Part shown: one piece after another, positions 1 to 64,000 of the stretch | Layout: every line of letters begins with the position of its first letter | Position numbering within the stretch: position 1 is the first letter of the stretch | Assembly (NCBI RefSeq): GCF_964204645.1 | Contig: NC_134031.1 | Span: 7,130,001-7,194,000, forward strand | Reading direction: 5' to 3' | DNA from: Tubulanus polymorphus | Taxonomy: Eukaryota; Animalia; Nemertea | Length of the DNA stretch: 64,000 bases | Notes under the pieces: model-generated | Database searches by the model: none | Told to the model about the DNA's origin: nothing | Seen by the model: the letters and a program-made list of their open reading frames with translations, nothing else | Position numbers and translations under genes: made by a program

Positions 1-1613
1 CGGCTTCGCTTGCAGGTCCTAGGTGGCGCAGTGCCGTTCTTACTAACAAATCTAAAGCCATATCATCGTTTAAATCTTCCATATTCATATCCGACACTTC
101 GCGAACACTTTGTCGATTCACCGAGCTGTCCTCGACAATGCCAACATCAGCAGCAGTCGAGCTGGTCGAATACTGATTGTCACTGACAACAACATCCTCC
201 GATCTTGATTTGGTTGTTTTTCTCAAAGATCTCGGTCCGAAACTTTTCAACCTGAAAAACCGAATAACGAAGCTGTCGACGCTAACTTCTCGAATTTGAA
301 AAGATCTTTCGATCAGAATGAATATCATACAAACCTTTTAATATCGAGTTGTTGATTTTCACAGTAGAGAATCAGTAAACTGATGAGAAATGCCGAAGTT
401 CTGAGACTTGAATGATTCTGCAGTTTATAAAACCAATATTTTAGATCGGTTGAAACTTGTAAACATATGAATTCGTCGTCGGTGTTTTGTTGCTGTCTGC
501 TGGTGTCCATATCTATGAATAAAACAAAGTTATCTGAATAACTCGACGTCAGGGTTCCTACAGATCATTCATTCCTGACTATATAAGGAGTTTTCAAGGA
601 GTTTTAAAGGAAAAAGTTTCAAATTTTGAGGAAGTATCTGCATTGCCTTCATATCATAATAACAGTAAACTTGTACTGTTTATCTTGGTAAACCGTTAAT
701 TCGGTGGTTTTGTAAGCGAACTTTTATCGTACACTACCTAGCACGGATTTATAATTTGGTAACCACCTAATCGGGTAAAAAGAAATCCTGGACCCAACTG
801 AACCAATCTGATTTAGGGGTAGTCTACTGTCTGTACAAAACGAACTAGACAAAAATTAATGCAATATCTTGATATTTTCTAGGCCTAATTCTATATTTTG
901 ATTGAAGGTTCGTACCTGAATGTATAGTATGACCATCAGAATTCAATCTTTTCTCAGCAATTTCCAATAACAGCGAAGTAAAAGATATATGCCCTTGATC
1001 TCCATAAGCTCGCTTCAATTTCTCCCATTTCTTTACATTTGATGCACCTGAAAAATCATCATAAAAGTATCATTCTAAATGTTTAAGCGGCTGGTAAGTA
1101 GTTGACTTTTAAGCAAGATTTCAAACAAGCAAAATACTACGGGCCAATATTAAAGAGCAGCTTTCTATGTGTCCAACTTTAAGTATAGTATCTAACTTAT
1201 AACTTCCATATTTCTGATCAGTTTTCTGATTCTTCTCTCTAGGTTAATTCACAACCTATATTAGGCCAACTAACCCTAAACCCAACTCCAATTTGACAAT
1301 CAATTATCAATAATTACCAGTCCAGTTATCATTCAGCAGTGTGCGGAGACTTACCTATGTAAATTCTCGACTTATTTTTTTCATCATCATCGAGTACTGA
1401 TTTTCTGCCAGCACCAGTTCTACGCCCACCTCGACCAGGACCAGCAGCAGCAGCGGCAGCGGCAGCGTCAGTAGTGGTAATGGGATCACTGTCCAAATCA
1501 GCACTCATCACCGAACAAGAAGAACTTGTTGAAGAAGCGCTGGTAGCTTTTTTCAGTGGCTTTTTTGCAGGCAGGCTTTTAATTTTTTTTTTCTTTCTAG
1601 AGATTTTAGCCAT
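1..1613 (-). CDS. 5' part of a spliced nuclear-protein gene (runs off window); RGGRRTGAGRK motif plus ZNF653/ZNF692-type N-terminal motif, probably a zinc-finger-family protein
   Basis: Exons 1355-1613 (ATG at 1613), 916-1047, 335-512 and 1-251 have GT-AG junctions, consistent phases (1,1,2) and no stops. Translation MAKISRKKKK...GPGRGGRRTGAGRKSVLDDDEKNKSRIYIG|ASNVKKWEKLKRAYGDQGHISFTSLLLEIAE... resembles, from memory, the R-(I/V)-x-(L/I)-G...W..L(K/R)...LL motif of ZNF653/ZNF692. No zinc fingers are visible inside the window. Confidence 0.75.
662..830. mobile_element. Degenerate MITE (ACAGTA..AC / GTCTACTGT ends)
   Basis: Imperfect terminal inverted repeats around an intronic insert with repeated ggtaacc/taatcgg motifs. 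Confidence 0.35.
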
Positions 1614-1739
1614 CGTTGACTTATTTTTCAAGATCAGATCATTACTAATCAGAAGAGTTTAATCAAACATGCTCTAGTCTAATAAACGTCAAAACGAGAA
1701 ACAAATTTATTTATTTTGTTTCGCTCACTGACCTTAACT

Positions 1740-2100
1740 GATATCGCTCGTTCGAGAAATTTGTGTCTTTTTAACCGTAAAAGTAGATGGCGCCAGTTAC
1801 GGCAAACGATTTTTCTAGCGCAAGCGCTCAAATCTATCAGATTTTGATGCAGTAAAAGTGACTAAAGATTCATCCCGATAGCTGCTGTATTTTTGTTATT
1901 AACAAGCGTTGAACATTTCTTTCAAAAACAGAGATATAATCAGAAAAGTCACGACCAAAGATTAGGCGCGCGCCATCTTGCGGGTGTTTTTGCACTCCTC
2001 ACCTCGCGTCAGTGTTTTTCGCGGTTGATTCGAAATTATTTTTTTAGGCCTATTCATCATAATCGCAGATTCTTACTTAACACACCGCACTGCTGAGGTA
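1740..2100. promoter_or_regulatory. Bidirectional promoter between the minus-strand gene and the SIX6OS1-like gene
   Basis: Head-to-head arrangement. Likely 5'UTR donors at about 1732 (minus, GTCAGT) and about 2098 (plus, GTATCT). YY1-like AGATGGCG occurs at 1785 (+) and 1971-1978 (-). TTTTCGCGG-ttga-TTCGAA lies at 2016-2034. Confidence 0.6.
2016..2034 (+). promoter_or_regulatory. E2F/CDE-CHR (DREAM/MuvB) composite element
   Basis: TTTTCGCGG (2016-2024), a 4-nt spacer, then TTCGAA (2029-2034; TTYGAA CHR/LIN54 motif). This is the canonical spacing. Confidence 0.55.
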
Positions 2101-2385
2101 TCTCAGCTCCAGAGAAATGAACTAACTAATTGGTTAAAACTCAGTACCGGTACAACCGCGATGACGGCGACGACGTGTGGTTTGCCTATCGTCCCGTCCG
2201 TCGGCATCGCTGGACAGTGGACTCGTACCAAAAATAGGCTAATTTTGGGCCAACGATCTTGGAAGCACGGTATTTTAGGCCTACTCCCTTATTCCCTTAT
2301 TGACCTCTTTTGATCGAAGATGCCGATTTAATGAGCCGAACAGATACAGAAGTCAGAACTTAGACGATATATAGTTTTGAAATTT

Positions 2386-2697
2386 CAGGGGCGGACCCAG
2401 GCCCCAGGGAGCCCATGCTGGAAAAAGAGAGTTCATGTCAAATCATGAAAAGGGTGGCATGCCTTATCCGAATCGTGGTTTGTGTCCTCGCGCGAGCACC
2501 GAAGGTGTGGCTTTGCCTGTAGTGTAAGGGGGTGCGGGGGTCCTGCCCCAGAGAATTTTCCATGCTTTAAGCAGTAGATAGAGGCCTACTGTTGACTTTC
2601 GGCATGTCGATTTCGGAATTCTTCGTCTGTGTGGTTTTCGAAAGAGCACTTTCCCATAAAAAAGGGGCGTTCGAACCCCCACCCTCGTCCGCCCCTG
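2386..2697. mobile_element. MITE with CAGGGGCGGA terminal inverted repeats (hAT-like)
   Basis: CAGGGGCGGAC ... GTCCGCCCCTG; related termini at 9090, 9761, 17363 and 56936. No clear target-site duplication. Confidence 0.7.
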
Positions 2698-2747
2698 GTT
2701 TTAATCTGGCTAATGATTTCATATTTCAGAGTTAGACGAAATTTTCG

Positions 2748-5700
2748 ATGGATTCCACATCGCAAGCAACGCCGACGGCAAATGCTGCGTCAGATCTGGA
2801 TAAGATAATAAAAAATCTGGGTATCTTCATCATTTTTAGATATCAAATACAAGTGATATATGATTATAGGCCTAAAATGACATTTGTATAGCTACTGGGT
2901 GTAGCCTATAGTAATTCCGCGTCCTTAATACATTTTAGAGTTCGAAAATCAACAATATGTCAAAACACTTGAACAAGAGAGTCAACATATTGAAGGTACA
3001 TTGATAACAAATTTGATTTATCTTTGTCCCTCTCAGTTTAGCTGCGACTTGATCAATGAATTTATTTTTTTTGTAGCATTGGAAAAGTCAATCGAAGATA
3101 AAAAACAGAAGACGCAAGAAATCTTACGTTCGACGAGTCAACTGGACGAGGACACAAAACGCTATCATAAACTTTTCACTGACCTCAGAGATAATCTAGA
3201 CAGGTGACATAAACGATACGAAATTTCGTTCGTTTTCATTTCGTTCCTTGCGAAAACACATGTAGGCATCGTTTACCATGTTTACCACGTAACCATACCA
3301 TATTTTTGACGAAATAGATTAAGTAAATTCGCCGCAGCAACTTAAAGAACAGAACCTGTCAAAAATCGGAAACTGGCCGCGGCAATCAAAAACAGCCTGG
3401 GACGCAGCCTGGGACGTTCTTTCGCAATTATAGGCCTCTTTGCGAATTATCGTTATCCAGTGGAATTTCTAAAATGCGTACAAAAAAACCATTCGGAAAA
3501 AAATGAAATTCAAACATTTGTTAATATAAACTAATTTACTAAAAACGTAGATATTGTTCGGGTGGTTATACATGTACTACAGTCGATAAAATGATAGGCC
3601 CCTACGAAAAAACAAGCATTTTAAGACAGAATAGATTAGCGATAACAAGTTAAATCTACCGGTGTTGTTTTAGCTCAGAACTTCAATCTATTCGATTCAA
3701 TCAACGTGAATATTGTAGGCCTTAGAATTTCAGCATAGGTCTAGCATTTTAGCAGTTTCGAGACTATCGATTCATTCTAGTAGTCATCTTCAAAGATACC
3801 TCTTCATTTTTAGTAGATTGTTTCAGTCAATATACACTTGCAGGAGCTTTATCTTTTATACACGTACGTCACTATTTTATGTGTATCTAAGGAAGATTGT
3901 ATCGTTAAATCAAATTTTGAACTTTTGTCGCATTTTCAGTATGAAGAGTACGTCGAGTTTATTGGCCGAACACGACGAAGCGATGCGACGTAAATTGGAA
4001 CAAGTTCGTCTGGATCGTGAACACGACGAGTGAGTTGCATTTGAGGATTTTCCCTCGGACGGCAGCTTCAGCTTGTGCACACTAATTCCTAGGATGCGGG
4101 GTCAAACTAATGCGAAAAATGTGAACAACTGTGAACAATGAATGTCTGCTTAGAAGATTGAAATGTGAAATCTGTGAAATTCATGAAAATGTGTATAAAA
4201 AATTTTATGACCCTTTTATGCCATATACAATGGAGGGAACTTGTACACAAGCTGTGTTAGAGTTTAAGAAATTTCAGTTCAATCTGACTGTCCGAATTGT
4301 CAGTAAACAATGTCATAATTAGAAAATGAAAGTGAAAAAAAGTGAAAAACCTGCAAAATTACGTATGTGCAAAAAATCCGAAAAATCTTGGGATTTTCCT
4401 ACTGTGAAAAATGTAAATAGCCAATTGTTAAGGGCACGGGAAAATTGCGACCACTTGCACCTTGTTCCCCTGCCTGGATTCACCCCTGAACGAAATCTGG
4501 AATTTCCTTATCATAATGCAGGCCTATATCGTCAGGATATTTTTTTTCAGACGCGAATTTATGACGACAATGCAACATTACGAAGAGCTCTGGCAGGATT
4601 ATAAACGCAAGTACGAAACGTTCCCGCTAGCTCAGACTTTACAGAAAAAACGGCAAGAGCTGCAATGCAAGGAAAGACGTTCGCGGGAACAACGAGCGAA
4701 ATGTGAGGAGTTGAATCAAGCTATCGAAGAACTTCGGTCGCACAGAAGTGAGCACTATACCTCAATATAAAACAAATAGGAAATTGCGAGAACATCTGAA
4801 CAAATTGATACCTTGTTTCTCACTTCTGCTGGTGCCTAAAGATTGGCCGCCTATCAATCTACCCTGTGCATTACTTTTCAATCTAGTTAACCATAACGGA
4901 CCGACTGCTATGGAAATGAAATGATTATAGATTTTATTGTAGTTTACAAAAGAGACCGATCTGGCCGATTAGGAGACACAAGGTATCATTTTTGTCTAGC
5001 CTTAACTCTATTTCACGTCGAATTTTCTTTTTTTCTTTGTTGCAGAAGAAAATGAACCTCCGTTTGAGAATTTCAAGGATTTCGTTGTCAAAATGTATGT
5101 TTTTATAGCTTTATTCTCTCCTCGTATCTATTCGGCAAAATAGATGACCTTCTTATTTTCGTCGATTGATCGTTACTTTCCTTGTTTGTTGAATACAGAG
5201 CAGAAGTTAAATTAAGCTCGTCGAAAATGGAAGAAACGTTGAAACTCGATCACAATGAATACGCGCGTTTAGAACAAGAAATTCAACGTCGCCAGGAAGA
5301 GAACAGGCGCAGACAACAGGTATATTTTGAATTCTAATTCATTTCAATTTCATCTTTATATTCTACAAGAATTACAAATATTTATAAATAATTATGCAGT
5401 TTATAAAGCATAAATTGATTGGGACTGAAATAAAGGAAACAAACTGATAATACATGTAGTTACAACTTTTCATTCAATGGCACAATAAAGAAAAAAGAGA
5501 ATAGAACAGAATTATGTATAGCCACCAATTGGCTAGACCCGATATATTTATGACGTAGTGCACACGTAGACATCCTTTCAAATATAATCATTAAAATTTA
5601 TCATAAATAAGATAAGAGTTATGAAATAGGCCTATAACTAATTACAAAATAAATGCCAAAATTCACAATTGTAATTGTTGTTATTTTGAAACGCCAATTT

Positions 5701-8700
5701 TGATGACGTAGTGCACACCGACTCACACAGAACCAATTAAACAACACATGCTAGGTATCAATGTACATGAAAATTATTGTAACGGTTTTTTCGGCGTCAC
5801 AAAAGTGTATAATAAATAGAAATTTGAAGGTTACACAAAACTCAATTAAGTAAGAGATGATGAAAGTGTATATTATATGTGACCTAAAAAAACAAGAGAT
5901 TACATGTATACAATTACAAGTAACGAAATGGATTTAAAATGATACATATGTCGATTAACAGATTGTACCCAAAAATAAGAAAATAACATAAAACCTCACT
6001 ATTGAATATTACGACGTGTATCTTATATTAGGAATACGAAGAACGATTGAACAAAGAACGAAAACGAATGGAAGCCGAGAGAGATAGGCAGGCAGAGTTG
6101 GAGAGAGAGGAGGCGGAACGCCAGAGACTTGCTGACCAAGAGAGGCAACGACAAGCGGCTGAAAGGGTCGAGGCAGAAAAGAAGTTCAAGGCAGCTGAAC
6201 AAGAAAGATTGGAAGCCGAGACACGAAGAGCAGCCGAAGTGGAAAGAATGGAAGCAGCTGAGAAAAGAAGACTTGCCGAATTTGAGAGGTCCGAAGCTGG
6301 AAAACGTAACGACCATTTCAAGCCATTTACAGTTGACAAAAGTAAACAATCCGATTGGAACCGACAACATCAAGAATTCAGATGCGACCTTGAAAATCAA
6401 CTTCATCAGATAAAAACACCGCGTCTCGGGTGAATATATGGTGGTTGATTCGGGCCATTTTTAAAAATGTTTCTGAACTGCTAGAGGCCCAGTAAAATGT
6501 TTCTACATTGGCCCATTGGTTGTTTTCTTGCGCAAGAAAATAAAAAAATGGGTTGGTGTAAAATGTTTTCATCTTGTCGTACGGAAAAAAATTTCACTTA
6601 TGGCCCGAATTGAAATTTTGCATGTTCTTTCTCTAAATCTGGTATTGTTGAACGCAGAATATCGGAAACTATATTTTCAGAAACCAGGTGGCAGCATTAC
6701 AGTTACCTGTTATTGGCCAATCACCGGCCTCTGGATTGGCTTCGGACAAGCATCGGATCAATTTGGAAACATTGAAGGTATCGGCATTTATTTGCGAAAT
6801 CATTTTTCATACATTAAAACATGATTACCTCGTTTCTCCTAATCGGCCGGTCCATTTTGTAAACCGCAATGAAATTTGTTATCAGTTCATTTCCGTGGCA
6901 TTCTAATGTGTACAGACAAGCTGGCGACATTTAAGCTCTGCAGAAAGGAGAAACAAGGTATCAGTTCTTTTAGACCTTCAGTGAAATTGATTTTGGGCAT
7001 ATGAAGATATGGCTTAACTGCTTCGATTGGGTCAGTATAGCCTTATCTATATATCCGCAGATTTGTATCTTCATCATTTCGGACATCGTCAATATATACC
7101 ATAATAAGAAATGACCATTGATGAACATATTTTACCGTCACCCGGCTTCTTATGAAAAAATGGAAATTTCTTCTTAGCCTGCCGACCGACCGGATTTGAT
7201 GTTTCTAGTTTCTTTTGCCAATTGATTGGACCACATTTTTCACTGATTCTAATGAGTCAGCCGGTCATGTATGTCATGAGATCCAAGGTATATTTCTTAG
7301 CCTGCCTTTCCTTGACTAGGTTCGATCCGTCGAAAGTCGACTAGACAATAGATTGAAGCGACTGCGAGACAATTTCCTTCCATAAGCGAAGCAATATTAT
7401 GCACGCGAATTTCCGCTCTTATGTTCCAGCTTCTAATTCCACCAAGAATTTCATCGCCCAAACCGTCGTCACAACCTCAATCTATGGGTACAGAAATGAA
7501 TAAACCATCGCGGCAACCACCAATGTTTGATTTGCCGGCTACATTTGGCCGACAACGACAACAACGGGAAGAAAATACGGTAGCGCCCTCTATACCAAAT
7601 ACCTCTACCGGTAAGTGAAGTTTTATGCGGAATTTGACACAAATGTTGTTTGGGGATCTGCCCCGTCGTTGATGTCAAATGTAATTACGCTTAAATAACC
7701 TTCAAACGCACTGTCGTTTAAGGACCGTTGACTACTACCGGCACTAGATCTAAAACGCCTGAACCGAACACAACAGATTCGGAGCCTAAAACCCCAACTT
7801 CAGGTACTTCCACTGTTGAAAAATGATTGGCAGTATTTCTACTCATCATATTGGTTGAAACGTTCGTGGTTTTTGACGTTATATATTCCTAGGGGTCACT
7901 CTGGCCGACAACTGCAGTAAGAGTCCTTTTGACTTTTTCAAACACCTTGACGCAATGAAAGAGCTGGCCGCGAAGTCACCCGGGCTCGTCATACCAAACA
8001 AACCGACAGGCGACGACCTTTCCGAACATAATACACAGGTACGGTACGCCGGTGTCATAGAATGAACTCTTACCCCTTATTCATACCCCATACAATTGAA
8101 TAGATCTCAGAATTACTGGTTAGGGTTCGGGTCAGCAGTCCCATTACCATTATGACTCCACTTATTCCCACAATCTATTGCGGGGGCATCTGATTCTATG
8201 ACACCAGTATTTCCGAGTGATACTCCGTTAATACAGTCCACATTGCCTGGAATTTTCTTAGTAAAATACGCAAAGCTCTGTTCAAATTTTCAGGGAAGCA
8301 AAACACCGGAAATGACGTCGAATTTTTTCTCAGCGTTTTTCGGCGCCGGTGACTCTACTGATACGAATGACGTTTTTCAAACACAAGGTGATTACAATCC
8401 GTTCAAATGTCAAATCGGTTGATGGCATATGTTCCTCGATGAGTTCTGGAATATATTCATTTAATGAACCATCGTTTACTTACAGCGTGTTTATCTACTA
8501 TAGAAATGAATAGGAGATTGTAAAAATTTACATCGTATTACCGGGAGTTTCGTATTAACGTGATCGTACTAAACAAACGTGTTCATAGCTAAAATGCTAT
8601 GTATAAGAGAAGCCGGGAATTCTTAAATTTTATCCGAGGTTTTCGTTGTAAACCGAATCGTACTTACGAGGTTCGACTGTATGAAGTCCGACGACTTTTG

Positions 8701-9701
8701 CCCTTCTGCATCTCACACACCGTTAACGCTTTGGAAATCTGTTTCATTCCACCGTCCAGGTTGTATCGGCCTGGCCCGCCGCCTTTTTCGGACATTCACA
8801 ATTCGTTGTGCGAAATCTGACCGATCACACTTTTTGAAAGCGTTCTGGCGTTTGAATTGCATTCGCTGGCGGCTCGTTTTCGAATAGAAAACGTCTCGGG
8901 TGAAGTTCTGAACCCGTGTAAAGCTTGACGAAAATAAATTCGAAGACGGCGATCAAGAATACGATATGATTTTTATTCTAATCTTATGCATTTTAAAATA
9001 CATGTATTAGCTTTAATCGTCGTTAGTATTCACATACGAATTAAAAGGCAATGACATTCACAGATGAGGCACAAAGTTCTGTTCTTAGTCAGGGGCGGAT
9101 CCAGGGGCTGTGAGACTTGAACAAGTGCATCAAACTTTTTCGGTGCCTTTTACACTTTTTGAACGAAGATAATTAGCACATTTCAGTGCGGGAGTAAAAC
9201 CTATAGAATTGTCTTTTTGGACATCGAAGTGCTCTTTTGGGATGTGACAAATCCTTCAAAATTGGCCCCGGATATGCCCGAGTTTAGAATTATAAGGATG
9301 ACGATTGCTTATTGCCGAAAGGTTTTCCAAAAATTTACGGATCTCTATCTATACTGTATGGACCTTTGTTTTATTGGCCCATATTGTCCAGCCTCGAGTG
9401 CTCGTCTCGGCATGCTCTAGATTGTTAAAACATATCATGATATCGTTTTTCAGGTGAGAATATTTTCGGTAAATCAGGCTTCGGCGATAGTTCGGTGAAA
9501 TCTCCGGAGATCGGCGGATTTTGCGGATTCGGTGCCGCGACCGATACCGACGAGGAAGTCGGCGCTCTGTCGTCGATATTCGGCCCAGCTAACGATAATG
9601 CGGACGACGCGGACGCCGGCGTCGACGACAACTTCTGTTTCAATTTCGGTTCCAGTTGCAAAAGTCCGGAAGTTGGTAGCGCTTTCGGCAGTTTGTTTTA
9701 G
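2748..9701 (+). CDS. SIX6OS1: SIX6OS1/C14orf39-like synaptonemal complex central element protein (about 666 aa; N-terminal coiled coil, charged helical insert, Phe-rich disordered C-terminus)
   Basis: Exons 2748-2820, 2939-2995, 3077-3203, 3940-4029, 4551-4747, 5046-5094, 5199-5319, 6032-6429, 6681-6777, 6916-6957, 7430-7610, 7723-7803, 7893-8038, 8294-8387, 9454-9701. All are GT-AG and phase-consistent; total 2001 nt, no internal stops. Collinear similarity to human SIX6OS1 as recalled: DLDKIIKNL/SLDRLLLEF, SMKSTSSLLAEHDEAM/NWKPTCDVFRKHEDYM, HYEELWQDYKRKYETFPLAQTLQKKRQE/QYKEVLKQYQLKYSETPFSREYYEKKRE, PPFENFKDFVVKI/APFPSLTKWTLNI, KSPGL/RSPGL, DDNFCFNFG/DDFSFPFSFG. The gene structure is more certain than the name. 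Confidence 0.75.
8049..8207. mobile_element. MITE with GGTGTCATAGAAT terminal inverted repeats
   Basis: ccGGTGTCATAGAAT ... ATTCTATGACACCag; internal ggttagggtt motif. Confidence 0.6.
8481..8681. mobile_element. Degenerate pogo/Tigger-type MITE
   Basis: Right end CGAGGTTCGACTGTA (reverse of TACAGTCGAACCTCG), TA-flanked; internal cgtatta/cgtact repeats. The left end is decayed. Confidence 0.45.
9090..9281. mobile_element. CAGGGGCGGATCCAGG MITE, decayed right end
   Basis: Left CAGGGGCGGATCCAGGGG; right ccccggatatgcccg. Confidence 0.5.
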
Positions 9702-9760
9702 TTTTCACTCTTCGGTTAACGATTAAGATTTACTATCCTGTTATTGTTGATCATTCATCG

Positions 9761-10021
9761 CAGGGGCAGATCCAGGGGAGGGTGCAGGCGGTGCTACCCC
9801 CTGAAATAATTTCAAGTTGCCCACGAAATTTTACGGTAAAATGATAAAATGTTGAACTGATTCTTAAGAAAGTCTAAATTCATAAGCACGTTCTCTGTAT
9901 TTTCAAAAATGAATAAATGTTTCCCGATGAGCTTTCTTCCGGGATGCCCTTGTAACTATATGATGTGCCCGATTTTTGGGGTGCATACCCTCCCTCAGAA
10001 TCATACCCTAGATAGCCCCTG
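9761..10021. mobile_element. CAGGGGC.GATCCAGG MITE in the SIX6OS1-like 3'UTR
   Basis: CAGGGGCAGATCCAGGG ... CCCTAGATAGCCCCTG. Confidence 0.65.
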
Positions 10022-11799
10022 ATAGCCATTTATATGTTATATCAATATATTATATAATATATTATATTGGCAACGCGTGTGATAGTTTATCCACGAGGTA
10101 CTCTTAAAGTAAACGGCGAAGTTTATATTTCTTTCTAGTAGTAATTTCGAATTTGTATTTCATTGTTATTTTCTGAACATTGTTAGGTTTATTACATATG
10201 GACAATATAAAATAGTAACCATTTTGTTAGTTATTTCAAAAAATACATGCAATATTTGATACAAAAGACCGGCGTTTTTGGCTTTCCTCATTTTTTCGCA
10301 TCTTTTACTCGACTTTTTACCATTTCTTCTTGGTTATGGAGACAATCCTGTGTTAAGACGAGCGCCTGAAACCATTAGCCTGCAGAAATCCGCGCCCGCA
10401 GTTCTTTATGAAACCCTCCCCGGGCGTTATGACGCGTACCACAAAATACTGAACAATACGAGATGCGGTCGTGTGTTCCCGACTGGTGCAGTGTGTCTCT
10501 TAGCGGGAACAGGTTGACGCTCATGGCAGGACGTCATTCTATCCTGCAGCAAACCGCAGGCTATTCATCGCTTACGGTGTGAAATCCAACAATTGTAGAT
10601 AGACATGGAGCTTTTTTCTACGTCCTCTTATCATCGGAGCACTCCCGATTACGGGGTCATTCTTTTGGAACTTAGGCATCTGTTTTGATTACTTGGAGTA
10701 CGGATTTTGTCAAGAAAAAATTCGGAGGGCGAAGGGAAAGAATAGAAATTTGAAAAATGTTTTTTTTTACAATAGGCGTTTTAAAATGGAAGGGAACAGG
10801 GAAAAACTGAAAATAAAGATGGGAAATGGGAGAAACGAAAAATGAATAAAATAACTTGTTTGCAAATCACGAGATTCAAAATTAAGGTGAACATAACGTT
10901 TACAAGCTACTGGATTGAAAATGAAGACGGACATAACCAATTCTTTTTAAAATTGTTATGAAAACACGAAAATGGACTAGGCCTCATAGGCCTACTTTCG
11001 TATTTTATTGGCTCAATTGCAACTACGAAATTTTGATATATTTCGACTGCTTTACCTGCACCCAATAACCTTCGCGTTTTAGATTGATTTTACGATCGTC
11101 TGTCGCTTCTTGGTTCTCGCGTTGATGGCCGGTTTCACATATTGCATGTATAAAATTTAGGTTTTATACCGTCGCAGGATAACCAGTTCAACATTATGGG
11201 ATCCAATCATATAAAGTTCCTTTCGTTTTAGTGCCCTTGGTTCAATTCGGGGAATCAAATCAATCCGCAAGTTTGATTAACTTCGAAACCAATTCCCATA
11301 CGTTAGATTTGAATACCCTAGTTCTACCGTCTTGGGTGTAATCCGAACACGGGACCCGTGTCATGAATGCCGTTGCGGAATCTAGCTTCACTATTTACCT
11401 TTGTGTCCCATCTTAAATTTGCAACCCCCATAGAGGCTGAGAGCCTGGTTCCATACGAGCCGCGTCCTTTTTCAGGCGAACTATTTCCTTTCCTCGATTT
11501 TTTCCACATCAAAACAATGACATCAAAAGTCAAAAGTCGGGGCGGTAGATTCGACGGAGAGTGATAATAAGTTCAATGAACCAGTATCACAGTTGGACCA
11601 GATGGCAGTTGAACCATTCTTCAACAACTGATGGAGAGAGTACCTTTAATCAACGATCTCCACAATTTTCTTTGTAAAATAGTTTTCTCTTCGCGGGGGT
11701 TGTAGTTCCCGCCGTGAAGCGCAGTTCGAAACACCGGATGTTCTCCACAACAACAAAAACGAGACAAAACTTTGATTCGTATTTTCTCTCAAAATACAC

Positions 11800-13140
11800 G
11801 TATGTGTTGTTTATTAATTTCATGGCTATATTTACAAGCGATTTATGATATACTACAGTATTCTAGTAATACTAATCTGTACGTATTTTCATATTTCATT
11901 TGATCGTTTGGCCACCTCTGTTATAAACTTTCGTATTTAGTTTGAACGATATAAATCTGATTTCGCCTTGCGTCGGAACAAAATTGTGCCGTGAAGTGAT
12001 CTTTCGCCTAGTTATCCGAATAAGCTCGATGAATTTGGAAAAATTTACGAACCGATTTCGAGGTAGCCAGCGACAAGAATCTCTACATAGACTTGTTTGT
12101 TGGTTCGTTCTTATAAATACTATGTATATCCATAGAAAAGTTATCAGTACTAAAACCGACACAGAGGGCACTGTGTCAGATGAAGATATCTAATTAATGA
12201 CGCCGTTATGCACGATTCATTGGTGCAGATCATTTTAATACATCAATAATAATCATAACATCAATTTACGCAAATCAATCAAAGTTAAAAGACTCGATTG
12301 TTCTTGCGATGAAGTATTCTGACTTAATTTACAAAATTATGTTCTTTTCACGGTTTAACAAATAAAGGCTACACGAAAAATTACAGAAACTCGATATAGA
12401 AACTCATTGAGACAGGTTTTTTCCTACACGAATGAAAACTTCTCTGAAACCTGTTTAAGTTTACGTGTAGATGACTATGTTTGACTAGTTCGTAGCTTAT
12501 GACTAGATACAGGAAACAATTTGTGATAAAATGCCATCTTTTACTACAAATTTGCTATAAATTTGGAAAAGAAATGAATAAATAAATTATAAAATTCTGG
12601 CCCAAGCGCTTAAACCCTCAGACGGGTTAGTTCTAGAATAATAGATAAATTAACATTCAACATATATGTATGTATAGTATGAACAAATTATGAGATCTTT
12701 ATTTTTCATAAACTAACGTTCGGGCGTAACCAGTACTAAATGGCTGCAGTGTAAAGTTCCAGCATTTCTTAATGAATTTTTGAGGTGAAAATTTTTAAGT
12801 TCTCGGTTGGATTCTATTGCCAAGAAGCTATCTATCACAATGATCGTAAGTCTACAGTTTGAAAATGTTTTCTAGAGAATTCTTCTGCGCATTTTAAGGT
12901 AAGCAAAACAATAGCATTCGAACGCAAGGACCTGAATACATCGATTTTACATATTTACAATATCTATATACAGCTTGTTTGGAATGTACTTTTACTTTTT
13001 TTCATTATCAACATAACCACTTAAAAAACAATGATATCCATTTAAAAAGTCACGATAAATGAAAAAGATTAAAACTGTGTTCGTTCTCTTGTCATACACA
13101 TATACATATTGTTTCGTTGAATGTAACGAAGAGATCTTTT
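11800..13140 (-). other. Lhx3/4 3'UTR (about 1.3 kb) with poly(A) signal
   Basis: AT-rich non-coding sequence after the stop; AATAAA on the minus strand at about 11815-11810. The end point is inferred. Confidence 0.5.
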
Positions 13141-13481
13141 TTAGTAAACTTCCACGTGATTTGACGTATTTCCAGGCGGGTAATCCTGGTATCCTCCGTC
13201 CGACTCGGTGACGTCATGCGGAACCATACGGGGATGCCCCATCGGTGGTCCATGACCCATATAATTGTCACTGGGCATCATCTGCTGTTGTCCGAGGCTA
13301 GGAATGTTTGGGGAATGGCGACCTATGTAGTGCGCACCGGGCGATATGTTATTATTAAAGTGCATCCAATTCTCGTTCGGAGGCGTTCCCGGTGGTATAA
13401 CGGGCACCTGTCCAATACTAGGTTCTCTGTCCATCGGTCCCGAGCCGTACAAATCGCCATCCAAACTACTGTCAAGGTCAT
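13141..13481 (-). CDS. Lhx3: Lhx3/4 last coding exon (Pro/Gly/His-rich C-terminus)
   Basis: Acceptor tttcag| at 13482, phase 1; [18 protein letters not shown]...HVEVY*. Confidence 0.85.
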
Positions 13482-16400
13482 CTGAAAGACGAAACGCATA
13501 TGGTTGTAATGTAAGTTCACATTATACGCGATTGATGAAAATATCAATTCTAGAATTTTTGTCCGCTCTATATTTGAACGGTTGGCAGCTTATAACGTAT
13601 TCTTTATCACATTGTTTCCAGGTAACATTTGTGATGTGACATGGGAATGGCACGCGCGCGGTAATTGTTTGACTCGTGCGGCCCGAATTCAGATTATTTA
13701 TACCGATACCGGCTTCGGTGGAAAAAAAACGCGATAGAAAATTTATGACGATTTTTATTCGAGGATAACTACTACATAAAATTTCATACGCGGTTGCATA
13801 GATGCGGGTCGACTGTTTGTTTTAGTTTAAAAAAAATTCTTCTGTTTGGAAATCAAATAAAAGGCGTACCGAACTGTCGGTCAACAAAGGTCACCTAAGG
13901 CTGGCTTATGTCGACAAGCGACGCGACGCCTACTGACTCCTAGCGACGCAACTGAGAGCAACCGCGATCGCAGCCCAGCTTATGTCGACTGCGCTCCGAT
14001 TCGCAGCAATTGAGGCCGTTACGAGATCCTCCCAGTTGCTTCCCTGCTTATGTCGGTTATGATTACTGGCAACTGCAATGGCTCAGATGGTCCCGTGAGT
14101 TGGTCACGTGATAAGCATTTTGAGAATAAATTTGAATTATTTTGAATTATTAGGAAATATATTTCTATTAGAAAAGCTATTTCTTTAAGATCTTTATCTT
14201 TCTTTCTTGTCGACATAAGCCAGCAATTTAAGTCGGTTGTGATCGAAAGCAACTGTCCGCCGGAGTAGAACATGGGCAACTAGCCGGATACGGCTTGCTA
14301 CGAGTCGGTAGGCGTCGGGTTGCCGTCGCAAGCCGGCTTATGTCGAACCGATAGAGCAGCAACTGGCGGCCTCTCGTAGGTCGCAAGTTGCCGCGAATCG
14401 GCGATAAACCCAGTTGCGTCGGTAGGCGTCGCGTTGCTTGTCGACATACGCCAGCCTTAACATAAGTGATTTCGATGAAAGCCATAGAATAAATGTTATG
14501 AAACTTACTTTGATATGAAATGTCAAGGTCATCAGATCGTTCATCTGCGCTTTGGCCACCTTCCGTATCGCTATGGCTACCTCGACTGTGTTTAGATCCC
14601 CGGAAGTAAGGACTCCATCTCTGTCTTCCGGCGTCTTTCTTTAACCGTTTTTCTTTCGCTCGTCGGTTTTGAAACCATACCTGGATATAGCAAATTTATC
14701 GAGCGTCAAAATTGTGCAAAGCATCAAGAAATACCGATCGCAAATATTGAAAATAGTTCGCGATGGTTAAAAGTTGATTTGACTAGATTTTTCTTCACTT
14801 TTTAAATTAAAGATAGAATAGAATATTATGTATTTCATGATTTCGAGTAATTCATTGTGCACACGTACCTGTACAACTCTCATATCTAAACCAGTTTCAG
14901 CGCTCAATTGTTCTCTGACGTGTCGAGCCGGTTTAGGACTTTCATTGTAAGCACGTTTTAAAGCTTCTAGTTGTTTCGCCGTTATAGTCGTGCGCGGTCG
15001 TTTGTTCGCATTGTCAATATCAAATTCTGTAACAGATAAAAAATACGGAGATGATAAGTCAGAAAAATATAGATTCATATCAACTGCTATTCTAGTGAGA
15101 TGGGCATATTCAATTCAATTCAAAATATATTCATTGCTCCGTAATGACTTTTTACATTTTTGGTTTTGCGCAATGAAGAATGAAATATAAAAGATATAGA
15201 AAATATGAAAAATTTTAACAGTTTTTGTACTATTTACATGGCGGAGGTTATACGCATGTTCTGTTATAAATTTCTTTTGCTCAGCCATTTATATACACGA
15301 AGGTCATGAGCTATCAGGGGTGAGGACATTATGATGTTGAATTGTTTTCAGATGTCGTAAATTATTGGGTCGGGGAAATGAGCATCAAAGAAATAGTTCA
15401 CTTCGTGTAGTTAATCAAATACTTTGATATGATCGGTCTCGTACTAGAATCAAACATGGGCCATATAGCCTGGTCATGGAATCGAGAACCGGACACCGAA
15501 TTTCAGAAAATGCGTGGCCTCGATTATCTAACCTAGTATAAGTTCATTATCATAAAAAGAATATCTTTATTTTTTGTTTGTTAAAACAGTAGAACCATCA
15601 TCAAAATAGAAGGAAATTTACCTCGTGCTTTAGCGCTTTCATAATCGGATTTACAGACGAGTTTTCGGTCTTCCATCAAGTAAAATTCATCCCCAGTATT
15701 CAACTGTCTGTTGCACATCATACAAGCGAAACATTCCAAGTGGTACACGTAGTCCTGTGCTCGACGTACCACTTGCGTTGGCGGTATACCCTGATCACAT
15801 CCGGCACACTTGGTACCAAACCTTCTGTAACAAACATGAAACGTCAGTTGGTGTATGGTTTGGAATAGCCTGGCGGACCTGAGGCTTAAGCCTGGGGCCA
15901 GTAGTTCAAAAGTTGACCCCGGTTGCTCTAAAGTTGGTTAAAGATTACCGGCGGATAAATGCCAATATAGTTACAATTAAATTTTAATTGTCACATGCCA
16001 ACTATCCACCGGTTAACTCTAACCGACTGTTGAAACTGGCCCCTGGTTTTACATATATGAAAAGATCGATCTTTAGCTATCTGAGAACGTTGAGGTGTCA
16101 ATAAACTATATTTACATTTCAGTGTGATTTTGCTATAGCTTGTCTTGTTTTCAATGAATAAATAATGCATGGAATAAAAAGATGGTATTCATTCTTTCTT
16201 ATGATGTATACCTTTATTTAGTCATATTTCTTTTCAGAAAGTTGCGACCTGTAACTTTTTTTCAACAACACAAAAATACAGTTTTTCTTTCTTAAGTAAC
16301 CGGTGCATTTATTAGTTGGAGACGCATAAAAAGGAAATGAAGTAAAATAGAAACATTCATCTTTTTTAGTTTCGTATGATGTACTTTGTTGTGAAGATCC

Positions 16401-19400
16401 GAGAACAGTCTGTTGACAGATTGATAGCTAGGTCACCACCGTAGGGGAAAGTTTAATCAAGATTAATCCTCACCTGAAGAAATCCTCTTTACAATAGACT
16501 TTATCTCCTTTTGAGAAGCATTTATCACTGAGTTGCGTGTGACAATCGGCGCATTTCAGACACTTCGAATGCCACGATCTGTCTAAAACCTTCAGTATAA
16601 ACCTGTCCAAAATCGGCTCGGTACACCCGGCACATTTAGGAATGGCGGCTGAAAAATACAACGATACATCATCATGAATAAGACTTAATTATTACGAAAA
16701 AATGATGGTCACATTTCCTTTATTACGCATCAGAGAAAATCTCGTAGCTTTCTGCGAAATTCGTGCATCACGATGAATAGTGCAACAGATATATTGTCAT
16801 ACTTATAGGTGGGACACGTTCATAGTGTTATAGTTTGAATCAGTTGTTCGCAGTTTCGGAATTTAAAATTCAAAAATTATTCATCATTTCATTTCCGTTT
16901 AGTTGAAGAGGGTACGAAACAAAGGAAATATTAGATAGGCTATTGAGTTCTTTGTGCGTAAGCTGAAGAATCCCTGGTGTAAAGGGGACAGTCACAGTAA
17001 GGATATGTTAAACTAATTACGATCACTATGCTGTATATTGCCGCCATTTTCAATTCGGATAATTCGAGTTGATGAGGCCAGAAATTGAATTATTTGTCAT
17101 TATTTGTCGGTTGCCTAGCGCGCTGTCGGGCTTTGGTGCGAGCCATTATTCCAGATGGTTTAAACACCCATAACGTAGTAGATCGATAGTTAACTGAATT
17201 ATAGAGAATTGGTTTGGACAGCTCTTGGTGTCAGTCTGAAGTGCAATGCTAGTCATCCTCAAACTGCCTATTATCCAATACGACAACGCACGCTCGCTTC
17301 ACTAGGAGACAGTCTCGTATTCGTCAAAGCGAAACTATCTTAAGGCTGAAAATTTTCAGCTTCAGGGGCGGACCCAGTAGGGGTTCCCCCTACAAACAAT
17401 TTTTCGAGTGCCCCTACTTTTCTAGCCCGATTTTTCTGTACGTTTTATAAATACATCTATTTACAGTTTCACAGTTGCTGTAACGTATAATGAGTTCAGG
17501 TGCCATGAAAAGACACTGAAATAAGTCAAAAGTCACTGAAATAAGTCTAGATTTTCAGGATTTTCTTGGGAGGGGGATATACCCTGCCTACAGCTTCGCA
17601 CTTTCGGTGCTCCGCACAGCGCCGGCTATGGAGTATCGTTGCCCTTTGTTCTGCAGCCCTTTGAAGAAATCCTAGATCCGTCCCTGAATTTCAAGCCTTT
17701 ATACAGGTCAACGAAGATGTTATCTCTCCTATTATGTATATACTTGATTTTACCATAAATGTATCAGTCGTAAACAATGTTTTTATGTGTATGCTGAATA
17801 AAGTATGCATTGAATTGTAAAAGAACACTCCATGATTCCGAGTCTGTACGAGTGTACGTTTAATAGTTTTGGTTCATTGAGGAAAACGCCGATTGGCCGC
17901 CATATTGCCTTCGCGATAAATCGATCTTCGCCTGATGAAAAGTTTTAAACGAGCACATTTCCACTGTCAGACTTTGCCGCGTTTTACCAATAAAACTGGA
18001 GATTTATGCGGGATATTCTGTGTAGGTTTATGTGGATATATGGAAGGTTTAATGTAATGCAGGGTGGGATTAAAACTGACTAGCCGGTTATTTATTGTTT
18101 GGGGTGACGCTGAAACACGGAGACTTAAGACGAAATAGATACGATCAATTAGACCTATACTATACGATGGTAAAGCACGAGGAGCAAAAATATTCGAAAA
18201 AGGTCCGCAGGCAATGCATGAACTGATTATCATTTTCCTCAACGTTTTTTATTAGAGAAAGCTCTAGGTTGTCAATTTAACGTCAGTGCGCGTAATTTTT
18301 GCCAATTAAGTGCAAGCGGTTGATTGAAGTAAAAAGTTACAATTGACTGCAATGGTGAACCGCAATATCAGCTTATCCCACCAGAAGGTTTGACGAGCAA
18401 TCAATCTTACGTTATCAAAATCAGTTAATTTCCAATGAACTTTTAAACTGAATTTTTATGTTCCCGAATTCATATATTATCATCGAATGTACAATGAATT
18501 CATTTTTTCTACTCAGGTATGGGTATAGTTTTCATTTAATAATTGATTCATTTTAAGAAAAAAAAATTCGCTCCATTTTAATTTTAGTTTTCATTAATAA
18601 CTGATCAAGAAAAGTTCGAGCAACTGCTAGCGAACCCGGTGGATCCTCGCCTGCCATAAGTAAAATCTTTGATTGCCGCAAGAGGTTGGAGGTTCTCCAT
18701 TCCACGGCCACTATAAAGCACTGTCAGAACGACACGATTTTACTTTTTCAATTATTGGTCAGTTCACTCGATCTGAGAGGATTACTTTTAAAAATGCGTA
18801 CACCGACTTCATTTCGTCGGCCGACAAATTGCGAATGCCCGCCGTAGCAGAAGAGATGTAGTGGTTTGATGATACGCCGGGATGAAGACGGATATAACCA
18901 GGTGATATCCAGTGATGCGATGAAGTCATTGATCACTCGGGTTTGGTTGACAAGGCGTGTACAGTCACACATTAACCCGATTATAGACAGAATCAATCGA
19001 GAGTGAATGTGTATAAGAGAGCTCGAACACCGCTAAGAGATCAAATATGACAACCGCGGAATTCTCGATTAGTTTTAGATATTGGAAGAAAAGCGTCTAG
19101 ACAACCTTTATAGTAAAAGTGCTAGCCTTTACTAACAATATATAAAAGAAACATCAGAAAGTTACTTATAGCTGCCAATTAATTCATCGAATATACCATG
19201 TCATTCAACATTTGTATTTTGGATAAGTTATTTCTGTTTTGAGTAACAACCATCGTATACATTGCTCCTCACTTAAAGATATGGATAGATAATTTGTTCA
19301 TGATATTTCTACATTTTCTCCAGATTTTTTCAATTATTTCTCGTTGTTTTTGTTTTTTTCTTTTGTGACTCTTGAGGGAGATACATAACGCAAGCACCGG

Positions 19401-22400
19401 TTTTCTTCGTACCATCCTCGCTGGCTTGTTCTTTCATTTATATATGTATTTCCTTTATTGTCAAATGTAACGGCACAAACTTACATGTTTATACTGTTTG
19501 AATATATTAAGTGAAAAACAAGTACGGTGATAAAAAGTCAATTAATGATAATAATGATAATAAATCTTACATACACTTGATATCATATTTGATTTCATGT
19601 TAAATATATACCCTCAACGTTTTTAACTCGGGGATCATGCTGAAATTTTCTTGAATAAATATTTATCTTCTATTACGCTTAGTGGGTGTAAAATCTTATC
19701 CCACGTGTCTCGAAAATAATTACAGTTCAAAATCCGCATAAGAGTCACATTATTTCAAGATTTTTTTTATGTAAAGGGATTCTCCAAAATTCAGCGCACT
19801 TCTTCGCTGAATAACCCGTGAGGGTAACTAACGCTGTCAGCATAGTTTCGATGTTTTGAGTAAACAGACAGATGTCAACCAGTACCAGCCTGATTTAAAC
19901 ATACAGATGGCTTTGTTTGATTTGTATAAAATCATGGAATTCTCCAATGCATAAATAACGAAGATTATCCCAAAGGGCAACAATACGATGTCATCGCTAT
20001 CCCGGAGTATTTATCGCTGCCAAAGACGTTCTGTGTTTTACAGCGAGTCTAGTTCTATAAGAAGTCCCTTGTCCATAGGCCGAAAATCTCACAATCAGAT
20101 TTTTAGCGGGTAGAAAAGATATTATATACTGTTGATGATTCGTATGGGAATTGACTAGGCCCCCAACGGCATCAAATGCACGCATTATGCGTATCAAATT
20201 GACGTATACAATTTTGTCCATGGTCAGCCCGCCTCTATATTCTTTATGAAGAAAACGCCATCGATTTTTGCGCCGACTTAGGCACGAAACAGACCTCGCT
20301 AGCCAGGGTCGGCGTTCGTACGGATACATCACGATCATTAATCAGAAAGTCACATTACCCAAACACATACCGACATCGGCACAAATAAAAGAGTTGTAAC
20401 CAGAATGATGAATAGACTTAGGATTGGATTGTCTGCCGCCGCCGCCGCTGCTGCTGTGACTGGTGATGTTATCATCTTTCTTGCCGCATCCCGGATTATC
20501 CCAGCTTCTAGTCGGATGCAGTAATGTCATTATGATACCATCACCAATAGGTGTATAGATTTGAAATGAACGTATACTCCAGACTCGGTACTTTTAGTAA
20601 GCCGCTATAGCTAGATACAAAATTCAAAATGATTTTCGATCGAGTCTGTGATAGATATTGAGGTGTTGCGGATAATGAGGTGCTCCAAAACCTGGGAAGA
20701 AAAACCATAACAGAGACCTCCATTACATGCTAAATAATAATAAGCATTCACCTTAAAAAGCATTGCAAAATTTCGGAACATTTTTGGGATTCGAATCTGC
20801 CAAGACACGAACCCCAGTCCAATTCGCAAAAACGGCGCAGATCGGATTGCTTGTTATTTATATAATCGCCGAGGCAAGTTAAAGGATAAATAGAATAATT
20901 CGGGTTAAAATAAGATGCGATTTTTCATTGGCTAATCATTCATTGAAAAGATGGTTATATCCATAGCTATTTACAATATAGACTGTTTGAATAAAGATTG
21001 AAACGTATGACGTGAGCGCTCAGAAAGAGAGGATGATTCAGATTTATGGTAGATATGTGTTTCTTAAAGTCACAGTGACGGTCAAATTGATCTGGTGAGA
21101 GCAATATACGCGTTACCTATGAACGATAAAGAATTACAAAGAAGTGGAAAATTCTGGGATCAACAAAATTGGGACTAAGTTGATAATCCTGCACTAAAGC
21201 CGGGCGTAGGTGATGCGATCGTCGGTGACGGTCGCAGTGAGTAGCAAGCCGTCGTATGGCCGACCTGCGCCCGCCTTTGATCGCAGCATATTTTGAAATG
21301 AAAATCAATTCAAAAGATGAAAAGTCACTTGTCGATTGTCATTTCATTTCTAGAAAATAAAAAGCTCGATGTGACGTCGATGAAAATATACGAATCATTT
21401 CTCAGTAGGATTAAGGATGCCGGCTAATTGAATTAATTATTCATTATCTCGCATCCCACAGCGTATTGCACGCTGAATGAACGCCGCCAGGTCGTACTGA
21501 ATCACCAGTGTTCGGGCGATTGTTGAAGTTCCTAAATTCTGTAATACGAGTAACGATCGTACATGTATTACGTACGATGAGTTCACGGCTAGAAAGCTTT
21601 GTTCGAAAATGGATTTCTTTCCGTTCCACTCATTTCTATTTTTTCTAAATGATTCGTTATTCTGGGTGTTTTAGAAAGGATGAAATCACCATGTTTGACA
21701 AGTTAAGAAATATGAAAATAATGTCCCACTTCATTTCCATTCTAAATTGCTTTCAACTAACATTTTTAGCTATTATGAAATAAGTGTTGGTATATTCGCT
21801 TCAGAACAGCATTTAATTCACTTGAAATAAATGATACAATTTATTGTCGCTGACTCTAAATTGAATCTCGTAAATCGATTTCATTGCGGATGATTGTTCT
21901 TTAACCAAAATACACACGATAGACTAACTAAAGTCCAAACCGTGACATCAATCCCGAAATACAATTTCTTCAAGGAGGACATCAACTTCAATTCAATTGA
22001 ATTTTGAAAATATATCCAAATAAGGGGCAAATGAATTATTGAATCGATACAACATAAACTTCAATCTTGGCCAATAGAATAGTAATGTCTTCCTTGAGTT
22101 GTTTTCGGTTATCATTATGGCGGCCTCCAGAGCCGGTCGCCGTTGCCTCATTACAACCGTGAAAAAATCTTGACCATAAAAGGCTGATTAGCCGTAACGA
22201 GTATCACCAATACACAATCGAATACAAATTGGATTCGAACCCGTATAATTCAAAAAACCTTTAGATAGGCTTAAAGTTTTTTTCAGAAAATGAAATGCAT
22301 TATTTTCCAGAAATCAAACAAGATAATTTTCGTAAAGTTTCAAACAGATTTCTAGATCGATAGTCGGGTAACCATTTCGTGAAGTTATCGGTTTTCTGGT

Positions 22401-25400
22401 TTCCGATGTCTCAGCGATTAGTTTTCCAGATAAGCCGGCCGACTAGAAATTGAAATGGTAATTCGAGATTCGACGTTGGCGCGAGTAATTTCTCTTTCAT
22501 TGTAACGAGTATTGTTGCCGATTCAGGTGCAACAATCGAACTGACAGTTTTACCGATTGTTGCACGAGATTAGCAATCATCGCCATAGTAACCGACCGCC
22601 GTACAACTGGTCAACGCGTGGCTTTCAACAATGGCGCGTATCAAACTTCCATTGTTACACAAGAAACCCACCCTAGAATTCGAACTAGATTCTAATGATC
22701 TTTGTCGTCGTCTCCTAACCGGAAATTACCTAATCAGTATAATGTGTGAATCTACTTTTATTTCAAAACCGGGTTGTCAAAATAGATGGTCTTATATCAT
22801 ACAAAGAGCCCGCCGAAGCAAATTCGCTAAATTGGGGCAGCGTTCAGACCGTGGACTCTAAAGCGAAGATTGTCCCAACTCGTTTTTTAATCCATATTCA
22901 GACGAAGCTGAAACTGTTCGAATTTTACCCGGAACAAAAATGGATTTTGCGATGAATCGTCGAAATACCTAGTAAACATATAGATAGATTTGTTTGGGGA
23001 ACAGGAAGTGAAACGAGTGGATTGACACAGATTATGGTGTGAACTCCACCACCGCAATTAAAATGAGATTACCGCGGTCGAACAAAGAGGAATGATAGGT
23101 GGTTGAATAGCTGGCGGGTTGACCGGCGGTCTCTGCAAATATTTGACATCGAGAGTTTTAATGTTGTTTAAATATCGTATTAAACCCCCGCTCGCTCAGA
23201 CAGGGCGAGATTCCAGTTTATGCACATCTGTTTCGAATTCGACGCTTCTCCACATCTGTAGCAAAATCTCTAAAAAATGATAATCTCTCTCAGCCATTAT
23301 CGATGTGGGCGAGAATGCCGGTTTTGTCGTATAATATATGCTTGAATTGTCTCCGAGGCGCGAGACGGAGGAGTCTCTGGTATGTGAGGGCACCATATTG
23401 GTTTGTTGGCGAATTATGACGAGGCGCGTGAACAACTGTTTGACAACTAATAGATTCTAATCAACAACTCGTGCAGAATGAAAACAAATCATCGAATGGT
23501 CTTCGATTCGCTTTCCCCATTTCAGTATGCCTCGGAAAAATAGAGATTATTTTCAGTACGTTGTCAACGACACTTTACGGCCACTAAACGACCTGTGAAA
23601 TCGTTGAAACCGTAAACCGGCAAAAATCTGATAAACCTCAGCGAAGTTCAAACAGAGTATCGCCCGTGTACCGGGAGAAAGTCATCCTATTGTTGTAGCA
23701 TTGTTGTCGGATTGTTGTTAGAAGTAGTGGTGATAGTTTGGTAATTATGGGGTTTATTGTTACGGATGAGTTTAGACCGCCTACGGGATAGCTCCGGACA
23801 GGACCGGATTGGGTCGACCAATATACTGCCAGTCGCCATCTGTTCCGCATTGAACACCCGCCGAGAATAGCCCTCTTTACCCAGCACGCGTTCGCCATTC
23901 AACATATTTAATTTTAAAAGCAAAAACCAATCTTATAATCCAATATAATTCGTGTTTTCCTTTTGATTTTAACGCGCGGCGCGTGCGTCGTCTTAGAACG
24001 TAAAACAAGTTATCGCGTTTTAAACAGCTATCATTTTAACCCAATAAACCAGATCATAATCCATTTAGGAAATTACAACTCTATTTTCAAGGGTTGTCAT
24101 CGCCAATGGATTCTTTAAGTATTCCTAACCATGTAGAGTGGAGAAATAATTTATATTTAAGTTTTATATCAGAAAGTAAATTTATGGTTAAAATACGAGG
24201 GTTAACGAGTTGCTTACAGTGTCTATATACCTTGTTGCTCTGCACACATACATCGCAAACAAAAACTTGAAATTATGAATGAAATCATAATCTTTAATTC
24301 ATTTATTGACTGAAAATTATTGATATGTAGTAATTTGATATACCTACGTTTGATACCAATAGAAAATCTCTAAAATATACAAAAGCTACTTGATATTTAT
24401 ATTTTCTTATGTCTGATTTATATCTATACTAGCAAAATCTGGGTTGGAAAATTGATTGAGTCTTCAGTGGAGCTCAGCAGAAAATGCAAAGCTGGGTTGA
24501 TTTGTTTACCATGTGGCGAGAGTGGCTGGTTTGCAGGGCTAGTATACCCCTCCGATTTGACAGGCTCTTCAAATGTGGGTCCAATAAAATCAAATATTTT
24601 CAAAATATTTCTATTCGCAACTGCTAGTTGAAATTGGCGAACGTTATAATGTTAGAATAGATTACCACCGAAAATGAATATTGAATAAACAAATTGAAAA
24701 TACAATACAATTTTACAACTCCACAAGCAGACAATTTTTATGTTTCCCCAGTTTCCGACGAATTCAAAGTGTTTCCATCCGTTAAAACGGTACATCGATA
24801 TTTTGTATATATATAACTTACCCAATAAGTTGACATTGTTCACCGGATAGTGAGCATAATCTTCTTCGCTCGAGATATACATCGTTTTATCAATAGTCAA
24901 TAAATAGAAAAGTCAGAAACGTTGATCGAACTCGAGTCTCGTTGACGAGTCGCAGAGTCTAAATTCTATCTGATTTACGGAATTCCGTTTCGGATAATTA
25001 GATTAATCAATCGTTACGGCGTTGGCGTCAATTAAGCGTTAACGCGTTACGAAGCATGATCCTTATTTCAACAGTTACTTTTTTCCTCAGCCGAGGATTT
25101 TCCTAATTTTCAGCAGCTCGTCGAGCGGGCACTTCTTACGCGTCAAAAACTCTTTAATTCTCGCACCGGAGACTCCGTCACAGCTTATCGCGAGTTTATA
25201 GTTCAGATAGAATTATCCCTCTTCCTGTTCGGTTCCTTCCTGTATCTGGCGAGTTTTGCCGCTTGTTTCTGGTCTGATTTCCTGTTTCGATTTGACTCCT
25301 CGATCTGTCAACAATACCGCTTTATTCGCACGCGTATGCTAATTTGACGTATTACCGTCATCGCCGTTTCGACCTGTCAGAATTGAGCTTCGAGTTTTAG

Positions 25401-28400
25401 GACCACCTGCAATTGTTGTGAAACAATAACTGTCGAGTCGGCGCGTGGACCGAGCACGCGTTCCACTATCCGAGCGGTTGAACGTTACTATTCAGTTCCG
25501 GTAGGTTTTCATTCTTCTCCCGGCGTCAATAAAAAACCCATACTTGGATACGGCACTCAATCCGTGAATGGCGGCTCATTGTTGGAGCATTATTTTTGTA
25601 AGAACGTAGGGTGCTTGCCGTGACGTTAAGTTCGCAGGTGCCACCAATGAGCCACCGGTTTACGGCGCTCGAACGACCGTCGGTCGGTCGTAGTTTTAAC
25701 GCCGGGCCAACGTCTAGAATACTCGAGCGTTTAGCGCCTTTTAAGAAGCAACATTCGAGTAGCAACATCTCAAGATTGCGCACGAGTTCATCTGTTTGTT
25801 CCACCGTAATAAATCTTATCCGAATAATTGAATGGAATGTTTACCCACCGAAGCTCTCGAAAAATGTATAAAAAGATATTTCTATAGAATTTTTTTTATC
25901 GGTCTTATATTTGTTTTGCAATTTGTGCACGATATCTGATATCCACGAATACGTGAATGGTTTTTAAAAATGTTCGGGGTTTGTTGCGAAACAACGGCGG
26001 CCAACACGACTTCCATTTGAAGTTCTTCAGAAAAGCAGAAACTTCTCTAAAACATCGGGTTCAAGTCGAAAACGAAATCTTTAGAATACGGGGACCTGAT
26101 ATATCTGATCAGTGTAGTCCCGGGCTCTGCGAGTAACACTACTAGCCGGATTAATTAAAATCCTGATTAGATTAATCAGCACGCTACTTGATCCGAATAG
26201 GTTGTTCAAATAACACGTTAGATATTCATAGAAAAACAGTGCTTTTGACCGGATTTTGATGGGCAGCTGGAAAGAGTTGAGTTGCCTGAAGAGCTTTCAT
26301 ATTGTCAGTTTAGCTGGTACATATTGACAGTTGACGTGTATTGAGTACTGTTTCAACTAATATTATCCGTGTATCCGTTCAGCAGGATGATTATATCAAC
26401 CGGACTTAACTTCAAAACGTCGATATTTTAAGTGCTCTATTGAAAAAATTCTATAGTTCAAACATGCTTCAATCCAATTTCATTCTATTCCACCATAGTC
26501 ACAAGGCCTTTGGACGTTTCTTATATATAAGTATTTTGTCGAAATAAATACACCCGCGAAACTACATTCATATTGTTGGTGGTTGACTGTAACGGTCCCT
26601 GTTGCTGATCCGTATAGGTTGGTTGATACACGAGAAAATACGAGAAAACGTAATAAGGCTTGGTTTGATATCTATACTAACTGACTGACTGACTGGCAAC
26701 ATTTTGCAAATATGAAATAGATGATTATTTTGGCATTTGATTGGTTTTGAGTGAACAGTTTAGGTTGATTTGTAATAAGTTTATTTACAACTCCCGACAC
26801 GTATCTTATAATGAAACGAGCGGGGACATCATCTATGTTTATACCCCTCCTTACGCACGGGTACGAAGAAATCGATCCCTTTTCGAACTGCCGCCACAAA
26901 TATCGCGGCATTGTATAAATATCGCCTCCGATTTATCAATCGTAGTAGAAATAAAATCTGCCAGAGTATGAAAGAGAAATGCTTTTACGACGCGATCGAA
27001 TCCTCGGTGGACTTGGCTCATCACGGCTTTTCACTGAGCGAGGGATTCATCACCGCCGTCTCAGTACGTGAATAAATAATACGCCGTTATTGTGGCTAAT
27101 TCTCGAAGGGGCATTTAAAATTATTTATCCTTACTGAGAGAGAGATAAGTGGGCAATGTATAATACGGAGGCTGATCGAAACGGCTAAATGTTGGAAATA
27201 TACCACAGTGGCCTGGCAGTACGATCTATCGAAATCAGTCTGTAATAGTTATTTGGCATCCGGGATATAAGCGCTTTCGAATAAAGTGTAATTAGGGTTT
27301 CCTTTAAAGAGAAATCCCGCGCTGATATAATGAAAGAAAAAGTAGCAAAAGTTTCCTTTCAGCTAGAAATCTATTCATCGACCGTTTCGAGTATATTTAA
27401 TAGTCGGATTCAGGAAGATTCACCATCATTCCTGGATATCGGGCTCAAATGGCTTTCATGGAAAACGTATCTTACAAATTCGACTACTAATCGTTACCAA
27501 ACGCAATGCCGCTAATGAAATATAACAATCTGCCTAGAGTGCGTAGATTCACTGCGTGTACTGCCAGCGCTCTTAAAAAATACAATTAAGATGTGGCACC
27601 AATTGGAAATGTAGTACTATGAATGCGTATGTCGCCGTATTGCGGGACGTTGAACACTGATAAAACCGCGAAGGAGCTGCAATGGTCAATTGGTAGAGTA
27701 AGTGGACCATGGCCATCATATTGGGAGATCGAAATCTCGATTTTTTTCATATATTAGTTTGATTAACTATATGGAAGTCATTTCATATGACGGTAAAACA
27801 TTTCGCAAATCATTCGAATAAATATTGAATTAGTCCAAATAGTTTTTTTTTAACAATCGGGGACATACAAGGTGATAAAGGGTTAACCGGAATAAATCTC
27901 AACTAGAAAAATAATCTCTTCTATCATCATATCAACATAAATTGACGCTAATTCCTTTTTCTAAACTTTCATTAGCTAAATAGAGCGAAATACCGACGTA
28001 TCCTCGAAAACAAACGAAAATAAAACCTTCTGTCGACGTCATAATTAATGCATTCGGTCGATTGTCGAATTCGACGTTTCGTCAATTGTTCGATTTAATC
28101 ACCGAATCGGTCGTAAAAACATAACCGTATGGTTGACACGTCGGTACGACACGCGATTTTTAATACTCATCACTTCTTTCAGACAAAAGTGAATTCTTGC
28201 GGAAATATTCAATGATACGCAAAGAATGATATTTTATTGCCGGCCCTCATGAAATGGGAAGCATCGGCAACCTCAACGTATAAAATGCGCCATTGACTAT
28301 TGTCATAGACCAACTTTTTTATTATTTGTTCCCGAAATGCTTCTCGTATTCTTATATCGCCATTGAACATTCAGCGAACATGAACATATATTGTTTCCAT

Positions 28401-31400
28401 ATTGTTCACTGATAGACACAAGCGTTTTCACTGCTATCGGACAACATAGCTCAGAGATGACCTTCTCAAAACCAGATTTATTTTTAAAGGAAAACTGCGC
28501 CTTACGAAAGGATGTTTGGTCAAAAGTCAAACACAAGAAACACGTGGGCAATCATTATCCGAACTCCAGGTGTTTTTGGTAAGATGTGTCAAATTCCCTG
28601 AGTTTTCCGTGTTTTTTTTCTAGATTTTTTTCTGAGTTTCCCTGAGTTAAATCGTGCCTCTTTCGCATCAACTTCTCTACAAAAATGTCCTTATACGAGT
28701 TGTTAGAATACTGGCTTATTTTGCGGTATCTCTCGACCACATCGTGCATTGCACGTGATCATCAGGAGATCGTTACCAAAGATGAAATGATTTTTTTCCA
28801 TTCCACTCGATATGAAAGAGTTCCCTGTTTCGCTGCAAATCGTGCGTGATCACCAGCAGAGGGTAAACAAAGTTGCATCCTGTGTCGTCTGCCACTGGCG
28901 ACATGCGACATCAAATCCTCGTAGCGGATGTTTACAATGATGAAGGGAAATTGTCAATGTCGTTTGGCGAGTAATCTAAATTAATGACTCGTAGGAAACT
29001 AAATACTCGCTAATAGATGATCGTTCGATACAATAAAACACAACTCCCGGGAATAACAACGATATAACTCACTCTGGAGTAGCCGGCAGATGATTCTACT
29101 CTGGGGAACCGAATTGGATGTCTTATTTCAGACACTGTTTTTCAGCGAGCTGTTTTAGCAACTCGGAAAGGCTGAAAAACCAATTGATTCTAATTCATAT
29201 TATTTCCTTGATAATGATGATAATAATGATAAGATTTGTATAGCGCGATAATTCCATGCAAAAAAGCTCAAAAGTTCAAATTCCAGGATCCAGTTCCACA
29301 GTTCTGAGTTAAGATTTGACTTTGAGTTTGACTCTCAATAAACTAATTTTAAATCGGAGTTAACTCTGACTCACAACGGTGGAACCGGATCTAGGGTGAC
29401 ATCAAGGTATGTATGGGATAGTTGAGTTTTGATCGTGGATTTTAATTCATTCAGCGTCAAATTGAGAACGGTTGGTGTTTTTAGAGGAATTCCAGGTTCG
29501 CGGTGCTTGTCTCGAAAAATCTCTACTGGCAAAATTTGCGAGATTGAAGGAGGGTTCAACCAGTTTGAAATTTTTCAGAGGATCGAAGAGAACGTGTTGG
29601 ATTGTAATACTCGAATAGCTCGCTAATATACATTGACGCACGATCGGTAAGGGCCTTAAAAGTCATCACACAGTACAGGAGTGACGTGAGAATGTTTTGG
29701 TAAACGAACGTCATCGGTTTAATCATTGGTAGTTTTTCTCTTTAAATTTTGGAACCGCTTTGGCAGATTTAAATCTATATGGGATAGGTTATTTGGAATG
29801 CATTTTAGAGATCTTTATTCTTCTATCCTGCCTTTCCTTGTAATGAAGTGCCTAAGACCTCGTGTGGTTCGTCCAGAAAAAAAACACGGGTGACCTCGAT
29901 GAGCGATGCAAGTGTTATTATATCATAATCTCTCAGGTTGACTCCAGGGTCTAAAGCGAGCGAACAACACTTTCGCTAATTATTCCTAAAGCGTGATTTT
30001 CATATCATTAGTCGAGAATGATTCTTTAATTTCGCGCCACACCCTCCTACATATTATATCTAACCGAACGCTACACGGATAATGCATTTGAATGCGATCG
30101 AGTCGTCACATCCTGCGTATGCGCCAATAATGTCAAATTGTCCTTCCGTTCGCCAACGATCCGCGCTCTCAAAAACATGTCGCTATTGACGTCATCTCCG
30201 AGATACGCGAATAGAAACGCGGAGGAAATTGATAAGCATTTTGCGCCCGCGCGTGATTTCCGAATAACGTTCTCGACTGAATTTAGAAACTTTGCAGTAA
30301 ACTTAGAAACTTTATATCACACTCGAAAATTTGTGGATTGGAAATTTTTCAGATGCTAGTCACGAAAAATTAATCATTATGGAAATTAAATTTTACTCAG
30401 AAGATATCGAAATATATCCATATGGGTAAACACTTTTTGGAATTGTTTTTCGGGTTGAATACGGGGAGAGAGCCGGGAGGTGAATATTGGATCGTGAGAT
30501 TGATGAAGATTAGTAGAAGTCGACACACGTGTCGACAGCCAGATCGACAAGTCGACCCCGGGTAGAAATGCAATTCGCTTCTAAACCCCAGGTATAAATC
30601 CTATATACTGTGTAATACAGCCGTATTGACATCCGCTCGCATCCGCTAATCCGATTACGGCTACTCGCCTGCCAGAGACTCATTCTCCATACTCGCAAAC
30701 CACTGGCAAAAATAGCGTATAGCTGGTAATTACAGGAAATTATCCGAACACGACCTGAATTGTTCAAATGTCACGTTTTCGCTTCAATTCAACATTTCAT
30801 ATCCATGGAAAACTAACTCTGTTTTTGAAACTGCCGCTGACAATGAAATGTGTGTCGTATCTGAACCGACGGCAGGTCATAGAGCTGGCTCTCATTGTTA
30901 CAGCGTATTTGAGTTTGTGTTCCGGGTTTGTTTATTTTATAAATTCAATCAATTTGTCGAGCATCCCATTACGCCGGAATGACACTGCAACCTAAACACG
31001 CTCTACTGATCAGCGCGATGGAGTTAGATTTGCATTGTCCCGGCATCCTACATTAAGCAAACGACTCGCATTGTCTGCGGAATCCAATGGACCTGCAACA
31101 TCCCGTCTATTGTATCTATAGGGACATTTTAATTGCATCTTTTAACAGTTTTAATGGATATGTTAGAGATCCCACTTGACTAAAACTCCATGCTCTCTAT
31201 AGCTCGGTCTCTCTCTCTTTCTCGAACTCTCTAATTGCCACGTTTTCAAAGCTAAATCATTTAAATATTTGTCATCAAATAGATGCTATTCTACTGTGTT
31301 CTATCCGCACTCATACATTGATTCTATAGCAAAAGTATAGGGATTATACTCGAAAGCACCAGGTTTTTTATTTAAAATTATTTGCAGTCAAATCACTCCC

Positions 31401-34400
31401 TTTTCATCTGTATGACTCCAAATGTGCGGGCAGCTTCACAGTTCTGAGTTATATATCGAATTCATAGTCGAATATTTAGTTCATTTTAACTATTCATTTA
31501 ACATTGAGTCAAATTCGAACTGAAAACTGTGGAAGTCGAAGTAATACTCTGATGAATTGAAGCAGGGTCCGCTGCAGTATTGCGTGGCTTTTTTTTTCTT
31601 TTGTCTTATAATTCGACCCAACGACTCTCTCAAATCGGCCTATGTTCGAAACAGTCGCACCGGGTCTCCTTTCGAAATGTTTTTGAAAATCGCACATATC
31701 ATTTATAACCTATATCCTACTTAGCCATCATTACAAGCGTTCTGAAGTTCATCCAGTATAGATGCACTTTTGATCCGGAATATTTTTTAATAGAAAAGGC
31801 CAACGTGTGGCAACATTTCGACAAAAGCAGATTCAGTTGAATCCGGTGCTGTAAACACGCACGTGTTCGATCGGGGGACTGATTAGAATTATTCACGGAG
31901 ACGGTTTTTTTAAATAAACAACAGGTATAAAGTTACCATCAAAGAGAAATGATAGAGCGTATATAGCGCGTGTGACCTCACATCCGGTATCGCGAGTCGA
32001 GTAACTTCCGGTTGGAAATGCGCCATTTCCCCGAGTGTTCGGCGGGGATGATCTATTGTTAGTTGAGATATTCGTGATTAATAAAACACGTCGGATATCG
32101 GTGCTTTTAGTCCAGATCATTATGATTACGTTAATAGCGATGATGCCGGTTTCGATACAATCAAGCTGAGTGTAATAGCGCCGGCGCTCTAACAGTCAAC
32201 TCCCGTCCGGTCTAAACATAACACCTTTTTGTTGTACGGCAGTAATTTTCAATAAGAGCGGATAGTTTTTCAGACCAAACTTGCCGTAGTCGATCTTAAG
32301 AATAGAATATATCACTTTAAACTAATGCGACATATATTTGTATCGATGATTTCATTTTGATCGAAGTAAAATGCCGCAGGGCTTCTTCAGTATCAAACGA
32401 ATATCAATTACTTACCGACTATCAACGAGTATCTCATTCAGAGCGACAGATTTTTCATCTGTGGTATTGGAAAGGTTTTAGAGTGTAAAAATTATCGTTT
32501 ATATTTAGATCTGATAAACGTATCGAAGTCATTATTTTGATTAAAAATCTCAGTCTAAATCTCAAATATATTGACGTACAAACTCAATTAGTTACTTTAA
32601 ACATGATTTCCATTTCGTTTATTGAAATTTTCTGTTATCTCATTATCTAGTCTGCATAAGTGAAATTTGACCAGTTAACCTCTTAAGCGAAACGAATCTA
32701 CAATATTTTTCTTAAAGTAAATTAAGCATTTATTTCGGACGATTTGTTCAGTTGAGAGTATTCTAGTTACAAGTTTATCAACACTGCATAGCATAGTTCT
32801 CCTTTTTGTGGAGCTGATTTAATCAGTTCATTATGAAAATTGCAATATCATCAACCGAATTCTTTAACTTCATGAAAATCTCTTTCTATATAGTTAAACC
32901 CCCTTTCAATTCGACATGCGCATCACACGCAATATCAATTAACCAGCCCACAGGTTGCATATTCTACGACAAACAACTTGTTTATCATCACCTGTACGTT
33001 AGAAACTGTCGAGCCACCTGATGCAAGTTGATGCCGTAATAAATTCAACTGTAAAATACTTTCAAAATGAAATTAGATTTATTACGTTAATGGACCGAGC
33101 GCTTCGCCCGAGGTGACGTCAAATGCAAACTCCGCTCTCCGCGGCGTTAGCGTTGCGACGGCTTTTATAATCTGGTGCATACTTCCTGACACCTTAGTCT
33201 TCCTAACTGTCTCTGGCTCCATTAGTTGATTGCGTCTTTTCTATCTGCGGATAAAAGCGACTACAAACTGGTGATAACTGACTCCACCGTGAACAGCAGT
33301 GTCGTTTATCCGCAACTGATGAGATATCCGTCTATAAGGGCTAATAGAACCTACCACCAATTCAGCAAAGTGGACCGGAGGGTATATAAAAAATAATGCC
33401 ACTCTTTCGCATCGCAACATCAAAAACAATAATACGAAATCCGTCCTAATGAAACTCGATACAGTAACAATAAAACAGGAGAAAACTCCACACTCTCGCA
33501 AAATCTCTCGCGTTACCGCACGCTAGTCACGTGGCACCGGCGAATTCGCGTACCTTATTATCCCGCGGGGTGCGTGCGATCAAAAACTCACGTCAATATT
33601 ATGGCTGTCTTGTGACTGCAAATCCGGCCCTGGGGCCGTGAGCTGACGGGTCTCAACTAGGCCCCGGGGCGACGACGTGTGGCCTAGCAGTAACTGATAA
33701 TATCAGACCCGGAAATGAACCCATCAAATCTTCATTAAGACACAATAGAACTAAACGAAACATAGTGAGAAATCTTTGCAACTGTGAATATTTTAATGAT
33801 AATACCGCGTGATAAATTTTCGTCGGTTCGTGTTTCGATTGATCGGGCCGAACTTTCTTTCTTGCACTCCATTTCCGAGGATATTTCAGGGAGAACAAAG
33901 TGCGCCGAAATCATCTCCATCCGACCGATACCAAAACCTCAGCAACATGCTGAATATGACGCGATAACACACATCAATTATTGTAGAGTTTCCTATGGAA
34001 CGCCATCCTAGCAAAAACTCCTACATCGCATTTAAACAACGTACTCGCAATCTTACAACCAACTCGCAATATTGTACAACCAACTCGCAATCTTACAACC
34101 AAAGTTGAATTTCTTGCAGTATGCCGTCATCGTAAACCAGGTGGCGCTGCGGTGAATTTTTCTTTCTGAAGTTTCCATTTTTATCTTCATCCTCGGACCA
34201 GTCGCACAGTCATGGCATAGACTTACGACCAGTCTATGTCCAACTTAGTTCTGTGGTAGCCAATGTAACAATTTAAGACCAATCTTACGATTCAAGGCCA
34301 CTTTTGGGCCACACAACTGTGCAACCGGCCCCTGGTATACATGTATGTGTGAAGCGCCTTTATTCAGTATGCTCTTCTATTGTTATCTCTTTTTCACTTC

Positions 34401-36052
34401 TCTGTTATTTCCCCCTCCTTTCTTTTTTTCTCCCTTTGTTGTTTTGCTTTTTTTCTTTCATTCTCATTCATCAGGGGTCTGGGCCACAAAGTATACATCC
34501 ATTGGCTTGCCGGGGTCCTTCGTTGAGTCAAAATGTACAGAATATTGCATATGTTTATATTGATATTATCATCATTGATACGATGAGAAATGAATTCATT
34601 TATTCGTATTTGTGGATTAAAACCATATCATCATCTAGCTTTCGGGAATGAGCGATCGCTGCGCGAATAGACAATTATGCGTGAATTGGTCGCTGTCAGT
34701 TGGCGGATGAATATTTAATGCGACCATATGTTGATGCCGTGTGATGACGTCACGGTACATTGATTTTACCGTGGTCCATTCATCCAACCGTGGAAGACAA
34801 CCGCGTTCCCAATTCACTATAATACATAGTATTATAGTATATTTCTCTGCGGTAAATTTCAATTTGGATATTTCAGTATACCGTCAACAGAGACTGAATT
34901 ATTAAACTGGTCAAAAATCAACCCATCGCATTCTCGCATTTTCCGAACACGTGTAACAGATCACCCGAGCGACTGAACCGATGAGGAAAATGTACCGTTT
35001 TAGATTATTGCCACAATGAAAAACCTATCATTAACGTGCCTTCAAATTCCAGCGGCGATAGTTACAAACAAGGCCTATCTTGATGTTATCGCAACTTTTG
35101 TTGATAACAACTGAAGATAAAGGAATACGCGAAAAATGGCCTACACATTGATAGCTAAAATGGGATATGAATTGTATGATAACTCTTCAAAAACTAAATA
35201 GCAAGATTTATCGTTCAAAGAATTAAAAACGGATAACATGACGTTTCGAAATCTCGCTCCAGATTTACAGTCCCTTGCGATGATCTCTAGTGAGAGTTCG
35301 AGACGTCGTACCCTCCGTTGTTAACTTATTGAATAATGAATTTCGCTTTCAAAATTTTCTTCGAAATTTCAAAATTTGTACATAGTGGGTTCTCATAATA
35401 TAGTCTAATCTCTGCGTTTGGGTGTGGCTGGAACTTGATGTGAAAAACTCTTCTCAGGTTCCTTTTTCAAAAACTATACAGCTGTATATAGTTGAGATGA
35501 GTAATTGTGCCCGATTTGTCCACATCCGCGCTATATAAAGGGGTAATTTACCGTGAAAATACTTGTCAAATACATAAAAACAACAGCAAATTAACCGTGA
35601 ACGAGCCTGTCAAATTTTCGACATACTTAAAATTGATAATATAGTTTTCTCGATAGAATCAGTGGCGTGGATTTTTTTTGAAGTGACAGAAGGAAAATAA
35701 ATGACTGGTGACCAGAACAGAATGATGCATAGGGCTGGTCGTCTGCGTCTGATCAATGAACCGTTAAGTCACCGGACGAGAAATGAGTTGATCGTCAAGA
35801 CAGCGAACTATTCTTTAAAGTATACGAACGATTGATGAGAGTTTAGTAGCGGGCGAAATGGCTTATTAATCCCGCATCAGATATCATCAATCATTCATCG
35901 GTTATACTTCAATTTAGCGCCATTAAAGCACCGCGCAGACGGCCGATGCATAAAACCACCAAAATGTACATAATGTACTAATCAATGAGATAAGATGAAA
36001 GGAGAAACTTTTAAGAGATATTATTATTATTATCTTAGATACTTTTAAGAGC

Positions 36053-36133
<81 letters not shown>

Positions 36134-39100
36134 TATTAATATTATTATTATTATCATTAACACCTTATTTTTATTCATCCTTGCACGTTCATTACACTGG
36201 GGCATCTCGCCTCAGGACTTGTAGCTGTATACAGCTTTAAACCTTGCTTGGTGTCCCTCTCCATATTGTTAATCAACTATTCAATATATATTGTTAATTA
36301 TTAAAAAAACTTTTTTTGGAGAAAATAAATCATATCATATCATAGTTGACGTACTTATTGCTAATAACATGGTAAACATCGTCCATTCTGAATCTGGACT
36401 GTCTGCTAATTTATAGAAGAATGAATAGGAAGCCATGTATTTATTATGGCAATTGAGTTCTGGGCCAGAATGTATTCATTGTGTTTTGCATTGATTTTTA
36501 AAATTTATTTTGATTAATGAAATTCATTTGTATCTAAAAAGCAGTTAAGGTTCTACATGATTTCTTCGCGTTGGAAGTTATAAAGTCCCTCTCGCTCGAC
36601 GTGTAGAATATGGTGAATATGGTTGGATTGATTTCATCTTATTTGGTACAACGCATGGTTCGACAAATTTTAAATTCCGCGATTTTTTTCCATATATACT
36701 AATGGGCACTGACCTGTTATACATTTAAGACCTTTTGAAACTCATCCCCAAGGCTCTATTTTGTTTTCGAAATCTTCCAAGGGACCCAGTACGTATCCAA
36801 CAACGTTCACGCTATGTGTACTGAAACTGTAGTTATAAGCTGTTTGCCTGCTTGTACCTGTCTGCAGAACCCTGTTGTGTGTATCAAAGTTTTAATCCGA
36901 TTCTCCATTCGTATATTTCTGTATTATGGGGTACATATGTGATTGTAATCACGAGTTGCCCACAACAAAGAGCCTGAGCCGGTTCGGTTGTGATATAATT
37001 TTTCGGCGAGGATGCAACTGCTTCTGCTCTGCTTCGAATAGTAACTATGCAGACAATACGTGATTACCTTTCAATCCATAAACCCGAAGCAAAAATAATC
37101 CGATTGTCTCTCTCACCCGACCACCCGTATCATCAAACCGAAACTCGAGTTGTAGGTTGCAAACAGATAATGCCGTATAAGAATTAAGTCACTGTTAAGT
37201 CACGTCTAATAAGAGTTGTACCTTTCGAATATAAATTGTCCTGCAATTACTTAGGCTGCAAATACATTTTTTTTCCATGTGAAAATGGATTTTTGTGTAG
37301 TATTTTTGTGTTCCGTTTTTTTCTCTTATAGTCTTTGCACGTTTTATACGAAATAGAGACTTATTATAAATTATCATTATTACTATTATCATTATTATTA
37401 TTATTATTATGACTTATTTTGGCTCGATACAGATTGGTGATGAAGATTTTGCCTTCCGTTCTATTGGGCCTGTGATAAGGCAAGAAGTTCCCGATTATCT
37501 TTATTTTAAGCAGTTTTCTATGTAGATATAGCATATCATTTTTGTTTTTGCTATAGCGTCTACCACCCTGCGTTATTCGAACGGTCAATCATTCGTAGAT
37601 ACATGTATAACATCTAACCCAGAGGTGAGGCGTCCACAAAATCTCTAGGCAAAAATCTAGGACAAGTGATCAACAATATTTGACAATAACGATCAATGGT
37701 TTGCGCCGACTTACGCTGAAAAATCTTCGAACTTTTCTTTTGACTGTGCGCATCGTCTTAAAGATCGCGAAGTTTCATTAATGATCGATAGAAAACTCAG
37801 TGTTTTAACCCATTTCGTCGCGATTATCGGGTCGTATCCTTTCGGCAGTAGTTGCAATGGAAACCGGCGACAAGTTTCCGTCGGAAAACTCTCAGCTTTA
37901 TCGCGTACGTAAAGAAATTCATGCAGAATACTAACTGACGAGGAACCGTCAGTATCTTTGACAGAAACGGCCACAGCATAGTCGTAAAGAAGTGAATGGT
38001 AGGGATTATACTCGCGTGGATTTTGAAGCCGTTTACTCGATACGCCAACAGAAAAATCAAACTTCCCAATTTGTAATATCACTCGCAGATAGCGTACGGC
38101 ATAACAAGTACCATATAAACATTAACTACAAGAAATAGGGTTTTATTGGCCTCGGTTTTATGACGACTGCTGGTGCGAACTGAGACATCAATACGTGTTT
38201 TACTTCCTCGGCGAATTCTAGCAGTTGCCACTGATACTATAACTACAATTATAGCAGGGACTATATCCCGAAAAAATACCGCAATAGATCTATATGTGTC
38301 CATAGCCTCGCGGGGTAACAAACTATTGCAGTAAATATTCTTCCATACGTGGTTGAATAAGACATATTTTTGAGTGGTAATTCGCATTATTGGCAAATGC
38401 CAGTTAAAAGAGAATGACCAAACAACTACAATAAATATGGCGTACATCCGTCGAGTATCGGTGAAATGTTTCATGTGAAAAAAAGGAAAACGAACGGAGA
38501 CAAATCTTTCGATAGAAATCACAACAACTATAAAATTTGACACAGAAATGGCTTGATCTTTCAACAAATTCTCAATGAAGCACATCGGAATCGTTTCTTC
38601 TATCGTTCTGTAAAAATAGTGCCAATAGTAGTAGATTGATGGACATTCTATGCCCCCTTTAAGGCTAAAGTTAGCCGAACCTTTACATCCTGGATGAAAC
38701 CCTAATTGATAGATAACGTAAGTCATCATTGTGTTGGCAAATTTTCTTAGACCAAACACCACAACAAGTTGATCCGAAAACGCGAGAGTTATGAGATACG
38801 GGAACGTGTAACGAACCGACTGATATTTTCGACAATTTAACAGTAAGATGATTGTCAGAAAGTTGAACACGCTTCCCAGTGGATATATGTACAGTTCCTT
38901 AGCAATTCTGACTTGCGTATAAACGTCATAATAACGAAGAAATTGAATAAAAACCCCAATGAACGGCGGTGTTGGCGACACAAATATCCCTGGTGGTCTA
39001 GAAGTAAAATTTCGCATCGTAAAACCGTACACCTTTGAAACGTGGAGGTCGATAGTATGCTATATCTCTGAAGATAATTACAGGAATGCGCCACTGTGTT

Positions 39101-42100
39101 TAACAGCACCCTTTTGCTCCATGTTCCATGTTTCGAGATATCGAATATGTAATTACCTTGTGCGCAACAGAATGTCATATGTATATATTCACAAAGAGAA
39201 AAAATGTACCACTCCCAAAATGCTGAGATAACATAACAGACATGTATATGTGATGCACGTATATTCATATATCAAAAGCGATAATCTTTTTCATAAAGCT
39301 GATAAAACAGTTCGATAGCGTTTACAATGAACTTCTGATGCTGCTCCTAAACATGTAGGCAAATAAAATCAGTTTCGCCGTTTTAGAAAAAAAATAATTA
39401 TCGAGAATACAGAGAGAATTCAGAAAAATGTAGTGGACTTTGTACGATGCTTACATGGGAATGTCCACTAGCCTAACAGTAACAAATTTAAATGCCTCTC
39501 AAGTCCGCATGTCTTTGAGAAGGTTACGGGCCTAGTGCCCTTTTTTAAAGAAATAGTGCCTTTTTAAATAACCCCTTATTCACCGGTCTATAGTTACCTC
39601 TGATTTCCATTGTTATCAGAACGCTTAGTACTCGTTAACGACATGATACAAATGAAGACGCAGTGAGCAAGAGATATCCAGTTTAACGCCTTGTCCAAAG
39701 GCTAACGGGCCTAGTGCCCTTAGAAAACAGAGTAACTCGTTAATGGAAGTGTCCCTCAGTATTTCTGGCTTGGATTCATGCCGATTCTGTTTTAAGATTC
39801 ACGATGAAAATTTTGTTTTACACAAATTGCCTCAGAAGACACACGATTTCAAAATCTCTTATTCGAAGAATAAAAACAACCAAACCAAAAAATCTAATCC
39901 TTGGATAGTAAGTTATTCTAGTTATTACTCAGACTAAGACTAAGCTGGCGTGAAATCAGTTTGAGTCAAAGTTTCTTCGTTTCGGTACTCATAAATATTA
40001 TGGCTATACACGTTCATTACTATCGTAGGACTTGAATTAGTCGGTACTGACAGTCTATACGACATTGAAATGTTATTAAAATTGGAAGTTTTGATTCGTC
40101 CCCTATCGAAACTATGACAATGCATGTGTTGTCGAATGGCCTGTCCTAAAGCCATATTGGCTATCATAAAACATCATCCTTTTTATGTATCTTCGCTATT
40201 ACACAATATGGAATTCTTCTGTAGATAACCATACAGACATTTGTGTACGATTTGTTTCAAGTACTTTAGATATACACGGTACGTAATAAAGATATGGGTC
40301 TGTAGTGTGTTCATTACTATCGCGGGACTTAGAAAATTATTCGCTACTGAGCTTATTCGGCAGCCTACGACTTCGAAATGTTTTCAAGCTCGGAAGTTTC
40401 GATTCGTTCCTATCGAAAGGGTGACAATGTAAAACATATCGTCAAATCGTTTGACAAAAGTTAATACGATCGCCTTTACTGAAGAACTTCCACGCGCGTT
40501 GACACAAAAATACATGCGAGCGATCTTACTAGCGTTGGTTACTTACGCAGTGACTGGTTCATTTCTTTAAAGATTAACAAGTGCGCTTACTTTCTTGTTT
40601 CTGAGGACTATTTATAAATTCAGTATTTATTATTTCTACGTTACGTATTGTCGTAACGACCTCGACGATATAGGTGGCGTCTACCAAACAGAACCGGATA
40701 CGAACTTCTTCGTAAATGAAGCAAACGGTAAAATCGTCGGTCACGTAGCCATCGTGAACGCTGGATCTTTGCACGAAAGGTTTTATAGGAGTAATATTAG
40801 AAACGTCACCAATGGAAAACTCGATTCTGTCGATAGCGATGTAAAAGTAGCGGAACTAAAGTGAATGGCGGTTGATGTATCGTTCAGAGGTTATCTATAG
40901 GTCGTAAGTTGCTCGACCACTGCGTCCTCTGTAAACAAAACAACTATAGCAAGATTCATTTGTCAACATCGGACCAAACAGTAGCGGCCCAAAGACAGTA
41001 CACAAAGTATGGATTCAAACTTGACTTGGCTTTATGGGAAAGATTATTGCCTTGGATGTATGTATACGTGCACCACATGTCCCTGTGTCTTATGTAAACC
41101 TCAGCGTTTTAGGAGTTGAACTTTTTTTCTCTTTGCGAATTAAAAAAAATGATTCCCTCGATTGTGATTTATCTCTCTTCTTGGTGAGTGCGCGAATAAA
41201 ATATCGTTTTCGATATCGTTCAGTTTGACGTTGATGATTGCAGGCTATCATTGTGGATGTTTAAATCTCTGGGAACGTCTGGCTACCCACCAACCCCCTT
41301 TCGCTTGGACATGTCTAGCTACCCACCAACCCTCTTACTTAAGGCTGTTCGTCGCCGTGTGATAACATCTTATGCCCTGTCTACGCATGCGTACTACCGG
41401 GTAACACAATACCAACAGACGGAACTGCTATGTATTCAGTCACGTGACCTAGCTTTGAAGGTATCGCGATAAAACTATCGAATATCCTCAACAGAAACCC
41501 GCAAAATTCCCCGCACTAAATTTATCTAATCCGGTTTTCCTCTTAGGAAGACCTAAAAGTGAAAAACCAATTTGGTTTTGAGTGATTTTCCGGTATTTAC
41601 GAGCAGTCAGTTAATAGCATTTAGAAATTCTAGGCAGACGAAACTGATGCAGTAAAGAGTGAAAATGGCAGCACTTCTGACAAGACCATGATTTGGAAAG
41701 AACTTCACAACTATTTGATTAATACCTTGCGTGTCTTGTATAAGATAATTGGGTGAAATAGAAACAACGCAATTGATAAACTGTAAAAGTAACCCTGGTA
41801 GTAATTAACTGATAACTTAAAATCTTGACTTAGCAATAACAGCCATCTTATGAATCTAAATTGTGGCAAACACATTAAGAAAAATAATGGGATTGGCTTT
41901 TTGAAGAAAATCAAATTAGACACTTTAAAAAGACTATGATGAAACCTTCTCTAGTTTTGTTATGATATTGATATTGATATCATGTATTGAGTCAAAGTTT
42001 TACATAACTTGTATGACTTTTGTGTGTTATGTCTCGTATGTTTGTTTGTAAATAGAAATACACGGCGTTCGGGATTAAACACCAGTATTGTTGCATGATG

Positions 42101-45100
42101 ATAATTAGTGGTAACGTAGTAAGAGTGACCATCGGTTCGGATAATAGACCACCGTCCTTGCTCAAGGGCAGCTGGTTGGATTACTTAGTTACATCATCCC
42201 GACCGAACTAATGACTGATTTATTCAACAACACGCACCTCCCTAATGCGTTAAATAGTGTAATTTAGAGTGGCCCGCGTAGCGACAGTCGCGTGTCGTAC
42301 CCTATGGCGCTGGACGTAGCTGAGTCCCGACAAGAGAGATGCCGAAAGGAGAAACCACGCGAAAGTGAAAATATCGGTCTGTACACGGGGGATCAGTTTT
42401 CGTAGTTATAATTAGAATAGGCTATAATCATTTTAGAATCGTTCTCTAAATGAAATGTTTGAATTGGAAATTCGAGCTCCGCGCCGAGTAAATTATGATA
42501 ACTCTTTGATCATCCAATGTTCCGAGAGGATAAATATAAAACATCGTTCGTTTTCGCGTGCGTTCGGTGCACATCGTAATCACGATGAATCAAACGCGAT
42601 GTCAGCTTTGAGAGGAACACCGAGGCCTTCGTACGATTAAAAAAGCACGCTTTAGGAATCAGCGAGACATTCCTTTTCTAAATCTTTAGATTCGATCGTC
42701 AAACTATGAAAAATCCTCGCGGTTGATTTCCGATGACTTTGCGGGTCTGCGCTACTCTCAGGAACAATATTAACAGTTCATAGATAAATCGACATTTTAT
42801 CCCATTTGATACAGCAGTATATGTAGTGAATATATTTTCTGAAAATATTGGTCGTGAAATTACACAAGGGAAGCCGTTTGTTTCGTATTACTTTCACTGT
42901 TAGCTCACAGTGCTTAAATCCATATTTGTTCAAAAATTACCATGTTGGCTCAATGCAAATAGATAGTTGTCTGAAATATGAGGATTTCGATGTTTTAAAT
43001 CTAATTACACTCTCACACTGTCGTCTGCCCAGAATTCAATACGTTTATTAGATTACGTCATTTATACGCGATAGTTCTGCGCTGATCGTGATCTAGCATC
43101 GATATCCTGCATCCACACTTACCAGGGCAGACGATGTTTACTGTACGGTTATAATCAACCAAAACATTATCCCGGGGATAATACACTCCACGGGGACTAT
43201 CGGGGCCGTCTTGGTCTTTTACTAAGCAGAACTAAGCTTTCGCTGTAGCGGAAATATTCAGTTTAAAACTCGAATTCGAAGGACAGAAACAAAAAATAGA
43301 TACGAGCAGAAAGTCCTGAGTAGATTGATTCCACGACTTTTCAAAAGACCTCACTGTGAGACTAAGGAGTTTTATCGACAAGCTGTATATGATAATGATG
43401 ATATTACTAATAAGAGTTATCATAGCTATAAGGAGCTTTTCGCCCTCAACGCTCAACCTCACATTAGGCAATTCTAAAACGACGTGTCTCTAATTGCGCA
43501 CGAAACTTGTCAATAGTCAATGACGTTGAATATAACATTTGCAAATTTTAGGGGACTTGTTCGAATAGTGGTCGTAGTTTTTGCCATTACAGTTTTCGCC
43601 CACAACCGACTACCAGATACCTTACCATCCCCTCGATTATAGAGAATCTATGCTGACGATTATGGCGGGTAAGAGTAATGTAGTTCATACGTTTCGTAGA
43701 ACGTTTTAGAACAGACTCTCTGGAGGGGTGGATAGCGTGCATGTAAGTCGTCAAATAATTCCTGAACATATGGTGTGACAACTCGGAAACAATCGGCCGT
43801 GTTCGGGAACAATCGTCACCTCATTCTTTATCAAGCGTGACCTGTCGCGCAAAACACGATATCTATATCGACTTTCATTAATTGATCTGAATTTCCGCCG
43901 AACAATTTCAACATAGTCACTTGTCTTTTTTACTTTTTATCGTATGCGGCCAACACGTCGGAACATCTACATAGACCGAGAAAGAAAAGAATAACGGAAG
44001 TACATACAAATCAGCGCCGCAGATGAAAAAATATTCAAATTCCAAAATTTAGCACAGAGATATTTCCAACCCGATCTACCAACGCAAATCAGATTATTTT
44101 GTCTTATTTCACATTATTCTAAACGGATTGTAGTCCTTAATTGAATTGTTTTGCTGCAAGCATGAATCTTTATAAACGTTCGGGTCTAAAAATGATGAAA
44201 TATACTTCGCAAACGCCGTATGGCACAATCTGCTACCACCGAATAGGTTCGTAAAATCCCTCGGCTGCCAGGGTTAGTGATAGAACAAATGCGCGGAAAG
44301 ACTTAATGGTAATGAACACCGAGGATTAGTTCACGATAGAGTATGGACACAAATTAATAAAAAGAGTCCGTCGGGAGTCAGTTGATAGATCTAAGAACTC
44401 AGTCGGATAAATCTCATTAATCCGTTTATTGTGCATAATTAAAGGGACGGTAGTTAAATACGTTGCTTACTCTGTTTCAACTGGCCCAAGTCGGTTTTAT
44501 TTATCAATTAACCGAAACTATTAAAATGCACTCCGAATAAGAAAACGCGCTAAATAAGGAATACGTGAAGTAGTGTCGAGGTCCAAAATACAATATAAGC
44601 CATAAGTCGGGACTAGCGAACGAACCCCCTAATATTTTAAAGCCCTTCAAAAAGCCAGTTTTAAAAAATTTGGGTCAAGATTTTTTGAAATTTGAAATTT
44701 TTTGAAATTTCTTTACAATTTTCATGTTTTCTTTGTGGAAAATAATCCATTCTCATATGATTCATTCAGGTGCCCGGGCACTTCATATTTAAGACACCTG
44801 CCATTTTTGATAGGAAAGTGTCCTGTTACGGTGAAAAGCGACCTTTTTCTTGAAAAAGCGCCCTTTGTGTTAAATTTTAGGAAACTAATTTGTTTTTAAT
44901 TTATCCTTGTAAAATACCTCACGAAGTGCGACATAGATCGTAATATTCGAAACAGCGCCCAAATCAACGCGTGATTATTTTCTTATTCAGAAAACCCATT
45001 ATCAAATGAAATGATGGTAATAGAATACATACGATTTGTTAAACAAATCCTTCGAGTTATTTTCGAAACGAAACGAATCTATATTTCATTTAGTTATCGT

Positions 45101-46536
45101 GGGTTTTGTACATGTTTTGATTAAACGATTGTTTCTGAATGTAATTTTCTAGTTTGTGCAATACATCATAATCATCTTCATTGAACTGAGTATGACACTT
45201 TGTAATCGTGATATTACAGCGATTGAGTATTTTCTTCGTTTGGCGTCAATCATATCCATTTCAACTTGAATCATTTATCTATTCATCTCAGACCATGGCG
45301 GTCGGTATAATTGATTATACAAACAAAATGAATTTTGTATGAATTATCGAATATTTTACAAAAATAGAAAGTCAGTAGTATTATACAACATCAGTAAAAA
45401 CTGCATCGAATTCAAAGTACTATGGACAGCAATGTAACTATATAGCGGAGAGTCAAATGACTTTAAGGAATTGAGGCGTCCGTTGCAGCTTAATACAGAC
45501 AACCTCGCGCCATAAGAGAATATTATTCTGAATTTAGAATCCGATTTAATCCATTTCAATAATAATATATACAAAATCACAAATCACAGGTCAGTTGGAA
45601 TAATCAAGTTATACCGATCACCCCGATAATCGTGCAGCTTAAATCGGAACCGAAACAATAATTACGAAATCTAGAAAATAAGCGGGACAAGTACTGAACT
45701 ATAATTAGTAGACTAACTTATCGAAGAAACGTCGGATGAGATAAGGAGAATTAGTAATTATACATTCAGTATTGTCAACAATATGTATACATACGATTTT
45801 CAAAAAGAAAACTATGAAAGGACATACTCAAGAAATAAAACACAGAAAAATGTCTTATCGTTAACATTGATTGTTTTGTTGTATGAATATAAATCTGAAT
45901 AATAATGAATATAAGTAATTTTGTTTCAGTAATCAGAAAGATGCTTCAGCACAAGGTAGCGTGCGGTCTATTATTAGGCGTCGCGGACTCAATGGCCTAA
46001 AAATTGGCTACGATCGCTTTAACACGAATAAAAAACGCGTCGGGAATAATTCGTTCTAATAAATCCCTGGCCATTTCTACCGAAGAAATGATGATCAAAT
46101 TTCATGCGTTCATAATCGAGTCAATGCGGCCTCTGGTCAAATTATGATGAGGTTTTTACTGATATAACCGCAGTCAGTGTGTTTGCGATAGTAATTAATT
46201 GAATACGGCAGCGGATAATGATTAGTATGTGTGTGCATTCATTCTAATATCCATCATCAGCGATCTGTTGATGATGATAATTTGTTTTTTACTCATCGAT
46301 TTTCACCCAACGCACGGATAAGATAAGTTCGACGCGCGCATGATATTAAATTAACACCGATTTATCTATAACTGATGATAAGCGAGCGAGAGAGAGAGAG
46401 AAAGCTGTATCTTACCTTCTAAGATTTTATTCCTAGATATCATTTCGCTGAGCACGGCGGAATTCGGCCCGCCCGGAAAACTCTGGCCAAACGAGACACC
46501 GTGCAGTTCGAGTCCCGACATTGTCCTGTGATGCAT
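13141..46536 (-). CDS. Lhx3: LIM/homeobox protein Lhx3/4 (Lim3), distal-promoter isoform, about 389 aa
   Basis: Exons 46416-46536, 16474-16648 (LIM1 IPKCAGC...CKEDFF), 15622-15824 (LIM2 [24 protein letters not shown]...), 14869-15026 ([13 protein letters not shown]...GLDMRVVQ), 14509-14680 ([22 protein letters not shown]) and 13141-13481 (stop TAA). All GT-AG and phase-consistent; the motifs are diagnostic of Lhx3/4. Confidence 0.93.
13898..14457. mobile_element. Long-TIR foldback MITE (TA/TWA-flanked) in the last Lhx3/4 intron
   Basis: AGGCTGGCTTATGTCGACAAGCGACGCGACGCCTAC ... GTAGGCGTCGCGTTGCTTGTCGACATACGCCAGCCT (36-bp TIR, 2 mismatches), flanked by TA; several internal GCTTATGTCG subrepeats. 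Confidence 0.85.
14509..14680 (-). CDS. Lhx3: Lhx3/4 exon: homeodomain helix 3 and Lhx3-specific extension
   Basis: [28 protein letters not shown]...; donor GTAAGT at 14508. Confidence 0.95.
14869..15026 (-). CDS. Lhx3: Lhx3/4 exon: homeodomain helices 1-2
   Basis: [53 protein letters not shown]. Confidence 0.96.
15622..15824 (-). CDS. Lhx3: Lhx3/4 exon: LIM domain 2
   Basis: [67 protein letters not shown]. Confidence 0.96.
15891..16046. mobile_element. Short palindromic MITE (GGGGCCAGT..TTCAA ends)
   Basis: cctggggccagtagttcaa ... ttgaaactggcccctgg, with internal inverted ccggcggata/tatccaccgg. Confidence 0.65.
16474..16648 (-). CDS. Lhx3: Lhx3/4 exon: LIM domain 1
   Basis: [57 protein letters not shown]; phase-1 acceptor ttttcag|. 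Confidence 0.96.
17363..17686. mobile_element. CAGGGGCGGA MITE
   Basis: CAGGGGCGGACCCAG ... CTAGATCCGTCCCTG. Its interior (agtttcacagttgct.taacgt, aaaagtcact.a.ataagtc) is shared with 56936-57134. Confidence 0.7.
20371..20530 (-). CDS. Lhx3: Lhx3/4 proximal alternative first coding exon (isoform about 402 aa)
   Basis: ATG at 20530, 53 codons [14 protein letters not shown]...FICADV, then G|GTATGT phase-1 donor matching the LIM1 acceptor. TATATAAA at 20864-20857 and CCAAT at 20931-20927 lie upstream on the same strand. Confidence 0.7.
20820..20935 (-). promoter_or_regulatory. Proximal Lhx3/4 core promoter (TATA + CCAAT)
   Basis: Minus-strand TATATAAA at 20864-20857, with AGCCAATG about 65 nt further upstream, roughly 330 nt before the ATG at 20530. 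Confidence 0.5.
27673..27740 (+). mobile_element. Degenerate tRNA-derived SINE head
   Basis: A-box-like TGGTCAATTGGTAGAG and B-box-like GAGATCGAAATCTC at tRNA-like spacing; no intact cloverleaf. Confidence 0.3.
29283..29395. mobile_element. Short palindromic MITE
   Basis: ccaggatccagttccacagttctgagtt ... gactcacaacggtggaaccggatctagg; a decayed relative lies at about 31430-31540. Confidence 0.65.
32416..32437 (-). CDS. Lhx3: Possible third (middle) alternative first coding exon of Lhx3/4 (MRYSLIV)
   Basis: ATG at 32437, 7 codons, then G|GTAAGT perfect phase-1 donor; minus-strand TATAAAA at 33169-33163. Short enough to arise by chance. Confidence 0.3.
34023..34101. repeat. Minisatellite, about 19-21 bp unit, 3-4 copies
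   Basis: actcgcaatcttacaacca / actcgcaatattgtacaacca / actcgcaatcttacaacca plus one decayed unit in front. Confidence 0.8.
34194..34335. mobile_element. Short palindromic MITE
   Basis: ggaccagtcgcacagt ... actgtgcaaccggcccctgg; same terminal style as 15891 and 29283. Confidence 0.5.
36019..36159. repeat. (TTA)n/(TCATTA)n microsatellite
   Basis: Direct reading of the sequence. Confidence 0.95.
36180..36343 (+). mobile_element. LINE/SINE 3' tail remnant
   Basis: Stem-like ggggcatc...ggtgtccc, then AATAAA and a (TCATA)3 short-repeat tail, following the microsatellite. Confidence 0.35.
37824..39017 (-). pseudogene. Intronless rhodopsin-class GPCR (FMRFamide-receptor-like/srw-type expansion) interrupted by one in-frame TGA; nested in the Lhx3/4 intron
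   Basis: TM1 [13 protein letters not shown]2 [11 protein letters not shown]3 [15 protein letters not shown]5 [10 protein letters not shown]6 [21 protein letters not shown] at 38081-38079 is followed in the same frame by TM7/H8 [21 protein letters not shown] and a TAA ending at 37824. Confidence 0.8.
39985..40250 (+). pseudogene. Truncated tandem duplicate of the NAT8-like 5' region
   Basis: gttcattactatcgtaggactt...gaaATGttattaaaattggaagttttgattcgtcccctatcgaaactatgacaatg (ATG 40070) parallels gttcattactatcgcgggactt...gaaATGttttcaagctcggaagtttcgattcgttcctatcgaaagggtgacaatg (ATG 40378). Confidence 0.6.
40378..41097 (+). pseudogene. NAT8/camello-like GNAT N-acetyltransferase pseudogene, antisense in the Lhx3/4 intron
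   Basis: [16 protein letters not shown], a hydrophobic segment, [79 protein letters not shown]. Stops TAA 40568-40570 and TGA 40862-40864; frameshifts at about 40450 and 40890. Confidence 0.85.
46416..46536 (-). CDS. Lhx3: Lhx3/4 distal alternative first coding exon
   Basis: [40 protein letters not shown], then G|GTAAGA phase-1 donor, giving ...ILE-A-AIPKC. TATAAA at 46816-46811. Confidence 0.75.
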
Positions 46537-46769
46537 CTAAATAAACCTTATTTCACTGATTTCAGTCACTCGTATTTAGTAAAAGTTTGACTGTGATCGG
46601 GAATATTGTGAAAGCGGTGATTCCTCATTCCAAGAGCATATACCAAGCCGCATTTCACGTTTTACTGGTCGTTTGCATGGGCGACGTCAATCAATAACCA
46701 CGTGATTGATTATGAAGCCTTAACCACGCCTATTGCAGCATCCAGTACTGGTGACACTTCAAGTGATAC

Positions 46770-46860
46770 GGATGGGGAGTTGACTTGGCAATGTAACCTC
46801 TTGTGTGCGGTTTATACTGTCGCTACTCGGTAACTGAATCTGGCTAGCTCTCCAATGCAG
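46770..46860 (-). promoter_or_regulatory. Distal Lhx3/4 core promoter
   Basis: Minus-strand GTATAAA at about 46817-46811, roughly 280 nt upstream of the ATG at 46536; CCAAT at about 46852. Confidence 0.4.
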
Positions 46861-49800
46861 TCGCCGACCGACTCAAACTGGCCATAGGGGAGTTTCAACC
46901 TCTTGCGGCTTGATTACGGTCGTTCCCTTGCAGGCGCCTTCGTTCACATAGAAAATTACGATATTCAGTAATGATAGAAATGATACGAGTAACGTTAACT
47001 TGAGCCACAAGCTGAAGAAAATTCACTGTAAAGGTCTTGTGTCCGATGTACTCATTTCGTCGTATTTTGTAGCAATTATAATAAGCAATTATAATTTCTT
47101 AGTCTACATTCGTAGATATGTTTATGTAATTTGGCTCCCGGAAGGCGAGGACCCTAACTAGTAAAATTGACACTGGAACTCGCCGATAATCAGAAGCCAG
47201 CTGCGGAAGGCGAGGTTGATACTCCCTATTATTTCTAATATTTACTCTGAGTAAACAGTTTCACGCATCGAATAATCTGACTGATCCGTTCGGTAAATAG
47301 TTTTACCGGGGTATTTCATTGTCTGTCTGCCCGCGTCTAACAACTGCCGGATAATTTACACCGAAATTTCTCTTCCGCTGAAAACTGACGACCGAACCCG
47401 CGGGAATTGTCCGATATTTACCGGATCGATCAGAATTTATTGGGTTTCTTTCTCGGCGATAATTTCAAAACACGCTTGATTTGCTTCCTGATCCGGGTAT
47501 ATTTTCGATGACCCGGCTGTCGACGAGTGGCGGTCGCCCGACGACGCGAGAAACAATTCGATCGACAGAACCTCTTGAAATTCGCGAACTACAAGTTAAG
47601 AAAAGGAGCCCTTCAGGAATAAGTCATCCATTTTTTTCATGCAAATATAACTGATTTATTCATATAAGACACTAGCCGATACACATGTAATCTATCTATC
47701 TTGAAAAGGTATACTTTTATCTCTTAAATAAAGGATACCCTACAGAAATGTCTGAAGCTGCATTTCTTAAGCTTATCTGCATCTTCGACTAATATGATAT
47801 TATGTTTGTCTCCGGAATAACGTAAATATGACGTAAACCGTAATAGGCCTCGATTTGACCAGTCACCCCGAGAGCAGACGAGAACGGGGCGATATATATC
47901 ACGTGATACCTAATCCATCATCATTCGCTTCAGACTCATCAACAACACGAACGACTATCAATATAATCTGGCGGTCTCTGACGACTCATCAAACCGTAAA
48001 ATAATGTAATAATCCAAGATCCACGCATTCTTTCAGACAAATTTAATTTAGCGTCGACCATCGCGCTGTGTACAGAAATAAACCGACTCTAATCAAACTT
48101 ATTTATGATTAATTAGAGAGAGTATAGCCACGGGACTCATGTAGGACTCAGCGCCCCGGTCCTGTGTATTTGTATAAACGAATTTGCTACGTTATGAGGG
48201 TAAACGATGGTGAAAGTCGGGGTTTAGATTCGTTTTCAGTTGATGACGTTTCGTTGGTCGGAGCGTGCGACAATGTTCGTCTTCTTTTACTAGATATTAA
48301 GGTAAGGATTAGGAAAGAAAGTAATTACTTAGGATTTCGCCCTGAAAGCCGATTGCTATATCTATTGAGTTAATTTGCGACTGGCAGTATACACGGCGGG
48401 TATGTTAATGAATTTGCGGGTACAAATAGTGAGGGATTATTTTGTCAGGATTCGCAGACTGCCATCTCGGGAGCCGGGAAAGAGAGCCGGGCGAAGAAGG
48501 TTCGGGTCCAAGCGGTCACGAAACAAATTACGGAATATGGAATTAGGAATTATCCGTTTTCAAAGGTTGCCAATGAAAATAGACGTGAAACGAAGACATT
48601 TGGAATTAGCCCGCGTTGTTCGCGCGAAGACCACGAGAAAAGAAGAAATCAATTTGGATTTTTGTAAACTTTATTTCATGTATCGTCACGGCGATATTGT
48701 TTTATTCATATAGTTATCTATGTCAGCAATACGGCACTGGACGGATGGAGATACGAAAATTCGAAATATGTTTGATAGGAAACATCACGACCGATGGTTG
48801 AATATATTTCCGTCGAAACAGCAAAATAAGTAACCATTTTAGTCTAAATGGACTCGAGAATGTGTTTATGTTGGCGAGGATGTTTTGATAATACCGGGAG
48901 TTAAAATCTGTTAGTAGCGGTAAGGGTATCGCCATGATTAATTCCTATTTATTCATTTGTATTTAGAAAAATTATATTGCAGATATTCTATTCATGAATT
49001 CGATCTAGACGAATGTCTTCATATATAGAAAAATTTCTCATCTCTAAAATTTACGAGGAAAGAATTGAAAGAATGATCATCGACGTTGCCAGAACCCCCA
49101 GGTTTTGTGAGATATAGAAATGAATTCAAATTGCCAAAAAAATAGCTTATCGTGTAATCGATTTAAATTGACCGATTGGCATGCTATTCATCGGCCTATA
49201 AACCTACGGAAATTTGAGTAGTAATGTCGCTATACGCCACCAAACTTTGGTGGTTGATTTGATCTTATAAGAAGAAAAAAGAATGGATATCAATTAATTT
49301 AGTAAAATTCGAATTAGAAATAGAATGGAAACGTTTTTTAACGTCGAAAAAGGTTCGCTCTAGAAACGGAGCAATTCGGTTTAGACATTCCGTTCTGATG
49401 ATGAATGTTTTTATATCGCGTTTCTCCTTTTTTTTATTGTCGAACAATAATAATTTTGAATACATTTCTCAGTTTCAATTGGCGAACATTGTTGAACGGG
49501 GGAGATTTCCCGGTCGGCTATTGTAGAACAGCTCTCCCCTGGCGACGTGGCTAAGTTAAACCATCGTTCTCAGTGGTAGCTTGATTAATCCGGAGTACAC
49601 TCGACTAAATTGATTATGATGATTTGTGTTTTAGTCCTGGCTGACACAGGAGTACGCTTGAACACTTACAGTTGATTTCCCCTGGCGACGATACATATTT
49701 GATTAAAGTGGTTCACGGCAAAGAAAAAGCTCGGGCCTGGTGGCTAGGTAAAATCTCCCCGAAGACTGCGTCAGCCACGCAACGCGCTCTCCACGTCACA

Positions 49801-52800
49801 ATCGAATATTCTCTCGCAGTTGAATCGGACCTTTCAAAAAATGAAAAAACGCCCGGACGAAAAACCGTATACGCCACGTTCGGCAACGAAATCTACTCAG
49901 TGAAATTGAAAATTTGTTTTTGAAATGAAAGTTTCCGTGAATTCCAATTCCGTAATGGCAGTAGTGATGCTGGCGAACGCGCGCGATCTATGTTTGAAGG
50001 TTTGATGAAATCTTCCTGCTATTCGGCGCTCAGAGATTTCCAATTTTCCATTTATAAGTCCTCCGAATGTTTCATCCATCTAATTGGCCGTTCATTTTAA
50101 AACAGTTTATTCCTATCGGAGAACTACATATCGTGCCGTATCTTACTCAAATTACCCCCGCGTGTTTGGTCATTTTTGCGAATCTTTATATGCAGAGCCC
50201 GTCGGGCTGTATGTTTATAACGCCTTTTTAGAGCGTTCATTATTGACAGGTGGTACTCAAGCAGAAAGTCAAAAATATTCAACAATAAACCTATTTCGAC
50301 GACCATTATTTTTTTCAAAGCATCAACTTGTGTCATTCTATTCACGATTCTGTTCGCTATTTCATAGAACGGTCGTGAGTCGCGCGCAGCCGATTGTTAT
50401 TCGGTATATTCTATCGTTTTTCTAGAAAAGATATTTTCACGACTCATCGGTTCAGTTAGGTCTTTCAGCAACGACGGAATATTTTTTCGCGGAGATCATG
50501 AAATTGTCACCAGATTCCTCGAAACCAACTAATACCAAAATTTCTAAATGCAATTTATACATCGGAACGAATTGCTTTAGGGTCAGCTGTGATGATTAAT
50601 ACGTTCTTTTTGAATACGAACTGTTCAAACCCGCAGTTATCTGAACTGCACGCCACTTCGGTTAGACGGTGGCTATAGATACCACGCACGCGCAGGGTCC
50701 CGTTTCAGGCCTGATTAAGAAACCACGCGCACCTGAGAACCGGCTATTATATTCTAGCGCATTTCACAGTCTCTCCAAGCAACAACATTCCCGCGATCAA
50801 TTTATGAAATTAGATTTCCCTTTCAGTCGTTTGGCCACGCCCGACAGGGATCTGTCCCAAACACCACACGACTAAACAGATTGAAATTTGAGAATAGAAC
50901 CATTAGCGTCGCGTATACCTATGGCTCGGTCGTGCTTTTTTTCGTTTCGTTAATAATTCATCATTAATGTACATGCGTGTAAACCATATTACTGAAATAT
51001 CGTAACGGAAAAATGATGCATATAGGTTTCGGAAATAGAGCATTATAAGCGTATCTTATTTCAGTCATCGTATTTTATAGAAAGCAAGCGAGTGCTAATC
51101 AGTATACCAATAGAACAAGTCCACTTGACCAGTGGTCATACAACTTGTCCTAAAATGCGTACACTACTATCAAGTTAAAAAAAAATGAAAAAGTGTTTAA
51201 TGCGAATTAAATTGAAAATACCAAATTACCATGTTCAAGTTCAAGTTTATCATAGGATCCATGGAATTTAGGCTGCACACCCAAAAGTCCCATGCACCCT
51301 GACATCAAGATGAGATATTCCCTTATGATGTCTGCATCTAAATATCTTGGTCTGTCTACGTTATATTTCCCTTAAACACTTCTGAATTGTTTTTTCTCGG
51401 TTAAGATCTCGCAATCAGCAGGTATTCGAAATTGATATAATCGGTAATTAGGTAAAAGTTCACCGGGATAGCTGACATCTTTTTGAGGAACATTTAACCG
51501 AACCAGATGGGGTACGGATTGTTCTCAATTCTCTCAGGTTAGCTCCGAATTCAACCCGGTTCGAGTTGAATAAACACATATAAAACGGTTCTGAATGAAA
51601 CCAGTGATTAGCCACGTCCCCTCGGGGTGAACTACCATCACCAGGGGTTTCTCTGGTGTCTGCTATTAGTCGCCGAATTGTCGCTAACTTCTTGCCCGTT
51701 TCCCGTTGGTTGTGGGTTCCACTATTCGCCGTAATTGCAAGTTAGGCAGGTCGGGTAGTTATTATCCACGAGATACGCCAGGAAGTAAAAGGGGAAATAA
51801 AAATCGGTATGCAGATTAAAAGTAAACAAAGATTTCGCTTCCTCCAGGCATTATCCCTCTGCATCGCTTGAAAACGTGCAATCACTTTTGAAAATCTCAA
51901 AACTGAAGAAAAAAACAGGAAGAAAAGATGTCCCTACTTGATCGAAACCGGAAGTAAACAAATGTCAGCCTACTTCCTTGGGAATGCGGGGTGACACACG
52001 TGGACACGTGAACGAACAAGTCGGAACACGTGTCCAAAACATTTCACTTTCAATATCCCATTTAGAGATCGCAAAGTAAGAGTAGATCGCGAGGTCTTGA
52101 ACTTGATTCAAATAGAAAATACGGATTTACATACCTACTTGATTAAATGAATATCGATAGCATTATAACGGCCAATAATGTCACATGTCGGATATTTGTC
52201 AATATTTCTGCGGTGCTACGCGATGACCTTAAACGACCTGAGAAATTTGGACGCATCTGGCAATGTCTTATCTAGTTTGTCAACATTTTTCTTTTCAATT
52301 TCCACGTTACAGCTACGAAATGTTCCTTGCAGTGTCGGTCTATTTCATAGATAAAACGCACGAACCTGTCAATTTTCTGTGTCGTACTGGGAAGATTATC
52401 GTGCAACCATATTTCGTACATCTAATACTTCTTCTGGGATTTCTTTATTTACGGATGAATTTGTCATAATAACTCGTCAAACGAAACAAGTTTTCTCCGC
52501 ATATTTTGAATTGGTTTGTTTTCCTCTTCAATGATTCCAATATTGTTTGTTCGGTGTCGCTGGGATTCGGGGGCGAATTATGTGCGTGAGTGTGGTGTTT
52601 CGGGAGCTGGGTAGGTGAAATTGTTTCACCGAATTCGGATTTGTTTCGGTCGTCGGCGCGCTTTGATGTGATCTGATGTCGTAGTTGATAGATAGGTTGA
52701 CCCGGATACAAATGTAAGAAGGGCGTGGAGTTGCCTAATAACCCATAAACCAAACACACGTCGGGTGATAGATGGGTACAAAGCTATATCGTTGAATAAG

Positions 52801-55800
52801 ACCCCCGCATCTTCGAATCTGTTTTCCTGTTTCATAAAATAGAAACGATTCACGACGAAAAGGTCGCAGATGGGTTAACTCCCAATCGACAAATCGACGA
52901 CTATTGTTCGATTTAACTTTGAACTCGGTGAATTTGATTTGATGGATTTTTGGAATTGAAAAAAAACATCGAATTTTTGTTCTGTATATTTTGACGGATC
53001 CAGGTCGTGAACCGGTCTTTACTTTTGTAACAATAAGCTTTTTGAATTCGCTTGGCGATAGATGAGAGAGAATGCATTGTGAAAATGTAACATTTTACAT
53101 TGAAATGATATCAATTATCTAAACTGCTCGCGCTCTTCCTTTCACTCCGCACGCACACTCGCCGCCTCCTCCACTATCGTATTTCTTTGCCCTCATGTTA
53201 TTTCCAGTTTTCTCTCTCCCTGCCATTCCTACTACCTTGCCGATCCAGAGGCAAATTGTGAAAGACTTCAAATAAAAGCAATATTATGTGTACTTCGTAC
53301 TGTTATGAAGAACTTGTCACATCTCAAAAGGGCACTTTGATGTCCATAAAGGCAATATTATAGGGGCACTACCGCTATGAAATGCAACTACAAATCTGTG
53401 TTGACAAAATAGAAAAGGGCACTAAAAAATTTGATGATCTAGTGGAAGTCTCACAAAGGAACCGGCCGTGTTTTGCTCCAATTTTGTTTCAAATCAGGGA
53501 TATTATTCAACACAATATCAACATCAACAGATGCGGTGTCAGTGTCCATTCGATGATTATCTTTTACAGCATCATCATCATTTCATCCCGTGAGGACGCG
53601 CCGACTAACAGATGACACAGAGGCTGCCGAGGTGACTGGTACCATTAACGCGACAGTTATCAGCTATGATTCTCATCTATGATGATGTCTTTCATTCTGC
53701 AGGCGTTAGATTTGAGAAAATAGATTAAAGGAGACGTGCTTTACGTGTCTTAAAAAGTATCTTCCAGAAGGCCGGCCGTGAACACTTGAATTTCCATATA
53801 TATTTAGCCTATACATGAAATTTAATCATCCGACAAAGTGGATTGAATACTTCTGACGTTGCCTTTCACTGCGCATTGCCATGGGTTGGCTGAAAACAGC
53901 TCATTTTACAAGTGCTATGAATTTAAATAGCGCCTTTCACTTTGGTCTGTTCCCGCAGTTTCCGAACACAGTTGGTCCTTCTCATAAACATCGGCTTAAA
54001 ATCGCCGCCTCGTCTCGGAAAAAAATCAATTAATTTAAAATTCAAAACGTCCATCAAACAACAATAAACCGTGCCGCGTGGATCCCTGAACAGTTGGCAC
54101 GGTTCTAAACGTCTCTATGAAACTGGAAAATCGCGCTTTGACTTTAAAAACAAAATGGACATTTAATCCTCAGTTCCGCCTACTTTCACTGAATTCATTC
54201 GACATGTTTCATTGACTTCTATTCAATGTTAACTTGTTCTCGTTTTCAGGGTTTATTTGACCTGGTCGTTTCGGACAAAGGATTGTTATTTTAGATTAAC
54301 ATTTTTGATTTTGAGAATCTGTTATTTTGGACGGGTCAGGCCCAGCTTTTGACAACAGAATTTATGGATCTTCGTTCAAAGAAACATTTTTTTCTTTTTA
54401 AATTCATTTTCCACAGTTCGTTAGTTAACTAAAAAGTAAAATGTAATGGGTACCGCTATCCAAATATTTGATATCATTTTATATTGTTCTAAGGTGCTCG
54501 TCTGATGATATCGAATGAGTCAAAATTTAACTCTTGTTGAATTCCTTAACTCAGAATTAAGCTTGAACATTTGTTAGATTTAACTCTCAGCTAGCAAACT
54601 CATGAGTTGAAATTTTTCTCTAATAGGGTCAAAAGCTAACTTTAACTAAACTAAAAGTAAAATCGAAACGCGAACATCCAGAACTACCGAACAAAATCAA
54701 TCGAGGCTGATGGTCGCATTCTATGAAATGCGTATAAAAATCCTACAGTACAATGATTCACTAACTAAAATCTGTTATCCAGACTGAAATTTCTTTTAAT
54801 GTTGACAATTTTCTCAACTCAAACAACTCTCTCATGCCCGTTCATTTTCATTTCAGTGGGAAACTAATGGAAAAAGCCAGACGCTATTCAGACGCTATGA
54901 TAGATCATAATCAGTCTCATTTAAAGTCTTCCGTATTCGTGAAACCTAAAAATTCAGAAAGTTGTCCATTTACATTTCTTTTTATTTTCTGATATCGTAA
55001 TTGAAACAGGCATAGCAAGTAATTCATTTCTGAGAGAGCGAATCGAATTTGTGACACTAAGTTTCTGTACCAATAAATTGATCGCATCACTCATTATCTA
55101 AGCTTGCTAAGCCTTAACGTCTCATTGTTTTAGCTCACAAAAAGGGTAGACGTAAATTTTTTCTCAATTTTTCAAGTGAAAAATCAAATCATAAAAACTG
55201 TATCGTTGTTCTGTATACCAACCTATAAAGATTTTTTTTAAATAGTCGAATTTTCAGGATAACAGATTTTAGTTGTTGAATCATTATATATATTGTTGGA
55301 CTTTTACGGACACTTCATAGACCACGACTATAATCTCAATTGATTTCGGTCGTCCAAAATTTTTTAAATCCCCTAATTATTTTTTCAAAATGATGTACCA
55401 GCAAATCTCTACTACTGGTTGGTAAACAAACTATATGACGTCATGTGCAAAACCTCTATACCGCGGGTGTATTGATACAGTTATTCGTGGTTCCAACATA
55501 AACATATTACGTCACAGTCCCGTTCCTTCGCTTATCATCTCCGTGGGTTTTTTTTTATGTAACGACGCTGTAGGAAATAACAATTTTTGAAAACAAACAT
55601 GTATACGTATGTATGGGACTCGACGTCGTTTCCATAGAAACAACGTCAACGCATAGAGCTATCGCGAACGTTTCTATATCCTTCGTATAATGAAATGTGC
55701 CATGTTTTGCATATGATTTAGAACAGCCTGCGATACCGAATGATAACTAATTAGCATTATTACAGTTGTTAAGAATTCTCGAAATAAATTACCCGACAAA

Positions 55801-56040
55801 AATCAGTATCGAATATTCGAAAATGCTCTTTTCATCAACGATACTTGGCGAGAGTAGAACAGTAGATTTTTAATTTCACGCATGTTGAAGTGTTTAATAA
55901 GGATTTATGATCTGAAATATTCAAAGATTAGTCTAATTGATTATTAAGGCAGGTCGACGTGACTGAATTCAATACAGACAACTAAACTGCTGCGGTTTTT
56001 TTTAAGGAAAATGGTCAATTAATCCTTTTTTGACACTGGA

Positions 56041-56160
56041 CCTAGGATACATTTCACAAAAAGGATTAACTCTAAAATCGATTTATCATGAATTGAATTG
56101 ATTAAGAAATTAAATCGAATTGATTGAGAGTTAATCCTTTCTTGTGAAACTGGACCCAAG
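56041..56160. mobile_element. Short palindromic MITE
   Basis: tttcacaaaaaggattaactct ... agagttaatcctttcttgtgaaa inverted pair. Confidence 0.6.
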
Positions 56161-56935
56161 GACTAGTTGTTGCTGATATACAAGGCCAGTGTTAGATTAT
56201 AGGTTAAGTGCGTTACTAAGACCGATTTTAAGCTGAGCTATTTTGGATTCGACTGGGCCTTCTTTCTTAAATCTATCCCCTCGATTTAGAGTTTAGAATA
56301 ATCCAGAACGCGCATTGTAAAGCGTCAATTCAGCATTTTATTATCAAGCGATACAGTGAAATGTCGGGGTTTTAATTCGAAGTTTGATTGAAAATTTGTA
56401 TTTAGACGCACTGAATCGAGAAAAAATGAATTCTATAAACGAAATGACGTTATTGCCTTTATGAATATGGGAGCCAGTATAAGCTCTAACGATTGTAATG
56501 CTATCTTAGTCACGGGTGATTTGAAATTCACGCTTTTTGTGTCAGCGTCCTAATGCTCCGTTTATCCGAGCTTGAAATTCGGGTATTCGAACAATAAATC
56601 CGCGCTGTTTAATTTTAATCCGACTAAACTCGTCTTTTACCCGACAACTGTTAAAATGACTGAAACACATGGTAGCCGAATTACTCCCGCTGGGGAGCCG
56701 CGCTGCTGTCTGGGTTCAGTTTTAAGCCCTCGTGCGTACCTTGTGATCTATCCCCCAAACGCAATATGTTGCGCAAGTGTCTGTTCAGGACCCAAAAGCT
56801 TTTAGTATTTTTAATCAATTTGTATCATCCCCCGATACCTTCAGATAGCTTAGTCTCTATGGGTGCTGTCGTCGGGATATCTCGATGATATGAAATAATT
56901 TTGGCATTCAACCAAAACTACTTTTACATAGAATC

Positions 56936-57134
56936 CAGGGGCGGATCCAGACGAGTGAAGGTAGTGTTTTTTTTTTCAAATTTTTGATAGATAAATTTAT
57001 AGTTTCACACAGTTGCTATAACGTGGATAATGAGACCAGATCCTGAAAAGTCACTAAGATAAGTCCAGAATTTCGAAATTTTCTGGGAGACACTCCCAGA
57101 CCTTCCCTACTGACCCTTTGAAAAGACACCCCTG
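56936..57134. mobile_element. CAGGGGCGGATCCAG MITE
   Basis: Left TIR intact, right end gacacccctg; interior homologous to 17363-17686. Confidence 0.65.
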
Positions 57135-57939
57135 AAATTCGTACTTTCTGCTGAAATCGTTGATCAAGTTAGGAAACGCTCAATGACAATTATATGGCTC
57201 ATCTTACGGGTTTGAAGACGTCGGTTAAAAACGGCAGATAAATAATTCTAAACACCCACGCTCTACACAACCGTTTGACGGCCCAATTTACGTTTACATG
57301 TACGAATAGTTATGACGTCAAACGTTGAGCACCGTAATTGATTCTTGGTGCTCGGTTTTTATCAGTTGAGTCATCTGTTAAGTCGTATACGGGTATTATT
57401 ATTCATTGACTTGTCTACGCGCATTTACATAATCCATCGCTTTCACTTGTGAGTGAAGGGGTCAACGGAGACTAATTACTACGCCGATGCTGCTCGATCG
57501 AGTCGGCAGTGTAAGAGGGGACGTTAGAATCAGTCACAGTTTTTTTTGTCTCGGTCTACTCGTCTTTTTAAATGGCACTAAAAGTTAAGATTAACTACAC
57601 GTCCCGACACAGATGGCTCGTGCGAGGTATTACCATAACAGCGTCTAATCAAACAATCCCCTGAATTTTTAATTCGAGAGTTAATGTGTTAATCCTGGGA
57701 CATGTTCGTTAAATTACTGGCCATATTTTTTGTGAATGGTCAGTTTTGTGTCCGCCGATTTTCTAAATGGTCTAATGTAGGTTTTTTTATGCATGGCTAA
57801 TGGTGCTAATTGTCCGAAGATTTATGGGCTCGGGAGTGAATACTGAGGGATGCCAATCCGTATATAAATCATGGCCAATCGTGTGTCCAACCTGACTTTA
57901 GAAAAAATCGCTCAACTTTTACATCAAAAATTCATGTAA

Positions 57940-58140
57940 GGTGTGTTCGTACTATACGTCTAACTTGGAACAAATTTAGGCTGGTATAGATTTTATACCA
58001 ACCTATATTTGCTCCAATTTGGAACCGACCAAGCGTTCACACTTGCAAAAGTCTGTTCCAAATTGGTCCGTTCCATTTTAGACCGGTCCAATATGGATCG
58101 ACCTAAAAAGCCGTTCCAGGTTCCAGTACGTACTCTATTA
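57940..58140. mobile_element. Degenerate palindromic repeat/MITE with an internal 24-bp hairpin
   Basis: Repeated ttggaac/gttccaa units; hairpin at 57965-58016. Confidence 0.45.
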
Positions 58141-61100
58141 TACATATATACGTATGTTAAACTATGGATCATATTGATCGTCAAAATGGTAGTTAAACGA
58201 TTAAAGCTCGGAAGCAGTAGACAACTTTGGTTTCGTAATGTTGTGATGTGTATTTCATATCGTCTATTATCGGTGGTTTTCGCTTTATTCGTTGAATTCG
58301 GTTTCGAATTGAATCGTAATCGTTCAGTGTTGATGAATTTTGTCATTTGAGATGTCAGTTTCTCATACCTCATGTTAATCAGTTGCGCTGGAAGATTAAA
58401 CCATACGTATACTATTTATGTTACACCCAGCAAACCGATCATCGGTTCTGTTTCACTATAATTATTAAGAACGCCCAGTTCTGCTGTCCGAGGTTTTATT
58501 TCAAATTCTTTATGTACTCTATGATGCGAGTTTATTCGCATTTCGCTGAATTGTTTGATAGTTAACTTGGTTCATTCATTCTCTGTTGTAGATCTGAAGT
58601 GCTCTTCGATTCGCCATTGTCTGTTGTTTGTTTCAAGTACAGTTAAGATTAGAATTTATAGCGTCTTTAATGCCAGCGTTTATTTAACGCCAACATCTTT
58701 TAGGAAAAAATTGCTCCATCTAACTCAAATTCAACGCAAATACGTTATAACGCCATTTTTCCTCTGTTCCAATGGTGGCGTTATAAAGGACTTTTACTGT
58801 TTAATATACCTCTCTCCCAGACTCTCATCCAGACGAATCTACCCCTGTCCCCATCTCTATTTCTCCCTTACACGGTCTCCCGTTGCTGCTGGTGACTGCT
58901 GCTATTGCTGCTGCCGCCGCCGCTGCTGCTGCCAGTCTCCTTTGGGAACAATCTATAACTCTCGTTGCGTCCATTTAGTCGCATTAACTTGATTAGTTAG
59001 AACTGTATAGTGAATGGATCTGAATGTTTCATTAGGATAAAGTGTCTCGGCAATTGTGTGCGAATGGTTATTTTAATATATACCACATTGCCGGTACTAA
59101 GCGCCGGCATATCCCCCCTATTTTCCGGATAGACAAGGGAATATCAGATTTACAGCCATTAGTCAAGATGACGAAAGGTGTTTTTGCGGCTATTACGAAG
59201 TCATTCTGACTCGGCTGGTTCCCGGGAGCTCGGGCGTTACTCGCTCGAAATAGACAGCAGTCGAAACTGAATTTGCCTAAAACTGCAATCATAGTTTATC
59301 ATCCTCCACCCAAAAAATAAGCATAATCGCGCACTGTTGGCGACATGTTGGGCAGGCGTCTGGTGCGCGGTTGAGAAACCAGTTGATGTTTTCACCACCC
59401 CCTGATTTCACAGAACAGCAGCGTCGACTGTTCAAAATCAGCGTTATCACATGTAACACACAGCATCCATCAACGTTTCCGGTAAATCTATGATCCGATT
59501 ATTTATGACATTTAATCCGGTTTTATTTTACTCTCAGATCGGATTAGCGATAAATCGCTATCAATTCTAAGCCTGGATTGTTTCAGGCATTCGGGGGGTA
59601 GTGACATGAGGGATCGTGACACGGCGTCGAGAGGCTAAAATCAGGCCGGTGTGTCATACATACTTTGTGACTGAAAAAAGTGTGTATGTGCATCTGAACA
59701 ATCAGCGAGTCTGAAACATAATAGTTTTTCTTTCACTATCGTTTATTCCGAATTGCAAAAAAAAATATTTTCCTCCTCTGTTGGATTTTCCGAAATCAGG
59801 TGGATAAATGGAGCGGAACAATAGGCGACAAATCATTTCTTCCGTATCTTTTTTTATGATAAAAAGTGACAAGTGAATTTTGCAGGAAGCCGATGGCAAG
59901 ACATTACAGTCGGATTATCTTTTATACAGCCGTCGATTTACCCTCTAATTCCAGGTAATGCTGTCCTCCCTTGTCCGCCTTCCTTTTAGCTTAACAGGCG
60001 CTTAATAATTTTAGATGGGACTAAATACAACGCGGAAACAGACAGTTTGATCCGACTACATGCCCGACAGTCGTCCGCGCACGTGTGTATCCCTACGCGC
60101 ACGTGCGTACGCGTAAATTCCGTGCAAGATGAAACTGCGAAGCGTAAACAGGATTTTTGTATCTTTTTCTAGGTTTTCGACGACTCGTGTCTGGTCATAA
60201 TGACAGCGATTTTTATTCATGACAAAATCGTCTGCGACACTGATGTTAGCACGTGTACTGATTCGTGTTGTCCATCTGTTCACTTTGCTCCACAATAACC
60301 CGACCACATTGTTGCGTTTACAGCATCTTTGTGCGCGTATTCGAATCGAAAATAATTTCAATAAACAAAGGCAACAAATACGATCTATTGATATGTATGT
60401 CTAGTCGGAAATTGGTGAAATGAAATGAACAAGACTCCCGTAGTGCGACAAGTCTAAGCAGAAATTACGATATAACATATTCCATCCCAAGACTTCTTGA
60501 ATCATAAAAAAAAGATGCAAAATATAATGATAATGAAAAGAAAATTAATGAAATTCCTTGGTAATTTCAAAGTTTACATGGACTCTGACGTCACAATTAT
60601 TAGCCATAAGATATGATACCTGATTGTTTCTCCAAATCGGCCATGTTAGTAAACTGCGATAAAAGTTACAATCAGCTCATTTACCGGGTCTGTTATGGCT
60701 AGCTTCATCGTGATTTAAAAGAAGCAATGTACAGGGTAGATAGGCAGCCGGCTGGGGCAAGCTGGCTATCAGCTTGATGATACGGTGCCGCCCCCAGGTG
60801 CCACACGAATATATTCGTAGGTTGACACTGGAGCAGTTACATAGTCAGCCTTTGCTCGAAATTGACCAATGAGCATTGCGAATGAAGCAGAGTTAGTCCA
60901 TATTGCCAGCCAACCGGGAACTGTGTGCCCGAGTGCAGATATCGTATCGTAAATATGAAGAATTTCTACGAAAATAGTAGCCGGTACCGGTGACAGAACC
61001 GGAAGTACGAGTTAATTCGTAGCTGACACTCAATGTGTTAGAAAGCTCAGCAGATATGAGAAACAAGGAATCAATTTTTTAGCCTAAAATTACGAGGTGA

Positions 61101-61643
61101 CGTCGAAATAACTATAAACAACATATCCTCTCACTTCAGGATAAAAATTACGCAATGGTCGCCGGAGTTTTTACTTCTAGGATTTGACGTTTGGGTTGAG
61201 GAACTGACTGATTAAAACTCGCCTGCTACACTGCTATTTCTCTCCCTGTCTCTCTCTCTGTTTCGTTCTCTCTCATCTGTCGCGGTTCTTTTCGCAGATC
61301 TGTAAAAATCCTCACGTACACTATACACCCATCCCTAATCCCTCAATGGGTAAAGATAAAAGACGTTTCCATGGTTACAACATCGGCAACCGAGTTTTAA
61401 TTAATTACAGAGTTGTAGAAATCCGTAGCAATTTTCCGCTCGTGTTATTTTTGTGTCAATGAAAACAAAAAAAGCCGTCCTCGAGTCTCGGAACCACCGT
61501 CGCATCGAAATACAGGTATTTTTACTTAGTTGGGACTTCGTGTGTCGAAATATCTGACTTAATTATGTAAATTTGCTGTTAAATCAACGAATGAAATGTA
61601 TAGATATGGTATGATTGTGTAATGATGTAAGAAATTGTACAGG

Positions 61644-62330
<687 letters not shown>

Positions 62331-64000
62331 CGAACAGTGGGATAAACCGAGAATCAAGAAAATCAAAAAGAAGACAAATGTCTTAACCAAAACTATTATC
62401 GTCTTCTTGATTTCCAAGTCTGTTCCGAGTATAAACCGATGAGTTAAAAGTCTTGTAATAATTTTATTAGTACACTGGAGAATAAAATGTCATTTAATCG
62501 GTTTATGAGAAAATGCGTCGTTCTTTTTTCACACGTTAGATTATTTGCGATATCTCGTGAGATTTGAAAACTTTATTCGTTTCATTAAACACGATAACAC
62601 TTCGTCTTACGGCCGCCATATTGACCACAATTTTATACCTTTTTCTATCAGACGTGAGTTTTCTACGACGCTGACTTTCTCGCTTCGTTCGCGCTAATTC
62701 GCAGCCCCCGGGGACATATTTCTTTAAAGACGTCCTCGACACGTTGCCGATGGCGTGTGCTCGCCCAAACACCTCAATTACTCAAGGAGCTTACGCTGAC
62801 AGTATGAATTGAAATCTCGCCTTAATACCATTGTTGCGTATCTTAGCCGCACGTGCATAGACGGATGCGCTGGCGATATGACGGGTGTCCGAGACGCATT
62901 TTAACAAAAAGATACTTCAATGATTTTAACTTTTCGCTAAAGACGTTAGATTATGGTGAAGAGTACTCGCTTTTCTTACTAATTATTTTCTTGTACGGGA
63001 TTAATGTAACCGAGTATGGCTGGACGGGTTGCCGCGTGTCGGTTACCCGCAGTTTCCATCTGTAGCTACGTACGTCTCTACTTCACGCACCATAGAACAA
63101 TCTCGATGAATTTTGACATTTGACCCCCAACGCGGCGGCTGTGTGAAAACCTGCGACAGTTTGGTACAGAACTTGAAAACACACCGAGTCCTTACATCGC
63201 CCTACCGTACTTTCGACAGATTGGCTAAATTTGATTCTGGAGCTAGATAACGAAAATGAACCATTTCAAATGTCCAGTCCGACAACATACAATTTCTAGA
63301 GGTTCTTGAAGATACAGCGCGTCATATTGACCGTCGATTGTGACTCTCAATGACGTGTTAACAATGTCTCGAAAATGTTTGGTTCTAACGCGCGACCTGG
63401 TAGATGACGGGGGCTTGAGTATTGTATGACAGTCGTTGATGCAGCTTATTGATTTCCTTGAAAGTTAATATACAAATGAAGGAAAGAAAGAAGACTGTAG
63501 TACGTACCTTACAAACAACCTTGAAATCGGAGCAAATTACCATAACTACATGAAACGATGTGACGTACCACGTCAAAAAAAACAATTCATCATCTAGACT
63601 GGGCTGGTTTTTAAACGGGTAAGATTAGTTATGATCGGAATGGCTCGTTCGACAATGGACAACTCAGACATAGACTTTCACTAAACCGTACGTTTGCTCA
63701 TGACATGTAAATCCACGCGTTTGACATACAAATCGGTACTTTCATTTAACGAATATTCGGTTCCAGTTTGTTCGATATTGCGCCGATTTGTGTCAGTAAT
63801 CAAATTGAGAATATACGAATGTGGTGAAGAAAGGTTACGGATCTGGTAGAGAGAACTCAAATCGTTGTTTTACCGGAATTAGCAGGGAACACCGGGGAAA
63901 TCGAAACCATCGATAAATTGCGTCCTATTCGAATCGAATAAAAAGCGACGACAAACGATTCAATCAGAGAGGCGTCTAAGCGTGTGAACTCCTGGTCATT

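What the first reader, a model, noticed from the sequence alone, without database searches (positions are those of the whole stretch)
2748..9701. Probable invertebrate orthologue of synaptonemal-complex protein SIX6OS1, outside its vertebrate SIX6 context
Seen: a clean 15-exon, 666-aa model that the ORF track shows only as fragments. By-eye comparison with human SIX6OS1 (recalled) is collinear and nearly gap-free over the first ~220 aa and again at the C-terminus. Central-element proteins diverge fast and are usually left as uncharacterised outside vertebrates, so this sequence could bridge vertebrate SIX6OS1 and divergent proteins such as nematode SYP-4. Here the gene is tail-to-tail with Lhx3/4 rather than opposite SIX6.
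Basis: partly seen in the sequence, partly recalled or inferred. Interest (0 to 1): 0.8.

Follow-up and report, generated by a model that had tools for sequence, protein, structure and literature searches.

The report
Ribbon-worm-type SIX6OS1 meiosis gene
This is a real, single-copy invertebrate gene of the SIX6OS1 family, which in mice helps zip paired chromosomes together in meiosis. Such invertebrate members are already in databases and were published in 2026, so it is a sound annotation and not a discovery.

Summary
Window 2748-9701 (+) carries a 15-exon, all GT-AG, 2001-nt reading frame of 666 aa.

- Exon 5, searched alone against 1.84 billion proteins, finds mollusc proteins first: a chiton "tensin-1-like", a Patella "uncharacterized" protein and a Lottia "hypothetical" protein.
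- Those proteins match Pfam S6OS1 above its cut-off of 27 bits (68, 43 and 34 bits).
- A profile of the three molluscs hits only this gene's exons, in order, in the window. In the whole 268-Mb genome it hits only this locus.
- The first seven exons share sizes and phases with Patella: 73/57/127/90/197/49/121 against 70/57/127/90/188/49/112 nt. A mouse sequence printed in a paper is consistent with one shared intron.
- The tail is acidic and Phe/Gly-rich, with one FxFxF motif.

All four Six genes lie on another contig. The downstream neighbour is an Lhx3/4-type gene, tail to tail.

Caveats:
- Single exons of the window do not reach Pfam S6OS1.
- Exons 8-12 and 14 rest on frame and splice sites only.
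- I obtained no RNA data, and the partner gene SYCE1 was not found.
- The joined protein was not sent to any search tool.

Novelty is low. Pfam already tags the mollusc proteins, Nematostella SIX6OS1 was published in 2026, and the SYP-4/Corolla link has already been proposed.

The parts
2748..2820 (+). Exon 1 (73 nt), start codon at 2748; encodes the ...DLDKII... N-terminus
   Evidence: First ATG after a stop, GT donor. Patella and Lottia exon 1 is 70 nt with the same phase. Weak local match to Lottia residues 13-22, z 3.0.
2939..2995 (+). Exon 2 (57 nt, enters in phase 1)
   Evidence: Same size and phase as Patella and Lottia exon 2. 12/18 identical to Patella residues 25-42, z 12.5. Matches mollusc profile positions 23-43.
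3077..3203 (+). Exon 3 (127 nt, phase 1)
   Evidence: Same size and phase in Patella and Lottia. Profile positions 42-84, domain E 9.8e-09. z 15.3 against the chiton protein.
3940..4029 (+). Exon 4 (90 nt, phase 2)
   Evidence: Same size and phase in Patella and Lottia. Aligns end to end with Patella residues 86-114, z 7.9.
4551..4747 (+). Exon 5 (197 nt, phase 2); most conserved block, ...HY..LW.DYK.KYETFPLAQTL...
   Evidence: phmmer against 1.84 billion proteins: chiton P0002 at E 2.3e-08 and 49% identity, at the collinear position 120-176. Profile positions 120-181, E 7e-17. Patella exon 5 is 188 nt with the same phase.
5046..5094 (+). Exon 6 (49 nt, phase 1)
   Evidence: Identical size and phase to Patella exon 6. 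The sequence match alone is not significant.
5199..5319 (+). Exon 7 (121 nt, phase 2)
   Evidence: Patella exon 7 is 112 nt with the same phase. The placement on chiton residues 193-240 is collinear but not significant.
6032..6429 (+). Exon 8 (398 nt): Glu/Arg/Ala/Lys-rich stretch of about 130 aa, probably a charged helix or coiled coil
   Evidence: Long open frame with composition E28 R22 A16 K11 of 132 residues. There is no homology support; molluscs have a shorter Glu/Lys-rich stretch at this point.
6681..6777 (+). Exon 9 (97 nt), model only
   Evidence: Frame and AG/GT sites only; no homology.
6916..6957 (+). Exon 10 (42 nt), model only
   Evidence: Frame and AG/GT sites only; no homology.
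7430..7610 (+). Exon 11 (181 nt): Pro/Ser/Gln-rich linker
   Evidence: Frame and splice sites. Its composition resembles the mollusc middle region, but the match is not significant.
7723..7803 (+). Exon 12 (81 nt): Thr/Pro-rich, ends in a ...PKTP... site
   Evidence: Frame and splice sites. In the fragment alignment a P-K/E-T-P motif lines up just upstream of the conserved motif in all three molluscs. The match is not significant on its own.
7893..8038 (+). Exon 13 (146 nt, phase 1), with the conserved short motif SPFD..KHL..M....KSP starting at 7922
   Evidence: Profile positions 548-572, E 0.004 within the window. tblastn E 0.004 (Lottia) and 0.02 (Patella). z 7.9 and 5.8. The motif-bearing exon enters in phase 1 in all three genes, at 146, 155 and 167 nt.
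8294..8387 (+). Exon 14 (94 nt): ...NFFSAFF... stretch
   Evidence: Frame and splice sites. By eye it resembles the chiton ...PFFQSFF... stretch, but the match is not significant.
9454..9701 (+). Exon 15 (248 nt, phase 1) and TAG stop: acidic Gly/Ser/Phe-rich tail with FCFNF at 9633-9647, ending ...FGSLF
   Evidence: F 10/81, G 13/81, net charge -11. The molluscs have one or two FxFxF motifs and end in F. The last intron is phase 1 in all three genes. z 3.4 against the chiton protein.

Best explanation
The locus is the single-copy SIX6OS1-family (Pfam S6OS1) gene of this invertebrate. Earlier notes of the scan call the organism a ribbon worm; I did not check that. Its product most likely works as SIX6OS1 does in mouse and Nematostella.

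Shown here:
- The gene model is intact.
- It is orthologous to mollusc S6OS1-family genes by sequence, order of matches and intron positions.
- Those mollusc genes belong to Pfam S6OS1.
- The gene is single copy and is unlinked to any Six gene.

Inferred from published work on relatives, not shown here:
- The helical N-terminal part (exons 1-7, about 235 aa) would bind the central-element protein SYCE1 and help build the middle of the synaptonemal complex between paired chromosomes.
- A long charged helix (exon 8) and a floppy Ser/Thr/Pro-rich linker (exons 9-12) would carry two short conserved pieces: the SPFD..KHL..KSP motif in exon 13 and the acidic, phenylalanine-rich tail with FxFxF in exon 15.
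- That tail would act as a docking surface, as the similar tail of C. elegans SYP-4 recruits the crossover factor ZHP-3.
- SYCE1 binding, location in the complex, the role of the tail and germline expression are therefore all untested for this gene.
For: Model: 15 exons, all GT-AG, 666 aa.

First link, window to molluscs:
- Exon 5 alone finds chiton P0002 (E 2.3e-08, 49% identity, collinear position) and Patella P0008 as the best full-length hits among 1.84 billion proteins.
- A profile of the three mollusc proteins, run against all 3477 six-frame pieces of the window, hits only exons 2, 3, 4, 5 and 13, in order.
- The same profile against the whole genome hits only this locus.
- The first six introns have the same positions and phases as in Patella, and the first four as in Lottia; the last-intron phase is also shared.

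Second link, molluscs to the family:
- Pfam S6OS1 (cut-off 27 bits) scores P0016 at 68.1 bits (E 7.6e-19), P0014 at 43.1, P0002 at 34.2 and P0008 at 32.2. No other family exceeds 18 bits.
- The public records already carry PF15676.
- The nearest clusters to the Patella protein in the ESM Atlas are chordate 'Protein SIX6OS1' (0.95, 211 of 256 features).

Vertebrate gene structure: the mouse Six6os1 sequence printed in PMC7467691 shows an intron inside codons 10-21 and a phase-1 intron in codon 36. With the 7-8 residue N-terminal offset, this fits window introns 1 and 2 and a 57-nt exon.

Function in relatives:
- Mouse SIX6OS1 residues 1-67 and 1-262 bind SYCE1, and deleting residues 10-21 abolishes synapsis (PMC7467691).
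- Nematostella SYCE1 and SIX6OS1 interact in yeast two-hybrid assays (PMC13693662).
- The window's tail matches the FxFxF, acidic, Gly-rich tail described for SYP-4 and SIX6OS1.
Against: - No single exon of the window, nor the open frame spanning exons 2 and 3, reaches Pfam S6OS1 even at E 10. The six-frame search of the genome with PF15676 was also blank. Family membership is therefore transitive.
- The Pfam match of the mollusc proteins covers only profile positions 1 to about 245. Their C-terminal parts do not hit the profile.
- Exons 8-12 and 14 have no support beyond frame and splice sites.
- A SYCE1 gene was not convincingly found. The only candidate scores 14 bits and does not look like SYCE1.
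- The mouse intron comparison rests on an assumed residue offset.
Confidence: 0.85

Rival explanations
1. The gene is a true S6OS1-family homologue whose job has drifted. It would be expressed outside meiosis or no longer be a structural part of the synaptonemal complex, and the conserved N-domain would serve another helical partner.
For: No expression data were obtained and no SYCE1 gene was found in the genome. Exon 8 adds a charged helix of about 130 aa that is much shorter in molluscs. The Nematostella study reports that conserved synaptonemal-complex proteins can differ in role.
Against: The gene is single copy. The SYCE1-binding N-terminal part and the tail motifs are both conserved. The SYCE1-SIX6OS1 interaction is kept from mouse to sea anemone. 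The blank SYCE1 search means little, because the same kind of search also missed S6OS1 at this very locus.
Confidence: 0.1
2. It is an unrelated coiled-coil or low-complexity protein, for example tensin-like as NCBI names the chiton relative, or an enkurin-domain protein. The S6OS1 resemblance would then be compositional.
For: NCBI calls P0002 'tensin-1-like'. Two short exon-5-like fragments, P0004 and P0007, score 22-29 bits on Pfam Enkurin. The protein is rich in charged helices.
Against: P0002 has no tensin domain; S6OS1 is its only Pfam hit. Window exon 5 gives no Enkurin hit. P0016 reaches 68 bits on S6OS1, whereas every generic coiled-coil family stays at or below 18 bits. The exon matches survive composition-preserving shuffles at z up to 23. 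Intron positions are shared. The two large repeat hits, P0003 and P0005, are bacterial Cna_B adhesins whose scores are inflated by repeats.
Confidence: 0.03
3. The family call is right but the model is partly wrong. Some of exons 8-12 and 14 would be mis-chosen, or there would be other isoforms, so the true protein differs from 666 aa.
For: These exons have no homology support. Patella has three annotated isoforms of 739, 646 and 543 aa. Intron 2 is 81 nt, in frame and free of stops, so retaining it would keep the frame.
Against: All junctions are canonical and the frame closes exactly onto the conserved exons 13 and 15. The composition of exons 11-12 fits the mollusc linker.
Confidence: 0.3

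Closest known systems
Vertebrate SIX6OS1 / C14orf39 (Pfam PF15676, S6OS1)
   Same: The N-terminal helical domain is linked through mollusc orthologues that match profile positions 1 to about 245. The C-terminal half is long, disordered and Ser/Thr/Pro-rich. The tail is acidic and Phe-rich. The phase-1 intron after the second coding exon appears to be shared with mouse.
   Different: The gene does not sit opposite a Six gene; all Six genes are on another contig. The N-terminus is 7-8 residues longer. There is an extra Glu/Arg-rich helix of about 130 aa (exon 8). Similarity of the window's exons to the Pfam profile is too low to score exon by exon.
Mollusc S6OS1-family proteins: Patella vulgata LOC126821654 (XP_050406074.1), Lottia gigantea LOTGIDRAFT_229018, Liolophura sinensis 'tensin-1-like isoform X2'
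   Same: Identity is 45-67% in exons 2, 3 and 5. Sizes and phases are identical for exons 2-4 and 6. The SPFD..KHL..KSP motif is shared. All have FxFxF motifs and end in F.
   Different: The middle regions cannot be aligned. No Lhx gene lies within 10 kb of the Patella or Lottia genes. The window's tail has one FxFxF motif, whereas Patella and Lottia have two.
Nematostella vectensis SIX6OS1 (Sci Adv 2026, PMC13693662)
   Same: It is an invertebrate member of the same named family. It shows that the family and its SYCE1 interaction predate bilaterians.
   Different: I had no Nematostella sequence, so there is no direct comparison. That protein was tested by yeast two-hybrid; this one has not been tested.
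C. elegans SYP-4 and Drosophila Corolla (proposed SIX6OS1 orthologues)
   Same: All have a disordered, acidic, Gly- and Phe-rich C-terminus with F-x-F-x-F motifs, as described in bioRxiv 10.1101/2020.02.16.947804 and PMC12602556.
   Different: Sequence homology to them was not tested here. Their N-terminal parts are not known to match S6OS1, and the orthology proposal rests mainly on tail composition.

Membership tests
S6OS1 / SIX6OS1 (Pfam PF15676) | The window's own sequence scores above the Pfam gathering cut-off of 27 bits | tested here: inconclusive
Ten exons scanned singly, and the open frame spanning exons 2 and 3, gave no S6OS1 hit at E up to 10. The six-frame genome search with PF15676 was blank. 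The exons are 14-132 aa, too short for a 557-position profile.
S6OS1 / SIX6OS1 (Pfam PF15676) | The closest full-length relatives are family members (transitive, reciprocal test) | tested here: met
   The best full-length hits of exon 5 are P0002 and P0008. On S6OS1, P0016 scores 68.1 bits, P0014 43.1, P0002 34.2 and P0008 32.2. The mollusc profile finds only this locus in the genome.
S6OS1 / SIX6OS1 (Pfam PF15676) | Conserved helical N-terminal domain in the same order as the family (human residues 1-261 per PMC5095591) | tested here: met
   Exons 2-5 match mollusc profile positions 23-181 in order. That region of the molluscs aligns to Pfam positions 1-189 and 1-244. Helicity itself was not computed.
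S6OS1 / SIX6OS1 (Pfam PF15676) | Disordered C-terminal half with S/T-P sites and conserved patches, and an acidic Phe-rich end with FxFxF | tested here: met
   One search shows S/T-P sites in exons 8, 9 and 11-15. Exon 15 has F 10/81, net charge -11, FCFNF, and ends in F. The feature is as described. This similarity is at the level of motif and composition; the Pfam profile does not score the mollusc tails.
S6OS1 / SIX6OS1 (Pfam PF15676) | Intron positions shared with the vertebrate gene | tested here: inconclusive
   Six introns are shared with Patella. For mouse I had only the printed oligo sequence in PMC7467691. It shows an intron within codons 10-21 and a phase-1 intron in codon 36. This fits window introns 1 and 2 if the N-terminal offset is 7-8 residues. 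The human exon table could not be consulted.
S6OS1 / SIX6OS1 (Pfam PF15676) | Head-to-head position opposite SIX6 (the origin of the name, not a property of the protein) | tested here: not met
   The four Six-domain genes lie on contig C1 and the window on C7. The divergent upstream neighbour is a C2H2 zinc-finger open frame.
S6OS1 / SIX6OS1 (Pfam PF15676) | Binds SYCE1 and lies in the central element | not testable with these tools
   No SYCE1 gene was identified; the only candidate scores 14 bits and is unconvincing. No complex prediction was available.
S6OS1 / SIX6OS1 (Pfam PF15676) | Germline or meiotic expression | not tested
SYP-4 / Corolla (proposed orthologues) | Sequence homology beyond tail composition | not tested
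Only the tail motif class is shared.
Tensin (NCBI name of the chiton relative) | Tensin domains (phosphatase/C2, SH2, PTB) | tested here: not met
   S6OS1 is the only Pfam family on P0002.
Enkurin domain (PF13864) | Match to the Enkurin profile above its cut-off | tested here: not met
   Window exon 5 gives no Enkurin hit. Only two short fragments from other species reach 22-29 bits, and they carry the S6OS1 exon-5 motif.

The most novel reading that the evidence does not exclude
Lophotrochozoan proteins such as this one combine a scorable S6OS1 N-domain with the SYP-4-type FxFxF tail and a previously undescribed SPFD..KHL..KSP motif. They sit next to unnamed arthropod clusters in protein-language-model space. 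Used as intermediates in profile chaining, they could turn the composition-based proposal 'SIX6OS1 = SYP-4 = Corolla' into a demonstrated homology and point to a conserved docking motif for crossover control.
Probability: 0.25. Interest if true: 0.55.

Novelty: new member of a known kind. Interest (0 to 1): 0.3.

Why it matters
The paper that defined SIX6OS1 in 2016 placed its origin in cartilaginous fish (PMC5095591). This gene adds another phylum with a clear orthologue that keeps its intron positions, which agrees with the 2026 Nematostella work that the family is ancient.

Practical value:
- It gives this locus a correct name. Its mollusc relatives are labelled 'uncharacterized', 'hypothetical' or, wrongly, 'tensin-1-like'.
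- It provides a further intermediate sequence for anyone testing whether nematode SYP-4 and fly Corolla are true orthologues.

It does not open a new question by itself.

Tried and rejected
- Pfam on single exons and on the exon 2-3 open frame gave nothing. PF15676 against the genome in six frames also gave nothing.
- The word-index protein search on exon 5 found no candidates, because its length window excludes full-length relatives.
- The two later word searches, with P0002 and with alignment A1, returned only the chiton and Lottia proteins. Low-complexity words filled the candidate list.
- The ESM Atlas search on exon 5 alone was uninformative.
- The Protein Data Bank holds no SIX6OS1-like chain; the best hit was CSM1 at E 0.0018, a generic coiled coil.
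- Six-frame searches of the genome with the SYCE1, TEX12 and SYCP3 (Cor1) profiles gave only sub-threshold exon hits. An SCP-1 exon reached 24 bits.
- P0003 and P0005 from the big search are bacterial Cna_B repeat adhesins and were rejected as spurious.
- Adjacency of an Lhx3/4 gene is not seen within 10 kb in Patella or Lottia. P0002 has no gene on record, so the chiton locus could not be checked.
- The joined 666-aa model was built only inside local scripts, to check frame, length and composition.
Full report
**Observation**

Fifteen exons, every intron GT..AG, sum to 2001 nt. This gives 666 codons and a TAG stop at 9699-9701 with no internal stop. Exon sizes are 73, 57, 127, 90, 197, 49, 121, 398, 97, 42, 181, 81, 146, 94 and 248 nt. 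The mechanical ORF list shows only pieces of the gene.

The joined protein was built only inside local scripts, to check frame, length and composition, and was not sent to any search tool.

**Direct family tests on the window**

Scanned singly against Pfam, ten exons give no S6OS1 hit even at E 10. The same is true of the open frame that runs through exon 2, intron 2 and exon 3. A six-frame search of the whole 268-Mb assembly with PF15676 is also blank. The word-index search with exon 5 found nothing, because it considers only proteins of similar length. Direct membership is thus not shown, but pieces of 14-132 aa are a poor test against a 557-position profile.

**Link to relatives**

I searched exon 5 (65 aa) without a length limit against 1.84 billion representative proteins and got 13 hits at E 0.001 or better.
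- The best full-length hits are P0002 (788 aa, E 2.3e-08, 49% identity, at the collinear position 120-176) and P0008 (646 aa).
- According to their public records these are Liolophura sinensis 'tensin-1-like isoform X2' and Patella vulgata 'uncharacterized protein LOC126821654'.
- The full-length Patella isoform is P0016. Lottia gigantea LOTGIDRAFT_229018 (P0014) was added.
- Most other hits are short exon-sized fragments, and the ones I read carry the same motif.
- Two large hits are bacterial Cna_B repeat adhesins whose scores are summed over repeats. I rejected them.

**Are the relatives SIX6OS1?**

On Pfam S6OS1 (cut-off 27 bits), P0016 scores 68.1 bits (E 7.6e-19, profile positions 1-189). 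P0014 scores 43.1, P0002 34.2 (positions 2-244) and P0008 32.2. No other family exceeds 18 bits. The public records already carry PF15676. The nearest clusters to P0016 in the ESM Atlas are chordate 'Protein SIX6OS1' (score 0.95, 211 of 256 shared features), and nine of the ten best named hits share that family. P0002 has no tensin domain, so its NCBI name is misleading.

**Is the window gene their orthologue?**

- I built a profile from the three mollusc proteins (alignment A1) and ran it against all 3477 six-frame pieces of the 64-kb window. The only meaningful hits (E 0.004 or better) are exons 2, 3, 5 and 13, in order, at profile positions 23-43, 42-84, 120-181 (E 7e-17) and 548-572. Exon 4 (85-114) appears collinearly at E about 5, level with one chance hit on the other strand.
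- Against the whole genome, the same profile hits only C7:7132935-7134749, which is this locus. The gene is therefore single copy.
- Local alignments against composition-preserving shuffles give z values of 6.7-23 for the best mollusc match of exons 2-5 and 13, and about 3 for exons 1 and 15. Exons 6-12 and 14 are not above the shuffles.

**Gene structure**

I mapped P0016 and P0014 exactly onto their genomic loci L007 and L008.
- Patella has coding exons of 70, 57, 127, 90, 188, 49 and 112 nt, and so on.
- Lottia has 70, 57, 127, 90 and 188 nt, and so on.
- The window has 73, 57, 127, 90, 197, 49 and 121 nt.
- Entry phases are identical: 0, 1, 1, 2, 2, 1, 2, then 0.
- Window exons 2-4, 6 and 7 align to the residues of the matching Patella exons.
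- The motif-bearing exon (146, 155 and 167 nt) enters in phase 1 in all three genes, and the last intron is phase 1 in all three.

For vertebrates I had no sequence from a tool. However, PMC7467691 prints a mouse Six6os1 repair oligo and amplicon sizes.
- It shows a 92-nt intron inside codons 10-21 and a GTAAGT donor after the first base of codon 36, which is phase 1.
- Window intron 2 is phase 1 in codon 44, and Patella's is in codon 43.
- The 7-8 residue offset agrees with Pfam position 1 falling on Patella residue 38, if the 557-position profile starts near residue 31 of the 587-residue protein. That is my inference.
- It would make the mouse exon 57 nt long. This is consistent with a shared exon but is not proof.

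**Tail and motifs**

- Exon 13 carries SPFD..KHL..M....KSP starting at 7922, which is conserved in all three molluscs.
- Exon 15 has F 10 of 81 residues, against 32 of 666 in the whole protein. It also has G 13 and net charge -11, contains FCFNF at 9633-9647, and ends ...FGSLF.
- The molluscs have one or two FxFxF motifs and end in F.
- This is the tail type described for SYP-4 and SIX6OS1 by Köhler et al..
- The Pfam profile does not score the mollusc tails, so this similarity is at the level of motif and composition only.

**Context**

- Downstream on the minus strand lies a LIM-homeobox gene, with exons at 16470-16661, 15581-15772, 14767-15078, about 14677, and 13141-13464.
- Its LIM1 exon matches Lhx4 and Lhx3 at 107 and 103 bits, against about 60 bits for ISL1 and LMO4. 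The tail-to-tail Lhx3/4 arrangement is thus confirmed.
- No Lhx gene lies within 10 kb in Patella or Lottia.
- All four Six-domain genes lie on contig C1.
- Upstream, on the minus strand, a stop-free frame of about 690 aa with C2H2 zinc fingers runs from window position 337 out past the window's start. The divergent neighbour is therefore a zinc-finger gene and not a Six gene.

**Mechanism**

Shown here: gene integrity, orthology to mollusc S6OS1 genes, their family membership, and copy number.

Inferred from relatives:
- The N-terminal part binds SYCE1. In mouse, residues 1-67 bind the SYCE1 core and a second site lies within residues 1-262. Deleting residues 10-21 abolishes synapsis.
- The Nematostella pair also interacts.
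- The Phe-rich tail would serve crossover control, as in SYP-4, which recruits ZHP-3.

I could not find SYCE1 in this genome. The one candidate scores 14 bits and does not look like SYCE1. The same kind of search also missed S6OS1 at this locus, so the blank result means little. An SCP-1-like exon scores 24 bits.

**Novelty**

- The 2016 paper placed the origin of SIX6OS1 in cartilaginous fish.
- Pfam nevertheless already tags the mollusc proteins.
- A 2026 paper reports Nematostella SIX6OS1 with SYCE1 binding, and reports that several synaptonemal-complex orthologues, which it does not name in the text, occur in sponges and comb jellies.
- SYP-4 and Corolla have already been proposed as orthologues.
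- Notes by other agents name the genome as the ribbon worm Tubulanus polymorphus. I did not check this.

Noticed in passing
window 1-337 (-) continuing upstream to C7:7128269 (L012:3268-4998); also window 1332-1658 (-): A stop-free frame of about 690 aa on the minus strand carries C2H2 zinc fingers and a short-period repeat region. A possible first exon (MAKISRKKKK...) lies about 1.1 kb from the SIX6OS1-like start codon. The gene thus seems to share a divergent promoter region with a zinc-finger gene and not with a Six gene.
   Followed up: partly
window 2996-3076: Intron 2 is 81 nt, in frame and free of stops, so retaining it would insert 27 residues without breaking the frame. The homologues have no insertion at this point.
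   Followed up: partly
P0004, P0007 (short fragments from other species): Exon-5-like S6OS1 fragments score 22-29 bits on Pfam Enkurin (cut-off 23.6). This is probably a false family call on a helical fragment.
   Followed up: no
ESM Atlas neighbours of P0016: Ten unnamed 'hypothetical protein' clusters, commonest in arthropods (about 676 aa), score 0.94, right next to the chordate SIX6OS1 clusters. They may be unrecognised arthropod members of the family.
   Followed up: no
P0002 (Liolophura sinensis record): NCBI names this S6OS1-family protein 'tensin-1-like isoform X2', although it has no tensin domain. This is a likely misannotation caused by its low-complexity middle region.
   Followed up: partly
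G000:C1:28895414-28895548 (L002): An exon matches Pfam SCP-1 (SYCP1) positions 61-105 at 24 bits, just above the cut-off. It is a candidate transverse-filament gene of this genome.
   Followed up: no
G000:C1:11263105-11380836 and C1:2213359-2213691: Three Six-domain genes are clustered within about 120 kb, with a fourth 9 Mb away on the same contig. This looks like the usual Six1/2-Six3/6-Six4/5 cluster plus one extra copy.
   Followed up: no
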